In this document: positions 1 through 64,000 of the stretch, in pieces
How the letters are laid out: every line of letters begins with the position of its first letter
Position numbering within the stretch: position 1 is the stretch's first letter
NCBI GenBank assembly: GCA_028867755.1
Contig: JAGWFT010000001.1
Span: forward strand, 868,727 to 932,726
DNA from: Nitrososphaerota archaeon
GTDB lineage: Archaea > Thermoproteota > Nitrososphaeria > Nitrososphaerales > Nitrosopumilaceae
Direction of reading: 5' to 3'
Length of the DNA stretch: 64,000 bases
The notes under the pieces: model-generated
Told to the model about the DNA's origin: nothing
Seen by the model: the letters and a program-made list of their open reading frames with translations, nothing else
The model's database searches: none
Position numbers and translations under genes: made by a program

Positions 1-76
1 CGATGTTAGTTGGTAACCCCTGCACCCATTTTGAGACGCCCAAGTTTGGCGCCTTTGAGCCCACCTTTGCAATCAT
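1..76 (-). CDS. 5' end of a probable redoxin/TlpA-like thiol-disulfide protein (partial, runs off the window)
   Basis: Manual translation from ATG at 76: MIAKVGSKAPNLGVSKWVQGLPTNI..., resembling the 'G.KAP.L.V..WVQG' start of redoxin-family proteins; CxxC lies outside the window. Confidence 0.5.
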   Translation of the reverse strand, partial: MIAKVGSKAPNLGVSKWVQGLPTNI

Positions 77-171
77 AAACAACACATGTGGTGTCATTTG
101 TTATCTATTTCTTTGCAAGGTGAGTAGGAGCATGCGAAATTCTTTTATATGCGAATTCTATAGCTAAAATT

Positions 172-567
172 ATGTCGTCCAAGTTACCGGTACTACTGTT
201 GTTAACAGCAGTTTTGATGACATCTGTCGCAGTATCAACTATTCCAGCATCAAATGCATTGATACAGAGAGACTTCTCCTGGCTCAATGATAACCACCTA
301 ACCGTATTGACAGGAAATACGAAAGTGTGTGGGGATCATCTATGTGCACCTGGTGAATGGGACAAACTACAAACATCAATTAATTCTGCACAGCTTGGAA
401 ATCAAACTGGAAAAGGTGCATCAACTACAGTTACACCAACCACAGTACCACCTACTACAACACCAAGCGTATCACCAAATGTATGCATGATGGTAAAGAG
501 CGCACTTACTAGTGAAAATGTAAGCTCTGCTGTTGCACAAGTGATATTGTCAAAACTAGGTTGCTAA
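172..567 (+). CDS. Secreted hypothetical protein with KVCGDHLC motif and Thr/Pro-rich linker
   Basis: Hydrophobic N-terminal signal, CGDHLC Cys pair, TTVTPTTVPPTTTP linker; T-run after the stop. Confidence 0.7.
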   Translation: MSSKLPVLLLLTAVLMTSVAVSTIPASNALIQRDFSWLNDNHLTVLTGNTKVCGDHLCAPGEWDKLQTSINSAQLGNQTGKGASTTVTPTTVPPTTTPSVSPNVCMMVKSALTSENVSSAVAQVILSKLGC

Positions 568-618
568 AAGAGTAAACTTCAAATCTCTTTTTTTAAAATC
601 TGTCTCCCTAATCGAGAT

Positions 619-1185
619 TCAAAAGTTTACGTCAAAGCCGCCCATGTCGCCAGGCCCACCATCACCATGACCAAAATCTCCACTTCCATAGTCGCCTTGG
701 CTTGTATCATGGCCGCCATCATGACCACCCATATCTGTTGAACCGGTGTCGTACATGTATGAGTCAGGCATAAAACTTGTCATAGCAAGTCCCATAAACG
801 ACATCATTGAAGAGAACATCATCATGTCCATGATTCCCATGAACATCATGCTAGGAAGTATAGAGCGATTGTTATCCATATGTTGTTGGAGTTTGTCCTT
901 GTCGCCACTCTTCCAAATGGTTACCATCTGATTCCAATTTTGCTCTAATTCAAATTTTCTTTCCTCTAATTCTTTTACTCCTTTCTCAGTTAGAACAGTT
1001 TCTATCTTTGGGCCAAAGAACCCTTTCTTTTCCACTGTGGTGATTAATCCTTTATCGTCGAGGCGTTTTATGATATTATTTAGCTCTGGGTCTTCAATTC
1101 TTGTCTTTTTTCTTATCTTGTCTAATTTCTTAGCACCTTGACTAATTGCACTTAGAACTATCACATCGCTTGGCTCTTCTTCCAT
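619..1185 (-). CDS. Winged-helix (MarR-like) protein with Met-rich segment and Gly/Asp/His tail
   Basis: ORF track 619..1224; likely start MEEEPSD at 1185; wHTH-like 'LNNIIKRLDDKGLI...LTEKG'. Confidence 0.7.
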   Translation of the reverse strand: MEEEPSDVIVLSAISQGAKKLDKIRKKTRIEDPELNNIIKRLDDKGLITTVEKKGFFGPKIETVLTEKGVKELEERKFELEQNWNQMVTIWKSGDKDKLQQHMDNNRSILPSMMFMGIMDMMMFSSMMSFMGLAMTSFMPDSYMYDTGSTDMGGHDGGHDTSQGDYGSGDFGHGDGGPGDMGGFDVNF

Positions 1186-1257
1186 ACAGTAAAGAAATGT
1201 GCATATGCCTATAAATCGTTCCACGACAAGCTATTAAGAGGAACACTTTTACATAAT

Positions 1258-1671
1258 ATGATGGAAAAAGATTCTCATTCTGATGAACAGATAAAAAAAA
1301 TATATGAATTAAAAAATGTAGCCGTCGTTGGCATGTCAAAAAATCCAGAAAAAGCAGCACACTATGTGCCAAAATATCTTGCAGAAAAGGGTTACAACAT
1401 AATACCAGTCAATCCTACGACTGATGAAATTCTTGGAAAAAAATGTTATCCGAATTTACTGGATATTCCAATATTGATTGATATCGTAGATGTTTTCAGA
1501 CCATCAGATCAGGTAAAACCTGTAATAGAAGAAGCAATCAAGATAAAACCACAAGTGATCTGGCTACAGGAAGGAATTCATAACCCTGAAGCCGAATTGC
1601 TGGCAAAAAAAGCAGGAATTGACATAGTTTTCAACAGATGCATGCTTGCAGAACATCAACGACTATTCTAA
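1258..1671 (+). CDS. CoA-binding domain protein (YccU-like)
   Basis: VAVVGMSKNPEK, IPVNP, DIVDVFRP, WLQEGI, NRCM motifs. Confidence 0.9.
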   Translation: MMEKDSHSDEQIKKIYELKNVAVVGMSKNPEKAAHYVPKYLAEKGYNIIPVNPTTDEILGKKCYPNLLDIPILIDIVDVFRPSDQVKPVIEEAIKIKPQVIWLQEGIHNPEAELLAKKAGIDIVFNRCMLAEHQRLF

Positions 1672-1674
1672 GAT

Positions 1675-2040
1675 ATGGCAGAAGATTTTGCAAAATTCTA
1701 TGATGCTCTTTTGGAACTGGTAAAAGCGTTTGAACAAAAAAATGTGCCAGTCAAGGTCACATCAGATGTTGATTCCACCATGGTCAAGATATATGGTGAA
1801 AGATCTAGTGCGCTTGAGCGTGCAAACGCAGCTCTTGAGGAGATCTCAGAGCTTGCGTATGATACTGCAGAGCATCATCCGTATTGGAGTCTATTGTATG
1901 ATAGTTCACAAATCCTAAAAATAGTTTTAGAAAAATGGAACGACACGCTAACAGAAGAAGAACTCAAAGAGATCAAATGGTATGCAGACAAGATAAAAGA
2001 TTCACTTGAAAATGTCTCAAGTAACCATCATCACGAATAA
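1675..2040 (+). CDS. Hypothetical protein
   Basis: 121-aa ORF tightly packed between co-oriented genes. Confidence 0.7.
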   Translation: MAEDFAKFYDALLELVKAFEQKNVPVKVTSDVDSTMVKIYGERSSALERANAALEEISELAYDTAEHHPYWSLLYDSSQILKIVLEKWNDTLTEEELKEIKWYADKIKDSLENVSSNHHHE

Positions 2041-2073
2041 TCTGCAACAGAGATAAATAGTAAGTATTGCGAG

Positions 2074-3303
2074 ATGAAACTCATGCCAATAAAAATTGGC
2101 CTTATTGGTAAAACAAATACTGGTAAAACTACATTCTTTAATTCTGCCACATTGTCAGGCGGAGAGATATCCACCTATCCGTTTACCACAAAAAAGCCAG
2201 AGCGCGGCACAGGAAATGCAATCACACCATGTGTTCACACAGAATTTAGCATAAGAGACAATCCTCAAAATTCGAAATGTACCGATGGGTGGAGGTTTAT
2301 ACCGATTGAGCTAATTGATCTTCCAGGCCTCATAAAAGGAGCTTGGGCAGGAAAGGGACTTGGTAACCAATTTCTTTCTATTGCAACCCAATCTGATGCA
2401 TTGCTGCATGTGGTGGATGTATCAGGAAGTGTAGATGCGTCTGGAAGAATAACTGAAGTTGGACAAGGTGATCCAATTGCCGATGTGTCAGATATTGAGG
2501 AAGAATTGATAATGTGGTACCAAAAACTCTTGGAAGGAAATAGGGAAAAGATATCAAAACTTGTCAACTCTGAAACAGAGCTTATGCTAGCAATTACAGA
2601 TGTATTTCGGGGAATAGGAGTAAAAGAAATTCATGTAAAGGAGGCATTGAAGGTGACTGGGCTTGAGGACAAACACTTTGATAATTTTGATATGATAGAT
2701 AGCAAGAAATTTTCTGCACATTTACGAAAGATTTCAAAACCCACGTTGATAGTTGCAAACAAAATCGACTTGCCTGGGGCTGACAAAAACTTTGACAGGC
2801 TACGAGAAAAGTATGTTGACACGATAATCATACCTGCCAGTGCAGACAGCGAGCTCTCTCTTAGGCGTGCTGAGCAAAAGGGCTTGATAAAATATGTGCC
2901 TGGCTCAGAACAATTTGAAATACTACACAAAGAAGCGCTGGCAAAAAGACAACTAGATGCCCTCGAGTTTATCACAAAAGGTATACTTGGGGAATATATG
3001 AGAACAGGTGTCCAGTTTGCAATTAATGTCACTGTCTTCAAATTGCTAAAGATGAACTCAGTTTATCCTGTCGCAGATCCTGAAAAACTATCTGATAGGA
3101 AAGGACGAATTCTCCCTGACCTTATTCTGATGAAAGATGGTTCTACAATCGAAGATCTGGCAAAAGAGATTCACTCAGATCTAACAAAGGGCCTACTTTA
3201 TGCAAAAGATGTTAGATATGGCGTAAGGTTGCCAGTTACCTATCAATTGCGTGACAGGGATATTGTATCGCTGGTTAGTGCAAAGACAAAAAAATCCATC
3301 TAA
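2074..3303 (+). CDS. ychF: Obg-family YchF-like GTPase/ATPase with C-terminal TGS domain
   Basis: GKTNTGKTT P-loop, YPFTT switch I, DLPGL, ANKID, IHSDL...YAKD TGS motif. Confidence 0.9.
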   Translation: MKLMPIKIGLIGKTNTGKTTFFNSATLSGGEISTYPFTTKKPERGTGNAITPCVHTEFSIRDNPQNSKCTDGWRFIPIELIDLPGLIKGAWAGKGLGNQFLSIATQSDALLHVVDVSGSVDASGRITEVGQGDPIADVSDIEEELIMWYQKLLEGNREKISKLVNSETELMLAITDVFRGIGVKEIHVKEALKVTGLEDKHFDNFDMIDSKKFSAHLRKISKPTLIVANKIDLPGADKNFDRLREKYVDTIIIPASADSELSLRRAEQKGLIKYVPGSEQFEILHKEALAKRQLDALEFITKGILGEYMRTGVQFAINVTVFKLLKMNSVYPVADPEKLSDRKGRILPDLILMKDGSTIEDLAKEIHSDLTKGLLYAKDVRYGVRLPVTYQLRDRDIVSLVSAKTKKSI

Positions 3304-4703
3304 TTTTCTGCACCGATTTTTTCTTGTTTCATCCACAATGTCTTTTTCTTGTGATCAATTAGAACAACTCCCATGTCTGATATCTTCTTCCTAATGATAT
3401 CAGCATCTTGAAAATTTTTCTGACTTCGTAACAGGTTGCGTTGGCTTATGAGTTCATTTATCTCGTTTTTTTCTTTCAAAGTGATTTGAGACACCTCCAA
3501 ACCCAAAATGTCAAGCATTTGGTCAAGTGCTGGCAAAACCATTTTGGAAATGGAAGACACCAGGCGTTCGGATGCGGCAATCTGGTTTGTAGCCTTGACA
3601 AGTTTGAAAAATGCACTAGTTGCAAGTGGTGTATTAAAGTCAGAACTCAAAGCTTCATCAAATTCTTTTTTGGTCTCTTTTATGGCATCTTCAATGAATT
3701 TTGTATCTTCTGCGATGGCAGCTTCATCGCCTGACAAAATCAATTCATAATAACAGTTCTCCACCTGGCGCCATTTTGTTATGATCTCTTTGAGTGCGTC
3801 TTCAGAATAATCGATAGGTTTTGAATAGTGGCCTGAGAGGCAAAAAAGTCTGATTATGTTTGGGCCCCATTTTTTTAGAACAAAATCCACTGATTTTGTA
3901 TTTCCTAAAGACTTTGACATCTTCTCTCCATGTATTGTGACCATTCCAACATGCATCCAAATCTTGGCAAAGTTCTTTCCAGAGTACGATTCTGACTGTG
4001 CTATCTCGTTCTCATGATGGGGAAATATCAAATCTCTTCCGCCTCCATGTATTTCAAAGTCTGATCCAAGATACTTTAGGCTCATGGCTGAGCACTCGAT
4101 GTGCCATCCAGGCCTTCCACCGCCCCATGGGCTTTCCCATCTGGGCTCATCATCTGCAAACTTCCATAATGCAAAATCTAACGGATCTTTTTTAGTGTCG
4201 TCTACTTCTACGCGTGCGCCAGAGATCAACTCATCTGTCTTTTTCTTTGAAAGCTTTCCATATTCATGAAACTTTGAGACTGAAAAATAGACCCCATTTC
4301 TTGATATATACGCAAAGTCTTTCTCAACTAGTCCTTTGATTAAACTGACCATGTCATCTATGTGCTCTGTTGCCTTTGGATATCTGTCCGCACGCTTGAC
4401 ATTAAGACTGTCAAATCCTTCAAAGTAGTTTTCAATGTATTTTGAACTTATCTTGTCTGAAGATACATTTTCGGTTCTTGCTCGATTTATTATCTTGTCA
4501 TCTACATCTGTAAAGTTTTGAATAAATTCAACTTTGATTCCTTTGGATTCTAGAAATCTACGAAGTATATCAAAAACTATTATTGTTCTTGCATGTCCTA
4601 TGTGGCTGTCATCATACACTGTAACACCGCAAAGGTAGATTCTCACCTTGCTTGTTGTATCTAACTCCTTTTCTGTTACTGATAGTGTATCAAAAATTTT
4701 CAA
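3300..4703 (-). CDS. cysS: Cysteine--tRNA ligase
   Basis: CGVTVYDDSHIGH, GRPGWHIECS, IHGGGRDLIFPHHENE, KMSKS. Confidence 0.97.
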   Translation of the reverse strand: MKIFDTLSVTEKELDTTSKVRIYLCGVTVYDDSHIGHARTIIVFDILRRFLESKGIKVEFIQNFTDVDDKIINRARTENVSSDKISSKYIENYFEGFDSLNVKRADRYPKATEHIDDMVSLIKGLVEKDFAYISRNGVYFSVSKFHEYGKLSKKKTDELISGARVEVDDTKKDPLDFALWKFADDEPRWESPWGGGRPGWHIECSAMSLKYLGSDFEIHGGGRDLIFPHHENEIAQSESYSGKNFAKIWMHVGMVTIHGEKMSKSLGNTKSVDFVLKKWGPNIIRLFCLSGHYSKPIDYSEDALKEIITKWRQVENCYYELILSGDEAAIAEDTKFIEDAIKETKKEFDEALSSDFNTPLATSAFFKLVKATNQIAASERLVSSISKMVLPALDQMLDILGLEVSQITLKEKNEINELISQRNLLRSQKNFQDADIIRKKISDMGVVLIDHKKKTLWMKQEKIGAEN

Positions 4704-4717
4704 ACCTTATCATCTTA

Positions 4718-5506
4718 TCAAAGAACACATGTTTTGGGTGTTATTCTTTTGTGCTCGCTTCTTTTGTTCATCTGGTAAATTTTATCCACATCTGAAATTG
4801 GTATGCCTGTAAGTTTGGCAGTATCTTCAACTGATAAACTCTTGTCAATTATACAATGCAAGATTGAATCAATCTCTTCGTATGTTATCCCAATTTCAGC
4901 TTCTGCCGTATGTCCTTCCCATAAACGTGGGCCGCTTGGTTTTGATATGATGTTATGTGGAACACCAAGAAATCTTGCAAATTCACGAACTTGGGTCTTG
5001 TACAATGAAACTATTGGCAACAGATCTGCCGCACCATCGCCGTATTTGGTAAAATATCCTATCAGAAATTCGCTTCTATCGCCTGAGCCAAGAACAAGAT
5101 AATTTCTTGCATTCGCATAATAATACAGGATGTTTGATCTAATCCTGGCGCCAAGATTGCCAAAAGCTAGCGGACTTGGTTCTATGTATTTTGAATATTC
5201 TTTGTGAATAAAACCAATATCGATTAACTTGTATTCTAGATTCAAGCTATCCACAATTCTGACTGCATCTTCAGTGTCAGACTCGGGGGTGATCTTGGCA
5301 TCTGGCATTATCAAGGCAAGGGATTTTTCTTTGATAAATTTTGCACATAGCATGGCAATAACTGCAGAATCTATTCCACCACTGAGACCAAATATTACAC
5401 CTTGTGATTTTCTTTCCTTGATCTCCTCTAAAAGAAATGAACCAATCTTTTCTTGTATGTCTTTAAAATCTTTTCTTGTAATCTCTTCTAGTATCTGAGA
5501 GTTCAA
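4718..5506 (-). CDS. nadE: NH3-dependent NAD+ synthetase
   Basis: GLSGGIDS, GYFTKYGDG, SEHKR motifs. Confidence 0.95.
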   Translation of the reverse strand: MNSQILEEITRKDFKDIQEKIGSFLLEEIKERKSQGVIFGLSGGIDSAVIAMLCAKFIKEKSLALIMPDAKITPESDTEDAVRIVDSLNLEYKLIDIGFIHKEYSKYIEPSPLAFGNLGARIRSNILYYYANARNYLVLGSGDRSEFLIGYFTKYGDGAADLLPIVSLYKTQVREFARFLGVPHNIISKPSGPRLWEGHTAEAEIGITYEEIDSILHCIIDKSLSVEDTAKLTGIPISDVDKIYQMNKRSEHKRITPKTCVL

Positions 5507-5540
5507 CGCTTGTTAAAATTATTATAAAGAATTAAACTTA

Positions 5541-5843
5541 TCACAAATCTAGATAGATACCATCGCTTTTCACTTCAACTTTGTATGTCTGAAGCTTTAT
5601 TCCCTTGATGTAATCTAAGAGTTCTCCTGTCTTGATGTTGTAATGCCAAAAGTGGAGTGGGCATTCTACTACATCGCCTTCTAGTGTACCTGGTGCAAGT
5701 GAGCCGTCTTGGTGTACACAAACTGAGTCAAGTGCATGAAAGCCATTTTGATTGAATATGGCAATTTTTTTGCCCTCGACTGAAAACTCTCGACCCTTTC
5801 CAGGTGCAATATCGTTTTTTTCAGCTACTTTTTTCCAGGCCAT
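5541..5843 (-). CDS. Rieske [2Fe-2S] ferredoxin
   Basis: CVH...CPLH Rieske ligand pairs in a 100-aa ORF. Confidence 0.9.
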   Translation of the reverse strand: MAWKKVAEKNDIAPGKGREFSVEGKKIAIFNQNGFHALDSVCVHQDGSLAPGTLEGDVVECPLHFWHYNIKTGELLDYIKGIKLQTYKVEVKSDGIYLDL

Positions 5844-5923
5844 GTTTTCTTAAGCAAAAAGTATCCAATATTTAGATTGCCATTTCTGATAGAATTTTAT
5901 ACCTCTAAAATTCGAGATTCTGT

Positions 5924-7165
5924 ATGAGCCAGATAAAGGACCCAAGCCTTGCTGAAAAAGGAAAGATGTCATATGAGTGGGCAAGGGATCACATGAAGAT
6001 TCTTACTAATACTATTGAACGATTGAAAAGATCACAGCCTCTTAAAGGGATAAGGCTGGGAGTTTGTTTGCACATTACAAAAGAGACCTCGGTTCTCATG
6101 ATGGGAGCCAAAGCCCTTGGCGCAGATGTAAGCGCATGTGGTGCAAATCCTCTTTCCACACAAGACGATATTGCTGCATTTCTTGCAGAAAATGGAATTC
6201 ATATCTATGCCTGGGAAGGGCAAACTCCAGAAGAATATGATTCGTGCATAGAGCAAATGCTCAGCCACAAACCACAAATTCTGACAGATGACGGCTCTGA
6301 TTGTCACAGTAAAATTCATGGCAGCCGTGAATTTTCTTCGTGGACCATAATGGGTGGAACAGAAGAGACCACAACAGGAGTAATTCGACTCAAGGCACTT
6401 GAGAAACAAAAGAAACTCAAGTACCCCGTAATTGCTGTCAATGATGCATACACAAAACACATGTTTGATAACAGATACGGAACAGGACAGAGCACCATTG
6501 ATGGATATCTCAGATCAATGAACTTACTTTTTGCAGGAAAGCGAGTTGTAGTAGCAGGATATGGTTGGGTGGGACGTGGTGTAGCTTCTAGATCTAATGG
6601 GCTTGGAGCTAAAGTGTACATCACTGAAATCGATCCTGTGAGAGCACTTGAAGCACACATGGACGGATACGAAGTCATGCCAATTGCAGAAGCTGCAAAA
6701 GTGGGAGACATATTTATCACGGCCACAGGCCAAACAGGCGTAATACGAAAAGAACACATTCTCAAGATGAAAGAGAGTGCAATCATGGGAAATGTAGGAC
6801 ACTTTGATGTTGAAGTTGATTCCAAGTTTCTCTTAACTGAATCAAAATCTGTACGAGAGGTTCGTCCGAACTTGGACGAGTGCACATTAAAAAATGGAAA
6901 ACGTGTTTATTTAATTGGAAAAGGAAGAATTGCTAATCTTGTTGCAGCAGAAGGGCACCCGCCAGAAGTTATGGCACAGTCATTTTCAAACCAATTACTG
7001 TCAATGATTCATATCGCAAAGAATCATAAAAAGATAGGAAAAAGAGTAATTACTGTACCTGAAGAAATCGACAAACAAATTGCAGTGGATGCGTTAGCTG
7101 CAATGGACGTAAAAATAGACAAACCAACTCTGGCACAAATAAAATACGCACAAAGTTGGGCATAG
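5924..7165 (+). CDS. ahcY: Adenosylhomocysteinase
   Basis: NPLSTQD, EETTTGV, FDNRYGTGQS, GYGWVGRG, GHFDVE, GHPPEVM. Confidence 0.97.
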   Translation: MSQIKDPSLAEKGKMSYEWARDHMKILTNTIERLKRSQPLKGIRLGVCLHITKETSVLMMGAKALGADVSACGANPLSTQDDIAAFLAENGIHIYAWEGQTPEEYDSCIEQMLSHKPQILTDDGSDCHSKIHGSREFSSWTIMGGTEETTTGVIRLKALEKQKKLKYPVIAVNDAYTKHMFDNRYGTGQSTIDGYLRSMNLLFAGKRVVVAGYGWVGRGVASRSNGLGAKVYITEIDPVRALEAHMDGYEVMPIAEAAKVGDIFITATGQTGVIRKEHILKMKESAIMGNVGHFDVEVDSKFLLTESKSVREVRPNLDECTLKNGKRVYLIGKGRIANLVAAEGHPPEVMAQSFSNQLLSMIHIAKNHKKIGKRVITVPEEIDKQIAVDALAAMDVKIDKPTLAQIKYAQSWA

Positions 7166-7195
7166 CTTAAATCACGCACAAATCCTAACACAATA

Positions 7196-8845
7196 ATGAA
7201 GAGGGCAATAATTACAAGCGCATTACCATATGCTAATGGTGAGATACACCTAGGGCATGTTGCATCTACTTATTTGCCGGCAGACATTACCAAAAGATTT
7301 CTCAAGCTTACTGGTACTGAGGCCTATTACATATGCGCCTCAGACGATTATGGCACACCTATCTTGATCCAAGCTGAAAAAGAAAAAAAGACGCCAGAAG
7401 AATATGTCAAAGTCTGGAACAAAAGAGATTATGATGATTTTACTGCATTTGGGATAGAGTTTGACATATTCTACAGGACAAGCTCGCAAGAAAATATCGC
7501 CTTTGTGCAAGACACATTCAAAAAATTAATGGAAAACGGTCACATCTACGAGAAGGAAATAATCCAGTTCTACTGCAAATTTGACAAAAAGTTCTTGCCA
7601 GACAGATACGTGATAGGCAGGTGTCCATACTGCAAAGCTGAAGACCAGTATTCTGACTTGTGTGAAAAATGTGGGCGAGTACCACAAGAGATAGAAGAGC
7701 CAAAATGCTCAATCTGTAAAAATCCGCCTACAAAAGAGAAGACAAAACACTATTTTTTCAAGCTAACAAACTTTGTAAATGAACTCAACCAATGGCTTGA
7801 TGGAGACTCTCACCTACAAAAGGATGTAAAAAAATATGTTCAAAATTGGATAAAAGACGGTCTTGTTGATTGGGATATTACAAGGGACATTAGCTGGGGT
7901 GTGCCAATCCCGCTTGCAGACGCCAAGGGTCAGGTCTTTTATGGGTGGTTTGACAATCACCTAGCCTACATATCCTCTGCGCTAAAATTTCTAAATGATA
8001 AAGGAATAGATGGCAAGGAATTTTGGAACTCAGCTGATATTTACCACTTTATTGGTAAAGATATTGTGTACCATCACTATCTGTTTTTGCCTGCAATGAG
8101 AATTGGAATAAAAAAAGAATACAAGCTGCCTAATTATGTCCCAACTCGTGGGCATCTCATGCTACAGTCAAAAAAGATTTCAAAGAGTCGCAATTGGTAT
8201 ATTGGGCTAAAGGACTTTCTGCAGCTCTATCATGCTGACTACCTGAGGTTTTATCTTACCATGATTACACCTTACAGCCAAGATGATCTAAATTTTGACT
8301 GGGATGAGTTTGCAGCCAGGATAAACTCTGAGCTTATAGGAAATGTTGGTAATTTTATCAATCGGGCACTTGGATTTACAAAAAAGAGTGTTGGAGGTAT
8401 AGTGCCACAACCTGACAATCTTGATCCTGCTGACAAGGAAGCACAAGACAAGATAAAAAATTTGGTAAACGAGATAACTCCTCTGATGGAAGAAAATAAT
8501 CTTGATAGAGCACTCAAGAAGATCTTGGAATTTTCTGCGTACTTTAACCAGTACTTTCAGAAAAAAGAACCATGGAAAGGAGGTACAGGTACAAACAACT
8601 GTATATTTAATTCGGTAAATGCAGTGCGTTCTATTGCAATAACGCTTTATCCATTTTTGCCAGTGTCATCGCAGAAAATATGGTCACAGCTTAACTTGGC
8701 AGGAAATGTATCAGAACAAGCCTGGCAATCCCTGTCTGAAACTGCAGTAAAGCCAGGTCATAATCTTGGTGATGCTTCTCCACTCTTCAAGAAAGTAGAA
8801 GATGAAGATATCAAAGTACAAAAATCAAAGCTTGGGCAAAAATGA
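7196..8845 (+). CDS. metG: Methionine--tRNA ligase
   Basis: ALPYANGEIHLGH, Zn knuckles CPYC/CEKC/CSIC, KISKS. Confidence 0.97.
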   Translation: MKRAIITSALPYANGEIHLGHVASTYLPADITKRFLKLTGTEAYYICASDDYGTPILIQAEKEKKTPEEYVKVWNKRDYDDFTAFGIEFDIFYRTSSQENIAFVQDTFKKLMENGHIYEKEIIQFYCKFDKKFLPDRYVIGRCPYCKAEDQYSDLCEKCGRVPQEIEEPKCSICKNPPTKEKTKHYFFKLTNFVNELNQWLDGDSHLQKDVKKYVQNWIKDGLVDWDITRDISWGVPIPLADAKGQVFYGWFDNHLAYISSALKFLNDKGIDGKEFWNSADIYHFIGKDIVYHHYLFLPAMRIGIKKEYKLPNYVPTRGHLMLQSKKISKSRNWYIGLKDFLQLYHADYLRFYLTMITPYSQDDLNFDWDEFAARINSELIGNVGNFINRALGFTKKSVGGIVPQPDNLDPADKEAQDKIKNLVNEITPLMEENNLDRALKKILEFSAYFNQYFQKKEPWKGGTGTNNCIFNSVNAVRSIAITLYPFLPVSSQKIWSQLNLAGNVSEQAWQSLSETAVKPGHNLGDASPLFKKVEDEDIKVQKSKLGQK

Positions 8846-10068
8846 CACTGGATTGGATATCACGAGATGGAAAACTGATACTTGGTGCGCGAATCGTAAG
8901 GACATTTTCTTACGGATTTCTAAGCGTTACTTTGGCAATCTATCTTAGTTTGCTTGGGTTCAATGAAATACTGATTGGTGTTGTCTTGACTGCAACTCTG
9001 GTAAATAGCGTAATTTTCAACTTGATATCAAGTGCATATGCAGACAAGATAGGACGAAGGAAATTTTTGATACTTTATGCAATCTTGATGATTGTCTCTG
9101 CTGTCATCTTTTTTATGACAAATAACTATGTTGCACTAGTTGTTGCAGCACTCATTGGCACAGTCAATGTAACAGGCTCAGAAGTAGGTGCATTTCTGTC
9201 CCTTGAGCAAGCAATATTGCCACAGACTGTGAACGATGAAAAGAAACGAACTTCAATTTTTGCTATCTATAACATGGTTGGCATGTTTGCCATGTCAGGC
9301 GGCGTGCTGCTCTCAGGATTACCACACATTTTTTCGCAGAAATTTGGCCTTGATGAGACAAGTGCAATCAAGTTTCTCTTTATTGCATATGCTGCTTGTG
9401 CATTGGGCGCTCTTGCAATATACCTTGTCTTGTCTCCAAAGATTGAGGCCCAGTCAAAGAACAGTAAAACCAATTCGCCATTTAGTGGAATAACTCAAAA
9501 GTCTCGTGGAATAATTACAAAAATGTCATCTTTATTTGCAATTGATTCTTTTGCGGGTGGATTTGTGATACAAAGCATAGTATCTTTTTGGTTCTACACA
9601 AAATTTGGGGCTGATCTTTCTACACTGTCTTACATATTTACAATTGCGGGAATACTCACCGCTGTATCGTATCTGTTAGCAAGCAAGATGGCATCAAAGA
9701 TTGGTCTTGTCAATACGATGGTATACACACACATACCGTCCAACATACTTCTAATACTTGTGGCATTTGCACCAACTTTTCCACTTGCCATTGGGTTATA
9801 CTTTGCAAGGATGAGCATATCGCAGATGGATGTTCCAACGCGTCAATCATATCTTATGGCGGTGGTAAATGAAAACGAACGCGTTGCAGCTGCTGGAATC
9901 ACCAACACATCAAGAAACATTGCTCAGGCAGTAAGTCCATCTCTTGCAGGAATAATAATTGGGTCACTTTTGTCTGCCCCTTTTGTGATAGGTGGTACAC
10001 TAAAACTTGTATACGATGTTGCATTATTTCTTAACTTTAGAAAAATAAAGCCACCTGAAGAACTCTAG
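8842..10068 (+). CDS. MFS transporter
   Basis: About 12 hydrophobic segments, ADKIGRRK motif A, QMDVPTRQSY. Confidence 0.9.
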   Translation: MTLDWISRDGKLILGARIVRTFSYGFLSVTLAIYLSLLGFNEILIGVVLTATLVNSVIFNLISSAYADKIGRRKFLILYAILMIVSAVIFFMTNNYVALVVAALIGTVNVTGSEVGAFLSLEQAILPQTVNDEKKRTSIFAIYNMVGMFAMSGGVLLSGLPHIFSQKFGLDETSAIKFLFIAYAACALGALAIYLVLSPKIEAQSKNSKTNSPFSGITQKSRGIITKMSSLFAIDSFAGGFVIQSIVSFWFYTKFGADLSTLSYIFTIAGILTAVSYLLASKMASKIGLVNTMVYTHIPSNILLILVAFAPTFPLAIGLYFARMSISQMDVPTRQSYLMAVVNENERVAAAGITNTSRNIAQAVSPSLAGIIIGSLLSAPFVIGGTLKLVYDVALFLNFRKIKPPEEL

Positions 10069-10955
10069 GTATTACTTGTCTTTTCCAGATATGCAAGAAT
10101 TCCAGTATAGTCGATATTTCCAAACCCGTCCTTGACTGCATTTTGGTACAACTCGTTTGCAAGTCTTGCAACAGGCAATTTTGCCCCAAATTTCTTGGCA
10201 GTGTAGTTTATCTCATCCAAGTCTTTTTGCATCACATTTAGAAAGAAACTTGGCTCAAAGATTCCCTTTGCCATCTTTGGTCCCTTGAGAAGGCTCATTC
10301 CTGTCTTAAAATAGGTGGAGTTTAGCACATCTAAGAAAAGAAGCGGGTCTAGGCCAGACTTTTTTGCAAACATGATTCCTTCTGATATTGATAGTGCCAG
10401 AATTGCAATCTGCAAGTTCATGGCAAGCTTCATTGCATCAGCAGCACCATTTTCTCCTAGGTAAAATGTTTTCTCCCCGATAGAATCAAAAACTGACTTG
10501 AATCTTTCGTATGATTCTTTTTTTCCTCCTATCATGACAACCAGTTGCCCTTTTTCTGCAAGGGAGGGCCCACCCATAACAGGACTATCAATCATTGTGA
10601 TTCCATACTTGGAATAATTTTCAGCTATCTTTTTTGATGAAATGGGATTGATTGTGCTCATGTCAGCAACTATTAGTTTTTCATGCTTGCCATGTATGAT
10701 ACCATCCTTGCCAAACGCCACTGATTCAACAGCGTTAGCATCTTTTACTATTGTGATTACAAGGTCAGATTTTTTGGCCACTTGTTTTGGAGATTCTGCA
10801 ACTTGGGCGCCCAAGATTTTCAGTGATTCTGTTTTTTCCTTTGTTCGGTTGTATACCATAACTTTGTGTCCTGTACTAAGAAGGCGTTTTGCTACTGCTG
10901 TGCCAAGCAATCCTGTGCCAATAACTCCAACATTCATCATATCATAGTTTTTCAT
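10065..10955 (-). CDS. 3-hydroxyisobutyrate dehydrogenase / 2-hydroxy-3-oxopropionate reductase family oxidoreductase
   Basis: IGTGLLG, VYNRT, DSPVMGG, MKLAMN, MQKDL. Confidence 0.9.
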   Translation of the reverse strand: MKNYDMMNVGVIGTGLLGTAVAKRLLSTGHKVMVYNRTKEKTESLKILGAQVAESPKQVAKKSDLVITIVKDANAVESVAFGKDGIIHGKHEKLIVADMSTINPISSKKIAENYSKYGITMIDSPVMGGPSLAEKGQLVVMIGGKKESYERFKSVFDSIGEKTFYLGENGAADAMKLAMNLQIAILALSISEGIMFAKKSGLDPLLFLDVLNSTYFKTGMSLLKGPKMAKGIFEPSFFLNVMQKDLDEINYTAKKFGAKLPVARLANELYQNAVKDGFGNIDYTGILAYLEKTSNT

Positions 10956-10981
10956 GACAGTATTTTTTTCTATTGTATTAG

Positions 10982-11506
10982 TTACGATACAAGAGCTTTG
11001 AATCTGTCGTCATTTCGTAGAATGTCAAAATCCTTGTCTCCGCTGGCTTTTGCCCCATACTGTGGATCAAGAACTATGGCACGCTCAAGCAGTATCAGGG
11101 CTCCCTCAGTATCTTTCTGGAGTGATTTGCTACATGCCTTGTGATACAAGGCATTGGGTTGATCTTGCAGTTGTGATAAAATTTTGTCATAGCATGATAC
11201 TGCCTCATCATATCTTTGGAGATAATGCAGTGCAAGTCCCTTGTTTAAAAGGCAGGCAGTATGGTTTGGCAATATCTTCAAAACTGCGTCATAGGCAGAA
11301 ATTGCCTCATTGTACTTGCCTATCTTTCCTAGTGCATTTCCCTTGTTAGTCAAGGCATTCAAGTGTGCGGGGTTTACTGTTAGAACCTTGTCAAAGTAAA
11401 ATATCGCATCTCGCGGCTTGCCACGCTTTGCATGACCTAGACCAATGTTATACAAATACTCGAGGCTTGCCTCTTCGTCATCTGTAGAAAAGTGTATTCC
11501 TTTCAT
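10982..11506 (-). CDS. Tetratricopeptide repeat protein
   Basis: Repeated NKGNALGKIG.YNEAI / NKGLALHYL.RYDEAV TPR units. Confidence 0.88.
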   Translation of the reverse strand: MKGIHFSTDDEEASLEYLYNIGLGHAKRGKPRDAIFYFDKVLTVNPAHLNALTNKGNALGKIGKYNEAISAYDAVLKILPNHTACLLNKGLALHYLQRYDEAVSCYDKILSQLQDQPNALYHKACSKSLQKDTEGALILLERAIVLDPQYGAKASGDKDFDILRNDDRFKALVS

Positions 11507-11589
11507 GTTTGTACGTATTTCTCTCTATTTGATAAAAGCTATTGTATCTTGGTCAAACTGATAAAGTACTGGTGATTATATCATAAGAT

Positions 11590-11709
11590 ATGGAAAAGCT
11601 AAGGGCGTGCCCAATCTGTCCTAATTGTGGTTCCAAAAAGTTTGACAGGATACAGGCAAAAGATACCGTTGTTAGATGTGTAAAATGTGGAAAGACAATA
11701 ACCATTTGA
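11590..11709 (+). CDS. 39-aa Zn-ribbon microprotein (not in ORF track)
   Basis: Manual translation MEKLRACPICPNCGSKKFDRIQAKDTVVRCVKCGKTITI; ATAAAGTA TATA-like box 22-29 nt upstream. Confidence 0.65.
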   Translation: MEKLRACPICPNCGSKKFDRIQAKDTVVRCVKCGKTITI

Positions 11710-11756
11710 GAATTTTAAATATTGTATGAAACTATTGAGATTTAGATAAAACTAAA

Positions 11757-11963
11757 TTATTGTAAAGGGTCTGATTTGAGAAACTCTGTACTCTCTTTTT
11801 CAAACAAGTCTGATTTTTCTTTTGCTTGTTTGATGACTGAATATAGTTTGAACAGCAATTCATCGCTAGGATTGGTTGTTTCCAAGGTCTTACGGTCTAT
11901 GCCATGCTCTTCTATTGCTTGCAATATATCATCACACGATACCTTTGAATTCAATTTGCTCAT
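11757..11963 (-). CDS. Small hypothetical protein
   Basis: 68-aa ORF with TTTAAATA 25-30 nt upstream. Confidence 0.55.
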   Translation of the reverse strand: MSKLNSKVSCDDILQAIEEHGIDRKTLETTNPSDELLFKLYSVIKQAKEKSDLFEKESTEFLKSDPLQ

Positions 11964-12008
11964 GTTGGTTCAAAATTAATCCTGTATTTAAAAATTTTCT
12001 CGAGTGAC

Positions 12009-12428
12009 TCAATTCAAAAATTTTGTTTGGTTGACATTTGTTTTCGATATCAAATCCTTGACCAAGTTTACTATATCATTGATATCAAATGGTTTGTATA
12101 TGACTGCTGAAGCGTGCAGTTCCTTTAATCGTTCAGCCGTTGCAGCTACCAGATCTGCTGTGACCATTATCACTATTGCATTGGGATTAATTTCTCGAAT
12201 TTTTTCTAATGCATACAGTCCATCTCCGTCTGATGTGAAAACGTCCAGAAATGTTATGTCTGGCCTAAGAGTACGATACATCTCTACAGCTTCTTGGCCG
12301 CTATGTCCTTTGCCAACAACTTGAAAGTCCTTTAATTGCAAAAGCTCTACAAACAGGTTCAAAACATCCTGGTTGGCATCTATAGCTAGTGCTCTCAGTT
12401 GTTGTCTCTTCTCTCCCAACAATAACAA
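12009..12428 (-). CDS. Stand-alone CheY-like response regulator receiver
   Basis: AIDAN acidic pocket, PDITFLD (phospho-Asp), GDGL, MVTA, YKPF. Confidence 0.88.
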   Translation of the reverse strand: MLLLGEKRQQLRALAIDANQDVLNLFVELLQLKDFQVVGKGHSGQEAVEMYRTLRPDITFLDVFTSDGDGLYALEKIREINPNAIVIMVTADLVAATAERLKELHASAVIYKPFDINDIVNLVKDLISKTNVNQTKFLN

Positions 12429-12812
12429 ATACTGAATTTCCTATTTAAGGTATTTTTTATCAAATGTTTGCCTTTAAAGGATTATTTGTAAAATCGTAAC
12501 ATGCGTTGTACATTTGTTCAATTGATCTTTAGATGTAAATGATCAAAAGTGCTAGTTATGGTAAACTGCAGCCTGTTCTACGATACCATGTTTCAAGGGA
12601 AAACATTGGTAAATGCGCCACTTGAGTTTTGTTGTCTGTAACTTGTTTTGATTGATTTTATTCTTCTACAATCTTCACTTGAAAATCTCTAGTATTTCTA
12701 TGCCCGCTGCTACTATCTGTCATATCTTGTTTGGGACTTGGGCTAGAATTTTCGCTTGTCTGGGCATGAATATGTTGTACGTTTTTATTTCGATTATTTT
12801 CAATTATCTAGC

Positions 12813-13811
12813 ATGGCAAGAACTTGGAAAGATTCCGATGTAAGTCTAGATCCGATAAAGAATGAAACTATCGCAGTACTTGGATATGGGATTCAGGGCA
12901 ACGCGCAGGCAAACAATCTAAAGGACTCTGGTCTTAATGTCATCGTAGGAGTAAAGGAATCTGGGACTAGCTGGAAGAAAGCAAAAGAAGATGGCCACCA
13001 AGTAATGTCTGTTCAAAAGGCATGTGAAAAAGCTGACATCATTCATGTCTTGATTCCAGATATGGTTCAAGCTCAAGTTTACAAAGACGATATCGCGCCA
13101 TATTTGAAAACAGGCAAAGCATTATCATTTTCTCACGCTGCTGCAATATACTGGGGATGGATTACACCGCCAAAAGATGTTGATGTTATAATGATAGCTC
13201 CAAAAGGACCTGGCTCGAAGGTTAGAGAAACATACCAGCAAAACTTTGGAACTCCAGCAATTGTTGCAGTTTATCAAGATCACACCAAAAAAGCTTGGGA
13301 CAGAACACTTGCTATTGCAAAGGGCATAGGAAGCGCAAGAGCAGGAGTAATTGAGACAACTTTCAAAGAAGAAGTTGAGACTGATTGGTTTGGTGAACAA
13401 GTGGACCTTTGTGGAGGTTCAGCATCGATGGTAATGAATGCGTTTGAGACTTTGGTTGAAGCAGGATACCAACCAGAGATTGCATACTTTGAAGTGCTTC
13501 ATGAATTAAAATTAATTGTAGACATGATTCAGCGATACGGAATAGCTGGAATGTATCGAAGAGTAAGCGAGACTGCAAGATATGGTGGCTTGACTCGCGG
13601 TCCTATGGTGATGGACAAAGAGGTTAAAGAGAAGATGAAAAAGGCACTAAAAATGATACAAGACGGTACGTTTAACCAAGAATGGACAAGCGATTACAGA
13701 AAGAATGGCAAAAATGCATTTGACAGACACATGAAAGAGATTGAGGCACATCAGGTAGAACAAGTAGGCAAGAAGATGCGAAAGATGATGTGGCCTGATT
13801 CCACAGAATAA
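12813..13811 (+). CDS. ilvC: Ketol-acid reductoisomerase
   Basis: LGYGIQG, IAPKGPG, EEVETDWFGEQVDLCGG; start trimmed to MARTWKD. Confidence 0.96.
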   Translation: MARTWKDSDVSLDPIKNETIAVLGYGIQGNAQANNLKDSGLNVIVGVKESGTSWKKAKEDGHQVMSVQKACEKADIIHVLIPDMVQAQVYKDDIAPYLKTGKALSFSHAAAIYWGWITPPKDVDVIMIAPKGPGSKVRETYQQNFGTPAIVAVYQDHTKKAWDRTLAIAKGIGSARAGVIETTFKEEVETDWFGEQVDLCGGSASMVMNAFETLVEAGYQPEIAYFEVLHELKLIVDMIQRYGIAGMYRRVSETARYGGLTRGPMVMDKEVKEKMKKALKMIQDGTFNQEWTSDYRKNGKNAFDRHMKEIEAHQVEQVGKKMRKMMWPDSTE

Positions 13812-13816
13812 TGTAT

Positions 13817-14236
13817 CTAGCCTTTAGTTTTTGTTAGATTAGACTGGATAAAACCAATTATTGTAGGCAGTGGTGTACCTGGTCCAAAATTTCCAAGCAC
13901 GCCTGCTTTTTCAAGCTCTGACTTGTCGTCCTGTGGAATTACTCCGCCTCCTATTACAAGCACGTCATTGATTCCTTTTGCTCTGAGGGCTTTGACAACT
14001 CTTGGAAATAGTGTAAGATGTGCGCCATTTAGCAAACTTAGTGCGATGACATTGACGTCTTCGTCTTCTGCAATTTGTGCAATTCTTTCTGGTGTGGCAA
14101 ATAATCCGGAATAAATGACTTCCATTCCAGCATCTCTGAATGCTCTGCATAACACAAGGGCTCCCCTATCATGTCCGTCCAGTCCTAACTTTGATACCAA
14201 TATTCTGACTCGTTTTGTTTGAGTCTTCTGTGACAT
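13817..14236 (-). CDS. Methylmalonyl-CoA mutase small (cobalamin-binding) subunit
   Basis: KLGLDGHDRG B12 motif, SLLNGAH, GGVIP. Confidence 0.93.
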   Translation of the reverse strand: MSQKTQTKRVRILVSKLGLDGHDRGALVLCRAFRDAGMEVIYSGLFATPERIAQIAEDEDVNVIALSLLNGAHLTLFPRVVKALRAKGINDVLVIGGGVIPQDDKSELEKAGVLGNFGPGTPLPTIIGFIQSNLTKTKG

Positions 14237-14343
14237 GGTGTTAAAAGTACAAAATGGGTTTTAAAACCTTTATTTGAAAATTCTACAAATATGTATGCTT
14301 TACCATTATTGCAACAAGATTTTATTGTACGTGTGGTACGTGA

Positions 14344-15267
14344 TTGTTCTATATGGATTTGGTAAAGGATCTCAAGCGAGGTAACAGGAGAGCCATTGCA
14401 CGAGCCATATCTATAGTTGAAAATAACGAAAAAGAGGCAAGAATTCTAATCAAAAAAATCTTCAAGAGTTCTGGCCAATCTCTTACTATTGGAATAACTG
14501 GACCTGCAGGTGCTGGCAAGAGTGCCCTAATTAACAAAACAAGCATTGAACTCAAAAAACTTGGCTACAAGGCAGCTGTTCTTGCAATAGATCCAACAAG
14601 CCATCTCACAGGAGGTGCAATTCTTGGAGACAGGGTTCGTATGACAGAATCAACAGACTCTGGAATATACATTCGTAGCATGGCATCAAGGGGTGCAACA
14701 GGTGCAGTGTCGATGGCACTGCGAAATAGCATCAGAATATTAGAGTTTGCAGGATTCAATCCGATAATAATTGAAAGCGTTGGGGCAGGACAGACAGAAG
14801 TTGACATATCGCGAGTTGTTGATATCACAACGGTGGTCTTTAACCCTAACACAGGAGACAACATTCAAACGATAAAAGCTGGCCTAACTGAGATTGGAGA
14901 TATTTATCTAATTAACAAGAGTGATCTTCCTGGAGCAAACCAACTATTTGATTCAGTAAGGGATTTCATAGGAATGTCAGAAAAAAACCCACTTGTCATG
15001 ATGACCTCTACTAAATCAAACAAGGGAATTTCGGAATTTGCAAAAAAGCTGCAGGGACTAATGGAAACTGGGAAAAAATCCAAGAAACAAAAGGAGGAGA
15101 TGCGACTTGATATGGAACTAAGGGATATTATTTTAAATAATGTTAAAAATAAAGTGAGCAACATGCTTGATTCAAGTAAGACTTATGCTAAATATCTCAA
15201 ACAAGTACAAACAAAGAACTTGGACCCGTTTGAAGCTGCAGACAAGATGGCTAAAACATTAAAGTGA
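14344..15267 (+). CDS. meaB: MeaB/ArgK GTPase chaperone of methylmalonyl-CoA mutase
   Basis: GPAGAGKS, GGAILGDRVRM, IRSMASRG, ESVGAGQ, INKSD. Confidence 0.93.
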   Translation: MFYMDLVKDLKRGNRRAIARAISIVENNEKEARILIKKIFKSSGQSLTIGITGPAGAGKSALINKTSIELKKLGYKAAVLAIDPTSHLTGGAILGDRVRMTESTDSGIYIRSMASRGATGAVSMALRNSIRILEFAGFNPIIIESVGAGQTEVDISRVVDITTVVFNPNTGDNIQTIKAGLTEIGDIYLINKSDLPGANQLFDSVRDFIGMSEKNPLVMMTSTKSNKGISEFAKKLQGLMETGKKSKKQKEEMRLDMELRDIILNNVKNKVSNMLDSSKTYAKYLKQVQTKNLDPFEAADKMAKTLK

Positions 15268-16847
15268 GAATTATGGCAGATAAAATAAAAACTGATTCCA
15301 ACATTCCGGTAAAGCGCTTCTACGACTCTAAAGTTAAACCAAAAAGCAAGAATGAGCTGCCAGGAAAACATCCGTTTACAAGAGCAATTCACCCTGGAAT
15401 GTATCGAGACAGACTTTGGACGATGAGGCAGTATACAGGTTTTGGAACAGCTGCTCAGACAAATCAGAGATTCAAGTATCTGCTTGAGAGGGGGCAGACA
15501 GGTCTGAGCATGGCGTTTGACTTGCCTACGCAGATAGGATACGATGCAGACGACTCGCATGCAGAAGGCGAGGTGGGAAAGGTGGGAGTATCAATAACGT
15601 CGCTCAAAGACATGATGACGTGCTTTAATGGAATACCGCTTGACAAAGTAAGCACATCTATGACAATTAACTCCACAGCTTCGACATTGCTCTCCTTGTA
15701 TATTGCAACAGGCGAGTCACAGGGAGTAAAAAGTGAGCAGCTGCGTGGCACCACACAAAACGATATTCTCAAAGAATACATTGCAAGAAACACATACATC
15801 TATCCGCCAAGACCGTCAATGAGGTTAATTGGCGACATGATAGAGTACTGCTCAAAAAAGGTACCACAATGGTATCCGATATCTATATCAGGATATCACA
15901 TGCGAGAAGCAGGATGCAATGCGATACAGGAAGTTGCGTTTACACTTGCAAATGCTATCGAGTATATTGACACATGCGTTGACCGAGGCCTTAAGATTGA
16001 TGATTTTGCTCCAAGGTTGTCATTTTTCTTTTGTTGCACAAGTGAATTCTTGGAAGAAGTTGCCAAATTTCGAGCTGCAAGAAGAATCTATTCAAAGATA
16101 GTAAAGGACAGATTCCATGCAAAAGACAAAAAATCAATGCAGCTCAAATTCCATGTCCAGACAAGTGGTGAGTCATTGACTGCACAACAGCCAGACAATA
16201 ACATTGTCCGAGTTGCAATCCAGTCCATGGCAGCAGTGCTAGGGGGATGCCAGTCTCTTCATACCAACTCAAAAGACGAGGCACTTGCATTGCCAACTGA
16301 AGCTGCTGTAAAAATTGCATTAAGGACACAACAGATTGTGGGTCACGAAAGCGGAATAACAAAGAGCGTAGACCCGCTTGCAGGCTCCTATTACGTGGAA
16401 TATCTGACTGACAAGATAGAAGACGAGGCAAACAAGTATCTAAAGAGAATAGATAGAATGGGCGGATCGCTTGCAGGAATTGAGAAGGGCTTTTTCCAGT
16501 CTGAAATTAGGCAGAACGCGTACAGGCTCAAAAAAGAGATAGACAGTAACGAGCGTGTCATTGTTGGGGTAAACAAGTTTACAGACTCGACAGAAGAAAA
16601 ACCAGAAATAATGAGAATTGATGACAGCATTCAGGTACAACAGATACAGAGCCTAAAAGAGCTCCGCAGTACACGTGATAACAAAAAGACAGAAGCTGCG
16701 CTATCAAAGATGAAGAATGCTGCTGAAAAAGAAGAGAACTTGATGCCTTTCATCTTGGAATCTGTGAGAAGCTATGCTACATTGGGAGAGATAAGCAACA
16801 CATTTCGGGAAGTCTTTGGTATATACCAGCCAAAGGAGTCATTTTAA
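15264..16847 (+). CDS. Methylmalonyl-CoA mutase large (substrate-binding) subunit
   Basis: TMRQYTGFG, AFDLPTQ, QNDILKEYIAR, ISISGYHMRE, SLHTNSKDEA. Confidence 0.95.
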   Translation: MRIMADKIKTDSNIPVKRFYDSKVKPKSKNELPGKHPFTRAIHPGMYRDRLWTMRQYTGFGTAAQTNQRFKYLLERGQTGLSMAFDLPTQIGYDADDSHAEGEVGKVGVSITSLKDMMTCFNGIPLDKVSTSMTINSTASTLLSLYIATGESQGVKSEQLRGTTQNDILKEYIARNTYIYPPRPSMRLIGDMIEYCSKKVPQWYPISISGYHMREAGCNAIQEVAFTLANAIEYIDTCVDRGLKIDDFAPRLSFFFCCTSEFLEEVAKFRAARRIYSKIVKDRFHAKDKKSMQLKFHVQTSGESLTAQQPDNNIVRVAIQSMAAVLGGCQSLHTNSKDEALALPTEAAVKIALRTQQIVGHESGITKSVDPLAGSYYVEYLTDKIEDEANKYLKRIDRMGGSLAGIEKGFFQSEIRQNAYRLKKEIDSNERVIVGVNKFTDSTEEKPEIMRIDDSIQVQQIQSLKELRSTRDNKKTEAALSKMKNAAEKEENLMPFILESVRSYATLGEISNTFREVFGIYQPKESF

Positions 16848-16848
16848 A

Positions 16849-17247
16849 ATGAGAATAGATCATGTCGCAATAGCTGTTAACAACTTGGATGAGGCAGTAA
16901 AGGAATATCGAAATGCACTTGGGGTAAAAGAAGTAGAGTTTGAGACAGTGGAGGCAGAAGGAGTGCGAGTTGCAATACTTCATCTAAATAATTCAAGAAT
17001 TGAGTTGATGGAGCCAACAAAGGATACAAGCCCAATCAAGAAATTTCTTGACACAAGAGGGGAGGGCTTGCACCACATTGCGCTTGAAACCGAATCAATA
17101 GAGGGAGAAGTTGACAGGATGAAAGGTACGGGAGTGAGATTTCTTGGCGACGTGCGAGCAGGATCTAGGGGAACAAAGATTACATTTATCCACCCAAAAT
17201 CGCTTCACGGTGTGCTAACTGAGCTCTGCTCGCATCCAAAAAAGTAA
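16849..17247 (+). CDS. mce: Methylmalonyl-CoA epimerase
   Basis: MRIDHVAIAV, IELMEP, GEGLHHIA, FIHPKS, GVLTEL; VOC fold. Confidence 0.93.
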   Translation: MRIDHVAIAVNNLDEAVKEYRNALGVKEVEFETVEAEGVRVAILHLNNSRIELMEPTKDTSPIKKFLDTRGEGLHHIALETESIEGEVDRMKGTGVRFLGDVRAGSRGTKITFIHPKSLHGVLTELCSHPKK

Positions 17248-17295
17248 GTTAACAATTCCTAGGCCTTGCTAGACTCAGTTCTTTTTTTGCTAATT

Positions 17296-18156
17296 TTACT
17301 CAAAATGGGGATCTTTTTTGGCAAGACGGAAATGCGTTTCAACCTCAGAATATGCCTTTACAATATCTGTAGAACTTATGATGCCCTCAAGAGATCCATT
17401 ACTGTCAACTACTGGTATCCCACTTACCGTGTAATCTGTCATTAACTTGGCAGCAGTAGCCAGATCGTCTTGAGTCTCCACTGTAAGCAATTCATCTTTT
17501 ATTAGATCCCCCACCCTCATCTCCTTAGCATTGGCGCTGGGTAAAAGATAATCACGCGTACTCTTGCTTGCCTTGAAAAAACCACTATTTCTTAGAAATG
17601 TATCATATGTGATTACACCAACCGGATTTCCTTCGTTATCAGTAACTACCAATCTTGAGATCTTGTTCTTGTTTAACATGTCTAAAGCAAAGAGTAGCAA
17701 ATCTGTCTTGCGACAGGTGATTATCTTCTTTGACATGTAATCTGCAACTCTGTAGGCTCTAGCGTAAAGACTCGCAAAAATTCTTGCCAAATCAGATTTT
17801 GTTGTAATTCCAACTAGTTTACCCTCGTTATCTACAACAATCACGGAACTTATCTGAAATGTATCCATCCTAATAGCTGACTGTGTTGCAATATCTTCAT
17901 CTTCTACAGATATGGTAACTAGATTCCTGTTCATTATATTATGAATAGGTATCTTATCGAGAGTTTTTGTTGTCTTGTCGTGCTCCAAGAATCTCCCCAT
18001 GTCGCGCTCTGTAACTATTCCAATAGGAAAATTATTCTGTACAATGACAACTCGTTTTATGTCATTTTTTTGCATTAAAAATAATGCGTCATTAATGGTA
18101 CCTTCTGGTTCTAGTGTTATGACAGGTGAGGTAAATTGTCGTATTTTAGACATCAT
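17296..18156 (-). CDS. Tandem CBS-domain protein (four CBS motifs)
   Basis: Repeated 'GIVTERD / GITTKSD / GVITYD / GIISSTD' CBS motifs. Confidence 0.88.
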   Translation of the reverse strand: MMSKIRQFTSPVITLEPEGTINDALFLMQKNDIKRVVIVQNNFPIGIVTERDMGRFLEHDKTTKTLDKIPIHNIMNRNLVTISVEDEDIATQSAIRMDTFQISSVIVVDNEGKLVGITTKSDLARIFASLYARAYRVADYMSKKIITCRKTDLLLFALDMLNKNKISRLVVTDNEGNPVGVITYDTFLRNSGFFKASKSTRDYLLPSANAKEMRVGDLIKDELLTVETQDDLATAAKLMTDYTVSGIPVVDSNGSLEGIISSTDIVKAYSEVETHFRLAKKDPHFE

Positions 18157-18240
18157 CGTATCATCTTTACTTGTATCACATTTAAAATCCGGGCTCTATT
18201 TTCAAACATGATTTTCATCTTGAAAAATTTTTTACAACTC

Positions 18241-18585
18241 TTAACTCTCAACTAATGTAGAATTAGGAACAACCTCAACTTCAAGTGAACCATTGTTAAA
18301 ACAAGTCATGATTGACTTGACCTTGGATTTGTACAAAAAATATTTTTTACCATCTTGACTGATAGAGCCTGAGATGCCAAGCAGCTTGTGCCTGTGCAGC
18401 ATTTGCACTCTGCGATAAGCGGTGCTGATTGGTATGCCACATTCATTAGCCAAGTCAAGGGCTGATTTTGGCATGTCTATTGTATACTCTAGTATGGTTC
18501 TAGAATACTTGTCTGCCAAGATCTCAAGCAAGACATCTTTTGTTGTCTCTTCTTGTATTGGTTTTCCTTGTAGCAATACTTGCAT
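18241..18585 (-). CDS. ArsR-like winged-helix transcription regulator
   Basis: ILADKYSRTIL, SALDLANECGIPISTAYRRV HTH. Confidence 0.8.
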   Translation of the reverse strand: MQVLLQGKPIQEETTKDVLLEILADKYSRTILEYTIDMPKSALDLANECGIPISTAYRRVQMLHRHKLLGISGSISQDGKKYFLYKSKVKSIMTCFNNGSLEVEVVPNSTLVES

Positions 18586-18707
18586 AGGTCATATTGGTTA
18601 AGATTTGATATAACAAGTAGGAATGCATTGCCGTGCAGTGCACCTAGAGCGCTACCATGTCAGTATAATTATATAAATCAGTAATGAAAACCTAGAAACC
18701 TATCTAA

Positions 18708-19286
18708 ATGACTGTCAAGCGAAAACCGCATCCTGCAAAACATGAAGAGACAAGAAGCATAAGTTACAGATTGCCAACACATGTAGTAGAAGAATTAGAG
18801 ACAGAAGCAATGCAGAAAAAAATTTCTCAAAATGTTCTTGTAAGACAGATTTTGGAAAAATATGTCAACTGGGATAGGTTTGCAGAAAACATCGGTATGA
18901 TACCTGTTCCAAAGGACATCCTCAAGACATTAGGTGAAGAGATGGAAGGAGACTCAATGAACAAGATAATCGATGTCATGGTTCCGCTAGTAAAGGACTG
19001 GGTGATGTTCATGAAGGGCAATTACGATCTAAAACGTGCTATCGAGGCTTTTGAAGATTACATGAAGGCATCTGGCATGACATCAGACCATAGAATAGAA
19101 GGCGAGGTTCACCACTTTATTGTACAACACAACCTTGGCATCAAGTGGTCGCTTTTTACGGAGATGCTTTTGAAACAGATCTTTCATCAATTCCTACCAA
19201 ACCTTGCAGTAAACTCGCGCACTACCCCAAATACGGCCATAATTAGTACTGCCCTTGGGTCCGATTTTAGCGAACACAGTTATTGA
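18708..19286 (+). CDS. Hypothetical protein with N-terminal ribbon-helix-helix-like segment
   Basis: TRSISYRLP...LETEA...SQNVLVRQILEKY RHH pattern. Confidence 0.7.
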   Translation: MTVKRKPHPAKHEETRSISYRLPTHVVEELETEAMQKKISQNVLVRQILEKYVNWDRFAENIGMIPVPKDILKTLGEEMEGDSMNKIIDVMVPLVKDWVMFMKGNYDLKRAIEAFEDYMKASGMTSDHRIEGEVHHFIVQHNLGIKWSLFTEMLLKQIFHQFLPNLAVNSRTTPNTAIISTALGSDFSEHSY

Positions 19287-19305
19287 AAAATATCTTAGAT
19301 GTGCA

Positions 19306-19647
19306 CTAGTAAGATGCACAAGTAGCAAAGCCGTCAATTTTTTCAATATCAGGATCCTTTGCCAGTACAAGTATATCAGTCAGCGTTGCCAGCCCAACTG
19401 CCCGAATGCCATTTTTTCCCTCTCTTGCAACCATATAATTTGCTTCTAGTTCGTATTTTTTCTTGTCTATATTGGTCCCGTCTCTATAGTGTATCTCTAG
19501 TTCAACTTTGGGCTCTACATCAGTAAAGTTTCTCTCATAATACATTACATTTGTAGCCAGTTTGAGGTCTATTTTTCCTAGCTTGCCAACAAGTTGGTCT
19601 AGGAAATTGTCATACTGGGCTTCTACATTTTCTGACATGTAGAACAA
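19306..19647 (-). CDS. Hypothetical protein
   Basis: 113-aa ORF with normal composition; TATA-like element upstream. Confidence 0.6.
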   Translation of the reverse strand: MFYMSENVEAQYDNFLDQLVGKLGKIDLKLATNVMYYERNFTDVEPKVELEIHYRDGTNIDKKKYELEANYMVAREGKNGIRAVGLATLTDILVLAKDPDIEKIDGFATCASY

Positions 19648-19797
19648 TGTGTGAAATATTATTTAAAACCAAAACAACATTATCAATTTTGATAACAAGT
19701 AAAATTGTCCAGATCATATCTATGTTAGATGTGATTTAGACACAGCAAATAAAAAAATGCACTAAAACAAGAGAAATTTTTTTGTAATTGATTTTTG

Positions 19798-20226
19798 CTA
19801 TTTCACAATCAAGACAGGGCATTTGGAATGTTGCGAAACGCCTGATGCTACACTGCCAAGTAGCAGCTTTTTGAATCCGCCAAGGCCTCTTGAGCCCATA
19901 ACTATGAGATCAATCTTGTGCGATTCTGCAAAAGATACCAATTCATCGGTAGCTGATATTCCCTCTAGTATCACAGTTTTGACCGGTATATTCAACTCGT
20001 CAAGTCTTGATTTTATTGTTGAGGTAGCGTTGGCAGCACTTTGGCGCATAAGTTTTAGTGTCTCTACATAGGCTGTGCCAAAACTTGGATCCATGGGAAT
20101 ATGTGGTATAACACAGGCTACTACACTAATGTCAGAGTTGAATTTTTTGGCAATATCAATTGCATATTCCAGTGCTCTGCTTGCAGGCTCTGACTTGTCA
20201 TATGGGACCATGATGTGTTTAATCAT
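19798..20226 (-). CDS. Universal stress protein (UspA family)
   Basis: HIMVPYDKS, DLIVMGSRGLGG, LLGSVA, CPVLIVK. Confidence 0.93.
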   Translation of the reverse strand: MIKHIMVPYDKSEPASRALEYAIDIAKKFNSDISVVACVIPHIPMDPSFGTAYVETLKLMRQSAANATSTIKSRLDELNIPVKTVILEGISATDELVSFAESHKIDLIVMGSRGLGGFKKLLLGSVASGVSQHSKCPVLIVK

Positions 20227-20290
20227 CGATCACACTACAGTAATCGTTCATTTAAAGAGAGTTTTAGATTATCACTTGTGAAAAAGTATC

Positions 20291-21046
20291 TTATGATATT
20301 GTGACAACCCCAGTTCGCCAAGGGTGTATTGTACAAAAATAGTAATACACACCTGGTTTGTCAAACTTGTAGCTAAATGTATCACCTGTCTTCAATAGCG
20401 CACTGTTAAACATGGATACGATATTGCCATGTCCGTCTTGGCTTTGTATGACGTGGCCAATGTTATCCTCATTTTGCCATGTCACAGTCGTTCCTCGCAT
20501 TGCCTCTAGGTTTAGCGGTATGAAAAAACCAGTGCCTGCTACTACAGAATTACCGTTTGGGATCATCACAGTTGCATTTGAGGACACGTTTACAGTAGGA
20601 AATAGGTCTGCTCCAGTAATCAGATAATCAAGTATCATCCTTGTATTGTTATTTTTCATATCTGCACTTACTTTCCATAGGGAGCCAGCATTTGTTGCAA
20701 AAATTCTGTTGCCATCAAGTGCTACATTGAAGATCTGACCTTGGATGGACTGGACTGGACCTTGCCCATGAAAAGACCCATCTTTATTATACAAGAACGA
20801 CCAGTCTTGAGGCAAAATATACGCGTGTAGGAATGTATCGCTTCCATACACAAGAAATGTTCCTTTTGTGATGGTTGACTGGTCTGACAATGTTATTCTA
20901 AATATGGATTGATACATTTGCGGATTATTGGCATTCAACACTGCAGCTCCACTTCCTGACATTTGATATGATGATTCTGCATATGCCAAATTGTACACTC
21001 CAGATAAGGCAAGAATTGAAACTATTGTCGCAACAATAATTTTCAT
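20291..21046 (-). CDS. Secreted protein with C-terminal cupredoxin domain
   Basis: Signal peptide; VTWQNEDNIGH and YYYFCTIHPWRTG type-1 Cu motifs. Confidence 0.85.
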   Translation of the reverse strand: MKIIVATIVSILALSGVYNLAYAESSYQMSGSGAAVLNANNPQMYQSIFRITLSDQSTITKGTFLVYGSDTFLHAYILPQDWSFLYNKDGSFHGQGPVQSIQGQIFNVALDGNRIFATNAGSLWKVSADMKNNNTRMILDYLITGADLFPTVNVSSNATVMIPNGNSVVAGTGFFIPLNLEAMRGTTVTWQNEDNIGHVIQSQDGHGNIVSMFNSALLKTGDTFSYKFDKPGVYYYFCTIHPWRTGVVTIS

Positions 21047-21144
21047 GCATGATTTATCTTGTCTATATTATATAATGAAAATGGAGATTATCATCTAAGA
21101 TAATCAGATATCGCTTTAATTAAAAAGAAACTGAAAGAAACCAT

Positions 21145-21621
21145 GTGGTTACAATTCCAGAAGATGTACTCTATATGATGAAAAAACAAAAATTTGTAGT
21201 AGTAGCTTCTGTTGACCCCAACGGATTAGCTAATATATCGCCAAGGACGGCATTTTATTTTACAGATGATTCAATATATTGGCTAGATTTTTTCAAGCAT
21301 AAATCACAAGGAAATTTTCGTGTAATACCATGGGTTAGTGTGGCTGTCTTTGACAAGGAAAAATTACGAGGATTTCAAATGAAAGGTAAGGTAAATTTCG
21401 TAACTGATGAAAAAAAGGGAAAAAAGATCATTGAAACAATATCACGATCAGTCACTGGCAAGACATCATCGAAGATATTCGAACAGCAAAGCAAGAACAG
21501 CCATCCTACTGTGATAATGTTCAAGCCAAAAGCAATCTATTCGCTAAACCCAAAGGAAGAGTCAGGCAAATCTCTGGTCTCCGACAAAGACGGGGAAACT
21601 GTATCTTTATTGGGAATCTAG
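21145..21621 (+). CDS. Pyridoxamine 5'-phosphate oxidase family FMN-binding split-barrel protein
   Basis: VVASVDPNGLANISPR, GFQMKGK. Confidence 0.82.
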   Translation: MVTIPEDVLYMMKKQKFVVVASVDPNGLANISPRTAFYFTDDSIYWLDFFKHKSQGNFRVIPWVSVAVFDKEKLRGFQMKGKVNFVTDEKKGKKIIETISRSVTGKTSSKIFEQQSKNSHPTVIMFKPKAIYSLNPKEESGKSLVSDKDGETVSLLGI

Positions 21622-21646
21622 TTATCACAAATGAAATCTGGCTTGT

Positions 21647-22129
21647 TTGTTTAATATAGGAGAAATCCATCTAGGGTTTAGGTTGTCTAACAAAGATGGT
21701 GATGAGCGTGCAGACAAAGACAAACTGACAAGTGATTATGGCTCAATAATAAGGGAAAGTGCACTTTTAACAACATTTTCTGCTTTTCTATTTGGCTTTC
21801 TACTAAATATCTCAATTACATCCTCAGGTGGGTTTGATCTGCTAGACAAGATAACGATTTTGGTAGCGTTACTTTCTATAACCATATCAATCTCGCTTTT
21901 CATAATGCCGGTAATTTACCATCATTTAGGATACCCGTATCTTGATTTTAAAAAGTTCAAAGCGAGGAGTCATCGCTTTACATTATTTGGCTTGATACCT
22001 GCCATGATAACACTGTTCTTGGGTTTGGAACTTGCCATGACGTCCTTGGCACAAAACCATCCTGTTGCATTATCGCTTAGTACGATACCTTTTGTGCTTA
22101 TTTACGTATTTTATAGACTACGTAAATAA
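21647..22129 (+). CDS. Four-TM membrane protein (DUF6328-like)
   Basis: [24 protein letters not shown]; start uncertain. Confidence 0.65.
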
Positions 22130-22140
22130 AAGAGGATGAG

Positions 22141-23019
22141 ATGAAAATAAATTCCAAAGATTTTCTTGTGCATGCGGGAAAAAAGGTCAAACTCAAAAAC
22201 TATCCAACAACTGTCAAACCCATGTACAAATCAAAGGAACAATATGGCCAGATCCTCAAAAAACATATTGAAGAACTAAGCTCCTTGCAAAATCTTCTCT
22301 ATGCATCAAATCGTTATTCGTTGTTATTGATCTTTCAGGCAATGGATGCAGCAGGAAAAGACAGTGCCATCAAACATGTAATGTCAGGCATTAATCCTCA
22401 AGGCTGTCAAGTGTTCAGCTTCAAGCATCCAAGCACGGAGGAACTTGAGCATGATTTTTTATGGCGTATTGTTCAATGCTTGCCTGAGAGGGGACGAATA
22501 GGTATCTTCAATCGTTCCTATTATGAGGAGGTACTGATTGTCCGTGTACATCCAGAGATTCTCCACAGCGAAGGCCTTCCAAATGAATTATTGGGCAAGC
22601 ATACAATTTGGCACCAGCGGTATAATTCTATAGTGAACCTGGAAAACCATCTACATTCCAACGGAACACGCATAATCAAATTTTTTCTTCATATCTCAAA
22701 AGAAGAACAACGCAAGCGTTTTCTAAAGCGTATTGATGAGCCAGAAAAGAACTGGAAATTTAGCCTTGACGATATTGAGGAGAGAAAATTTTGGAAGCAT
22801 TACATGAAAGCCTATGAAGACTGTCTGAGTGCTACCAGCACGACTGACGCGCCTTGGTACGTTATTCCTGCAGATGATAAGGAGAACACTAGGCTAATCA
22901 TTTCACAAATAATTCTTGATGCACTAAAAGAACTAAAAATGAGTTATCCAAAACCAACTGCAAAACGCAGACAAGAGCTGCACTCGATTCGTAAACTACT
23001 AGGTACGCAAAAATCCTAG
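22141..23019 (+). CDS. ppk2: Polyphosphate kinase 2 family (class III-like) phosphotransferase
   Basis: [10 protein letters not shown] Walker A, GVNPQG-like [30 protein letters not shown]. Confidence 0.93.
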
Positions 23020-23053
23020 TCCATTGACAAGGCTTGGTTCATTAAAGAATGTT

Positions 23054-23079
23054 TTATTCCACAATCTTTAGTGTATCAG
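23054..23079 (-). repeat. Orphan copy of the last codons (DTLKIVE*) of the 24039..24593 gene
   Basis: ATTCCACAATCTTTAGTGTATCAG (23056-23079) vs ATTCTACAATCTTTAGTGTATCAG (24041-24064): 23/24 identical. Confidence 0.85.
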
Positions 23080-23138
23080 TTTTTGGTTTTTCAAATTACT
23101 TGTGGATGTTTGGAAGACAAAGCAATAACCTCTAAACC

Positions 23139-23158
23139 AAACAATTAAATAATTGTTT
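23139..23158. promoter_or_regulatory. Probable ArsR autoregulatory operator
   Basis: Perfect inverted repeat AAACAATTA-AA-TAATTGTTT ending 16 nt before the ArsR ATG. Confidence 0.65.
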
Positions 23159-23173
23159 AATTATTGTATCAAC

Positions 23174-23485
23174 ATGGAATCAGTCTGGAAGGCAGTTGCA
23201 GATGACAGCAGGCGCGAGATACTGATGCTGCTTCGAAAAAGGAAGATGACTCCAAGTGAGATGACAGAACACTTTCATTTTACAGCCCCCGCCTTGTCAA
23301 GTCACCTACGCATATTGAAGAGCGCAGACTTGGTCACTGAGGAAAAACTGGGCAAGAACAGATATTATTCATTAAACGAAAAAAAATCTCTTGAGATTGT
23401 AAATTTCTTTGAAAAGATGTGGGGATACAACCTAAACTCGCTTAAAGAATACGTCGAGAACAAAGAAAGGAAAAAAGGGACATGA
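23174..23485 (+). CDS. ArsR/SmtB family regulator (SdpR-like)
   Basis: AVADDSRREIL, ALSSHLRILKSADLV, GKNRYYSL; ATG at 23174. Confidence 0.9.
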   Translation: MESVWKAVADDSRREILMLLRKRKMTPSEMTEHFHFTAPALSSHLRILKSADLVTEEKLGKNRYYSLNEKKSLEIVNFFEKMWGYNLNSLKEYVENKERKKGT

Positions 23486-23925
23486 GTGATCTAGAAATCA
23501 GAAAATCCATTGAAATTGATGCCTCTCCAGAAGTTGTATTCAAGGCTATTTCTGATCCTAGTGAATTGACCAACTGGTTTCCGGATGCGGCAATATTAGA
23601 ACCCAGAGTTGGAGGGAAAACTAAATTCTCATATTACAAGGATTCAAAGAGGATTACTGCATGTGCAAGAGATCATGATAAAACTAATGAAGGAAGGGTT
23701 TTAGAATTTGTCAAGAACAAAAAACTTGTTTATACCTGGCAGCACATGGATGTACCAGACTTTCCTGAAACTATAGTAACATGGGAATTGGAAGAAATAA
23801 GACAGAACAAGACTAGGTTGACCCTGACTCATACGGGATTTAAAAGCAAAGACCAAGTCAAAGATCATTTCGAAGGCTGGTCGTTCTTTCTTAACGAATT
23901 AGCTTCATACTGTAAGCGGAAATAA
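23482..23925 (+). CDS. SRPBCC/AHSA1 (START-like) domain protein
   Basis: IDASPEVVFKAISDP.EL..WF, KLVYTW, TRLTLTH, GWSFFL; 4-nt overlap with ArsR. Confidence 0.9.
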   Translation: MSDLEIRKSIEIDASPEVVFKAISDPSELTNWFPDAAILEPRVGGKTKFSYYKDSKRITACARDHDKTNEGRVLEFVKNKKLVYTWQHMDVPDFPETIVTWELEEIRQNKTRLTLTHTGFKSKDQVKDHFEGWSFFLNELASYCKRK

Positions 23926-24038
23926 CATCCACAGTCTTATTGAAACCCGGCGAACATAAAAAATAAGGAAATCAAACCATTTGGCAAGTACCCCTAATGG
24001 CACTGAAATTGTACTATGATGATACCCTAGTCATATAG

Positions 24039-24593
24039 TCATTCTACAATCTTTAGTGTATCAGATGCAGTAATTATTCCAACTATCTTGCTCTGCTTTG
24101 AGACAAGAACACATTTTGAATATCGTATCAGGGAGACCAGGGTCTTGACTGGGGTGTCGTAATCTACAATGGGCGGACGCGGGTCCATTATCTCTGATAG
24201 TCTTATCTTTTTTCTCTGTGTCTCGTCGCTATCTATGAGGTGCTTTACAATGCCATCTTCTGTTACCACACCTACCACATCGTTTCCCTCAAAGACAGGA
24301 ACCTGACTGATGGATAAATCCTGCATTTTTTTAATTGCATCGTTTAAGGTGTCATTTGACTTTAGCTTGACAATTTCTTTACTGCAAATGTCTCCTGCCT
24401 TCATTGCTGACTGGCTTTCAAGCGACCACAGGACCTCAAATATTTTCCTTGCAGTGGCATAGCTTGGCTGACATCTTCCTGATTCAATCTGGTTTATCAT
24501 TGAGGTGCTAACACCTGTAAGGGAGGCAAGCTTTTGCTGCGTTAAACCAATTTTCTGTCTTGCTTGTTTTATTGATTCAAGTCTTGGTAGCAT
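24039..24593 (-). CDS. XRE-HTH plus CBS-domain transcription regulator
   Basis: LTQQKLASLTGVSTSMINQIESG; C-terminal CBS pair. Confidence 0.9.
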   Translation of the reverse strand: MLPRLESIKQARQKIGLTQQKLASLTGVSTSMINQIESGRCQPSYATARKIFEVLWSLESQSAMKAGDICSKEIVKLKSNDTLNDAIKKMQDLSISQVPVFEGNDVVGVVTEDGIVKHLIDSDETQRKKIRLSEIMDPRPPIVDYDTPVKTLVSLIRYSKCVLVSKQSKIVGIITASDTLKIVE

Positions 24594-27340
24594 TATCTGT
24601 CGCGCCTTATCTTTTTCTTTGAGGATTTAATAGACTTTTCAAGAGCGGCTTGGGCTGCAGCTATGATTGCTATTGGGACTCTATGTGCAGACGCACTTAC
24701 ATATGTCAGACCAGAGGCATTGCAAAACTTGATTGAGCGAGGGTCTCCACCATGCTCGCCGCAAACTCCTATCTCAAGGCCAGGTTTTACGCTTCGGCCC
24801 CTTGATATTGCAATTTGTATCAGGTTTCCAACGCCGTTAACATCTAGTGACTGGAATGGATTTTCTGCCATTATCTCTTTTTCAAAATACTCTGGAAGGA
24901 ACTTGCCTTCGGCGTCTTCTCTGCTAAAGCTAAATACTGCTTGTGTGAGGTCGTTTGTTCCAAAGCTGAAAAATTCCGCACTTTGTGCAAGCTCATTTGC
25001 TGTAAGGCACGCCCTGACAACTTCCATCATGGTGCCAAAATTCATCTTTAGTTTGACTTTGAATTTTGATTCCACATCTGATTTTATGGCCTCATAAGTT
25101 TTTTTGATGTTGTTTAATTCATTTACGCTGCCAACTTGGGGGACCATTATTTGAGGGTGCACGTTTATTTTTTCTATGGCAAGCTCTGCCGCTGCCTCAC
25201 AAATAGCTCTTATCTGCATCTCGTAGATCTCAGGATATGTTATGCCAACTCTGACTCCGCGGTGTCCCATCATGGGGTTTATCTCTGCCAACTCCTTTGC
25301 CCTGTCAAGCAACTTTTGGGTTACTGCAACTTGTTCTGGGGCGCCCTGTTTTTCTAGTGAATGGATCTTGCTTATCAATTCCTCAGTATTTGGAAGAAAC
25401 TCGTGCAATGGTGGGTCTAGCAATCTTATCGTAACATGATAGCCTTGCATTATCTTGAGAATTTCTTTGAAATCTTGTTTTTGTAATACACGAAGCTTTT
25501 CAAGAACTAGTTTTCTTTCTTGAACTGTCTTTGTCATTATCATATTTACAAAGACAGCTAGTCTATCGCGAGCATTGAACATCCTCTCAGTTCTGCACAG
25601 CCCAATACCTCTTGCTCCATATGTGCGTGCAAGTCTTGCAGCTTCTGGTGTATCGGCATTTGCTCTGATGCCAAGTGTTTTAAGCTTCTCAGACCACTCA
25701 AGTATTGTTCTAAAGTCATCTGTCAGTTTTGGCTCAACAGTGGGCAACTCGCCTGTGTAGACATTGCCAGTGCTTCCATCCACTGTAATTACATCTCCTT
25801 CAGTAACAGCTTTTCCATCAACACGAAATTGTTTTGCAGAATAATCTATCTTGATATCAGAGCATCCAACAATGCATGGCTTTCCCATGCCTCTTGCTAC
25901 AACTGCTGCATGCGACGTCTTGCCTCCTCTGCTTGTAAGAATACCTGCTGAAGAAAAAAACGCTGGAACATCTTCTGGCTTGGTCTCTTCTCTTACTAGG
26001 ATGACCCTTGTTCCGCTCTCTCCAACACTTGCTGCCCTTTTTACATCAAAAATAACAATGCCTGACGCAGCTCCTGGGGAGGCTGCTATGCCTTTTGTTA
26101 TGGGATTAAATCTCTTGACTGCCTCTGAATCTATAGTTCTGTGCAAAATTTGGTCAAGGTCTTCGGGATGAAGGCGCATGATTGCCCGCTCTTTTGATAT
26201 CAGCCTTTCTTTTACCATTGAGACCGAGGTTCTTATCATGCCAACTGCATTCATTTTGGCAGAGCGTGTCTGTAAAAGATAGAATTTTCCTTTCTCTACT
26301 GTAAACTCGATGTCTTGAGGTTCTTTGAAGTGTTTTTCAAGCTTGTTACATGTTTGAACAAGTTGCTTGTACGTTGACGGCATTTCTTTTACCATGTTGT
26401 CTATTGTTTGCGGTGTCCTGATTCCTGCTACAACGTCTTCTCCTTGTGCATTGACAAGATATTCGCCAAAGATCTTCTTTGAGCCGTCAGAAGGATCGCG
26501 TGTGAAAACAACTCCTGTTGCACTGTCATTTCCCATGTTGCCAAACACCATTGCAACAACATTGACTGCGGTGCCATTTGCTGCATCTTTTGAGATCTTG
26601 TATTTTTCTCTGTATACTATTGCTCGCTCCCCCATCCAGCTCTTGAATACTGCCTCTATTGCAAGCTCAAGATGCTTGTAGGGGTCTTCTGGAAATGGCA
26701 TTCCTATGTGTTCTTGGCAGATTGTTTTGTATTGTGATACTAGATTTTTCAGTGACTCGACGTTTAGCTCATGGTCTTGCTCTACATTTTGTTTCTTTTT
26801 TATGCCATGTAATGCATCTTCGAATTTTCTGTCTTCAATGCCAAAGACTACCTTGCCAAACAACTGGACAAATCTTCGATAAGAATCCCATGCAAATCTT
26901 GCATTTTTGCTTGAATCAGCAAGTGCCAAGACAGCCTTGTCATTTAATCCAAGATTTAGAATCGTATCCATCATGCCAGGCATTGATATTGCAGCACCTG
27001 ATCTGACAGACACTAGGAGGGGATTTTTATCAGAACCAAGTTTTCTGCCGGTCTTTTTCTCAATTTTTCGGATATTTTTTCTTACTTCGACCATGAGTTG
27101 TTTTGGTAATTTTTTATTGTTGGTATAGTACTTGACACAAACTTCTGTTGTAATGGTAAAACCTGGGGGCACTGAAAGCCCAAGCCTTGTCATCTCCATG
27201 AGGCCTGCTCCCTTGCCGCCAAACAATTTTTTGTTCTTGCCGTCGCCTTCGTTAAAAAAATAAACAGACTTCACACAAGGCTTCTGTTGTAGTAGGATAT
27301 CAAATTTTTCTGTTTTTTGTGAATGCCGACGCAAATTCAT
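24593..27340 (-). CDS. ppdK: Pyruvate, phosphate dikinase (true start probably near GTG 27274)
   Basis: GGKGAGL, VSVRSGA..SMPGMMDT, GGKTSHAAVVARG phospho-His, GIGLCRTE, SFGTNDLTQ. Confidence 0.96.
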   Translation of the reverse strand: MNLRRHSQKTEKFDILLQQKPCVKSVYFFNEGDGKNKKLFGGKGAGLMEMTRLGLSVPPGFTITTEVCVKYYTNNKKLPKQLMVEVRKNIRKIEKKTGRKLGSDKNPLLVSVRSGAAISMPGMMDTILNLGLNDKAVLALADSSKNARFAWDSYRRFVQLFGKVVFGIEDRKFEDALHGIKKKQNVEQDHELNVESLKNLVSQYKTICQEHIGMPFPEDPYKHLELAIEAVFKSWMGERAIVYREKYKISKDAANGTAVNVVAMVFGNMGNDSATGVVFTRDPSDGSKKIFGEYLVNAQGEDVVAGIRTPQTIDNMVKEMPSTYKQLVQTCNKLEKHFKEPQDIEFTVEKGKFYLLQTRSAKMNAVGMIRTSVSMVKERLISKERAIMRLHPEDLDQILHRTIDSEAVKRFNPITKGIAASPGAASGIVIFDVKRAASVGESGTRVILVREETKPEDVPAFFSSAGILTSRGGKTSHAAVVARGMGKPCIVGCSDIKIDYSAKQFRVDGKAVTEGDVITVDGSTGNVYTGELPTVEPKLTDDFRTILEWSEKLKTLGIRANADTPEAARLARTYGARGIGLCRTERMFNARDRLAVFVNMIMTKTVQERKLVLEKLRVLQKQDFKEILKIMQGYHVTIRLLDPPLHEFLPNTEELISKIHSLEKQGAPEQVAVTQKLLDRAKELAEINPMMGHRGVRVGITYPEIYEMQIRAICEAAAELAIEKINVHPQIMVPQVGSVNELNNIKKTYEAIKSDVESKFKVKLKMNFGTMMEVVRACLTANELAQSAEFFSFGTNDLTQAVFSFSREDAEGKFLPEYFEKEIMAENPFQSLDVNGVGNLIQIAISRGRSVKPGLEIGVCGEHGGDPRSIKFCNASGLTYVSASAHRVPIAIIAAAQAALEKSIKSSKKKIRRDR

Positions 27341-27995
27341 CTATTATTTTTTCCCAATCTTTGGCCTTTACGATGCCGCTTGCAACAAGTATGCCTTGGG
27401 CTCCAAGCTCAAGTGCCTTTGCAACGTCGTCTCCTGAAACAATTCCTGCACCACACAGCAACTGGGTGGAATTTTTTGCGTCTTTTACTGCCTTAACAGA
27501 ATTTGTTATTATTTCGGGTCTTTCCTTTGATACTGCCTTGCCGCTTCCTATCAACTCTGGAGGCTCTATTGCAATGTAATCAGGATTTAATCTTGCATAT
27601 TTTTTTGCCTCGTCTACATCCTTTACACATACTACTGATGTCATGCCAAGGCTCCGAAGTCTTGGGACAAGCTCTTCAATATCCTGGCTTGGAATCCTGT
27701 GTTCACTGTGGTTGATTAGGGTGCCGCTAACCTTGGATTTTTTTAAAATTTCTGGCACGACAAACCCTGTTGTGCTGCCGACCTTTACAGTATCAGTATG
27801 CTGGGCAAATACTGTTATTGGCAGTTTTGCCACTTCGGAGACAAGGTGCTGTGGGGGACAGACTGCAATTTTTATTTTATATTTTTTTTCAACCCTTGAA
27901 GCACTCTCTGCTAATCGCAATGAATTGTCAGCTGAAATTTCTTCGTAATTTTTAAAGTTGATTATGAACAATGTACTTTCAGCAGAATTTGTCAT
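27300..27995 (-). CDS. tpiA: Triosephosphate isomerase (archaeal type)
   Basis: INFKNY, INHSEHR, AIEPPELIGSG, GILVASG. Confidence 0.95.
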   Translation of the reverse strand: MTNSAESTLFIINFKNYEEISADNSLRLAESASRVEKKYKIKIAVCPPQHLVSEVAKLPITVFAQHTDTVKVGSTTGFVVPEILKKSKVSGTLINHSEHRIPSQDIEELVPRLRSLGMTSVVCVKDVDEAKKYARLNPDYIAIEPPELIGSGKAVSKERPEIITNSVKAVKDAKNSTQLLCGAGIVSGDDVAKALELGAQGILVASGIVKAKDWEKIIDEFASAFTKNRKI

Positions 27996-28098
27996 TCCCT
28001 ATATATCAAGAGTTCCTTGTTTGGGTTGCATACTGGTAATATCCATGAGATTTCATTTTTGAAAATTCTTATAAGATGAGAGAAAGAAAAAATCATCC

Positions 28099-28395
28099 AT
28101 GAAAAGTGAATCGCTCTTGTTGCTAGATGCTCTTCAAGATATTGCGTCAGCTGCATCTCTAGGATCACAGGATGAAGATCTTGTCAAGTCAGTTTTCAAA
28201 AAAATACTTGACAGCGGCGACACTTACAATATGACAGAGTTGGAAAGTTGGTTTTCCAAAGTTGTATCTGCCAACCAGTCTGCAGTTGATAGAGTGCTTA
28301 ACATTGCACATTATCAAAAATCAAAATTTGAAGCCCGCAATAAATTTAGAATGATATCAGATGGTGATGACTGTGGATGCGGCGGAGGCCACTGA
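28099..28395 (+). CDS. Hypothetical protein with C-terminal CGCGGGH
   Basis: 98-aa ORF with CTTATAAG TATA-like box upstream. Confidence 0.7.
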   Translation: MKSESLLLLDALQDIASAASLGSQDEDLVKSVFKKILDSGDTYNMTELESWFSKVVSANQSAVDRVLNIAHYQKSKFEARNKFRMISDGDDCGCGGGH

Positions 28396-28563
28396 TTACT
28401 TCTTTATGCCAAGTGTTCTGTTCTTTAGTCGCAAGTAAGGATTATGACATTTGCGACACCTTGTAGCTGACATTGAATTTTTGGCACCACATGAGAAACA
28501 GACCTTAAAGTAAAGTCTTGCCTTCTGGGCAATCTGTTTTTTTAGTGGATCTGTGATTGGCAT
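28396..28563 (-). CDS. rpl40e: 50S ribosomal protein L40e (not in ORF track)
   Basis: Manual translation MPITDPLKKQIAQKARLYFKVCFSCGAKNSMSATRCRKCHNPYLRLKNRTLGIKK; C.xxC..N...A..CRKC...LR.K signature. Confidence 0.93.
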   Translation of the reverse strand: MPITDPLKKQIAQKARLYFKVCFSCGAKNSMSATRCRKCHNPYLRLKNRTLGIKK

Positions 28564-28586
28564 TTTCTTTTTCTCCTATTTACCTG

Positions 28587-29507
28587 CTATTTGTTTCTAC
28601 CCTTTCCAAGCTTTCCTGCAAGAAGCATTGGCAGCTCGGCAGGTCTCTTAGCTACAGGTACATTTGCCTTGGCATACATTGATACTTTGGATTCTGCTGA
28701 ACCGTAGGTCCCATAAATTATGGCACCTGCATGGCCCATCCTCTTCTCTTTTGGAGCCGCACGTCCTGCAATGTATGCTACAACAGGCTTGTCAAACTTG
28801 GTATCAATAATGTGCTGTGCCAACATCTCTTCGGCGTCCCCGCCTATCTCTCCTACTACAACTACGCCGTCTATGTTGGCTCCATTTCTAATGGTGTCAA
28901 ATGCCTGTATCAAGGGGGTTCCGTTGATGGGGTCACCACCTATTCCAAAACAGATGCTTTGGCCAAAATTTGCAAGCGAGAGATTATGCGACACCTCATA
29001 CATGAGAGTGCCACTACGTGAAATCACTGCAATGTTTCCAGGCTTGAAAGGTGATGCTGGCATGATTCCAATCTTGATAATTCCAGGTATTATTATTCCA
29101 GGTGTGTTAGGTCCAACAACAATTGCATCCTTTCTTTTTGACAAATCTACAACTGTCAGTGCATCCTTTATTGGTACGTGCTCTGGAATTGCAATTAGCA
29201 ACTTGATTCCAGCCTCCAAGGCTTCAACTGCAGCACTTAGGAAAAACTTTGCCGGAACAAAGATTATTGAAATTTTTGCACCAGTTGCAGCTACCGCTTC
29301 TCCCATGTTTTCATAAATGGGCACGCCCTCTATTTTTTGTCCGCCTTTTCCTGGCGTGACTCCGGCAACTATGTTTGTTCCATATGCTAGCATTTGTTGT
29401 GTGTGAAATGATCCAAACTTTCCAGTGATGCCTTGGACTATGACTGGTTTTTTCTTATAGTCGCGGTCTCCTTCTTTTCCAATTAGTAAATCAAAAAGAT
29501 CAGCCAT
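28587..29507 (-). CDS. sucD: Succinate--CoA ligase alpha subunit
   Basis: QGITGK, GVTPGKGG, GPNTPG, GIGGDP, MGHAGA phospho-His. Confidence 0.96.
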   Translation of the reverse strand: MADLFDLLIGKEGDRDYKKKPVIVQGITGKFGSFHTQQMLAYGTNIVAGVTPGKGGQKIEGVPIYENMGEAVAATGAKISIIFVPAKFFLSAAVEALEAGIKLLIAIPEHVPIKDALTVVDLSKRKDAIVVGPNTPGIIIPGIIKIGIMPASPFKPGNIAVISRSGTLMYEVSHNLSLANFGQSICFGIGGDPINGTPLIQAFDTIRNGANIDGVVVVGEIGGDAEEMLAQHIIDTKFDKPVVAYIAGRAAPKEKRMGHAGAIIYGTYGSAESKVSMYAKANVPVAKRPAELPMLLAGKLGKGRNK

Positions 29508-30612
29508 TTTTATTGACCTCAATTACTGCTGCATTTATTGCTTCTTCTATAGTGTCAAACATTTTTGTTCTAGACCCTTTTAGCATCTCTTTTGATTTGT
29601 CAGCCTCTGCACCTGACATTCTTGCAAAAACTGGCATATCAATTAACTTGTTTTCATATGCCTTGATAAATGCAGTAGCTACTGTTGTTGTCTTGACAAT
29701 TCCGCCATAAAGATTTACAAGTATTCCCTTGACTTTTTTCATTTTGCTAATCAAGGTGAGTGCTTCGTATACCGTATCAGTTGTTGCCCCTCCGCCGACA
29801 TCAAGAAAACATGCTGGTTTTCCTCCATTGTCAGAAAGCATGTCTAGTGTTGACATGACTAGGCCCGCTCCATTGCCTACTACGGCAATGTTTCCGTCAA
29901 GCTCTACTAGCGAAAAGCCACTCTTCTCAGCACGTTCCTCAAGCTCTGAGACCTCTTGGAACTTGCGCAGCTCGTCATGCCTGAACATGGAATTGTCATC
30001 AATTATCACCTTGCCGTCAAGGGCTACAATGGAATCATCTTTTAAAACTGCAAGAGGATTTATCTCTGCAAGCTCGACTTCTTTTTCTATTGTAATCTTG
30101 GATAATTTCTGAAGAATATCGATAAACTGTGCAAGCGCCTTGTCTTTTAGCCCCATCTCTTTGCCAACGTCTTCTGCAGTCTTTGTGTCCACATTGCCCA
30201 ATCCCACTTCGTGTATGATCTGGTTTTTGACAGACTCTATCTCCACTCCGCCTTCTGCAGAAGCTATTATTGTATAGCATCTCTTGCTTCGATTCAAAAA
30301 CAATGAAAGGTAAAGTTCTTTTTTGATGTCTGCCATCTTTTCAAGCAAGATTGCCCTTGTTTTTTCTCCCTTGACAACTTTTTGCATTATTTCTGGATAC
30401 TTTAATTCCAACTCGTCGGCGTTGTGGCATTTTTGAATGGCTCCCGCCTTTCCTCTTCCGCCTACTGCCATCTGGGCCTTGATTACAAATGGAAACCCAA
30501 TCTTTGCGGCATCCTTTCTGCCTTGCTCGATATCAGTTGATGTTAATCCCTGTGGGATTGGAATATTGTAATCTGCAAATAACGACTTGGCTTGATACTC
30601 AAGTAAACGCAT
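29500..30612 (-). CDS. sucC: Succinate--CoA ligase beta subunit
   Basis: LLEYQAK, GGRGKAG, EINPL, GNGAGL, FLDVGGG. Confidence 0.96.
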   Translation of the reverse strand: MRLLEYQAKSLFADYNIPIPQGLTSTDIEQGRKDAAKIGFPFVIKAQMAVGGRGKAGAIQKCHNADELELKYPEIMQKVVKGEKTRAILLEKMADIKKELYLSLFLNRSKRCYTIIASAEGGVEIESVKNQIIHEVGLGNVDTKTAEDVGKEMGLKDKALAQFIDILQKLSKITIEKEVELAEINPLAVLKDDSIVALDGKVIIDDNSMFRHDELRKFQEVSELEERAEKSGFSLVELDGNIAVVGNGAGLVMSTLDMLSDNGGKPACFLDVGGGATTDTVYEALTLISKMKKVKGILVNLYGGIVKTTTVATAFIKAYENKLIDMPVFARMSGAEADKSKEMLKGSRTKMFDTIEEAINAAVIEVNKNG

Positions 30613-30803
30613 GGAAGAATTTCATTTTCATGGTCTTTATAAACGCTGAATATAGACTATAACAAACAACGATCTGCCAAATCCCATCCACAATCTAAAA
30701 GACTTTTTAAAGTATGCTTTTTGTGGTTTAAAAAAGCCTAAAGACACTGAATGTGTCATTATTTCATACAAAAATAAAAAAGAGGATGACGTTCCATTAA
30801 AAC

Positions 30804-31412
30804 CTAGTTCTGGCCTGGAGGTCCACAATGAATGTGGTTTGTGTCACCAAAGCCGTTACCGGGATAACAGGTGTAGGAAACTGTGACCGAATATCCTTTG
30901 GTGTTATCTCCGTAAAAGTTGTCGTTGAATCCTAGCGTTAATGGGCCAGATTGACCTGTTATGGTAGATGATGTACCTAGTTGAAAGAAAGTTCCCGAAC
31001 CTCCTTGGCCAACTAAGCTAAATGCGGTCAAGTTTGGTGCTAGAAAATCTGATCCTGCAGTGCTTGGTCCTACATATCCACATGAATCATCAGGTGCACC
31101 AATGCCTGTACCACTGCCACTTGCATCGGAAGCTGCGCTACAACCACCTGCTCCATCGCCAGTTGCCCAAATTGCATCACCAGTAACAGTTACTGTGTAG
31201 GAACCAGTAGGAACTAGATTTATTCCTGTATTGACAAGTCCTGAACCTCCAAATGAGGGCAGAGTTGCACTTTGTGCAGAGACAAAGAAGGTTTGAGTGA
31301 TTGTTTGTGGGCCGTGAGCCGTGTTTGATGTTGCAAATACCAAATTTGGTGATATGATAGTCAGAACAAGAACAGCTCCAATGATAGTCATTGTGATAAT
31401 TTTGTTTGTCAT
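30804..31412 (-). CDS. Secreted Gly/Ser/Thr-rich protein with LecA/PA-IL-like lectin fold
   Basis: Signal peptide; SGPLTLGFNDNFYGDNTKGYSVTV resembles the LecA Ca-binding strand-loop (ITLIYND..YGNNSGSFSV). Confidence 0.6.
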   Translation of the reverse strand: MTNKIITMTIIGAVLVLTIISPNLVFATSNTAHGPQTITQTFFVSAQSATLPSFGGSGLVNTGINLVPTGSYTVTVTGDAIWATGDGAGGCSAASDASGSGTGIGAPDDSCGYVGPSTAGSDFLAPNLTAFSLVGQGGSGTFFQLGTSSTITGQSGPLTLGFNDNFYGDNTKGYSVTVSYTCYPGNGFGDTNHIHCGPPGQN

Positions 31413-31611
31413 TGTTAGAATAATGTTCTATCAGTATTTCAATATTATCAATATTGTTACCATACGTATTGCAAGTTTAATGGTTAATGCAGCTTATTTC
31501 AGCTTGATCTTTTGGTAGTTTTTTATTTTGGTCTTTATAATCTGTATGTTGGGCGCTAGTGATTTAGTTGATCCCATAACTACCTAAGTACGATGACGCC
31601 CACCAATTATC

Positions 31612-31731
31612 ATGTCCGCTTTTATAACTGGCTCATGCATGAAGTGCGGATACCAAGCAAAACCGCGAAAACATAATTCTGCTGATGTGGGGGTTTATAC
31701 TTGTCCAGTCTGTCACAACGAATTGACATAA
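31612..31731 (+). CDS. 39-aa Zn-ribbon microprotein (not in ORF track)
   Basis: MSAFITGSCMKCGYQAKPRKHNSADVGVYTCPVCHNELT; CTAAGTA TATA-like box about 25 nt upstream. Confidence 0.6.
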   Translation: MSAFITGSCMKCGYQAKPRKHNSADVGVYTCPVCHNELT

Positions 31732-32097
31732 AAATTTCATTCTTTGGGCACGTGTAATACCGAACATTGTTACTTAACACAGTTCAACAATGGTTTTATT
31801 TTAAATCAAGAAATGATACATATGAAGAACAGAAAAAAAGAGTTCGAGTTTGGAGATACGAATGTACGATTCTATCATCCAGTTATAGTGGGAAATTGAA
31901 TCGATCAGAAAACCGCGATCTTTTTCCTAAAATCCCATCGGATTTTACCTCAATCCACTGACAACACATGTTCAAAATTAGGGATTCAGACCTGTGTAAG
32001 GACTCGTACCAAAAATAGGTTTAAACCAGAATTTGCGATAAAAAGGCAGACCTGTTACTAGAGATTGTAAATCTCATTGAATTTTAATTATATGAAA

Positions 32098-32598
32098 TTA
32101 AGAACCGTATTGTTTGTGAGCCAATTTAGGAAACAATTTTTCTAATGTTTCCATTGCCTTTTGTTCACTTGTCTGCTTTGCTTTTTCAAGATTGACTTTT
32201 GTGTTGTTTCCTGATTCGTTTGTACTGGTATAATTAAACTGTTCATAGCTAATCTTTGCAGAAAAATTTTTCTTCGTTGAGCCAATTGTTTCTAGATATT
32301 GTTTAGCTTTTTCTTCACTTGCCTGTTTAGCTTTTTCTATCTCAGCATTTCTGTCTTTGGTTGATTGCCCTGCAGTGGTATAATTGAGATTCCCATAGCC
32401 CGATTTTATTCCAAGGTTCTTGAGATACTCTTCGGCATGCTCTTCATTTAATTTTTTTAGTTTGTTTAATTCATTTACACTGTTAATATCTGCAAAGACA
32501 TACTGAATCGGATTGCAAAGAACAGAGACAAGTAGTATTGAGATAGAAATCGCTGCTATAACTTTCAAATTTTCTGTCTTGGCCATCTCGGGTGTCAT
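32098..32598 (-). CDS. Secreted/membrane-anchored helical repeat protein
   Basis: N-terminal hydrophobic helix; two NYT...EKAKQ.SE.KA...LE repeats. Confidence 0.7.
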   Translation of the reverse strand: MTPEMAKTENLKVIAAISISILLVSVLCNPIQYVFADINSVNELNKLKKLNEEHAEEYLKNLGIKSGYGNLNYTTAGQSTKDRNAEIEKAKQASEEKAKQYLETIGSTKKNFSAKISYEQFNYTSTNESGNNTKVNLEKAKQTSEQKAMETLEKLFPKLAHKQYGS

Positions 32599-32924
32599 CT
32601 AAACTGCTCTTCGAGCAAATCTACACAAGTAAGTAAGAGATCTCTGCTTTTCTTTACAAGCCAGCCTGGGAATTCTTCTATCGTAAAAACTAGTTGTTGC
32701 TGAAAACTTGGTGGTATGCCTCCTCCTGACGTTACCACCTGCACTATGACATAATCATCAGTTAGCGTACAGACTGTCTCCTGATACGACTCTCCTTCCT
32801 CTTCCATTGTTGTCCTGTATAGTACTATTGGTATTTTTGTTCTTGCCACGTGAGCAGAGCCCTTTTTTAACAATACCTGAAAGTGAGACAGCAGCCAGCC
32901 ATCAAGTGTAATCTGTTTTGGCAT
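32595..32924 (-). CDS. Hypothetical protein
   Basis: 109-aa ORF directly downstream of ileS, 4-nt overlap with next gene. Confidence 0.7.
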   Translation of the reverse strand: MPKQITLDGWLLSHFQVLLKKGSAHVARTKIPIVLYRTTMEEEGESYQETVCTLTDDYVIVQVVTSGGGIPPSFQQQLVFTIEEFPGWLVKKSRDLLLTCVDLLEEQFR

Positions 32925-32969
32925 GATAACTGATCTCTATCTAATTATTTAATTGAAATGGATAAAACG

Positions 32970-35900
32970 CTACTCAATAGAGATTTGTATCTTTTGACCA
33001 TCAAGATCCTCATCTTTGTAGCTTTTGGCCTTGTCTGAAAATTCAACTCTTTTTGCCCTCACAAGAAAGGCAAGCTCGGATTGTTTCTCCTTGACCATCT
33101 CAAGTGAGTCGTCATCAAGGCCTAGTATGTATGCAGCATCCAAGACATCAGTTGGGTTGTATGCACGCTCCTTTCTGAGCACCTGCAATCGTCTTGCAAT
33201 GTCTCGAACCAGCCCGCGTACCATCATCTCACGGTTTCTTGCCGTGTTGATAAATACAATGAGCGAATCACGCCTTGCCATGGCGTATCCATCTTGCTCT
33301 GCAAAATCTATTACAAAATCATCTCTGTCAAGCTCGATCTTGTTGTTGCCAAGATCAAATGTGTAGGACCCTTTTTTCAATAATGCATCTACAATTGCAT
33401 CTTGTGCAGTCTGCGAGAACTTTGCTACAAGGCTTCCCATGTCTTGCTTTGCCTTTGGCCCTATCTTCTTTCGTTCAAGTTCCACTTTTGGAACAATCGG
33501 TAATTTTGCATTCATTAGATTTGCTATTAGCTCAAGTCCTTCTGATTTTGGTAATTCCACTATACGGTATTTTTCTACGTTGAGCTGCTGTATCATCAGG
33601 TCTGACAAGGACTCTAGTTTTTGTTTTTGTGATGGTTCGACACATATGATTGCCTCATTTAGGGGCCATCTTCGTTTCAATTTTCCTTTCATTCTTGCTG
33701 CAGAAGAAATCGAGACTGCTTCTTTCATCAGGTCAAATGATTCTTCTACTTTATCACTGACAAGTGACTTCTGCGGGGCAGGAAAGTCTTCTAAGAGTAT
33801 GTTCTTTTTTTCAGAAAACATGGCAGAGTGCAAGTATTGAGTTGTAAATGGGCAAATAGGATGAATCAAAATATCTAGTGTTCTTAAGATCTCATACAGT
33901 GTGGCATAAATTGCAAGCCTTCGCTCTCGCAGTGAGTCGTCTTCTGCCCATAACTCTTCTCTTGTAATTGGGATGTAGACTTGGCTTACGGAATTTATGA
34001 TATAGTCGTCAATTGCTTTTGCTGCCTCGTGAAACCTGCACCTGTCTTGTGATTCAATCACAGAAGAAATTAGTTTTTGAAGTTTTGAGAGTATCCACAC
34101 CTCTGGCTCTTTTAGTAGGTTCTTGTCTTTTGCCCACTGGACTGTAAATGACTTGTCATACTTGTCATACTCACTATTTTGTTTTAGGTAGATGTGCAAG
34201 TGATATAGTGTGCTAAGAATCTGGTAGGGTCTTGAAACAAGCTCGTCTGTGCTAAAGTTAAGAGGCTCAATTGGACTTGCCTTCCACATGAAATACAGGC
34301 GAATCAAATCAACTGGATACTTGTTCATTAACTCTATTGCATCTAGTACGTTTCCCTGACTCTTGCTCATCTTGTTGCCGTTCTTGTCAAGAACATGTCC
34401 CTGAAAGAGAAATGACTTGAATGGTGCAACAGGAGCGTTGTTGAATATTACATTTTCAATTAATAGTGTGTATGCCCATCCTCTTGTCTGGTCTATTCCT
34501 TCGGTAAGAAATACTGCAGGGATGTACTCTTTGTAATCACTGTCGGCAAGCGATGCATATGGTGCGGCTCCGCTGTTGTGCCATGTATCCAAAACAAACT
34601 GCTCTCGCTCCATCTTTGATTTGCATTTGTTGCAGTTTATTCCAACCTTGTCTATCCATGGTCTGTGCAGCTCAAAGCTTGGCCCGTCGGGAAGATCTGA
34701 TGACGCCTTGATTATCTCGTCTCTTGAGAAGAACCACTTTTGGTTTCCACAGTTTTTGCAATTCCAAAGAGGAAGCGGGCATCCCCAGATGCGCTCCCTT
34801 GAGATGCACCATGGGTGCTTGTCCTTGATTATCTCTACAAATCTGTTTTTTGGGGGCTCAAAAAAATATTCTACATTTTCTGCAGCCTTTACTGCCTTGT
34901 CTTCTAATCTGTCAAGAAAATAAAAAAATCCCCTTCTTGCAAGCCAGAGAAGCTTGTGCTGTGATCTCCAGCACAATGGATACTGGTGCTTTATCTTTCC
35001 TATCTTCACAAGGGCGTTTTTTTCCTTGATAGAGTTTACTATCTTGTCGTCTGCATCGCGCACAAAGAGGCCCTCGTAGACGCCTGCATCTTTTGTAAAT
35101 TTTGCCTCGTCGTTTATAGGGTTAAAGATTGGTATCTTTCTTTTTGTTGCAATCTCAAAGTCCTCTTCGCCGTTTGCAGGAGACAGGTGTACAAGGCCGC
35201 TTCCTGTCTGTACATCTACAAAGTTTTCTGATACTATGATATGAAAATTAGGAAGCTTGGAGCGTTCCTTGAGCCCGGGGATCTCGTCTAGCAGCGGGTG
35301 GATGTATTTTTTTCCTTCAAGTGTTGCACCCTTTACCTCTTTTACAATATGGTGCTCCTCGACACGTGCCTCCTTTACGAACTCCTCTAGGCGGCTCTTG
35401 CCGACAACCCATGTCTCGTCGCCAACCTTTGCGTGGACATAATCCTCGTCTGGATTTACTCCAACCATTGTATCAGTGACCAGAGTGAACGGCATTGTAG
35501 TCCAGACAATAAGGTACAGGTCCTCGTCTTGCATCTTTACCTTGTAGTAGAGTGATGGGTCCTGGACGGTGTCATATCCTTGGTTTACTTCGGCATGACT
35601 CAGAGATGTCTGGCAGCTTGGGCAGTATGCCACCACCTTGTATGCTTCTGAGAGAATTCCACTCTCATGGGCTTTTTTTAGGTACTTCCATTCTCGTTCT
35701 ATGTACTCATCTTTGTATGTCCAGTATGCATTTTTTTGGTTAAACGACATTCCAAGTAATTTATCTGACTCTAGCCATCTCTCGTTGAATTGATGCACAA
35801 TCTTTTTGCACTCTAAAACAATTTTCTCCACTCCTGCAGATTCTATGACCTGGGACTTGCTTCCTGAGATGCCAAGCTCTTTTTCAGCCTGTAGCTCAAC

Positions 35901-36167
35901 TGGGAGACCCTGTGTGTCCCATCCTGCATTGAAGATTATCTTGTATCCTCGCAGTGTCATGTACCTGTACCACAGATCCTTCATCACTCTTCCGCGAAGA
36001 TGGCCTGCATGCGGAATGCCGTTCATGGTAGGAGGGCCTTCTATGAATACAGTTTTTTTTGTTTTATTTGTAGACTCAAAAATTAATTTTTCTAAATCAA
36101 TACCTGACAGCTGCCGCTTTACTTCTTCTTCTACTTTCTTTGGATTAAACTCTGTTGAAATCTGCAT
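32970..36167 (-). CDS. ileS: Isoleucine--tRNA ligase
   Basis: EGPPTMNGIPHAGH, GWDTQGLPVE, WTTMPFTL, WCISRER.WG, KMSKS. Confidence 0.97.
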   Translation of the reverse strand: MQISTEFNPKKVEEEVKRQLSGIDLEKLIFESTNKTKKTVFIEGPPTMNGIPHAGHLRGRVMKDLWYRYMTLRGYKIIFNAGWDTQGLPVELQAEKELGISGSKSQVIESAGVEKIVLECKKIVHQFNERWLESDKLLGMSFNQKNAYWTYKDEYIEREWKYLKKAHESGILSEAYKVVAYCPSCQTSLSHAEVNQGYDTVQDPSLYYKVKMQDEDLYLIVWTTMPFTLVTDTMVGVNPDEDYVHAKVGDETWVVGKSRLEEFVKEARVEEHHIVKEVKGATLEGKKYIHPLLDEIPGLKERSKLPNFHIIVSENFVDVQTGSGLVHLSPANGEEDFEIATKRKIPIFNPINDEAKFTKDAGVYEGLFVRDADDKIVNSIKEKNALVKIGKIKHQYPLCWRSQHKLLWLARRGFFYFLDRLEDKAVKAAENVEYFFEPPKNRFVEIIKDKHPWCISRERIWGCPLPLWNCKNCGNQKWFFSRDEIIKASSDLPDGPSFELHRPWIDKVGINCNKCKSKMEREQFVLDTWHNSGAAPYASLADSDYKEYIPAVFLTEGIDQTRGWAYTLLIENVIFNNAPVAPFKSFLFQGHVLDKNGNKMSKSQGNVLDAIELMNKYPVDLIRLYFMWKASPIEPLNFSTDELVSRPYQILSTLYHLHIYLKQNSEYDKYDKSFTVQWAKDKNLLKEPEVWILSKLQKLISSVIESQDRCRFHEAAKAIDDYIINSVSQVYIPITREELWAEDDSLRERRLAIYATLYEILRTLDILIHPICPFTTQYLHSAMFSEKKNILLEDFPAPQKSLVSDKVEESFDLMKEAVSISSAARMKGKLKRRWPLNEAIICVEPSQKQKLESLSDLMIQQLNVEKYRIVELPKSEGLELIANLMNAKLPIVPKVELERKKIGPKAKQDMGSLVAKFSQTAQDAIVDALLKKGSYTFDLGNNKIELDRDDFVIDFAEQDGYAMARRDSLIVFINTARNREMMVRGLVRDIARRLQVLRKERAYNPTDVLDAAYILGLDDDSLEMVKEKQSELAFLVRAKRVEFSDKAKSYKDEDLDGQKIQISIE

Positions 36168-36283
36168 TAACAGATGGTGATAATTTTACTGATTTAATAA
36201 AGGTACAAAGTTGGAATCTGTTATATTGTATTTATGATAAAATTCCCCTTTTGCTAACCCGAAGCTTTTTTGCTTCTCTCTGG

Positions 36284-36682
36284 CTATGTCCATACTTTGA
36301 TTGAACCTTTTTTGTATTTCTCGTACAGCCCTATCTTGTATAGCTTCTTTTCTAGTTCCTTTTTGAGCTCTTTTGGTATTGCTATATGAAGAGGAATGTC
36401 CTTGCCATCCATCTCTCTGCCTGTAAATGCCTTCAATTGCGCATCTATGTTTGGGTCGTCTTTGAGGCTAGTTTTTGCCTCGCCAAAATGTCGTAATGCT
36501 CCCTTCATTCCTTCCAAGTCTGGAGTCTGTCCATCTCTTTCCTTTGGCTTTGGAAGAGACCTGTATCTCTCATCAAAATATTCTGGTGTCTTGTCTATGT
36601 CGATGTGTGTTATTGTTATTCCCTGTGATTCCATGGTGTTTGCCAGGGAGTTTACCAATCTCTGATGCTCATCTGATGTCAT
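36284..36682 (-). CDS. Small protein with PD-(D/E)xK-like motif
   Basis: TPDLEG...HFGEAKT spacing. Confidence 0.55.
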   Translation of the reverse strand: MTSDEHQRLVNSLANTMESQGITITHIDIDKTPEYFDERYRSLPKPKERDGQTPDLEGMKGALRHFGEAKTSLKDDPNIDAQLKAFTGREMDGKDIPLHIAIPKELKKELEKKLYKIGLYEKYKKGSIKVWT

Positions 36683-36863
36683 GTTGATAACACCACCATA
36701 TGATAAAATCTAGGTATTATTTGATTTGTTAGATGTTCTTGCTTTGTGGATTGTGGGCGAATTTTTTTGTATTGATATTTTTTTGAAAAAAAAATTTGCC
36801 TATTTTATAATATCAAGACGCAAAATTAGGAAGGGAAAGTCTAGCCGCTTTCCCTAATCTTTT

Positions 36864-37097
36864 CTATGTAGCTCTAAAAACGAATGCTAGATAGCCTACC
36901 AAAACGCCTGCGGACATTAGACCTGCTGACTCGTAAAAACCCACGACATTGCTTCCTCCACCGTATCCTCCAGCTTCTGGGTTGATGCCAAATATGATAG
37001 TAAAACAGCAAGCCAACATTATGGCTACTGCTATTGGCAGGTACTCATCATGGCGTTTTCTTTGTTGCACTTTGCCAGACGAATCGTATGTTGACAT
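36864..37097 (-). CDS. Small two-TM membrane protein
   Basis: Two hydrophobic segments separated by a Gly-rich loop; start trimmed to MSTYDSS. Confidence 0.55.
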   Translation of the reverse strand: MSTYDSSGKVQQRKRHDEYLPIAVAIMLACCFTIIFGINPEAGGYGGGSNVVGFYESAGLMSAGVLVGYLAFVFRAT

Positions 37098-37195
37098 TGC
37101 CTCCCATACGTTATACATAGATATAGAGATATTCTGAATTTTTAGCACAAATATACAGATAAATGCTTAATTATTGAACAAATGTGCATTATTGT

Positions 37196-37642
37196 ATGGC
37201 AGTTGACGATCTGGATAGGCGTATACTAGAAGAACTGTTGAAGAACTCAAAGCGCTCGTACAGGCAACTTGCAGACGAGTTGAAGATTGCGCCTGGAACT
37301 GTTCTAAAAAGAATAAAGGACTTGGAATCAAGTGGGATAATCAAAAGCTATTCTGTGGTAATAGATCAAAGCAAACTAGGCTCGCAAATCATTGCCATAA
37401 TAGAAATACTTTCGTCAGGCGGGAAATTAGAAGAGATGGGAAAAAAGCTATCAAAACTGCCCAACATTTACTGTGTTTATGAAACCACTGGCTCCCCTGA
37501 TGTGATCATAATTGGAAAATTCAGGGATACTGACGAGCTTAGCAAGTTTGCAAGATATCTTTTAGGGCTGCCGTCTGTTAGCAGAACAAATACACATGTG
37601 GTGCTAAATACAGTCAAGGAAGATTTTAGAATTTTAATCTAG
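37196..37642 (+). CDS. Lrp/AsnC family transcription regulator
   Basis: DDLDRRILEELLKNSKRSYRQLA...RIKDLE.SGIIK; C-terminal RAM domain ETTG..D. Confidence 0.93.
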   Translation: MAVDDLDRRILEELLKNSKRSYRQLADELKIAPGTVLKRIKDLESSGIIKSYSVVIDQSKLGSQIIAIIEILSSGGKLEEMGKKLSKLPNIYCVYETTGSPDVIIIGKFRDTDELSKFARYLLGLPSVSRTNTHVVLNTVKEDFRILI

Positions 37643-37670
37643 TCTGAAAAATACTTTTTGTAGTTCTGGC

Positions 37671-38843
37671 TTAGCTTAGTGCTATTTTGGAATCTACCTT
37701 GATGTGTATTTTTTCGCCAGTGTGTTGGTGGTCGTTGTAAATCATCTTTGTCTTGATTCCCTTTTTATTTAGATACCCTTCAAGCAATAGTGCCCAAGGA
37801 ATAGAGTGACCGCTATTTACTTTGGATTCAATAACAAAGTGGTTGCCCTGAGATTCGTACCTTAGCTGACCTGAACATGTAATATCAAGCGTAGAATCAA
37901 CAAGCGTAATTATCTCGTCAAGTGTCTTTGATTGTAGATCAAGGCCATTTTTTTCCAAAAATGCCAAAATGTCCATTGCTTTGCCCTTTGAGCGCAGCAT
38001 TGTGTTTAGGACAAAACCCAAGCCATTCTCATTTATCAACTGGACTACCTTGAGCGTCTCTTGGGCGTCTGATTTTGTCATGTCTGATAAATTGTTAACC
38101 TTGATTCCATTCTTCCAGGCGTGGTCAAAAGTCTTGACCTGGTTTGTGCCAAGAACATCAGTTGACAGAAATATCGCGCCCTTGCCGTTGCTGCTATTTA
38201 TCATAAGAATCTCAGAATCATCAAAAGTGATGACGTTTTGAGAAACTTCGGCAGTTTTTAATTTTATTTCTGCTGGCAAGTCGTGGAAGGCATCAGTGCC
38301 TACAAGATTTGACGGAATCACTATCTTGACATCTATGTTTCTTCTAAGCGCAGCCAAGAGTTCTTCCTTGCACTGTGCAATAAGGCCAAGTCCCCAAGAA
38401 TCAATTATTGCATGAATTGATGTCTTTGAGCCCTCTATCATTGACTGGAATTGTTTGAAAACATAATTCTGGGCAAGATGGAAATATCTTTTTTCTTCTG
38501 ATCCCCTTGCCTTCTTGCTGTCCTCGCTGAGTTTTTTTAATTTGGTAATTAGGCTGTTCATTGCATTTACCCGATTTATCTGCTCTTGAATTATCTCATC
38601 AAATGCATCTTCTGGGGCAATTGCAGTACACATTATTGGCTTGCTTTTTGATATTATTGTAATCTTCTTTTTTTCAAGTTTTAGTAATGTTGGATAAACT
38701 TTGGTTCTTGGCAAGTTGGAATAGTATGCAAGCTCGCCTGCAGAAATGGTGCCCTTTGTGATTAGCGTCACATAGGCCTGAGCCTCGTACTTGCTTAGGC
38801 CAAACTCTTCCAAGCTTACTGCTAAATCCTGCCCCTTGACCAT
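37671..38843 (-). CDS. TrmB family transcription regulator
   Basis: LEEFGLSKYEAQAY, LPRTKVYPTL..LEKK; sensor domain. Confidence 0.9.
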   Translation of the reverse strand: MVKGQDLAVSLEEFGLSKYEAQAYVTLITKGTISAGELAYYSNLPRTKVYPTLLKLEKKKITIISKSKPIMCTAIAPEDAFDEIIQEQINRVNAMNSLITKLKKLSEDSKKARGSEEKRYFHLAQNYVFKQFQSMIEGSKTSIHAIIDSWGLGLIAQCKEELLAALRRNIDVKIVIPSNLVGTDAFHDLPAEIKLKTAEVSQNVITFDDSEILMINSSNGKGAIFLSTDVLGTNQVKTFDHAWKNGIKVNNLSDMTKSDAQETLKVVQLINENGLGFVLNTMLRSKGKAMDILAFLEKNGLDLQSKTLDEIITLVDSTLDITCSGQLRYESQGNHFVIESKVNSGHSIPWALLLEGYLNKKGIKTKMIYNDHQHTGEKIHIKVDSKIALS

Positions 38844-39001
38844 GGCTGAGATTATCTATTTGCAAGGTAAGCTCAATAGCTAAATTCATTGAACAAAGGC
38901 TAGAAAAAATACTAAGCTGTAACTGCGCACTGCGTTACTGTGGTTACACAAGTTGTCGCTACATGGGTTTGATATATCAAAATCCAAAACCATATCTGAA
39001 A

Positions 39002-39565
39002 ATGGCAACTCAATCAAAATGGGTAATAGAAGATGAGACTAAAAATCAGATTGTTCGAGCAAGTACCATAAAACCTAGGATAGACTATGCAACCGAGATT
39101 GTAGACAAGACACTTGAGATCCTAGCACAAAAGAGACTTGACCTCAATAGGTCAAACCTGTCACTTTACAAGCAGTCAGATGGTGCCTCCGCATCTTTCA
39201 AGGTGCTTGAAGGGGGAGTAAGACACGAGCTTGAAATCTTGTATGCAATAGAGTCACTAAGGCAGGTAAGGCGAAGCCTTGATTGTATAGCGGGAATAGG
39301 AAATGTCCCTATTTCTCTTGCACCTACCATATCAATTGTAAGGGCAACTCGGTCAAGGATGCTTTCTATAATGCCTGCCCTTGACTTTCAACTAGGTGAG
39401 CTGTCACTTCTTTTGGGCGGGGTCATAATAGATGCAGCCCACATTGCAAGCTCTTGTCTGGACTTTGAGAGGGCAAACAAAGAATCAAGAATTTTACTTG
39501 ATGAAGCGAAGTTGATTGCCGACTCTAAAATATGCAAGCAGTTCCCTAATCTAGATTTACTGTAA
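39002..39565 (+). CDS. Divergent ESCRT-III/CdvB-like (Snf7) paralogue
   Basis: IGNVPISLAPTISIVR...MPALDFQLGELSLLLG resembles the thaumarchaeal CdvB core; two genes upstream of cdvC. Confidence 0.55.
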   Translation: MATQSKWVIEDETKNQIVRASTIKPRIDYATEIVDKTLEILAQKRLDLNRSNLSLYKQSDGASASFKVLEGGVRHELEILYAIESLRQVRRSLDCIAGIGNVPISLAPTISIVRATRSRMLSIMPALDFQLGELSLLLGGVIIDAAHIASSCLDFERANKESRILLDEAKLIADSKICKQFPNLDLL

Positions 39566-39574
39566 GGCCTTACC

Positions 39575-40135
39575 ATGTTACATTTCTCAAAAGATGACTC
39601 AGAGTATGACCTGTCTCATCCTCTTTTTAAAATCAAGACACTATCATCTAAGATTGAGCAGAAAATTGTCCAAAAAGACAATGGAAAAGAAGATGGCTTT
39701 ATCGAGACACTATCAGTTGAGGAGCTAAAGGACCTCCGGCAGGTAATTCTTGCATCTGAATATCTGCTTACAAAATATCAGGATAAAAAAGACCTCAAAG
39801 AATTCCTCGAGGAGTTCATTGGTATCATAATGCATGCTGCAAACTCAGTTAATGTCCTAAAAGACGACATGGAAGACTTGGTAATATCAGCAGAAGTAGC
39901 ATTGCAGCAGATTCAGACTCTGCATTACGATGTAACCCAGAACCTGGCCTTTGGAAGGGGAACACAAACAAAACTAGACGAATTTAAACTGCCTCTTGTC
40001 AAGACAGCGCCTGTCATGCCAGAGCCTGTAAAGGCCCAGCCTGAGGCATCTGGCACAAGTTCAATTAATTTAACAAATCCTACTAGACGAGTTCACACCA
40101 GTGATTACCTAACAAGAACCGCAGTTGAGATCTAG
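39575..40135 (+). CDS. Hypothetical helical protein in the cdvC operon
   Basis: 186-aa ORF packed between the ESCRT-III-like gene and cdvC. Confidence 0.65.
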   Translation: MLHFSKDDSEYDLSHPLFKIKTLSSKIEQKIVQKDNGKEDGFIETLSVEELKDLRQVILASEYLLTKYQDKKDLKEFLEEFIGIIMHAANSVNVLKDDMEDLVISAEVALQQIQTLHYDVTQNLAFGRGTQTKLDEFKLPLVKTAPVMPEPVKAQPEASGTSSINLTNPTRRVHTSDYLTRTAVEI

Positions 40136-40146
40136 TTGGTAATATT

Positions 40147-41331
40147 ATGAGTCTAGCCCCGCAAGAACTAGAAAACAGTGCAAGTAGATTTGCTGCAGAA
40201 GCTATAAAGCTTGATTCTCAAGGTGCTAGAGGCATGGCAATTTCTAATTATCAGAGAGCAATAGAGTCTCTCACTAAACTGATTCAACTATACCCTGAAA
40301 ACAAACTAAATAGGGTATACCAGGAACGCGTTGCTGCATATCAGAATCGCATCAAGGCACTTCAATTGAATAATGTGGACATTGAACCAGTGGTAGATTC
40401 AAAAGCAAGCCCTGAAGAGCAAAAACAATCTCTTGCAAAAAATGATCTTGATTCATTGATAATGAAGGAAAAGCCAAACGTCAGCTGGGCTGAGGTGATA
40501 GGTCTTGAAGATGCAAAAAATGCATTGCGAGAATCAATTGTTTATCCTGCTAAACGACCTGACTTGTTTCCACTTGGATGGCCAAGAGGCATGTTGCTTT
40601 ATGGTCCGCCTGGCTGTGGCAAGACTGTACTAGCTGCTGCCACCGCAAGCGAGATTGATGGATATTTCATTAATGTTGATGCTGCATCAATGATGAGCAA
40701 ATGGCTCGGCGAAGCAGAAAAGAATGTAGCAAAATTATTTACCATGGCACGAGGAATGGCAGAAAAAGAAGGACTGCCAGTAATACTATTCATTGACGAA
40801 GTGGACTCACTTTTAGGAAACCGCAACAGCGAGATGGGCGGGGAGATTCGAGTAAAAAACCAATTCCTAACTGAGATGGATGGAATCAACGGAAAAGGAA
40901 AGGACCTCAAGCTCTATGTTATCGGAGCTACGAACAAACCTTGGAGCCTTGACTGGCCATTTCTTAGAAGATTCACAAAGAGAATCTATGTATCGCTTCC
41001 AACACTAGAGGCAAGAATTAATCTCTTTGAGCTTTACACTGCACCTCTTAAGAACGCAGGCGACGTAAAACCTGCCGAGCTTGCAAAACTTGCAGATGGA
41101 TACAGCGCAAGCGACATCAAGGACATCTGCCAGTCTGCGCAGCTAATGGTCGTAAATGACTTGTTCCACTCTCCAGAGTTCAAAGACCCTGTAGTAGGAG
41201 AAGAAAGGTCACAGCCTCGCCTTATTACAATGTCTGACTTTAAGGAAATCGTAACAAGAAGAAAGCCAAGTGTCAGCATGGAAATGATTCGCGCCTATTA
41301 CAAGTGGAGCGATCAGTTCAAAGCTCTGTAG
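40147..41331 (+). CDS. cdvC: Vps4-like AAA ATPase CdvC
   Basis: N-terminal MIT domain (AAEAIKLD...AISNYQRA), GPPGCGKT, FIDEVD, GATNKPWSLD. Confidence 0.92.
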   Translation: MSLAPQELENSASRFAAEAIKLDSQGARGMAISNYQRAIESLTKLIQLYPENKLNRVYQERVAAYQNRIKALQLNNVDIEPVVDSKASPEEQKQSLAKNDLDSLIMKEKPNVSWAEVIGLEDAKNALRESIVYPAKRPDLFPLGWPRGMLLYGPPGCGKTVLAAATASEIDGYFINVDAASMMSKWLGEAEKNVAKLFTMARGMAEKEGLPVILFIDEVDSLLGNRNSEMGGEIRVKNQFLTEMDGINGKGKDLKLYVIGATNKPWSLDWPFLRRFTKRIYVSLPTLEARINLFELYTAPLKNAGDVKPAELAKLADGYSASDIKDICQSAQLMVVNDLFHSPEFKDPVVGEERSQPRLITMSDFKEIVTRRKPSVSMEMIRAYYKWSDQFKAL

Positions 41332-41427
41332 ATTTTTCAAATCTATTGTGGAACCGTTGTACTTTAAACCAGAAAACAAAAACCAAATCTAGATCGACAT
41401 AAAACTTAAATTCTCATTGTTCTGCAG

Positions 41428-42600
41428 TTGCTGAGGGTCTCAGAAATTCCAACAAAAAAAGCCAAACATGTAAACAAGTTTGGTAAGCTTGTTTTGGAAG
41501 ATGGCACTGTTTTTAACGGAATGGGTTTTGGTTATTCTACGACTGTTTCTGGCGAGGCAGTTTTCAATACTGGGATGACTGGCTACACTGAATCTCTAAC
41601 TGACCCGTCATACAGCGGGCAAATTCTTACCCTCACATATCCATTGATAGGAAACTATGGAATTCCAAATGTTTCAGAAAAAGACAAAGATGGTATCAAA
41701 AAATACCTAGAGTCTGATAAGATACAGGTGCGTGCACTTGTGGTACACGAGTTGTCACTTACCGCAAGCCACTGGAATCTTGCCATGACGCTAGATGAGT
41801 GGCTGTACAACGAGAAAATACCTGGGATTGCAGGAATTGATACAAGGGAGCTTACAACAAAACTTAGGACAAAAGGTGTCATGATGGCAATACTTGCCGT
41901 ATCTGAAAAAGAAATTGATGAGCAAGAACTAAAAAAACAACTTGCATCTGCCAAAAAGTATTCTGATGATGAATTTATGACTGCAGTATCCACCAAGGAG
42001 CCTCAGACATATGGTACGGAAAAAGAGTCTATTGTGGTAGTGGATACAGGTGTAAAAAATGCCATACTGCGAAATATAATAAAACTTGGGTACAAAGTAA
42101 TACGTGTTCCGTGGAACTATTCTGTAGAAAAGATTCTTGCGTATAACCCAAAAGGTATTGTAATATCAAATGGTCCTGGCGATCCGCTAAAATGTGCAGA
42201 GACCATGAACACTGCTAAAACATTGATTGACAAAAATATTCCAACACTTGGAATATGTCTTGGTGCGCAGATTCTTGGGCTTGCAGGTGGTGCTAGCACA
42301 TACAAGATAAAGTATGGCCATCGTGGACAAAACAAGTCATGCATCAATTTAGACACAAAGCAAGTTTATGTGACAAGCCAGAACCACGGATACTGCATAA
42401 ACCCAGACTCGCTAAAAAATACCAACTTCAAATTATGGTTTGAAAATACCGATGACAAGACAGTAGAAGGAATAAAGCACAAGGAAAAAAAGATAATTGC
42501 AGTCCAGTTTCATCCGGAAGCGTCACCTGGTCCTTTTGATTGTATGTTTATTTTTGAAGAGCTCAAGAAACTCATAGGGGAGGGCAATGCCAAAAAATGA
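41428..42600 (+). CDS. carA: Carbamoyl-phosphate synthase small subunit
   Basis: VFNTGMTGY.E.LTDPSY, SNGPGDP, GICLG, QNHGY, VQFHPE. Confidence 0.97.
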   Translation: MLRVSEIPTKKAKHVNKFGKLVLEDGTVFNGMGFGYSTTVSGEAVFNTGMTGYTESLTDPSYSGQILTLTYPLIGNYGIPNVSEKDKDGIKKYLESDKIQVRALVVHELSLTASHWNLAMTLDEWLYNEKIPGIAGIDTRELTTKLRTKGVMMAILAVSEKEIDEQELKKQLASAKKYSDDEFMTAVSTKEPQTYGTEKESIVVVDTGVKNAILRNIIKLGYKVIRVPWNYSVEKILAYNPKGIVISNGPGDPLKCAETMNTAKTLIDKNIPTLGICLGAQILGLAGGASTYKIKYGHRGQNKSCINLDTKQVYVTSQNHGYCINPDSLKNTNFKLWFENTDDKTVEGIKHKEKKIIAVQFHPEASPGPFDCMFIFEELKKLIGEGNAKK

Positions 42601-45600
42601 GTCGCTAAAAAAAATATTGGTTCTTGGCAGTGGGGCAATTAAAATCGGAGAAGCAGGCGAAAGTCACTAAATGACCGTCAATTCGACTACTCCGGTAGCC
42701 AGTGCCTCAAGGCCATCAAGGAAGAAGGGATACAGAGCATTCTTGTAAATCCAAACATCGCAACAATTCAGACTGACACAAGATTTGCAGATAAAGTATA
42801 TTCCATTCCAGTAAACCCACAGTACGTAGAGTCCATCATAGAGTCTGAAAGGCCAGACGGTCTGATGCTTGGGTTTGGAGGACAGACTGCCCTGAACTGT
42901 GGAGTAAAACTCGACGAGATGGGCATACTCAAAAAATATGATGTACGTGTACTTGGCACGCAGGTAGCAGGAATTCGTGCAACAGAAGACAGGCAGCTCT
43001 TCAAAGACGCCATGATAGAGTGTGGTGTTCCAGTATTGAAGAGCAGGACAGTTTACAACTTTGAGCAGGCAAAAGAGATTGCAAATGAACTTGGCTATCC
43101 TGTGATCATACGTGTTGCATATACGTTAGGTGGAAAAGGCGGAGGGGTTGCCCACAATGAAATTGAATTGCATGAAATTGTGACAAGGGGCCTTAATGCA
43201 AGTCTTGTTGGCCAGGTTCTAATCGAGGAATATGTTGGACACTGGAAGCAGATAGAGTATGAGGTCATGGCAGACTATCACGGAAACAATATCATAATTT
43301 GTAACATGGAAAATGTTCTTTCAATGAGGGTGCATACTGGTGACAATATCGTTGTGGCACCATCACAAACACTTGACAATTATGAATACCAGCTGTTAAG
43401 GTCTGCTGGACTGCGGGCAGCAAAACATGTTGGGATTGTTGGTGAATGCAACATCCAGTTTGCACTAGATGTTGATTCTGACAAGTATGTTGCAATAGAG
43501 ATGAACCCGAGACTCTCGCGTTCGTCTGCACTTGCAAGCAAGGCAACAGGATACCCGATAGCATACATGGCAGCAAAGATCGGGATGGGTTACACCCTGT
43601 CTGAGCTTGTAAATCGCATAACAAAAACCACCACTGCGTGCTTTGAGCCATCGCTTGACTATATAGTATGCAAGCATCCGCGATGGGATTTTAGCAAGTT
43701 TGAGCTTGCAAACCGAAGCCTTGGGCCTACGATGAAATCAGTAGGAGAGGTGATGGCAGTAGGAAGATGCTTTGAAGAATCATTTCAAAAGGCAATTCGA
43801 ATGCTGGAGATTGGAAATGATGGTCTTGTTGCAAACAGGAACCCTGACAAAGTTTACGATATCGAGGATCTAGAAGACAAGCTGCAAAAAGCAGATGACC
43901 GTATACTGTATCATGTTGCAGCTGCACTACGGCAGGGAATCTCAGTTGAGAGGATCTGCAAGCTTTCTGCAATTGACCCGTGGTTTATTGAAAAAATTCA
44001 AAACATTGTAGAGACAGAAAAAAATCTCAAAGAGTCCAAGTTTGAAAAAAATATTTTGCACAAGGCAAAAAAATTCGGGTTCTCAGACAAGCAGATTGGA
44101 AGACTGGTAGGAAAAGACGACATGGAGATTCGAAAGACAAGAAAAGAATTTGGAATCGTGCCAGTAGTAAAGCGAATAGACACACTTGCAGCAGAGTGGC
44201 CTGCAAAGACAAACTATCTCTATCTTACGTATGGCGGAACAACAAATGACTTTGAGGTAACCTCTGACAATGAAAAGATAGCAGTGCTTGGGGCAGGACC
44301 ATATCGCATTGGGAGCAGCGTAGAGTTTGACTGGGGAACTGTAAACATGGTCTGGGGTCTAAAAGAAAACGGCGTAAAAGAAGTCTCTGTGATAAACTGT
44401 AACCCGGAAACCGTATCAACAGACTATGACATTTGTGACAGGCTGTACTTTGAAGAGTTGACACTTGAGCGAGTCCTTGACATTGCAGAGTTTGAAAAAC
44501 TCACAGGCATTGTAACTGCAGTGGGAGGCCAGACTGCAAACAACCTTACGCCAAAGCTTGCAAAAAATGGAATCAAGATAATTGGAACGTCATACGAAGA
44601 CATTGACAGGGCAGAGAATAGGTCTCACTTTAGCAAGGTACTTGACGAGCTACACATAAGGCAGCCCCCATGGCAGGCATTCTCAAGTCTTGCTGATGCC
44701 AAGAAATTTGCGCTAAAGGTTGGCTATCCTGTTCTTGTAAGGCCGTCTTACGTGCTAAGTGGCGCTGCAATGAAGGTTGTCTGGTCCGAAGAGCAACTCA
44801 AAAGATATCTTGAGGAGGCAACCAATGTCTCGCCAGACTATCCTGTAGTGATTACAAAATTTATGCTAAATTCTCTTGAGGCCGAAGTGGATGGCGTATC
44901 TGATGGAAAAAATGTTGTAATCGGTGCTGTAATAGAACACATCGAAGGTGCAGGTGTTCACTCTGGAGACTCTATGATGTGCATCCCGCCCTGGAGTCTT
45001 TCAAACAAGGTGATTGAAACAATACTTGATTACACCAAAAAAATTGCCACTGCGTTTACGATAAAGGGGCCGTTTAATTTGCAATTTCTGATAAACTCTG
45101 ATCAGGTCTTTGTAATTGAGCTTAACATCAGGGCCTCGCGCTCTATGCCTTTTGTGTCAAAATTTGTCAGGATGAATCTTATCAATCTTGCAGCAAAGGC
45201 AGTACTTGGGAAAACTCTTCCTGTGGTTCCAAAAGACAGGTGGCGCAAGATACACAACTATGGAATCAAGGTACCACAGTTTTCATTTATGCAGCTTGAA
45301 GGCGCTGATGTCATACTTGGAGTAGAGATGCAGTCAACAGGAGAAGCCGCTTGCTTTGGCGAGAGCTTTTACGACGCACTTGCAAAGGGGCTAATATCAG
45401 TGGGATACTCTCTGCCAAAGGAAGGGTCTGTACTGATAACAGCAGGAGGCTCTGAGAACAAGGAAAAACTCTTGCAGACAGCACTCTTGCTCAAAAGTCT
45501 TGGATATACGATTCTTGCAACAGAGCACACTGCAGAATTTCTGTCAGACAAGAGGATAGGAGATGTACAAATAGTATACAAGATTAGCGAGCCTCAAAGA

Positions 45601-45852
45601 AAGCCAAACATTGCAGACATGTTGTACGAGCGCAAGATTGATTTTATAATAAATGTTCCAAGCACATCGACACTTGAAAAATATGTTGGAATGTTGTACG
45701 ACGAGTATCAGATTAGAAGAAAGGCAGTAGAGCTTGGTATACCAGTACTGATAACGACAGAGCTTGCAGACTCTTTTGCAAAGACACTAGAGTGGTTGAG
45801 GCACAATGAGACGACCAAAAAACCACTCGAGTCATACGAGTCCATTCAGTAG
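42587..45852 (+). CDS. carB: Carbamoyl-phosphate synthase large subunit, join(42587..42661,42682..45852), 1081 aa after removal of a 20-nt intron
   Basis: Exon 1 MPKNESLKKILVLGSGAIKIGEAGE; exon 2 FDYSGSQCLKAIKEEG...LMLGFGGQ, in frame with ORF 42865..45852. Confidence 0.93.
42662..42681 (+). other. Predicted 20-nt bulge-helix-bulge intron in carB
   Basis: AGTCACTAAATGACCGTCAA; bulges AAA (42660-62) and AAT (42680-82) flank the 4-bp helix GGCG/CGTC; cuts after the 2nd base of each bulge give GAA|TTC. Confidence 0.85.
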
Positions 45853-45858
45853 ACTTTT

Positions 45859-46815
45859 CTAAAATGAGTCGTCGATGCCGAGGCTTTTTCTTAGTATCTT
45901 TGCGACATTTCTTATTGTCACACTGCTAATGCCTGATGCTTTTGCAATCTTGTCCTGAGTAAACTTTTCCTCGTTTAGTACTCCAGATATGAACATGGCA
46001 GTTGCTGCAAGCGATATCGGGCTTTTGCCATCTGTTATTCCTTTTTCTTTTGCTCTGTAAAGTATGTCAAGTGCATCTCTTTTTGCTTTCTCGCTAGAAC
46101 CAATGGCTGTACCTATCTTTGATACAAACTCTGATGGGTCAAATGCATCTACTTGCAAGTCAAGTGCCTTGACAAATACTCTATAGTGTCTTGAAAGCTC
46201 CTTGACTGTTACGTTTCCTGCATGTGCAATATCGCTTAGAGCTCTTGGAACATTTGATTCCCTGCAAGAAATGCATAATGCAGAAAGAATCATTCCTGTT
46301 ATGGTTCTTCCTCTGATGATATTTTTTGTTAGTGCCTTTCTATACAGGTAAGCTGCTCTTTCAATTACAGCATCTGAGAGCTCAAGTTTTGATTGTATTG
46401 ATGTCATGACAGCAAATGCTGCACGTAAGTTTCTCTCAGTTGAGCTTGACTTGCTTCTGCTGTCCCACGTTCTTAATCTATTAAACGTGTACTTCATGTA
46501 ACTTGAAATTGAATTTCCTAATGCATCTCTTCCAGTGTTTCCAATCATTGTTGACAATCCCTTGTCGTGAATGGCAAGTGTAGAGGCCATTCCTGTTCTT
46601 GCATTGTTGTTATACTCTTCTGGAGTGAATGATTTTTGCTCAGGACCGGTATCTTCTACCTTGTCTGCTAGTACTGCACCACAACTTGCGCACAAGATCT
46701 CGCCTCGTATGTTGTCAGTAATCAGCGGTCCATGGGATTTTCTACCGTCTGCGCACGCATCCTTGGTGCCTTTTTGAACTATACACTTCTGTCCGGATTT
46801 GCTATTAACTATCAT
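45859..46815 (-). CDS. tfb: Transcription initiation factor IIB paralogue
   Basis: GEILCASCG Zn ribbon, TLAIHDKGLST, RLRTWD, two cyclin repeats, GISSVTIRN. Confidence 0.93.
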   Translation of the reverse strand: MIVNSKSGQKCIVQKGTKDACADGRKSHGPLITDNIRGEILCASCGAVLADKVEDTGPEQKSFTPEEYNNNARTGMASTLAIHDKGLSTMIGNTGRDALGNSISSYMKYTFNRLRTWDSRSKSSSTERNLRAAFAVMTSIQSKLELSDAVIERAAYLYRKALTKNIIRGRTITGMILSALCISCRESNVPRALSDIAHAGNVTVKELSRHYRVFVKALDLQVDAFDPSEFVSKIGTAIGSSEKAKRDALDILYRAKEKGITDGKSPISLAATAMFISGVLNEEKFTQDKIAKASGISSVTIRNVAKILRKSLGIDDSF

Positions 46816-46930
46816 TTGTATATCTAATATAGTAATGAAAGTATTTAAACACTAAAGTAAGAAACCGGATATTAACTGAAGGCATGGTAAGTTGGGTATT
46901 TAAAAAAAGACAGAATTTTGGAGTATCGCA

Positions 46931-47551
46931 CTAGCCGTACCAATCGTGAGCTATTGCATGTATGTCCTTGATTGCCTTTGCAAAATTGCTTGCCTTGGTA
47001 TCCTCGTCTCTGTTCATTGCTTCTGCCAAGACTCCCTTCACTTCACTGAATCCCATGAATTGAAACTCGGCATTGGAAAGAGACAATGCGTGCTCCCATG
47101 CTTTCATTGGCCCAGTGCTGTAAGCACCTCCGCTAGAAACTATTGTTAGTGCTTTTTTCCCTTGCATCAATCCGGCATAGCTTCCATCTTTGGCATCCCA
47201 CGTGTGACCTTTTAGCATGATAGAATCAAACCAAGCCTTGACTGCTGCTGGCATGGAAAAGTTGAACATTGGGTATGCCAGTACTACCATGTCAGCCGAT
47301 TTTACCTGCTCTGTCATCTTGTCCATCTTGGTCAAGAGGCTCTTTTGTTCTGGTGGCAGGCTCTGCCCTAAATAATCACGCGAGATGTATGCCATAAGAT
47401 TATCAGACAAGAATAGGTCTGGGACATCCTTGGTAAGATCAAGCTCTTCAATTGTAGAGTTTTTTACTCTAGACTTGAATTCTTCTAGAATTTTTCTTGT
47501 GTTGGAGCGCTCTCCGCGCGGAACATATTTTACAACAAGTGTCTTGGTCAA
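46931..47551 (-). CDS. azoR: FMN-dependent NADH-azoreductase/quinone reductase
   Basis: PRGERSNT, PMFNFSMPAAVKAWFD, SSGGAY. Confidence 0.88.
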   Translation of the reverse strand: MTKTLVVKYVPRGERSNTRKILEEFKSRVKNSTIEELDLTKDVPDLFLSDNLMAYISRDYLGQSLPPEQKSLLTKMDKMTEQVKSADMVVLAYPMFNFSMPAAVKAWFDSIMLKGHTWDAKDGSYAGLMQGKKALTIVSSGGAYSTGPMKAWEHALSLSNAEFQFMGFSEVKGVLAEAMNRDEDTKASNFAKAIKDIHAIAHDWYG

Positions 47552-47567
47552 TCTATCTCACCTAAAT

Positions 47568-47588
47568 TTTCTATACTAGATATAGAAA
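47568..47588. promoter_or_regulatory. Probable HxlR/QsrR-type operator between the divergent azoR and regulator genes
   Basis: Perfect TTTCTATA-N5-TATAGAAA inverted repeat. Confidence 0.6.
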
Positions 47589-47644
47589 GGTAAGTATTTA
47601 AATCAGGCAGTAACTACAAGTAAATCAACTGAGGTTGTGGTGAG

Positions 47645-48055
47645 TTGAAAGAAGAAGAGTGCAACATACTGATGGACAACATGAAAGCATGTCCTATTGA
47701 CAATACATTTGCAATAATTGGAAGAAAGTTCACCGTACACATCATACGAAATATGACACGACTGAACCAAAGTAGATTCAATGAATTTCTTGATTCAATT
47801 GAGGGCATAAACCCAAAGACACTGTCCGCAAGACTGCGCGAGATGGAAAAAAATGGGTTGATTGAGAGGAAGATCTACCCTGGGAGCCCTGTAAGGATAG
47901 AATATTCCATGACTGAAAAAGGCAAGGCGCTAAAACCAGTTCTGGAACAAATGGCTGCGTTTTCTATGCAACACTGCGCAAAAGAAGTCTTCAAGGATGG
48001 AAAGCCTCGTGTATTCAAACAAGTGTTTGAAAAACCTCCAAGGATTGCAAAATAA
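47645..48055 (+). CDS. HxlR/DUF24 family redox-sensing regulator
   Basis: ACPI...IIGRKF, RFNEF..SIEGINPKTLS.RL.EME, EYSMTEKG. Confidence 0.9.
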   Translation: MKEEECNILMDNMKACPIDNTFAIIGRKFTVHIIRNMTRLNQSRFNEFLDSIEGINPKTLSARLREMEKNGLIERKIYPGSPVRIEYSMTEKGKALKPVLEQMAAFSMQHCAKEVFKDGKPRVFKQVFEKPPRIAK

Positions 48056-48157
48056 AATTCTAAAAACGTTTACACTTACCCCAAGTTAATCTGATTTCCC
48101 AAACTTCACTTTCCATCTTATATACTTACCATTGTATAGTAACTATAAGAACGTAAT

Positions 48158-48496
48158 ATGGAATGTACATCTGAAACATGCAATACAAAAGAACATGCAA
48201 CGTGTTCATGTAGCTCTGAAATGCATGGTGAACAATGCGGATGCGATGAAATAGATGCAGTACATCATGTCATGGATCTGTGGCACAAGGCATTCCATGA
48301 CGCGATGCACGAAGCCCAAGTGGAACGACTCAAAAAAAGAATAGATGCTAATTTTGGGCCTACCATGGACAAAGCAGCTGATGCGTTTATTGAAACAGCA
48401 GGCAAGGTATTCCAATCCGTTGTTGTAAAATCCGAAGCAAAAAAAGAGCTAGAATCAAAGTTGCAGAAAATCCTTTCTGAAACAAGTAGGAGATAA
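48158..48496 (+). CDS. Hypothetical protein with Cys/His-rich N-terminus
   Basis: 6 Cys and several His in the first 45 aa, then a helical region. Confidence 0.7.
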   Translation: MECTSETCNTKEHATCSCSSEMHGEQCGCDEIDAVHHVMDLWHKAFHDAMHEAQVERLKKRIDANFGPTMDKAADAFIETAGKVFQSVVVKSEAKKELESKLQKILSETSRR

Positions 48497-48657
48497 CTCC
48501 CCAATTATCTCCTGCTTTATTTTTTTATAACTTGGAAAATTAGCGGTAGGATATGAGATGACCATGCATGGACAATTCTGATCGTGAAATATTTGATGCC
48601 TATGTGAATGTGGGCAAATAACGAAGGTATAAGGTATAGCAACGACACTACAAACTC

Positions 48658-50856
48658 ATAAACAAAAATGAAACCTCGCTGAAAATATTAGAAGCATATA
48701 CTCGTGATGTTGGTAGAGTCATAGCACGAATCGATTACAATTCCATGGAATCCCTTGGGGTATCAACTGGAGACATTTTAGAGATCAAAGGAAAGCGAAG
48801 ATCGGTTGCAAAATGCCTTCCACTTTATCCGTCTGATGAAGGAAAAGGGGTTATTCGGGTAGATGGTCTTGGACGAAACAATGCAGGTGTAGCAATAGGG
48901 GATACCGTTGTTGTATCCAAGATCAAGACAGTTGCAGCCGATAAGGTCCTAGTTGCACCACTAGAGTCAATCCCAAAGCTAGATGAGCGTTATCTTACTG
49001 ATTCGCTTGAAGGCGTTCCTTTGGTAAAAGGCGACAACGTCATGGTTCCTTACTTTGGAGGAAGGATAACGTTTCAGGTACTTGGATTAACGCCTCCTGC
49101 AGATGCTGTACTTGTAACTTCAAAGACAACATTTAACATTGCTGAAAAAGGCGCCGAGTTGCGCGGGGTTCCACAGGTCTCGTACGAAGATATCGGGGGA
49201 TTAACAGATGAGATCAAAAAAGTTCGTGAAATGATAGAGCTTCCAATGCGACATCCGGAGATTTTTGAGAAACTAGGAGTAGAGGCCCCAAAGGGAATAT
49301 TGCTTTATGGAGTTCCGGGTACTGGCAAGACACTTTTGGCAAAAGCCGTTGCAAATGAAAGCAACGCCAATTTTCTTAGCATATCAGGACCTGAGATAAT
49401 GAGTAAATTTTATGGAGAAAGCGAAGCAAGGCTTAGAGAGATTTTCAAGGAAGCGCGTGAAAAGGCACCATCCATCATATTCATAGATGAGATTGATTCT
49501 ATTGCTCCAAAACGTGAAGAGGTAACAGGTGAGGTTGAGAGAAGAGTGGTATCCCAAATGCTTTCACTGATGGACGGTCTTGAGGGAAGAGGCAAGGTAA
49601 TTGTGATTGCTGCAACAAATAGACCAAATGCGCTTGATCCTGCATTGCGAAGACCTGGAAGGTTTGACAGAGAAATTGAAATCCGAATCCCAGACAAGAA
49701 GGGCCGGCTACAGATACTTTTGATTCACACAAGAAACATGCCATTAAATGAAGATGTCAACTTGGAAAAAATTGCAGCAACAAGCCATGGATATGTGGGA
49801 GCTGACCTTGAATATCTGTGCAAGGAAGCTGCAATGAAATGCTTGCGAAGACTGTTGCCAGAAATTAATCTTGCAGACGAAAAGATTCCAGTTGAAACTT
49901 TGGACAAGCTTATTGTAAATGATGAAGATTACCAGTTTGCATTTCGCGAAGTCACACCTGCCGGCATGCGTGAAGTTTACATTGAAAAGCCTGACGTAAA
50001 ATGGGACGAAATTGGAGGGCTTGAAAATGTAAAGCTTGAACTGCAAGAGGCAGTAGAGTGGCCAATGAAATATCCTGTACTTTATTCAAAACTTGGGCAC
50101 AAAATGCCAAAGGGAATCCTGCTTTATGGCTCAAGCGGCACTGGAAAGACACTTTTGGCAAAAGCTGTTGCAACAGAGAGCGAGGCTAATTTTATCTCTG
50201 TAAAGGGGCCTGAGCTTTTATCAAAATGGGTTGGAGAGTCAGAGCGTGGAATACGTGAGATATTTCGAAGGGCAAGGCAGGCGTCCCCCTGTGTAATATT
50301 TTTTGATGAGGTTGACTCTATTGCACCCATCAGGGGGTCTATGGACAGTGGGTCTAGTGAGAAAGTTGTTAGCCAGCTATTGACTGAGCTTGATGGCATT
50401 GCAAGCCTCAATGAGGTGGTAGTCATTGCGGCAACAAACAGGGCAGACATGATAGACAGAGCGTTGATTCGACCAGGGAGATTTGACAAGATAGTTCTAG
50501 TGCCAATTCCAGACAAAGCAGGACGACTCAAAATATTGCAGATTAGCTCAAGAGATGTTCCAATGTACGTGGGTGACGGTACTGCCACTGATGAAAATCC
50601 TGATTATGTCAATCTTGAAAAAGTTGCAGATTCAACTGATGGGTTTAGCGGTGCAGACGTTGCTGCAATTGCTAACACTGCTGCATCAATTGTGATAAAC
50701 GAGTTCATTGACAAGTATCCTGATCCAAAGGAGGCAGAAAAACACACCGAGGTTGCCAAAGTTATGATGCGACACTTTGAGGATGCAATCAAAAAAGTCA
50801 GGGCCCAAAAAGATCTAAAGATTGGGCAAAAATTATCTGTGTCACACTTTAGGTGA
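48658..50856 (+). CDS. CDC48/VCP family AAA ATPase (open frame extends upstream of ATG 48745; probable start ATA 48658)
   Basis: [19 protein letters not shown]-domain in frame upstream; two AAA modules; [15 protein letters not shown]. Confidence 0.92.
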
Positions 50857-50876
50857 TTTTTTATCTGACACTGTTT

Positions 50877-50908
50877 GAAAAGAAGTGCTCTACCGCTCAC
50901 TTCTTTTC
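50877..50908. terminator. Hairpin between convergent transcripts
   Basis: Perfect 11-bp inverted repeat GAAAAGAAGTG-N10-CACTTCTTTTC just after the CDC48 stop. Confidence 0.55.
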
Positions 50909-50970
50909 TATATTTGTTAACATGGGATTTTGTTGGAAAAAGGAAAAGACCCTTTCAGGTCAATTATGAT

Positions 50971-51024
50971 TTACTTTTTGCTTTTTGACTTCTTTGATTT
51001 TGCTTTTGATTTGGCTTTTGCCAT
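50971..51024 (-). CDS. 17-aa Lys/Ser/Ala-rich basic micropeptide (not in ORF track)
   Basis: MAKAKSKAKSKKSKSKK*; CTTAATA 23-29 nt upstream. Confidence 0.45.
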   Translation of the reverse strand: MAKAKSKAKSKKSKSKK

Positions 51025-51231
51025 ACAAAGTAAGACTTTGCATGGCTATTAAGCATAGGGTTTTTCGTTTTCTGACATTGATTTGTGATTTTTGCAATTA
51101 ATTTTGCTCAACTTTTTTGATTTGCAAAATTTGATTTGACTAAAACAGCATACAACATCAAATAGTTTGAACAAGAGATCTAACTGTCAATTGATTTTCT
51201 GCATTGTTTGATCTAAAATTTTGCTTTTCAT

Positions 51232-51981
51232 CTACAGAACATTTGGTATCATTGACTCGTTACCGATTATAGAGCCGTCAAGTGTGACTATTTTTGCAGA
51301 TTTTGGCGTCTTGATGGCGTTTATGATTGGAGAAATTGATTTTTTGTACGATCTTTTGAATGTCGCGTAAAAATACTTGTTAAACGATGGCACTATGACG
51401 ATCTCTATCTCACCTACAGTTGAAGGAAAGATTTGGCTCTTTTCTGCCTTGATTGATACCCATACTCGCTGGCCATCAAGGACCGAGCCCTCCTGAAAGT
51501 ATACTGGATGAACGTGGCCCATCACAATCTTGTTTATGTGGGATAGGTTCTCAGACGGCATTACATGCCCATGGGTCAGTAGTACATCGCCAACTACAAT
51601 GCCTGATGAGCTAGATACCGTTACCCAGTCTGGAACAAGTTTCTGTATATTGCCATCATGGTTTCCTGGAATTACAACTGTGTCAATCTTTTTCCCAATC
51701 TCGAAAAAAAGCGGCACGGCACTCCATTCTATCTTGGATATTGTCTCTACACCTGACTTGATATCGCCTAGCAATACAAGTGAGTCTGGTTTTTGGGATT
51801 CTATGATTGACTCTAGGCTTTGTATTGTTTCTGCAATCATTTGCTTTGGATCGATATGTATGTCATTTGCAACAAGCTTGCTTTCAAATCCGATATGCAG
51901 GTCAGTCACGACAAGATAGCGTTTTTTGTCTTCTACAATTAGGGCAGGCTGAGATTTGACTAGCCTTGTTAATACCATCAA
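51232..51981 (-). CDS. Metallophosphoesterase (calcineurin-like)
   Basis: TDLHIG, LLGDIK, PGNHD, THGH, GHVHP. Confidence 0.9.
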   Translation of the reverse strand: MMVLTRLVKSQPALIVEDKKRYLVVTDLHIGFESKLVANDIHIDPKQMIAETIQSLESIIESQKPDSLVLLGDIKSGVETISKIEWSAVPLFFEIGKKIDTVVIPGNHDGNIQKLVPDWVTVSSSSGIVVGDVLLTHGHVMPSENLSHINKIVMGHVHPVYFQEGSVLDGQRVWVSIKAEKSQIFPSTVGEIEIVIVPSFNKYFYATFKRSYKKSISPIINAIKTPKSAKIVTLDGSIIGNESMIPNVL

Positions 51982-52012
51982 AGATAATACATTAGTTTTG
52001 AATTAAATTCTT

Positions 52013-52315
52013 GTGAAAGGACGCGGCGATGCCGACTCTATTGTATCTGCCATGGGTGTCAAGCTGCACTACTTTGAGCCAAGCGGGAGAAAAATCTGGA
52101 CCGTAGTAGGAAATGAAAATGAGCACTGGCTTGACCCTGATCTGGGGTTTTGCTCTTGTGCAGATTATTATTACAATGCACTAAGTACTGGTGGAGAGTG
52201 CTACCATCTCAAGGCAGTGAGAGTAGCACAGGCACAAAATAAGATTGAGACTGTGAAATTTTCTGATTTGGAGTTTGAGAATTTTATTTCTGCTCTAGTC
52301 AAAGACTTACTGTAA
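52013..52315 (+). CDS. SWIM zinc-finger protein
   Basis: FCSCADY...ECYHL (CxC...CxH). Confidence 0.82.
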   Translation: MKGRGDADSIVSAMGVKLHYFEPSGRKIWTVVGNENEHWLDPDLGFCSCADYYYNALSTGGECYHLKAVRVAQAQNKIETVKFSDLEFENFISALVKDLL

Positions 52316-52595
52316 ACAAGTCTTCTTTTGCAACACCCTTCCAAAGACCAATCATTCCCTCTGGCTTTACTGGCTCTACTTTTGTTATCTTTTGAATCTT
52401 GATGTGGTCAGGATTTGGCGGCATCCAGAGCATTGCCATGTAATCACCCACTGTGCCAACAGCGTCTGGCCTTGCAGAGACTATCTTTTCTTTTGCAAAT
52501 CCCTTTGATACTAGTGCATCAACTGCCTTTTGCTCCAAGTCTCGTCTGCCATGGGTAAAAAGATAGATTGACTTTTGCAAGTCTATTGCACTCAT
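52299..52595 (-). CDS. Hypothetical protein (98 aa)
   Basis: C-terminal part of ORF 52299..52994 from MSAIDLQ; the upstream part is antisense to purD. Confidence 0.7.
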   Translation of the reverse strand: MSAIDLQKSIYLFTHGRRDLEQKAVDALVSKGFAKEKIVSARPDAVGTVGDYMAMLWMPPNPDHIKIQKITKVEPVKPEGMIGLWKGVAKEDLFTVSL

Positions 52596-52681
52596 GGCTC
52601 TTTGAGATTGGGCACCGTTAATCAATATTTCTGCGTGGCATTTTTTTTCATTAGCTTTTATACGAGCCACATGAAGAAAAA

Positions 52682-53962
52682 TTGTTGATAAACGTTCTAG
52701 TTGTGGGCTCTGGCGGACGCGAGCATGCACTTGGGTGGAAATTATCTTCCAGTCCCAAAGTTGGCATAGTGTACCATGCGCCAGGAAATGGCGGAACTCC
52801 AAATAATGTTGAAATTGAGGTGCACGAGATTGAAAAACTTGCAAAATTTGCGTCTGAGAATAACTGCCTGACTGTGGTAGGCCCAGAGGTGCCGCTTGCT
52901 GCAGGAATTGTGGACGAGTTTGCAAAAAAAGGTCTTGCGATATTTGGCCCAACAAAAGCTGCAGCTCAGCTAGAGTCAAGTAAGGTCTGGGCAAAAAATT
53001 TCATGAAAAGAAATGGCATCCCAACTGCACGCTTTGAGGTATTTGACGATGCAACAAAGGCAAAAGAGTATGCAAAATCAGTTGATTATTCACTTGTAGT
53101 AAAGGCAGATGGGCTGGCAGCAGGAAAAGGAGTGATTGTATGCAATGATAAATCAGAGGCAATCTCTGCAATTGACAAGATTCTAGTTGACAAGAGTTTT
53201 GGCGCATCAGGTGCTAGAATTATTTTAGAAGAGAGAATTGATGGTGTGGAGGCGTCATATATCGCAATCTCAGATGGCAATGTTGCATATCCAATGGCTA
53301 CAAGCCAGGATCACAAAAGAATCTATGACAACGATAAAGGGCCAAACACAGGCGGCATGGGTGCATACTCGCCAACTGGCGTTATTGATGATACCATGGC
53401 AGAAAATATTCAAAAAAATGTAATTGAAAAAACTGTCTTGTCGATGAAAAAAGAAAACATCTTGTTTTGTGGATTTTTGTATGCTGGAATAATGGTAAAA
53501 GACGGCAAGCCGTATGTTTTAGAGTTTAATGCAAGGATGGGCGACCCAGAGTGCCAGCCCATAATGATGAGGATGGACTCTGACCTGCTTGATTACATCC
53601 AGGCAAGCATTGATGGAACACTTGCTAGCCTTCCCAATATATCATGGAAGCGCCAGAGTGCAGTCTGCGTGGTCTTGGCCTCAAAGGGATATCCTGATTC
53701 TTATCCAAAAAACGAAGAGATTTTGGGCCTTGATGCATCAAACAAGGACTCGTATGTGTTTCATGCTGGAACAAGGCGTGTGGATGGCAAGGTGTTGACA
53801 AATGGTGGGCGTGTACTTGGAGTTACTGCAACAGGTGATACGTTGCAAAGTGCAATCTACAATGCATATACCAGAGTTGAGAAGATTAGATGGCCTAGTA
53901 AATACTGCAGAACCGACATTGGAAAAAAAGGACTCAGATCCTCTGTGGGTTCAGACTTGTAA
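52682..53962 (+). CDS. purD: Phosphoribosylamine--glycine ligase
   Basis: GSGGREHAL, VVGPE, KADGLAAGKGV, QDHKR, NTGGMGAYSP, EFNARMGDPE. Confidence 0.97.
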   Translation: MLINVLVVGSGGREHALGWKLSSSPKVGIVYHAPGNGGTPNNVEIEVHEIEKLAKFASENNCLTVVGPEVPLAAGIVDEFAKKGLAIFGPTKAAAQLESSKVWAKNFMKRNGIPTARFEVFDDATKAKEYAKSVDYSLVVKADGLAAGKGVIVCNDKSEAISAIDKILVDKSFGASGARIILEERIDGVEASYIAISDGNVAYPMATSQDHKRIYDNDKGPNTGGMGAYSPTGVIDDTMAENIQKNVIEKTVLSMKKENILFCGFLYAGIMVKDGKPYVLEFNARMGDPECQPIMMRMDSDLLDYIQASIDGTLASLPNISWKRQSAVCVVLASKGYPDSYPKNEEILGLDASNKDSYVFHAGTRRVDGKVLTNGGRVLGVTATGDTLQSAIYNAYTRVEKIRWPSKYCRTDIGKKGLRSSVGSDL

Positions 53963-53980
53963 GATTCTGGACTGGATAAC

Positions 53981-54430
53981 TTACTTTATCTTGAATTTTC
54001 TAGAAACCATTATTGCCCCAATTATGGCGCATATGGAAATTATCCCAACCATTGAGCCAAATTCTGGAACCGTCTGCATGATTATCTTTGTAGATGTAAC
54101 TACTTGCCCATTAATTTTGGCATTTGCCTCTATTCCAAAATTGCCTGAGGTTGCTGTTGGTGGCACTTTAAATTGGAGTGCAAAGTTGCCATTGGAATCA
54201 GTTTGAACTGTCCTAATTACAATAAGATTTCCACTTGGATCTTTAACTTGAATTCCAACCAGAGTATTTGGAGCTCCGCTTATTGCTCCATTTATCTGAA
54301 CCGTATCACCAGGGCCATACGAATTTTTGTCGGTATTGAGAATTATCTGTGCTTGTTCAGTAGAAGGATGCACCATTAGAGAAATCAATACAATTGAAAG
54401 CAATGTAAAGAGTACTGTAAAATGTTTCAT
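53981..54430 (-). CDS. Secreted Ig-like protein with PEFG-CTERM anchor
   Basis: Signal peptide; TDKNSY.PGD.V.I.G; VPEFG + TM helix + RKFKIK. Confidence 0.85.
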   Translation of the reverse strand: MKHFTVLFTLLSIVLISLMVHPSTEQAQIILNTDKNSYGPGDTVQINGAISGAPNTLVGIQVKDPSGNLIVIRTVQTDSNGNFALQFKVPPTATSGNFGIEANAKINGQVVTSTKIIMQTVPEFGSMVGIISICAIIGAIMVSRKFKIK

Positions 54431-54431
54431 C

Positions 54432-55874
54432 TTATTGAATCCCTACTGTTGCTGAGGACTCTGCAGTAAGAGGTGTACCACCATTGCTTGGCCAGTCAGA
54501 ATAAACATCTGCATAAATAGTAGCAGCACCAACACTGGCTCCTGCAGGGATGTAGAATGATACCACCGTCTCACTGCTTCCAGATCCTAATGTTGTTTTG
54601 ATTGAACCAATGCCTAGACTAGTACCATCAGATCCTACCAAGTTGAGAGTGACAAGCGCAGATTGGCTTGAGGTAGACGACAAGACTACTTTAGCAAAAC
54701 CTGTTCCTCCCCTTGTAAATGATGTTACACTATTATTTCCTTGTTGGTCTGTCGGTTGTACAGAGGTTAGAGATACACTAGATAGTTGAGGCGTGTAAAT
54801 CGGTGATAACACCATAAATTGAGCGGAGCCTTTTACATAGTTGTCATTATATGACATGGTTGCAGTTATCTGATAAGTTCCAGCTTTGGCATCTGGTGGT
54901 AATCCTATCTTAAGTACGCCATAACCCTGATTATCTGTTGATATTGTTCTTGATGAAATAACATTGGATAGTGGATCTGTAACAAGAATAGCTACATTCT
55001 GTCCTGCTGGAACACCGGGAGAATACGTCGTTATGGTTGTAGTATCACCTGGATTATACGATGATTTGTCAGATTGAACATTTATTGTGTATGGTGTTGG
55101 CGTAGGAGGAGACGATTGCACTCCATTTCCCACGATAATTTCACCTGTCATCCATGGATGAACCATACAAAAGTAATTGTATGTGCCTGCGGTATTGAAA
55201 GCAGTGCTTGTGTAGGACTTACCAGCTGCAATCAAGCTACTGTCAAAGACAGTGCCAGTCTGACTGTCTGATGGTTTACCGCTTGTTGCAGTGTGACCAA
55301 CGGTGTCAGTGTTTGTCCAAGTTACAGTCTGTCCGATATTGATGTTTAAAATATTTGGATTAAAACAACTTGTTGCTGAGCATGTTCCGTTTGTGGCGCT
55401 TGCACCCCTACTAATTGTTACTTGAGTGCCAGATGGAGTTTGAGATAGCGGTGGAGTATACGGCGGAGTTATTGGTGATACGCTTGCTGTACCAACAATA
55501 ATTTCACCTGTCATCCATGGATGAACCATACAAAAGTAATTGTATGTGCCTGCGGTATTGAAAGCAGTACTCGTGTAAGATTTGCCAGCTGCAATCAAGC
55601 TACTGTCAAAGACAGTGCCAGTTTGATTATCAGATGGGTGACCACTTGTTGCAGTATGTCCAACGGTATCAGCATTTGTCCAAGTTATAGTATCTCCAAT
55701 GCTGATGTTTGCAACTTGGGGATTGAAGCAGGTTGTTGCTGAGCATATTCCGTTTGTAGCACTTGCGCCCTTGCTAATTGTTATTGGGACGTTTGCTGCA
55801 TAAGCTGGTTGAGCTATTGCAAAAATTCCAGCAACTAGGATAAGAGAGAATACAAATAAGTTGTTGTATCTCAT
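54432..55874 (-). CDS. Secreted multidomain protein with two type-1 cupredoxin domains and Ig-like C-terminal domains
   Basis: Two copies of WTN.DTVGHT...YFCMVHPWMTG. Confidence 0.88.
   Translation of the reverse strand: MRYNNLFVFSLILVAGIFAIAQPAYAANVPITISKGASATNGICSATTCFNPQVANISIGDTITWTNADTVGHTATSGHPSDNQTGTVFDSSLIAAGKSYTSTAFNTAGTYNYFCMVHPWMTGEIIVGTASVSPITPPYTPPLSQTPSGTQVTISRGASATNGTCSATSCFNPNILNINIGQTVTWTNTDTVGHTATSGKPSDSQTGTVFDSSLIAAGKSYTSTAFNTAGTYNYFCMVHPWMTGEIIVGNGVQSSPPTPTPYTINVQSDKSSYNPGDTTTITTYSPGVPAGQNVAILVTDPLSNVISSRTISTDNQGYGVLKIGLPPDAKAGTYQITATMSYNDNYVKGSAQFMVLSPIYTPQLSSVSLTSVQPTDQQGNNSVTSFTRGGTGFAKVVLSSTSSQSALVTLNLVGSDGTSLGIGSIKTTLGSGSSETVVSFYIPAGASVGAATIYADVYSDWPSNGGTPLTAESSATVGIQ
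55135..55790 (-). repeat. Internal tandem duplication, 363-nt period
   Basis: Long identical DNA tracts, e.g. ATAATTTCACCTGTCATCCATGGATGAACCATACAAAAGTAATTGTATGTGCCTGCGGTATTGAAAGCAGT at 55135 and 55498. Confidence 0.9.
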
Positions 55875-55943
55875 TAGTATTGTACGTAGTATTCCACTAT
55901 ATGACTTTGATCCTAATCTCGTATAATGTCTTTGTCCATTTAA

Positions 55944-55976
55944 ACTCGAATCTTTAGTGGATTCAGACCTGTAAGA
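55944..55976 (+). repeat. Degenerate orphan copy of the purD 3' end
   Basis: ACTCGAATCTTTAGTGGATTCAGACCTGTAAGA vs 53932-53964 ACTCAGATCCTCTGTGGGTTCAGACTTGTAAGA: 26/33, last 20 nt 18/20; reads VDSDL* vs VGSDL*. Confidence 0.75.
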
Positions 55977-56012
55977 GCTTGAACTAGAATGGAAAATATT
56001 GATTCTGTTCTA

Positions 56013-56576
56013 TTATGAATCAGGATAGATAATCTCACTTTCTGTTACAATACAGTCCACTTTGACGTCATGGTTTTCGTGAGGAATCACTTTTACGACT
56101 TGTTTAGAATAGGATAACGCAATCTTCTTGGAACGCTTGTCATGCAGATATCTGTCATAGTATCCAAATCCATATCCTAGCCTGTATCCTTCCCTTGTCA
56201 GTGCAATTGCAGGCACCAAAATCACCTCAAGCTTCTTTACTGTCTCGCAGCGCTCCTTTGGTTCCATAACAGAAAAGTTTCCAAGCTCAAGGTCTGAAAA
56301 ACTAGAAATTTTCTTAAAGACCAAGTCATCTTTTTCCACCCTTGGAAGTGACAGTTCCTTTCCTGCATTTAGTATCTCTTGCAAGATATCTTGTGTGTGA
56401 ACCTCGCTTCCTACCGCATGATACCCGCCTATTATCTTGGCATTTCTGTAAAACTCTATCTTTCGCAGGTTATCCTGAATCTTGCCGCTTGCTATCTTGA
56501 TAAAATCAAGCGAGGTGTTGTCGCGCTGGTCCAAAAGTTGCTTGCGAAGACGCGCCTTTTCAACGATTTGTGGCAA
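56013..56576 (-). CDS. 5-formyltetrahydrofolate cyclo-ligase
   Basis: LPRV, ILVPAIA...GYRLGYGFGYYDRYL, HDVKVD.IVTE. Confidence 0.93.
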   Translation of the reverse strand: MPQIVEKARLRKQLLDQRDNTSLDFIKIASGKIQDNLRKIEFYRNAKIIGGYHAVGSEVHTQDILQEILNAGKELSLPRVEKDDLVFKKISSFSDLELGNFSVMEPKERCETVKKLEVILVPAIALTREGYRLGYGFGYYDRYLHDKRSKKIALSYSKQVVKVIPHENHDVKVDCIVTESEIIYPDS

Positions 56577-57429
56577 ATCCTTTACTAATTGAAGCTGCAG
56601 TGACAGTGTTTCTTAAAAGCATCGCTCTAGTCATGGGCCCAACACCCCCAGGAACAGGAGTTGCATATGACGCCTTTTTGATTATACCATCATAATCAGC
56701 ATCTCCTGCAAGCTTGCCATTTACCCTGCTTGTCCCAACATCAATTACAACAGCACCTTCTCGTATCATGTCTGCAGTAAGGGTAAACTTGGCCCTGTTC
56801 CCAACCGCAGTTACCACAATGTCTGCACCAAGGCACAGATCCTTGAGATTTTTTGTCTTAGAATGGCATGTAGTAACAGTAGCATTTTTTTCTAGCATGA
56901 GATGATAAAGCGGCTTTCCTACCAAGTTGCTCCTGTTTATTATGACAACATTTTTTCCAGACAGGTCAATGCCATAGTAATCAAACAGTTCCATTATCCC
57001 TGATGGTGTGCATGGTTTTAGAATTGCCCTGCCAGAGGCCAAGAGGCCAACGTTGTAGGGAGTCAGACCATCAACATCTTTTATTGGCGAGATGCGAGTT
57101 GTCGTTGAAAACTCGTCAAGTTGCTTTGGCAGCGGCAACTGGACTAGAATTCCATGAACCGTCTTATCATTATTTAGAAGGTCAATGAGGCTGTCAAGTT
57201 CCATCTGAGAGAACTCTTGTGGTAATCTATGGTCCTTTGTGATGATGCCAACCTCGGCGCAATCTTTTTGCTTGCTTGTTACATATGACGCAGATGCTGG
57301 GTCGTCTCCAATTAGTATGGTTGCAAGGCATGGCTCGACACCATCTTTTTTGAGCTCAGAAACTGATGCCCTAACTAACTCCTTGACAGAATTTGCAACT
57401 GTAATACCGTCTATTTTCTGTCCAGTCAA
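56560..57429 (-). CDS. folD: Methylenetetrahydrofolate dehydrogenase/cyclohydrolase
   Basis: ASYVTSK, GILVQLPLP, KDVDG, PCTP.G, RSNLVGKP, TPVPGGVGPMT. Confidence 0.97.
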   Translation of the reverse strand: MTGQKIDGITVANSVKELVRASVSELKKDGVEPCLATILIGDDPASASYVTSKQKDCAEVGIITKDHRLPQEFSQMELDSLIDLLNNDKTVHGILVQLPLPKQLDEFSTTTRISPIKDVDGLTPYNVGLLASGRAILKPCTPSGIMELFDYYGIDLSGKNVVIINRSNLVGKPLYHLMLEKNATVTTCHSKTKNLKDLCLGADIVVTAVGNRAKFTLTADMIREGAVVIDVGTSRVNGKLAGDADYDGIIKKASYATPVPGGVGPMTRAMLLRNTVTAASISKGFATNR

Positions 57430-57496
57430 ACATCATTGAGTAACTTTTAGGATATTTAATCCTTGGAATTTATTATCTCAAACTACGATAGATTTC

Positions 57497-58042
57497 TTGA
57501 TGAATCTACGAGAAGCAGAAACTGTAATTCGGGATACCATTGAGCAAATAAAAAAACACGAAATAGAGCTGCACCAAGGATGTGTTGCATGCCACGTAAT
57601 ATTTTCACTAAAACAAAAGTCTGGAAGATCAGAACAAGACGCAGCAGACATGATGTCAGAAATTCTAACAAATGACCCAGAATTAAATTCTGAACTAATA
57701 GAGACTGTGGAGCAGGTACACATGACAGAGCGAGGAATGGGGGGAACATTCGCAGCAAGAGAGCGAGAATCAAAGGACATCTATCTTGAAGCCTACTTTG
57801 CAAATGTACTTGACGAGCTTACATCAGACCTGCAACATGCAACGCACGATGTCATACTGAGAAAATTACTGCTAAGCTACCTGTCGCTCTATCTTGCACA
57901 AACCATCGGCGTGGATTATCATGCAGCAACTGAGGAACTCTATTACCTATTGCGAAAAGATGATGGCAAGAATTCAAAGATTGCACAACTGATTGCAAGA
58001 TTTGAAGAAAGGATAAAAAAACAAGGTTCTGGCATGCGTTAA
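57497..58042 (+). CDS. Hypothetical protein
   Basis: 181-aa ORF with HQGCVACH Cys/His motif. Confidence 0.75.
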   Translation: MMNLREAETVIRDTIEQIKKHEIELHQGCVACHVIFSLKQKSGRSEQDAADMMSEILTNDPELNSELIETVEQVHMTERGMGGTFAARERESKDIYLEAYFANVLDELTSDLQHATHDVILRKLLLSYLSLYLAQTIGVDYHAATEELYYLLRKDDGKNSKIAQLIARFEERIKKQGSGMR

Positions 58043-58077
58043 ATCCATTAATATCTCAACTAGCCCATGCTAAACTA

Positions 58078-58398
58078 TTGAAGATAGAGTTTGATACAAA
58101 AAAATATGTAAAAGACTTGGCCAAGTCCAAGTCATATTTTCACACATTTCTGAATAAAGAAAACATTGCCGCAGGCATTCTAAGACTTGAGCCAGGTGAA
58201 AAAGACACCCAATCTCCACATGAGAGCGACGAGGTGTATTATATCGTAAAAGGAGACGGCTTTTTGAGCATAGGTGGCAAGGATTACAAAATATCAGAAG
58301 GAATGTCATACTATGTGGCAAAAAACATTGAACACCAATTCCATAATAACACAAAAGAGCTAATAGTTGTGTATTTTTTTAGTGGGCAAGACTCTTAG
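58078..58398 (+). CDS. Cupin domain protein
   Basis: QSPHESDEVYYIVKG.G...IGG, YYVAKNIEHQFH. Confidence 0.88.
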   Translation: MKIEFDTKKYVKDLAKSKSYFHTFLNKENIAAGILRLEPGEKDTQSPHESDEVYYIVKGDGFLSIGGKDYKISEGMSYYVAKNIEHQFHNNTKELIVVYFFSGQDS

Positions 58399-59012
58399 GA
58401 TGTTACAGTCTTTCTGCCCCTTGTCTTTATTCTGCCTTCTGCAAAAAGCCTGACTGCTTTGGGATAAATCCTGTGCTCTTGCTCTAGTATTCTTTTTGAG
58501 AGGCTCTCTTCTGTGTCTCCATCTTTTACCTTGACTATAGCTTGTAGTATTATGGGGCCAGTATCTACTCCCTCGTCAACAAAGTGCACCGTGCATCCTG
58601 AATATTTCACGCCATGCTCGATTGCCTGCCTTTGGGAATGTAGTCCTGGAAATGCAGGCAAAATTGCAGGATGTATGTTGATTATTCTTCCTTGATACTT
58701 TTTGATAAACTCTGGACTCATTATTCTCATAAATCCAGCAAGGCAGATCAGGCCATTTTTTGGCGTGACATTGTTTTCTTCAAGAAGTGATACTAGTTTT
58801 TGGTCATACTCCCAGCTTCCGCCCTTGAGCCCGGTGCTATCAACTATTGCAGTCTTGACTCCAAGTTTTTGCGCAACCTTCAGCCCCTTCGCATCAGGTT
58901 TGTTTGATATTACAACTGCAGGCTTGATTGGAATCTTTTTCTTTTTGACCGTGCGCAAGATTGCTTCCATGTTAGAGCCGCGTCCTGAAATCAGGATTGC
59001 AAGATTTACCAT
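58395..59012 (-). CDS. purN: Phosphoribosylglycinamide formyltransferase
   Basis: ISGRGSNM, LAGFMRI, NIHPAILPAFPG, GCTVHFV...VDTGPII. Confidence 0.96.
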   Translation of the reverse strand: MVNLAILISGRGSNMEAILRTVKKKKIPIKPAVVISNKPDAKGLKVAQKLGVKTAIVDSTGLKGGSWEYDQKLVSLLEENNVTPKNGLICLAGFMRIMSPEFIKKYQGRIINIHPAILPAFPGLHSQRQAIEHGVKYSGCTVHFVDEGVDTGPIILQAIVKVKDGDTEESLSKRILEQEHRIYPKAVRLFAEGRIKTRGRKTVTS

Positions 59013-59168
59013 GTGTATTGGTTTTGGCCTTGTGTAAATAAACATCTTACGCTAGTTGCAAAAAAGATCGAGTTTGAATTGCTTTAGACTAGATGTTGTG
59101 ATGGATCAATCTTGCAATTTATATCCGATGCACTTCTCCAAAATCTCAATTTGAAGCAAGTTGTAAAG

Positions 59169-60134
59169 ATGACCTCTAACGGTATTTTTGTATCAACCCA
59201 GAATGGTGCCAAGATACACCTTGATCCAAAAAAGGGTGCAGACGACGGCATTACCTTTGTCTCTCATGCCCATCTAGACCACCTTCACAGGCAGAATGGC
59301 GGGCTTGTACTGACATCAAAGCAGACAAGCGAGATTGCAAGACTGCGAGGCTATTCAATTGAGAACTATCTTGAAGAGTATGAGGATTTTTCGCTAATTG
59401 ATGCAGGCCATATTCTTGGGGCAAAGGGGCTCTTGTTTGGAGACGGTGTTTTCTATACTGGGGACATTAGCATACGCGAGCGCGCTTTTATGAAAGGTGC
59501 CAATGTTCCAAAATGCAAGGTATTGATAACAGAGTGCACATTTGGGATGCCAGAGTACGTATTTCCGAAAGTGCAAGAAACAGTCAAACGTGTCAACGAA
59601 ATAATATCTGAATTATACTCTAAAGGCAAGCCCGTGATTCTTCTTGGGTATGAGCTTGGCAAGGCGCAAATTCTCTCGTATTTGTTCTCACACTGGTCAC
59701 CATACTATCATGATTCTGTAAAAAAAGTAAATGATATCTATCGAAAATTTGGAATAAACCTGCAAGATTCCATGGGCCACTCTGAAGCAGAAAGTGCTGG
59801 GCTCTTGGACAAAAAGCCATGGCTTATGATTGCGCCAAACATGAGTGGCAAGAATAGTTTTGTGCAGCACATGAAATCAAGATATGATGCAATAACAATT
59901 GGCTTTAGCGGATGGGCCCAGTCGCCAAGATTTGCATTTGCAAGACAGCATGATTATTCCATACCGTTGAGTGACCATTGCGATTACAACGAGTTGGTAC
60001 AGCTTGTCAAGCAGTGCAATCCTGAAAAAATCTATACAGTGCATGGGTTTGTGGAGGAATTTGCATCAGATCTAGTCAAAATGGGATATGATGCCCAGCC
60101 TCTCACTGAAAACGCGCTAGACGATTATTTTTGA
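59169..60134 (+). CDS. Metallo-beta-lactamase/beta-CASP nuclease (ligase-associated exonuclease family)
   Basis: SHAHLDH, AGHILG, YTGD, ECTFG, GKAQ, LSDHCDY, VHG; start uncertain. Confidence 0.85.
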   Translation: MTSNGIFVSTQNGAKIHLDPKKGADDGITFVSHAHLDHLHRQNGGLVLTSKQTSEIARLRGYSIENYLEEYEDFSLIDAGHILGAKGLLFGDGVFYTGDISIRERAFMKGANVPKCKVLITECTFGMPEYVFPKVQETVKRVNEIISELYSKGKPVILLGYELGKAQILSYLFSHWSPYYHDSVKKVNDIYRKFGINLQDSMGHSEAESAGLLDKKPWLMIAPNMSGKNSFVQHMKSRYDAITIGFSGWAQSPRFAFARQHDYSIPLSDHCDYNELVQLVKQCNPEKIYTVHGFVEEFASDLVKMGYDAQPLTENALDDYF

Positions 60135-60244
60135 GTGCAACTATTAATCTTGGGTGCTCTTCCAACTTACCACATTTTCATCTAGTAACTAGATTGTCAC
60201 TTTGCACTTTATATGGATTGTAGCTGTATGGTAATTGTACAAAA

Positions 60245-61081
60245 ATGACAGATCAAAAAGTTGCTATTGTTACTGGTAGTTCAAGTGGAATAGGATATGA
60301 GACTGCACTTGTACTTGCAAGAAATGGTTTTCGTACATATGCAACTATGAGGAATCTAGAAAAAGCAAAAGCTATCTCAGATGTAGCAAAAAAAGAAAAA
60401 CTTTCATTGCATACAATAAAGTTAGATGTTACAGATGAAAAATCTGTAAACGACGCCATTAAAACTATCAAGTCTGAAGCAGGAAGAATTGATGTACTGG
60501 TAAATAACGCAGGCTATGGTCTAATGGGATCTCTTGAGGATCTATTGATGAGTGAGATAAAGGCGCAGTATGAAACAAACGTCTTTGGTCTGATACGAGT
60601 AACCCAAGCAGTTCTGCCTATTATGAGGGAGCAAAAAGGTGGCATTATTGTAAATATTAGCTCTATAGGTGGGAAGATGGCAATGCCGTTGTCATCGCCA
60701 TACATTGGTACAAAATTTGCAGTTGAGGGCCTCAGCGAATCTATTGCATATGATCTAGAGCCATTTGGAATCAAAATTATCCTAATAGAGCCAGGTGCAA
60801 TCAAGACCAATTTTGACACTGGCATGATAGTAGCTCAAAAAAATCAAAACCCAATCTCTCCTTATTACAACGGCATGCAAAAGTTGCAGAGTTCTCTTAA
60901 TGCCATTTTAAAGAATGGCACCTTGCCTGCCAAGGTCGCTGATGTAATATTAAACGCAATTACAATACCCAATCCTAATCTTAGATATACTGTAGGTGAT
61001 GATGCTGCCTTGCTTGCACAAAAAAGAAGAGAGCTGCCAGATTCAGAATTTCGTAAACTTGTTTCAGAGTTTCTCAAATAA
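60245..61081 (+). CDS. Short-chain dehydrogenase/reductase
   Basis: TGSSSGIG, LVNNAG, NISS, YIGTK. Confidence 0.93.
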   Translation: MTDQKVAIVTGSSSGIGYETALVLARNGFRTYATMRNLEKAKAISDVAKKEKLSLHTIKLDVTDEKSVNDAIKTIKSEAGRIDVLVNNAGYGLMGSLEDLLMSEIKAQYETNVFGLIRVTQAVLPIMREQKGGIIVNISSIGGKMAMPLSSPYIGTKFAVEGLSESIAYDLEPFGIKIILIEPGAIKTNFDTGMIVAQKNQNPISPYYNGMQKLQSSLNAILKNGTLPAKVADVILNAITIPNPNLRYTVGDDAALLAQKRRELPDSEFRKLVSEFLK

Positions 61082-61130
61082 AGATGATTTAGTAATAATT
61101 TTAATAATCTCGGATTTTTAAATCAGAGAA

Positions 61131-61244
61131 ATGGCTGAACGCTGTAGGTTCTGTAAAAAAACCCTTGGATCTTGCACCTGTGATGAGAACAATTTGGGAG
61201 AATATTACAATAAACCCAAAGAACGCGATGATCCATATGAATAA
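61131..61244 (+). CDS. 37-aa four-Cys microprotein (not in ORF track)
   Basis: MAERCRFCKKTLGSCTCDENNLGEYYNKPKERDDPYE; TTTTAATA about 25 nt upstream. Confidence 0.5.
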   Translation: MAERCRFCKKTLGSCTCDENNLGEYYNKPKERDDPYE

Positions 61245-61640
61245 CTAGTATCACACAGTTTTTGTGGACAAACAATTTATCATGCCTGGTATATCGCAAT
61301 TAAGACCATAGGACTTCAACGGAATGATGATAATTACGGCAATCCTTTGACTGTCGGAGTGCTGTGGTCACTCTAACTTTAATATGCAAAAAGGATTAGT
61401 TTCCTATCTGTAAGACATAAGATGTCTTCAAGGTATTGCGGTATTCAAACAAATATTTGGAAAATCTCCGGGAATTGTAAAATAAAATTCTAAAAATCTA
61501 TTGCGTTTATCTTAAATTACTCTGATTTTCTCAAGTTCTATTTTATTTTTCAGACTATTGTCTCAGCTCTAAATCCTGTATATCAATTGATAAAAACAAT
61601 TGATACAATTCATTATAATTTCAATTTAAAATGAACCAAA

Positions 61641-62195
61641 ATGAAAATACAACTATTTTTGACACTGCTGGTGTCATGCGCCTTGCTTGTTCATACTGCA
61701 TATGCGACCATGTATACTGGAGATTTACAGACTAGACAAGAAAACTGCTCTCTTGAATCATGTGTAACTCCAGCATTTTTTGGGATTTTTACGTATCAGA
61801 CAAGCGAACCTGTAGTAAACTCACAACCTAGTATCAGTACTTCCTATGGGGCTACAATGACCTCAAACCACGGCCAAGACTGGCTTGTACAATTTAATCC
61901 ATTTACACCACAAAATGCATATGCTACATTTGTGTCTCAGGTAAATCAAACAGTTCAGACTATTTTCTGGGGCCAGTTTAACTTTACAGAGCAGAAAACA
62001 AATCAAGGTCTTGCTGCTATGAATCAAGTTCTTCAAAATGGAGGCACCAGTGATCAAGCAAGAAATGCATTAGCTCAAAATGCTCAGAGCTCTAGAAGTG
62101 AAATAACAAAAGTCAACAATGATTTGAATGTAAAGTATGGCAATGCAAGTGCTGACGTCCAGTCAAAGTTTGACAAATATGGTAACTTGCGGTAA
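61641..62195 (+). CDS. Secreted hypothetical protein, Gln/Asn-rich
   Basis: Signal peptide ending AYA; Cys pair CSLESC. Confidence 0.7.
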   Translation: MKIQLFLTLLVSCALLVHTAYATMYTGDLQTRQENCSLESCVTPAFFGIFTYQTSEPVVNSQPSISTSYGATMTSNHGQDWLVQFNPFTPQNAYATFVSQVNQTVQTIFWGQFNFTEQKTNQGLAAMNQVLQNGGTSDQARNALAQNAQSSRSEITKVNNDLNVKYGNASADVQSKFDKYGNLR

Positions 62196-62285
62196 TGGAA
62201 GTTGGAATCTTGGTCTTGCACCGAACGGCAAATAATTAACCCTTAAGTATTTGTTTTCCGATCAAGATTCTAATTGCTAGTGCCC

Positions 62286-62304
62286 TATCCTAGGGGGGAG
62301 GATA
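62286..62304. promoter_or_regulatory. Probable CsoR/RcnR-type operator
   Basis: TATCCT-AGGGGGG-AGGATA: inverted repeat around a G6 tract, about 50 nt upstream of the transporter. Confidence 0.6.
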
Positions 62305-62355
62305 TGCTTTTTAGGAGCTTATTTTTAATTTTAATTCAAGGAAACATGTGTTTGA

Positions 62356-63024
62356 ATGATTAACCTTCTTCCCTACGTAATAGGAGCAGCTGTAGTTGGA
62401 ATACTGCACATGTCAGCACCTGACCATTGGGTTACGCTTTGCGTCCTTGCAAGGAATAAACAGTGGGCACCCAAAAAGCTATTCGGGATATCGTTTGTAG
62501 CAGCAGTCGGACATGTTGGCCTGTCTATTGTCATGGGTCTTGCAGTAGTAACTCTTGGACTAGTATTCTCACATTTGATTTCATACTATCTTGATACTGG
62601 AATTGGAATTATCATGGTTGGGGCTGGGTTAATTGTTGGAATCAAACCACTTGTCGTAAAAAAAGGTCATCATCACGATGACCACGAACATGAACACAGT
62701 CTTGATACTCAGGATAATGAAGGAAAGGAAGGTGTTGGCAAACTAACGCAGGGAATAGGGTATTTTGCAGTCCTAGGGGCCGCACTCTCACCGGATCCTA
62801 GCATCATACCAATTTATCTTTCGGCAATATCTGCTGGGTTTTATTTTGCGCTTGAGCTATCTGCAGTGTTTGCAACTGCCTCAATTCTGACACTCTTACT
62901 TTTAGTCAAGCTTGGTACGGTGGGACTTGCAAAAACCTTCGAGAAAATTCCAGAAAAATACAATGACTCACTAGTAGGTTTTGTAATTGCTGTTATAGGA
63001 GTTTATGTTCTTATTGCAAGATAG
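62356..63024 (+). CDS. Ni/Co transporter-like membrane protein (NicO/RcnA-type)
   Basis: HMSAPDHW in TM1, His-rich loop HHHDDHEHEH, about 6 TM helices. Confidence 0.72.
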   Translation: MINLLPYVIGAAVVGILHMSAPDHWVTLCVLARNKQWAPKKLFGISFVAAVGHVGLSIVMGLAVVTLGLVFSHLISYYLDTGIGIIMVGAGLIVGIKPLVVKKGHHHDDHEHEHSLDTQDNEGKEGVGKLTQGIGYFAVLGAALSPDPSIIPIYLSAISAGFYFALELSAVFATASILTLLLLVKLGTVGLAKTFEKIPEKYNDSLVGFVIAVIGVYVLIAR

Positions 63025-63076
63025 GTTGGATAAACTATCCAATTAGATAAATATCTCAATAGGTACAACATAGATC

Positions 63077-63334
63077 ATGACTCATCATAAACTGCCTGAA
63101 GTGAAGAAAAGGTTGGCAAGGATAGAGGGACATGTTAAAGGCATAAGAAAGATGATTGACGATGAAAAGGGATATCCTGAGATTGTACAACAGATCACGG
63201 CAGTCAGAGCGGCTCTTGATAGCACAATGGAGATAATAATTCAGGATCTTGTAGATCATGTTAACCTTAATACAAATACTAGAGGCAAACAGGCAGCCAG
63301 TGATCTAAAAAATACAGTGTCCAAAATTCTATAG
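63077..63334 (+). CDS. CsoR/RcnR family metal-sensitive repressor (atypical ligands)
   Basis: RLARIEGHVKGIRKMI, QQITAVRAAL. Confidence 0.85.
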   Translation: MTHHKLPEVKKRLARIEGHVKGIRKMIDDEKGYPEIVQQITAVRAALDSTMEIIIQDLVDHVNLNTNTRGKQAASDLKNTVSKIL

Positions 63335-63437
63335 GGTGTTGACAAGAATAACAGAAGCAGGCAGAAAAATTCACAATGCGCTGGATGATCAATAATTCAA
63401 ACTGGCTTTTATTTTTCAAGTTTACTCAATCCTGTGT

Positions 63438-64000
63438 TTAATTTGCAGAAAACTTTCTTAGCGCCCTGTTGTACGCAACACCGAACCTGTGGGCCTCGTC
63501 TCTTGCATATTGCAGAACCTTTAGTGCGGCACTGCTTTTTGGCAAGACAATAGGGCTTTTCAGGTTTGGATGGTAAATCTCCTCATTTTCCTTGGCTAGT
63601 GAGACAATTGCTATGCTTACCCCAGCTGACTTGAGTGCCTCACGCGCAGCATTTAGCTGCCCTCTCCCTCCATCAATTAGCACCAAGTCAGGCATCTTGG
63701 AGTCTTCCTGCCGTGCTCTAAGGTATCTTCTTTTTACTATCTCATTTATCATTGCAAAATCATCTCTGCCCTTTACTGTCTTGATTCTAAACTTGCGATA
63801 TCCTGACTTTGATGGTCTGCCGTCTACAAGGCACGACATTGAACCAATTGCATAATCTGTGCCATGATTTGATATGTCAAAACATTCTATGGTTCTTGGG
63901 GTGTGTTCTAGTTTTAATTTCTCTTGGAGCTCAACTACCGCAGGGTCTGCACCCTTTGTCAGTACAAGATCAATATTTTTCATTATGAGTCCTATCATCT
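63438..64000 (-). CDS. uvrC: Excinuclease ABC subunit C, 3' part (5' end outside the window)
   Basis: IECFDISN, YRKFRIK, DDFAMI.E...RR, PDLVLIDGGRGQL, RDEAHRF. Confidence 0.93.
   Translation of the reverse strand, partial: MIGLIMKNIDLVLTKGADPAVVELQEKLKLEHTPRTIECFDISNHGTDYAIGSMSCLVDGRPSKSGYRKFRIKTVKGRDDFAMINEIVKRRYLRARQEDSKMPDLVLIDGGRGQLNAAREALKSAGVSIAIVSLAKENEEIYHPNLKSPIVLPKSSAALKVLQYARDEAHRFGVAYNRALRKFSAN

What the first reader, a model, noticed from the sequence alone, without database searches (positions are those of the whole stretch)
42644..42696. Canonical bulge-helix-bulge intron inside carB: an mRNA apparently needing the tRNA splicing machinery
Seen: the carB frame from ATG 42587 reads [25 protein letters not shown] (25 codons), then runs into AGT CAC TAA. 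Twenty nt later, TTC GAC TAC TCC GGT (FDYSG) begins an open frame that runs to 45852. The insert 42662-42681 both adds a stop and shifts the frame. The RNA folds as follows: outer stem 42644-50/42690-96 (AUCGGAG/CUCCGGU); irregular pairs ending in A42655-U42683; 3-nt bulge AAU (42680-82); 4-bp central helix GGCG 42656-59/CGUC 42676-79; 3-nt bulge AAA (42660-62); inner stem GUCA/UGAC with a CUAAA loop. Established: archaeal EndA cuts after the second base of each 3-nt bulge, and RtcB ligates. Those two cuts excise exactly 42662-42681 and rejoin GAA|UUC = E25-F26, matching the E. coli CarB G.ACEFDYSG motif at the same numbering. The well-known archaeal mRNA intron is in cbf5; I know of no report for carB, but I cannot search the literature here. 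Inference: this is a functional mRNA intron in arginine/pyrimidine biosynthesis, which automated annotation would call a truncated gene or pseudogene.
Basis: partly seen in the sequence, partly recalled or inferred. Interest (0 to 1): 0.95.

Follow-up and report, generated by a model that had tools for sequence, protein, structure and literature searches.

The report
tRNA-type mini-intron splitting archaeal carB
The only carbamoyl-phosphate synthase large-subunit gene (carB) of this acid-soil ammonia-oxidising archaeon (Nitrosotalea) is broken by a 20-base tRNA-type intron that almost certainly must be cut out of the mRNA; most related archaea carry it at the same spot, and I found no published report of it.

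Summary
Observation confirmed; interpretation supported by comparative evidence only.

- **The break.** carB reads 25 codons (42587-42661), then a 20-nt insert (42662-42681) with a TAA and a frameshift, then 1056 codons (42682-45852).
[quoted passage not shown] Its two predicted cuts join E25 to F26.
- **The product.** The joined N-terminus equals that of intronless relatives. F26 aligns to F26 of E. coli CarB.
- **The machinery.** This is the genome's only carB. The genome also encodes two EndA paralogs and RtcB.
- **Distribution.** An insert sits at this codon boundary in about 225 of 401 genomes of the order, including all Nitrosotalea sampled. It also occurs in one genome of another order and three of another class.
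- **Constraint.** All 114 unique inserts (17-32 nt) shift the frame or carry an in-frame stop. All fit the BHB, with many compensatory changes.
- **Exon codons.** Synonymous codons in intron-bearing genes keep an exon-exon helix that intronless genes lack.
- **RNA hint.** A transcript-like public contig 99.4% identical to a Nitrososphaeraceae genome lacks exactly its 32-nt insert. There is no RNA or protein evidence for this organism.
- **Novelty.** Papers I could search name only cbf5 as a coding-sequence BHB intron. This scan noted the carB intron before in at least 8 other genomes.

The parts
41428..42600 (+). carA (small subunit, glutamine amidotransferase); its stop overlaps the carB start by 14 nt
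   Evidence: Pfam CPSase_sm_chain and GATase; ORF list
42587..42661 (+). carB exon 1, 25 codons, [25 protein letters not shown]
   Evidence: Translation. Identical to the first 25 residues of intronless ortholog P0024. Peptide core conserved across 100 unique nucleotide variants
42644..42655 (+). 5' strand of the exon-side outer helix (h)
   Evidence: Pairs with 42683-42696. Exon-exon duplex averages -10.9 kcal/mol in intron-bearing genes and -4.65 in intronless genes
42656..42659 (+). 5' strand of the 4-bp central helix (GGCG; Gly24 codon plus the first base of Glu25)
   Evidence: Pairs with 42676-42679. C2-C4 paired in 135 of 135 unique sequences; GGUG/CACC and GCGG/CCGC are compensatory variants
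42660..42662 (+). 5' 3-nt bulge AAA; predicted cut between 42661 and 42662
   Evidence: Geometry. The bulge is A[AG]A in nearly all homologs
42662..42681 (+). 20-nt BHB intron (inner stem 42663-66/42672-75, loop 42667-71, TAA at 42668-70)
   Evidence: Orthologous inserts of 17-32 nt in hundreds of genomes
42676..42679 (+). 3' strand of the central helix (CGUC), inside the intron
42680..42682 (+). 3' 3-nt bulge AAU; predicted cut between 42681 and 42682
   Evidence: The bulge is A[AGU]U in the order and ACU in the out-of-class examples
42683..42696 (+). 3' strand of the exon-side outer helix (h), within codons F26-G30
42682..45852 (+). carB exon 2, 1056 codons plus stop
   Evidence: Translation P0001. 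Pfam CPSase_L_D1/D2/D3 and MGS. F1 aligns to F26 of E. coli CarB chain 1bxr_A

Best explanation
carB carries a 20-nt archaeal bulge-helix-bulge (BHB) intron between codons 25 and 26.

**Proposed steps (all inferred from the known tRNA pathway):**
1. In the carA-carB transcript, the end of exon 1 pairs with the 3' part of the intron to form the 4-bp central helix.
2. The intron forms its own hairpin (h').
3. Exon 1 pairs with the start of exon 2 to form the outer helix (h).
4. The heterotetramer-type splicing endonuclease, made from the two EndA paralogs, cuts after the second base of each 3-nt bulge.
5. RtcB joins GAA to UUC. This restores the invariant ...[11 protein letters not shown]... motif and a 1081-aa CarB.

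Unspliced mRNA can give only a 27-aa peptide. The intron is old and mostly inherited vertically within Nitrososphaerales, with repeated precise losses.

**Shown here:** the structure, its conservation and covariation, the need to remove the insert, and the presence of the enzymes.

**Not shown:** cleavage and ligation in this organism, and whether splicing is constitutive or regulated.
For: **Sequence and frame**
- The insert adds a TAA and a frameshift. Removing 42662-42681 joins E25 to F26.
- The joined N-terminus is identical to that of intronless ortholog P0024.
- Exon 2 starts at the equivalent of E. coli CarB F26.

**Need and machinery**
- carB is single-copy in a 99.95%-complete genome.
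- Two EndA paralogs and one RtcB are present.
- Six tRNA genes carry called introns.

**Distribution**
- An insert sits at the same codon boundary in 29 of 29 other Nitrosotalea species fetched.
- It occurs in 225 of 401 genomes of the order and 229 of 400 of the class. The reversed control pattern gave 0 hits.
- It also occurs in three genomes of another class, where the exon reads GQAAE and the central helix has changed to match, GCGG/CCGC.

**Constraint on the insert**
- Of 114 unique introns, 66 shift the frame and 48 are in frame. All 48 in-frame ones carry a stop.

**Structure**
- All 135 unique sequences fit the BHB. Inner-stem pairs are 99-100% paired with mixed UA/CG/GC/AU types.
- Sliding the 3' partner drops pairing from 98% to 14-56%.
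- On 34 diverse sequences, 94.3% of cells are paired. 57 cells changed on both sides, against 17.4 +/- 3.7 in shuffles. 0 of 500 shuffles reach the observed values.
- RNAalifold independently predicts the outer, central and inner helices.

**Exon codons**
- The exon-exon helix averages -10.9 kcal/mol in intron-bearing genes and -4.65 in intronless genes.

**RNA-like evidence for an orthologous intron**
- Contig Ga0126318_10386934 is 99.3-99.6% identical to genome G280 over 5.86 kb.
- It lacks exactly G280's 32-nt intron and has an intact 1093-aa carB.
- It spans geneX-carA-carB, from 30 nt inside the called start of geneX to 95 nt past the carB stop.
Against: - There is no RNA-seq, RT-PCR or peptide evidence for this organism.
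- I could not verify the sample type of the supporting contig with any tool. It could instead be a strain-level intronless allele.
- The BHB is not the thermodynamic optimum: -13.0 against -15.5 kcal/mol.
- The exon-side helix next to the 3' bulge is irregular: one A-U pair, then single-base bulges.
- The outermost central pair is G.A in 21 of 135 unique sequences.
- In archaea translation can begin on nascent RNA, so ribosomes might compete with folding and splicing 75 nt into the ORF.
Confidence: 0.85

Rival explanations
1. The intron is spliced by EndA/RtcB but also acts as a switch. Intron retention would be an OFF state that tunes CarB synthesis, and so arginine and pyrimidine supply, to the cell's RNA-processing capacity or some other signal. 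This adds a function to the best explanation rather than replacing it.
For: - The intron sits 75 nt into the ORF of a pathway-entry enzyme, and unspliced mRNA ends after 27 codons.
- In-frame introns always carry a stop. The 8 without an internal stop all end in UAA. This suggests selection against translating unspliced mRNA.
- The intron has persisted across an order.
Against: - Many lineages lost it precisely and apparently do well; for example only 23 of 84 genomes in genus g24 carry it.
- No ligand-binding or alternative-structure element is evident in 17-32 nt.
- Conservation of the BHB is expected for any intron that must be removed.
- Nothing tested here bears on regulation.
Confidence: 0.15
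2. The ribosome handles the insert by translational bypass (as in phage T4 gene 60) or by programmed frameshifting, so the RNA is never cut.
For: A stop codon follows soon after the break and a hairpin lies in the gap. This superficially resembles the gene 60 gap.
Against: - Bypass needs matching take-off and landing codons. The take-off codon would be GAA or GAG. The codon before TTY is CAA, CAG, UAA, AAA, AAG, CAU, UAU or CAC, and never GAR.
- Gap lengths of 17-32 nt fall in all three phases, so no single frameshift rule fits.
- What is conserved is BHB geometry, including the 3-nt bulges and the 4-bp spacing.
Confidence: 0.02
3. The gene is broken: a pseudogene, a sequencing or assembly artefact, or a CarB that starts downstream and lacks the N-terminus.
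For: - Gene callers give truncated products.
- The first start codon in the exon 2 frame is at 42865, giving 995 aa.
Against: - The same insert occurs in hundreds of independent assemblies.
- This is the only carB in a near-complete genome of an autotroph.
- The exon 1 peptide is conserved while all 25 third codon positions vary.
- A start at 42865 would delete the invariant FDYSG...NPN segment of the pre-ATP-grasp domain.
Confidence: 0.01
4. The insert is removed from RNA, but by enzymes other than EndA and RtcB.
For: No enzymology was done here.
Against: - The architecture matches the EndA substrate exactly.
- Both enzymes are encoded.
- 17-32 nt is too small for a self-splicing intron.
Confidence: 0.03

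Closest known systems
cbf5 pre-mRNA intron of Crenarchaeota (Watanabe 2002; Yoshinari 2006; Yokobori 2009, PMC2738675)
   Same: - A short BHB-type intron inside a protein-coding ORF that breaks the frame.
- Found in lineages with a hetero-oligomeric (alpha-beta)2 splicing endonuclease.
- Patchy distribution, read there as gain and loss.
- Gene callers mis-model the gene.
   Different: - The host gene is a central metabolic enzyme, not an RNA-modification protein.
- The host lineages are Nitrososphaeria (ammonia oxidisers) plus another class, not Sulfolobales or Desulfurococcales.
- Yokobori 2009 scored cbf5 of Cenarchaeum and Nitrosopumilus as intronless.
- Splicing is experimentally shown for cbf5 and not for carB.
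Archaeal pre-tRNA and pre-rRNA BHB processing by EndA and RtcB
   Same: Same motif geometry and the same predicted cut positions. The same enzymes are encoded here, and tRNA introns as short as 13 nt are called in this genome.
   Different: The substrate is an mRNA. One strand of the central helix and the whole outer helix are coding sequence, so RNA structure constrains synonymous codon choice.
BHB intron in the 5' UTR of Haloferax volcanii HVO_1309 mRNA (Schwarz 2020, PMC7714728)
   Same: An mRNA processed at a BHB by the splicing endonuclease.
   Different: That intron lies in the untranslated leader and does not interrupt the coding sequence.
Unconventional HAC1/XBP1 mRNA splicing in eukaryotes (IRE1 cleavage, tRNA ligase/RtcB joining)
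   Same: Works alike in outline. A small intron is removed from an mRNA without a spliceosome, by an endonuclease plus an RNA ligase (RtcB in metazoans), and its removal changes the reading frame.
   Different: The nuclease (IRE1) and the RNA motif (twin stem-loops) differ, and that system is a demonstrated stress switch. No regulation is shown here.

Membership tests
Archaeal bulge-helix-bulge (hBHBh') intron | Two 3-nt bulges on opposite strands separated by a 4-bp helix | tested here: met
   Bulges 42660-62 and 42680-82; helix 42656-59/42676-79, which includes one G-U. The same parse fits 135 of 135 unique homologous sequences.
Archaeal bulge-helix-bulge (hBHBh') intron | Intron-side helix h' of at least 2 base pairs closing the 5' bulge | tested here: met
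   GUCA/UGAC here; 3-8 bp in homologs. Pairs I1-I4 are 99-100% paired with compensatory changes.
Archaeal bulge-helix-bulge (hBHBh') intron | Exon-side helix h of at least 2 Watson-Crick pairs closing the 3' bulge | tested here: inconclusive
   Only A42655-U42683 stacks directly on the bulge. C54-G85 and G53-C87 follow after single-base bulges, then a regular 7-bp stem. The helix is strong overall and conserved through codon choice, but it is irregular next to the bulge.
Archaeal bulge-helix-bulge (hBHBh') intron | Cutting after the second base of each bulge yields a functional joined RNA | tested here: met
   Tested in silico only. GAA|UUC restores E25-F26. The joined N-terminus equals that of intronless P0024, and F aligns to E. 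coli CarB F26.
Archaeal bulge-helix-bulge (hBHBh') intron | Splicing endonuclease and RtcB ligase are encoded | tested here: met
   Two PF01974 loci (102.7 and 74.9 bits) and one PF01139 locus (593.6 bits). PMC5829648 reports the (alpha-beta)2 type for Thaumarchaeota.
Archaeal bulge-helix-bulge (hBHBh') intron | Structure conserved with covariation across relatives | tested here: met
   94.3% of cells paired; 57 cells changed on both sides against 17.4 in shuffles; 0 of 500 shuffles reach the observed values. RNAalifold consensus agrees.
Archaeal bulge-helix-bulge (hBHBh') intron | Demonstrated cleavage and ligation (spliced RNA, excised or circular intron) | not testable with these tools
   No RNA data for this organism. 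Indirect: a transcript-like contig 99.4% identical to genome G280 lacks exactly its orthologous 32-nt intron. Its sample type is unverified.
cbf5-type archaeal pre-mRNA intron | Lies inside a protein-coding ORF and must be removed to give the full-length protein | tested here: met
   All 114 unique introns shift the frame or carry an in-frame stop.
cbf5-type archaeal pre-mRNA intron | Host gene is cbf5 | tested here: not met
   The host gene is carB. This is therefore a new host gene for the same kind of intron, not a member of the cbf5 intron family.
Translational bypass (T4 gene 60 type) | Matching take-off and landing codons flank the gap | tested here: not met
   Take-off is GAR. The codon before TTY is never GAR in 135 unique sequences.
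Self-splicing group I or group II intron | A catalytic RNA core of hundreds of nucleotides | tested here: not met
   The inserts are 17-32 nt.

The most novel reading that the evidence does not exclude
The carB intron is more than a passive relic. Two readings remain open.

1. Intron retention is a regulated OFF state for arginine and pyrimidine synthesis in ammonia-oxidising archaea.
2. The intron is, or once was, a mobile element that repeatedly targets the invariant E|FDYSG site of carB across archaeal phyla.

For the second reading, I found the intron in two classes of one phylum. Earlier unchecked notes of this scan report it in DPANN-like and Asgard genomes, in one case next to a homing-endonuclease gene.
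Probability: 0.2. Interest if true: 0.9.

Novelty: new member of a known kind. Interest (0 to 1): 0.8.

Why it matters
- **Rarity.** BHB introns inside archaeal coding sequences were known for one gene only, cbf5 (PMC7714728). carB adds a second host gene, a central metabolic enzyme.
- **Reach.** The hosts are ammonia-oxidising archaea, which I know as very abundant in soils and oceans (general knowledge, not tested here). More than half of the order's sampled genomes carry the intron.
- **Dependence.** Arginine and pyrimidine synthesis in these organisms would depend on the tRNA-splicing machinery.
- **Codon choice.** Synonymous codons in two exons are visibly held in place by an RNA structure.
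- **Annotation.** Public CarB records for these lineages have wrong or truncated N-termini. Pipelines, metabolic reconstructions and phylogenies that use CarB are affected.
- **Evolution.** The many independent presence and absence states give a rich natural data set on gain and loss of archaeal mRNA introns.

Tried and rejected
- **Free-energy folding.** The MFE fold of 42640-42700 is not the BHB (-15.5 against -13.0 kcal/mol). I do not count this against the motif, because comparative data carry the argument.
- **Other ORF-restoring BHB introns in this genome.** The scan required a 4-bp central helix with at most one G-U, at least 4 inner pairs, an adjacent outer pair and a length of 14-120 nt. 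It gave 39,308 raw hits. After ORF filters it recovered carB plus two candidates (G000:C35:188150-188198 minus strand; G000:C24:172238-172293 plus strand). Their 'exons' do not look like one protein, so I judged them chance. Relaxed motifs would have been missed.
- **Spliced Nitrosotalea RNA in public contigs.** The joined-exon pattern hit 27 metagenome contigs. None is close to Nitrosotalea; the best are 72-79% identical to my loci over exon 2. L247 resembles G171 at the junction but is only 86% identical overall, so it is uninformative.
- **Extra 75 nt in Ca. Nitrosotalea sp. FS (L134).** This is a scaffold-gap duplication, not a second intron.
- **Literature.** Ten full-text searches found no report of a carB intron. 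Hallam 2006 (the Cenarchaeum genome paper) is not held.
- **Sample type of JGI 3300010152.** I could not verify it. The link to the metatranscriptome-only project of PMC6330096 rests on my memory of the sample name.
- **Names of the out-of-class lineages (L216-L218).** Not obtained.
Full report
**1. The observation**

The window holds carA (41428-42600; Pfam CPSase_sm_chain and GATase). The stop of carA overlaps the ATG of carB at 42587.

carB reads [25 protein letters not shown], 25 codons ending at 42661. It then runs into AGT CAC TAA. From TTC at 42682 a different frame stays open to 45852. That frame gives 1056 aa with all CarB domains.

The first start codon in the downstream frame is at 42865.

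**2. The fold**

- Outer helix: 42644-42655 with 42683-42696. It has 11 pairs, one A.A mismatch and two single-base bulges.
- Central helix: G56-C79, G57-U78, C58-G77, G59-C76.
- Bulges: AAA at 42660-62 and AAU at 42680-82.
- Inner stem: GUCA/UGAC around the loop CUAAA.

Each bulge lies 3' of its central-helix strand. This is the arrangement I know from pre-tRNA introns at position 37/38 (my knowledge of the motif). Cutting after the second bulge base removes exactly 42662-42681.

The BHB scores -13.0 kcal/mol against an MFE of -15.5. Energy alone would not single it out.

**3. The junction is the right one**

- Joining GAA to TTC gives ...[14 protein letters not shown].... Intronless relatives in the public protein set begin with exactly this. 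P0024 starts [33 protein letters not shown], identical to exon 1 plus the start of exon 2.
- The first residue of exon 2 aligns to residue 26 of E. coli CarB chain 1bxr_A. Exon 1 supplies the missing 25 residues.
- Intronless carB genes from twelve other genomes of the order read [10 protein letters not shown], or its variant G-Q-A-A-E-F-D-Y-S-G, without a break.

**4. The cell needs this gene and has the enzymes**

- The genome (1.64 Mb, 99.95% complete) has a single carB. The only other hit is a 28%-identical ATP-grasp protein.
- It encodes two splicing-endonuclease paralogs and one RtcB.
- The (alpha-beta)2 endonuclease type is reported for Thaumarchaeota and is one of the types that accept non-canonical introns (PMC5829648).
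- ARAGORN calls six intron-bearing tRNA genes, with introns as short as 13 nt.

**5. Who carries it**

Contig titles place the genome in Nitrosotalea (Nitrosopumilaceae).

| Group searched | Genomes with an insert at this boundary |
|---|---|
| Other Nitrosotalea species fetched | 29 of 29 (20-22 nt) |
| Order | 225 of 401 |
| Class | 229 of 400 |
| Other orders of the class | 1 (G465, locus L206) of the 64 genomes sampled |
| Other classes of the phylum | 3 (G720, G750, G756; loci L216-L218) |

- The search used a degenerate exon pattern with a 12-42-nt gap. The reversed control pattern gave 0 hits throughout.
- Carriers in the order include the own family (71 of 112), the large-genome family f15 (98 of 111), f10 (40 of 97) and f4 (9 of 9).
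- Several families had no hit in those searched: f7, f9, f12 and f14.
- Mixed genera exist: g24 has 23 of 84, g10 has 12 of 55 and g32 has 3 of 8.
- In g10, G043 carries the insert while G058 reads straight through.
- In the three out-of-class genomes exon 1 ends GQAAE. The central helix has changed with it to GCGG/CCGC, all Watson-Crick.
- Intron variants are lineage-specific: GUCAC/GUGAC in Nitrosotalea, GUCGC.../...CGAC in neighbouring genera, and GCUAGAU/AUCUGGC in f15. This fits mainly vertical descent with repeated precise loss. I built no tree, so gain and loss counts are open.

Some tallies include genomes marked unpublished: G010, G011, G017, G026, G032 and G292. They supply loci L009, L012, L014 and L029, and L014 is one row of alignment A1. 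No conclusion depends on them.

**6. The insert cannot be translated**

- Of 114 unique inserts (17-32 nt), 66 shift the frame and 48 are in frame. All 48 in-frame ones carry an in-frame stop.
- Eight in-frame inserts lack an internal stop, and all eight end in CGCUAA. The U at that position occurs in only 16 of 66 frameshifting inserts.
- These sequences are related, so this is a pattern and not a test. It suggests selection against reading through unspliced mRNA.
- The exon 1 peptide core (...[15 protein letters not shown]) is kept over 100 unique nucleotide variants, with all 25 third codon positions varying. Exon 1 is therefore coding.

**7. Structure is what is conserved**

- All 135 unique sequences fit the same BHB parse.
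- Central pairs 2-4 are paired in 100%. The outermost is G-C in 82, G-U in 32 and G.A in 21.
- A synonymous GGC-to-GGU change in the Gly codon is matched by G-to-A in the intron (GGUG/CACC, GGUG/CACU).
- The inner stem is 99-100% paired with mixed types: pair 2 is UA 78, CG 50, UG 7; pair 4 is GC 66, AU 62.
- Sliding the 3' partner by 1-3 nt drops pairing from 98% to 14-56%.
- RNAalifold on 34 diverse sequences predicts the outer stem, three central pairs, the AAA bulge and the inner stem. Six pairs show compensatory change.
- Counting my BHB on that alignment gives 94.3% paired cells (shuffles 87.4 +/- 0.5). It gives 57 cells changed on both sides (17.4 +/- 3.7) and a covariation score of 0.278 (0.144). 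None of 500 shuffles reaches these values.

**8. Exon codons are held by the RNA**

- Intron-bearing genes almost always read ATCGGAGARGC.GGCGAR and TTYGACTACTCYGG. Intronless Nitrosopumilus-type genes drift to ATTGGTGAAGCTGGTGAA and TTTGATTATTCTGG.
- The exon-exon duplex averages -10.9 kcal/mol in 135 intron-bearing sequences and -4.65 in 17 intronless ones.

**9. RNA-like evidence for an orthologous intron**

It returned 27 contigs. Most are distant intronless lineages.

One stands out, Ga0126318_10386934 (JGI sample 3300010152, 5860 bp):
- It is 99.3-99.6% identical to genome G280 (family f15) over its whole length.
- It lacks exactly G280's 32-nt intron (GGCGAA|TTTGAC), with 1 and 4 mismatches in the flanking 300 nt.
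- It carries an intact 1093-aa carB, where the genome yields a 1007-aa truncated call.
- It runs from 30 nt inside the upstream gene's called start, through carA, to 95 nt past the carB stop.

That looks like a polycistronic transcript. I recall this sample as part of a soil gas-exchange project. The paper on a project I take to be that one reports only amplicon and metatranscriptome sequencing (PMC6330096). The link between sample and project is from memory and unverified. A strain-level intronless allele is the alternative.

**10. Rivals**

- Translational bypass fails: the codon before TTY never matches the GAR take-off codon, and gap lengths fall in all three phases.
- Artefact or pseudogene fails on recurrence in hundreds of assemblies and on single-copy status.
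- A downstream start would delete an invariant segment of the protein.
- A regulatory role for intron retention is possible but untested.

**11. Known or new**

- Schwarz 2020 states that cbf5 is the only reported additional BHB intron in an archaeal mRNA, besides the HVO_1309 leader they describe (PMC7714728).
- Yokobori 2009 says splicing is unconfirmed for genes other than cbf5, and scores Cenarchaeum and Nitrosopumilus cbf5 as intronless (PMC2738675).
- Ten full-text searches found no carB report.
- Public Nitrosotalea CarB records are mis-modelled. Some are 1073-1075 aa with a wrong-frame N-terminus (MGQSKSEKQAKVTS..RQFDYSG). Others are 1017-1045 aa and start downstream.
- This scan has flagged the same intron in at least 8 other genomes.

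**12. Verdict**

This is a real, conserved BHB intron in carB. It is a new host gene for a known kind of archaeal mRNA intron. Splicing is strongly inferred but not shown for this organism.

Noticed in passing
window 42587-42600: The carA stop and the carB start overlap by 14 nt, which suggests translational coupling. Ribosomes would then enter carB only 75 nt upstream of the intron.
   Followed up: no
introns of loci L006-L220: Every in-frame intron carries a stop. The 8 without an internal stop all end in CGCUAA, while U at that position is uncommon in frameshifting introns (16 of 66). This may reflect selection against reading through unspliced mRNA.
   Followed up: partly
proteins P0004-P0014, P0093, P0099: Public CarB records for Nitrosotalea have a spurious wrong-frame N-terminus (1073-1075 aa) or start downstream (1017-1045 aa). 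None has the true N-terminus.
   Followed up: yes
L216:1495-1561, L217:1495-1561, L218:1495-1552 (G720, G750, G756); L206:1495-1556 (G465): The same intron site is used in another class of the phylum and in another order of the class. In the other-class genomes exon 1 ends GQAAE and the central helix is GCGG/CCGC. These lineages were not named.
   Followed up: partly
whole genome G000: ARAGORN finds only 25 tRNA genes, 6 with introns, in a 99.95%-complete genome. Many tRNA genes probably carry non-canonical introns that it misses.
   Followed up: no
G328, G396, G554: These genomes each show two intron-bearing carB 5' ends on different contigs, or twice on one strand. This could be strain mixtures, duplicates or contamination.
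   Followed up: no
L134 (Ca. Nitrosotalea sp. FS, NZ_RCMC01000282.1): A 75-nt apparent insertion in carB is a scaffold-gap duplication (repeat of [24 protein letters not shown] around an N). It is an assembly artefact, not a second intron.
   Followed up: yes
G000:C35:188150-188198 (-) and G000:C24:172238-172293 (+), outside the window: Two other BHB-like, ORF-bridging candidates came from the genome-wide scan. The joined products do not look like single proteins, so I judged them chance.
   Followed up: partly
L238 / L250 (Ga0126318_10386934) against L248 (G280:C9): A transcript-like contig spans geneX-carA-carB. This suggests a three-gene operon in that Nitrososphaeraceae relative.
   Followed up: partly
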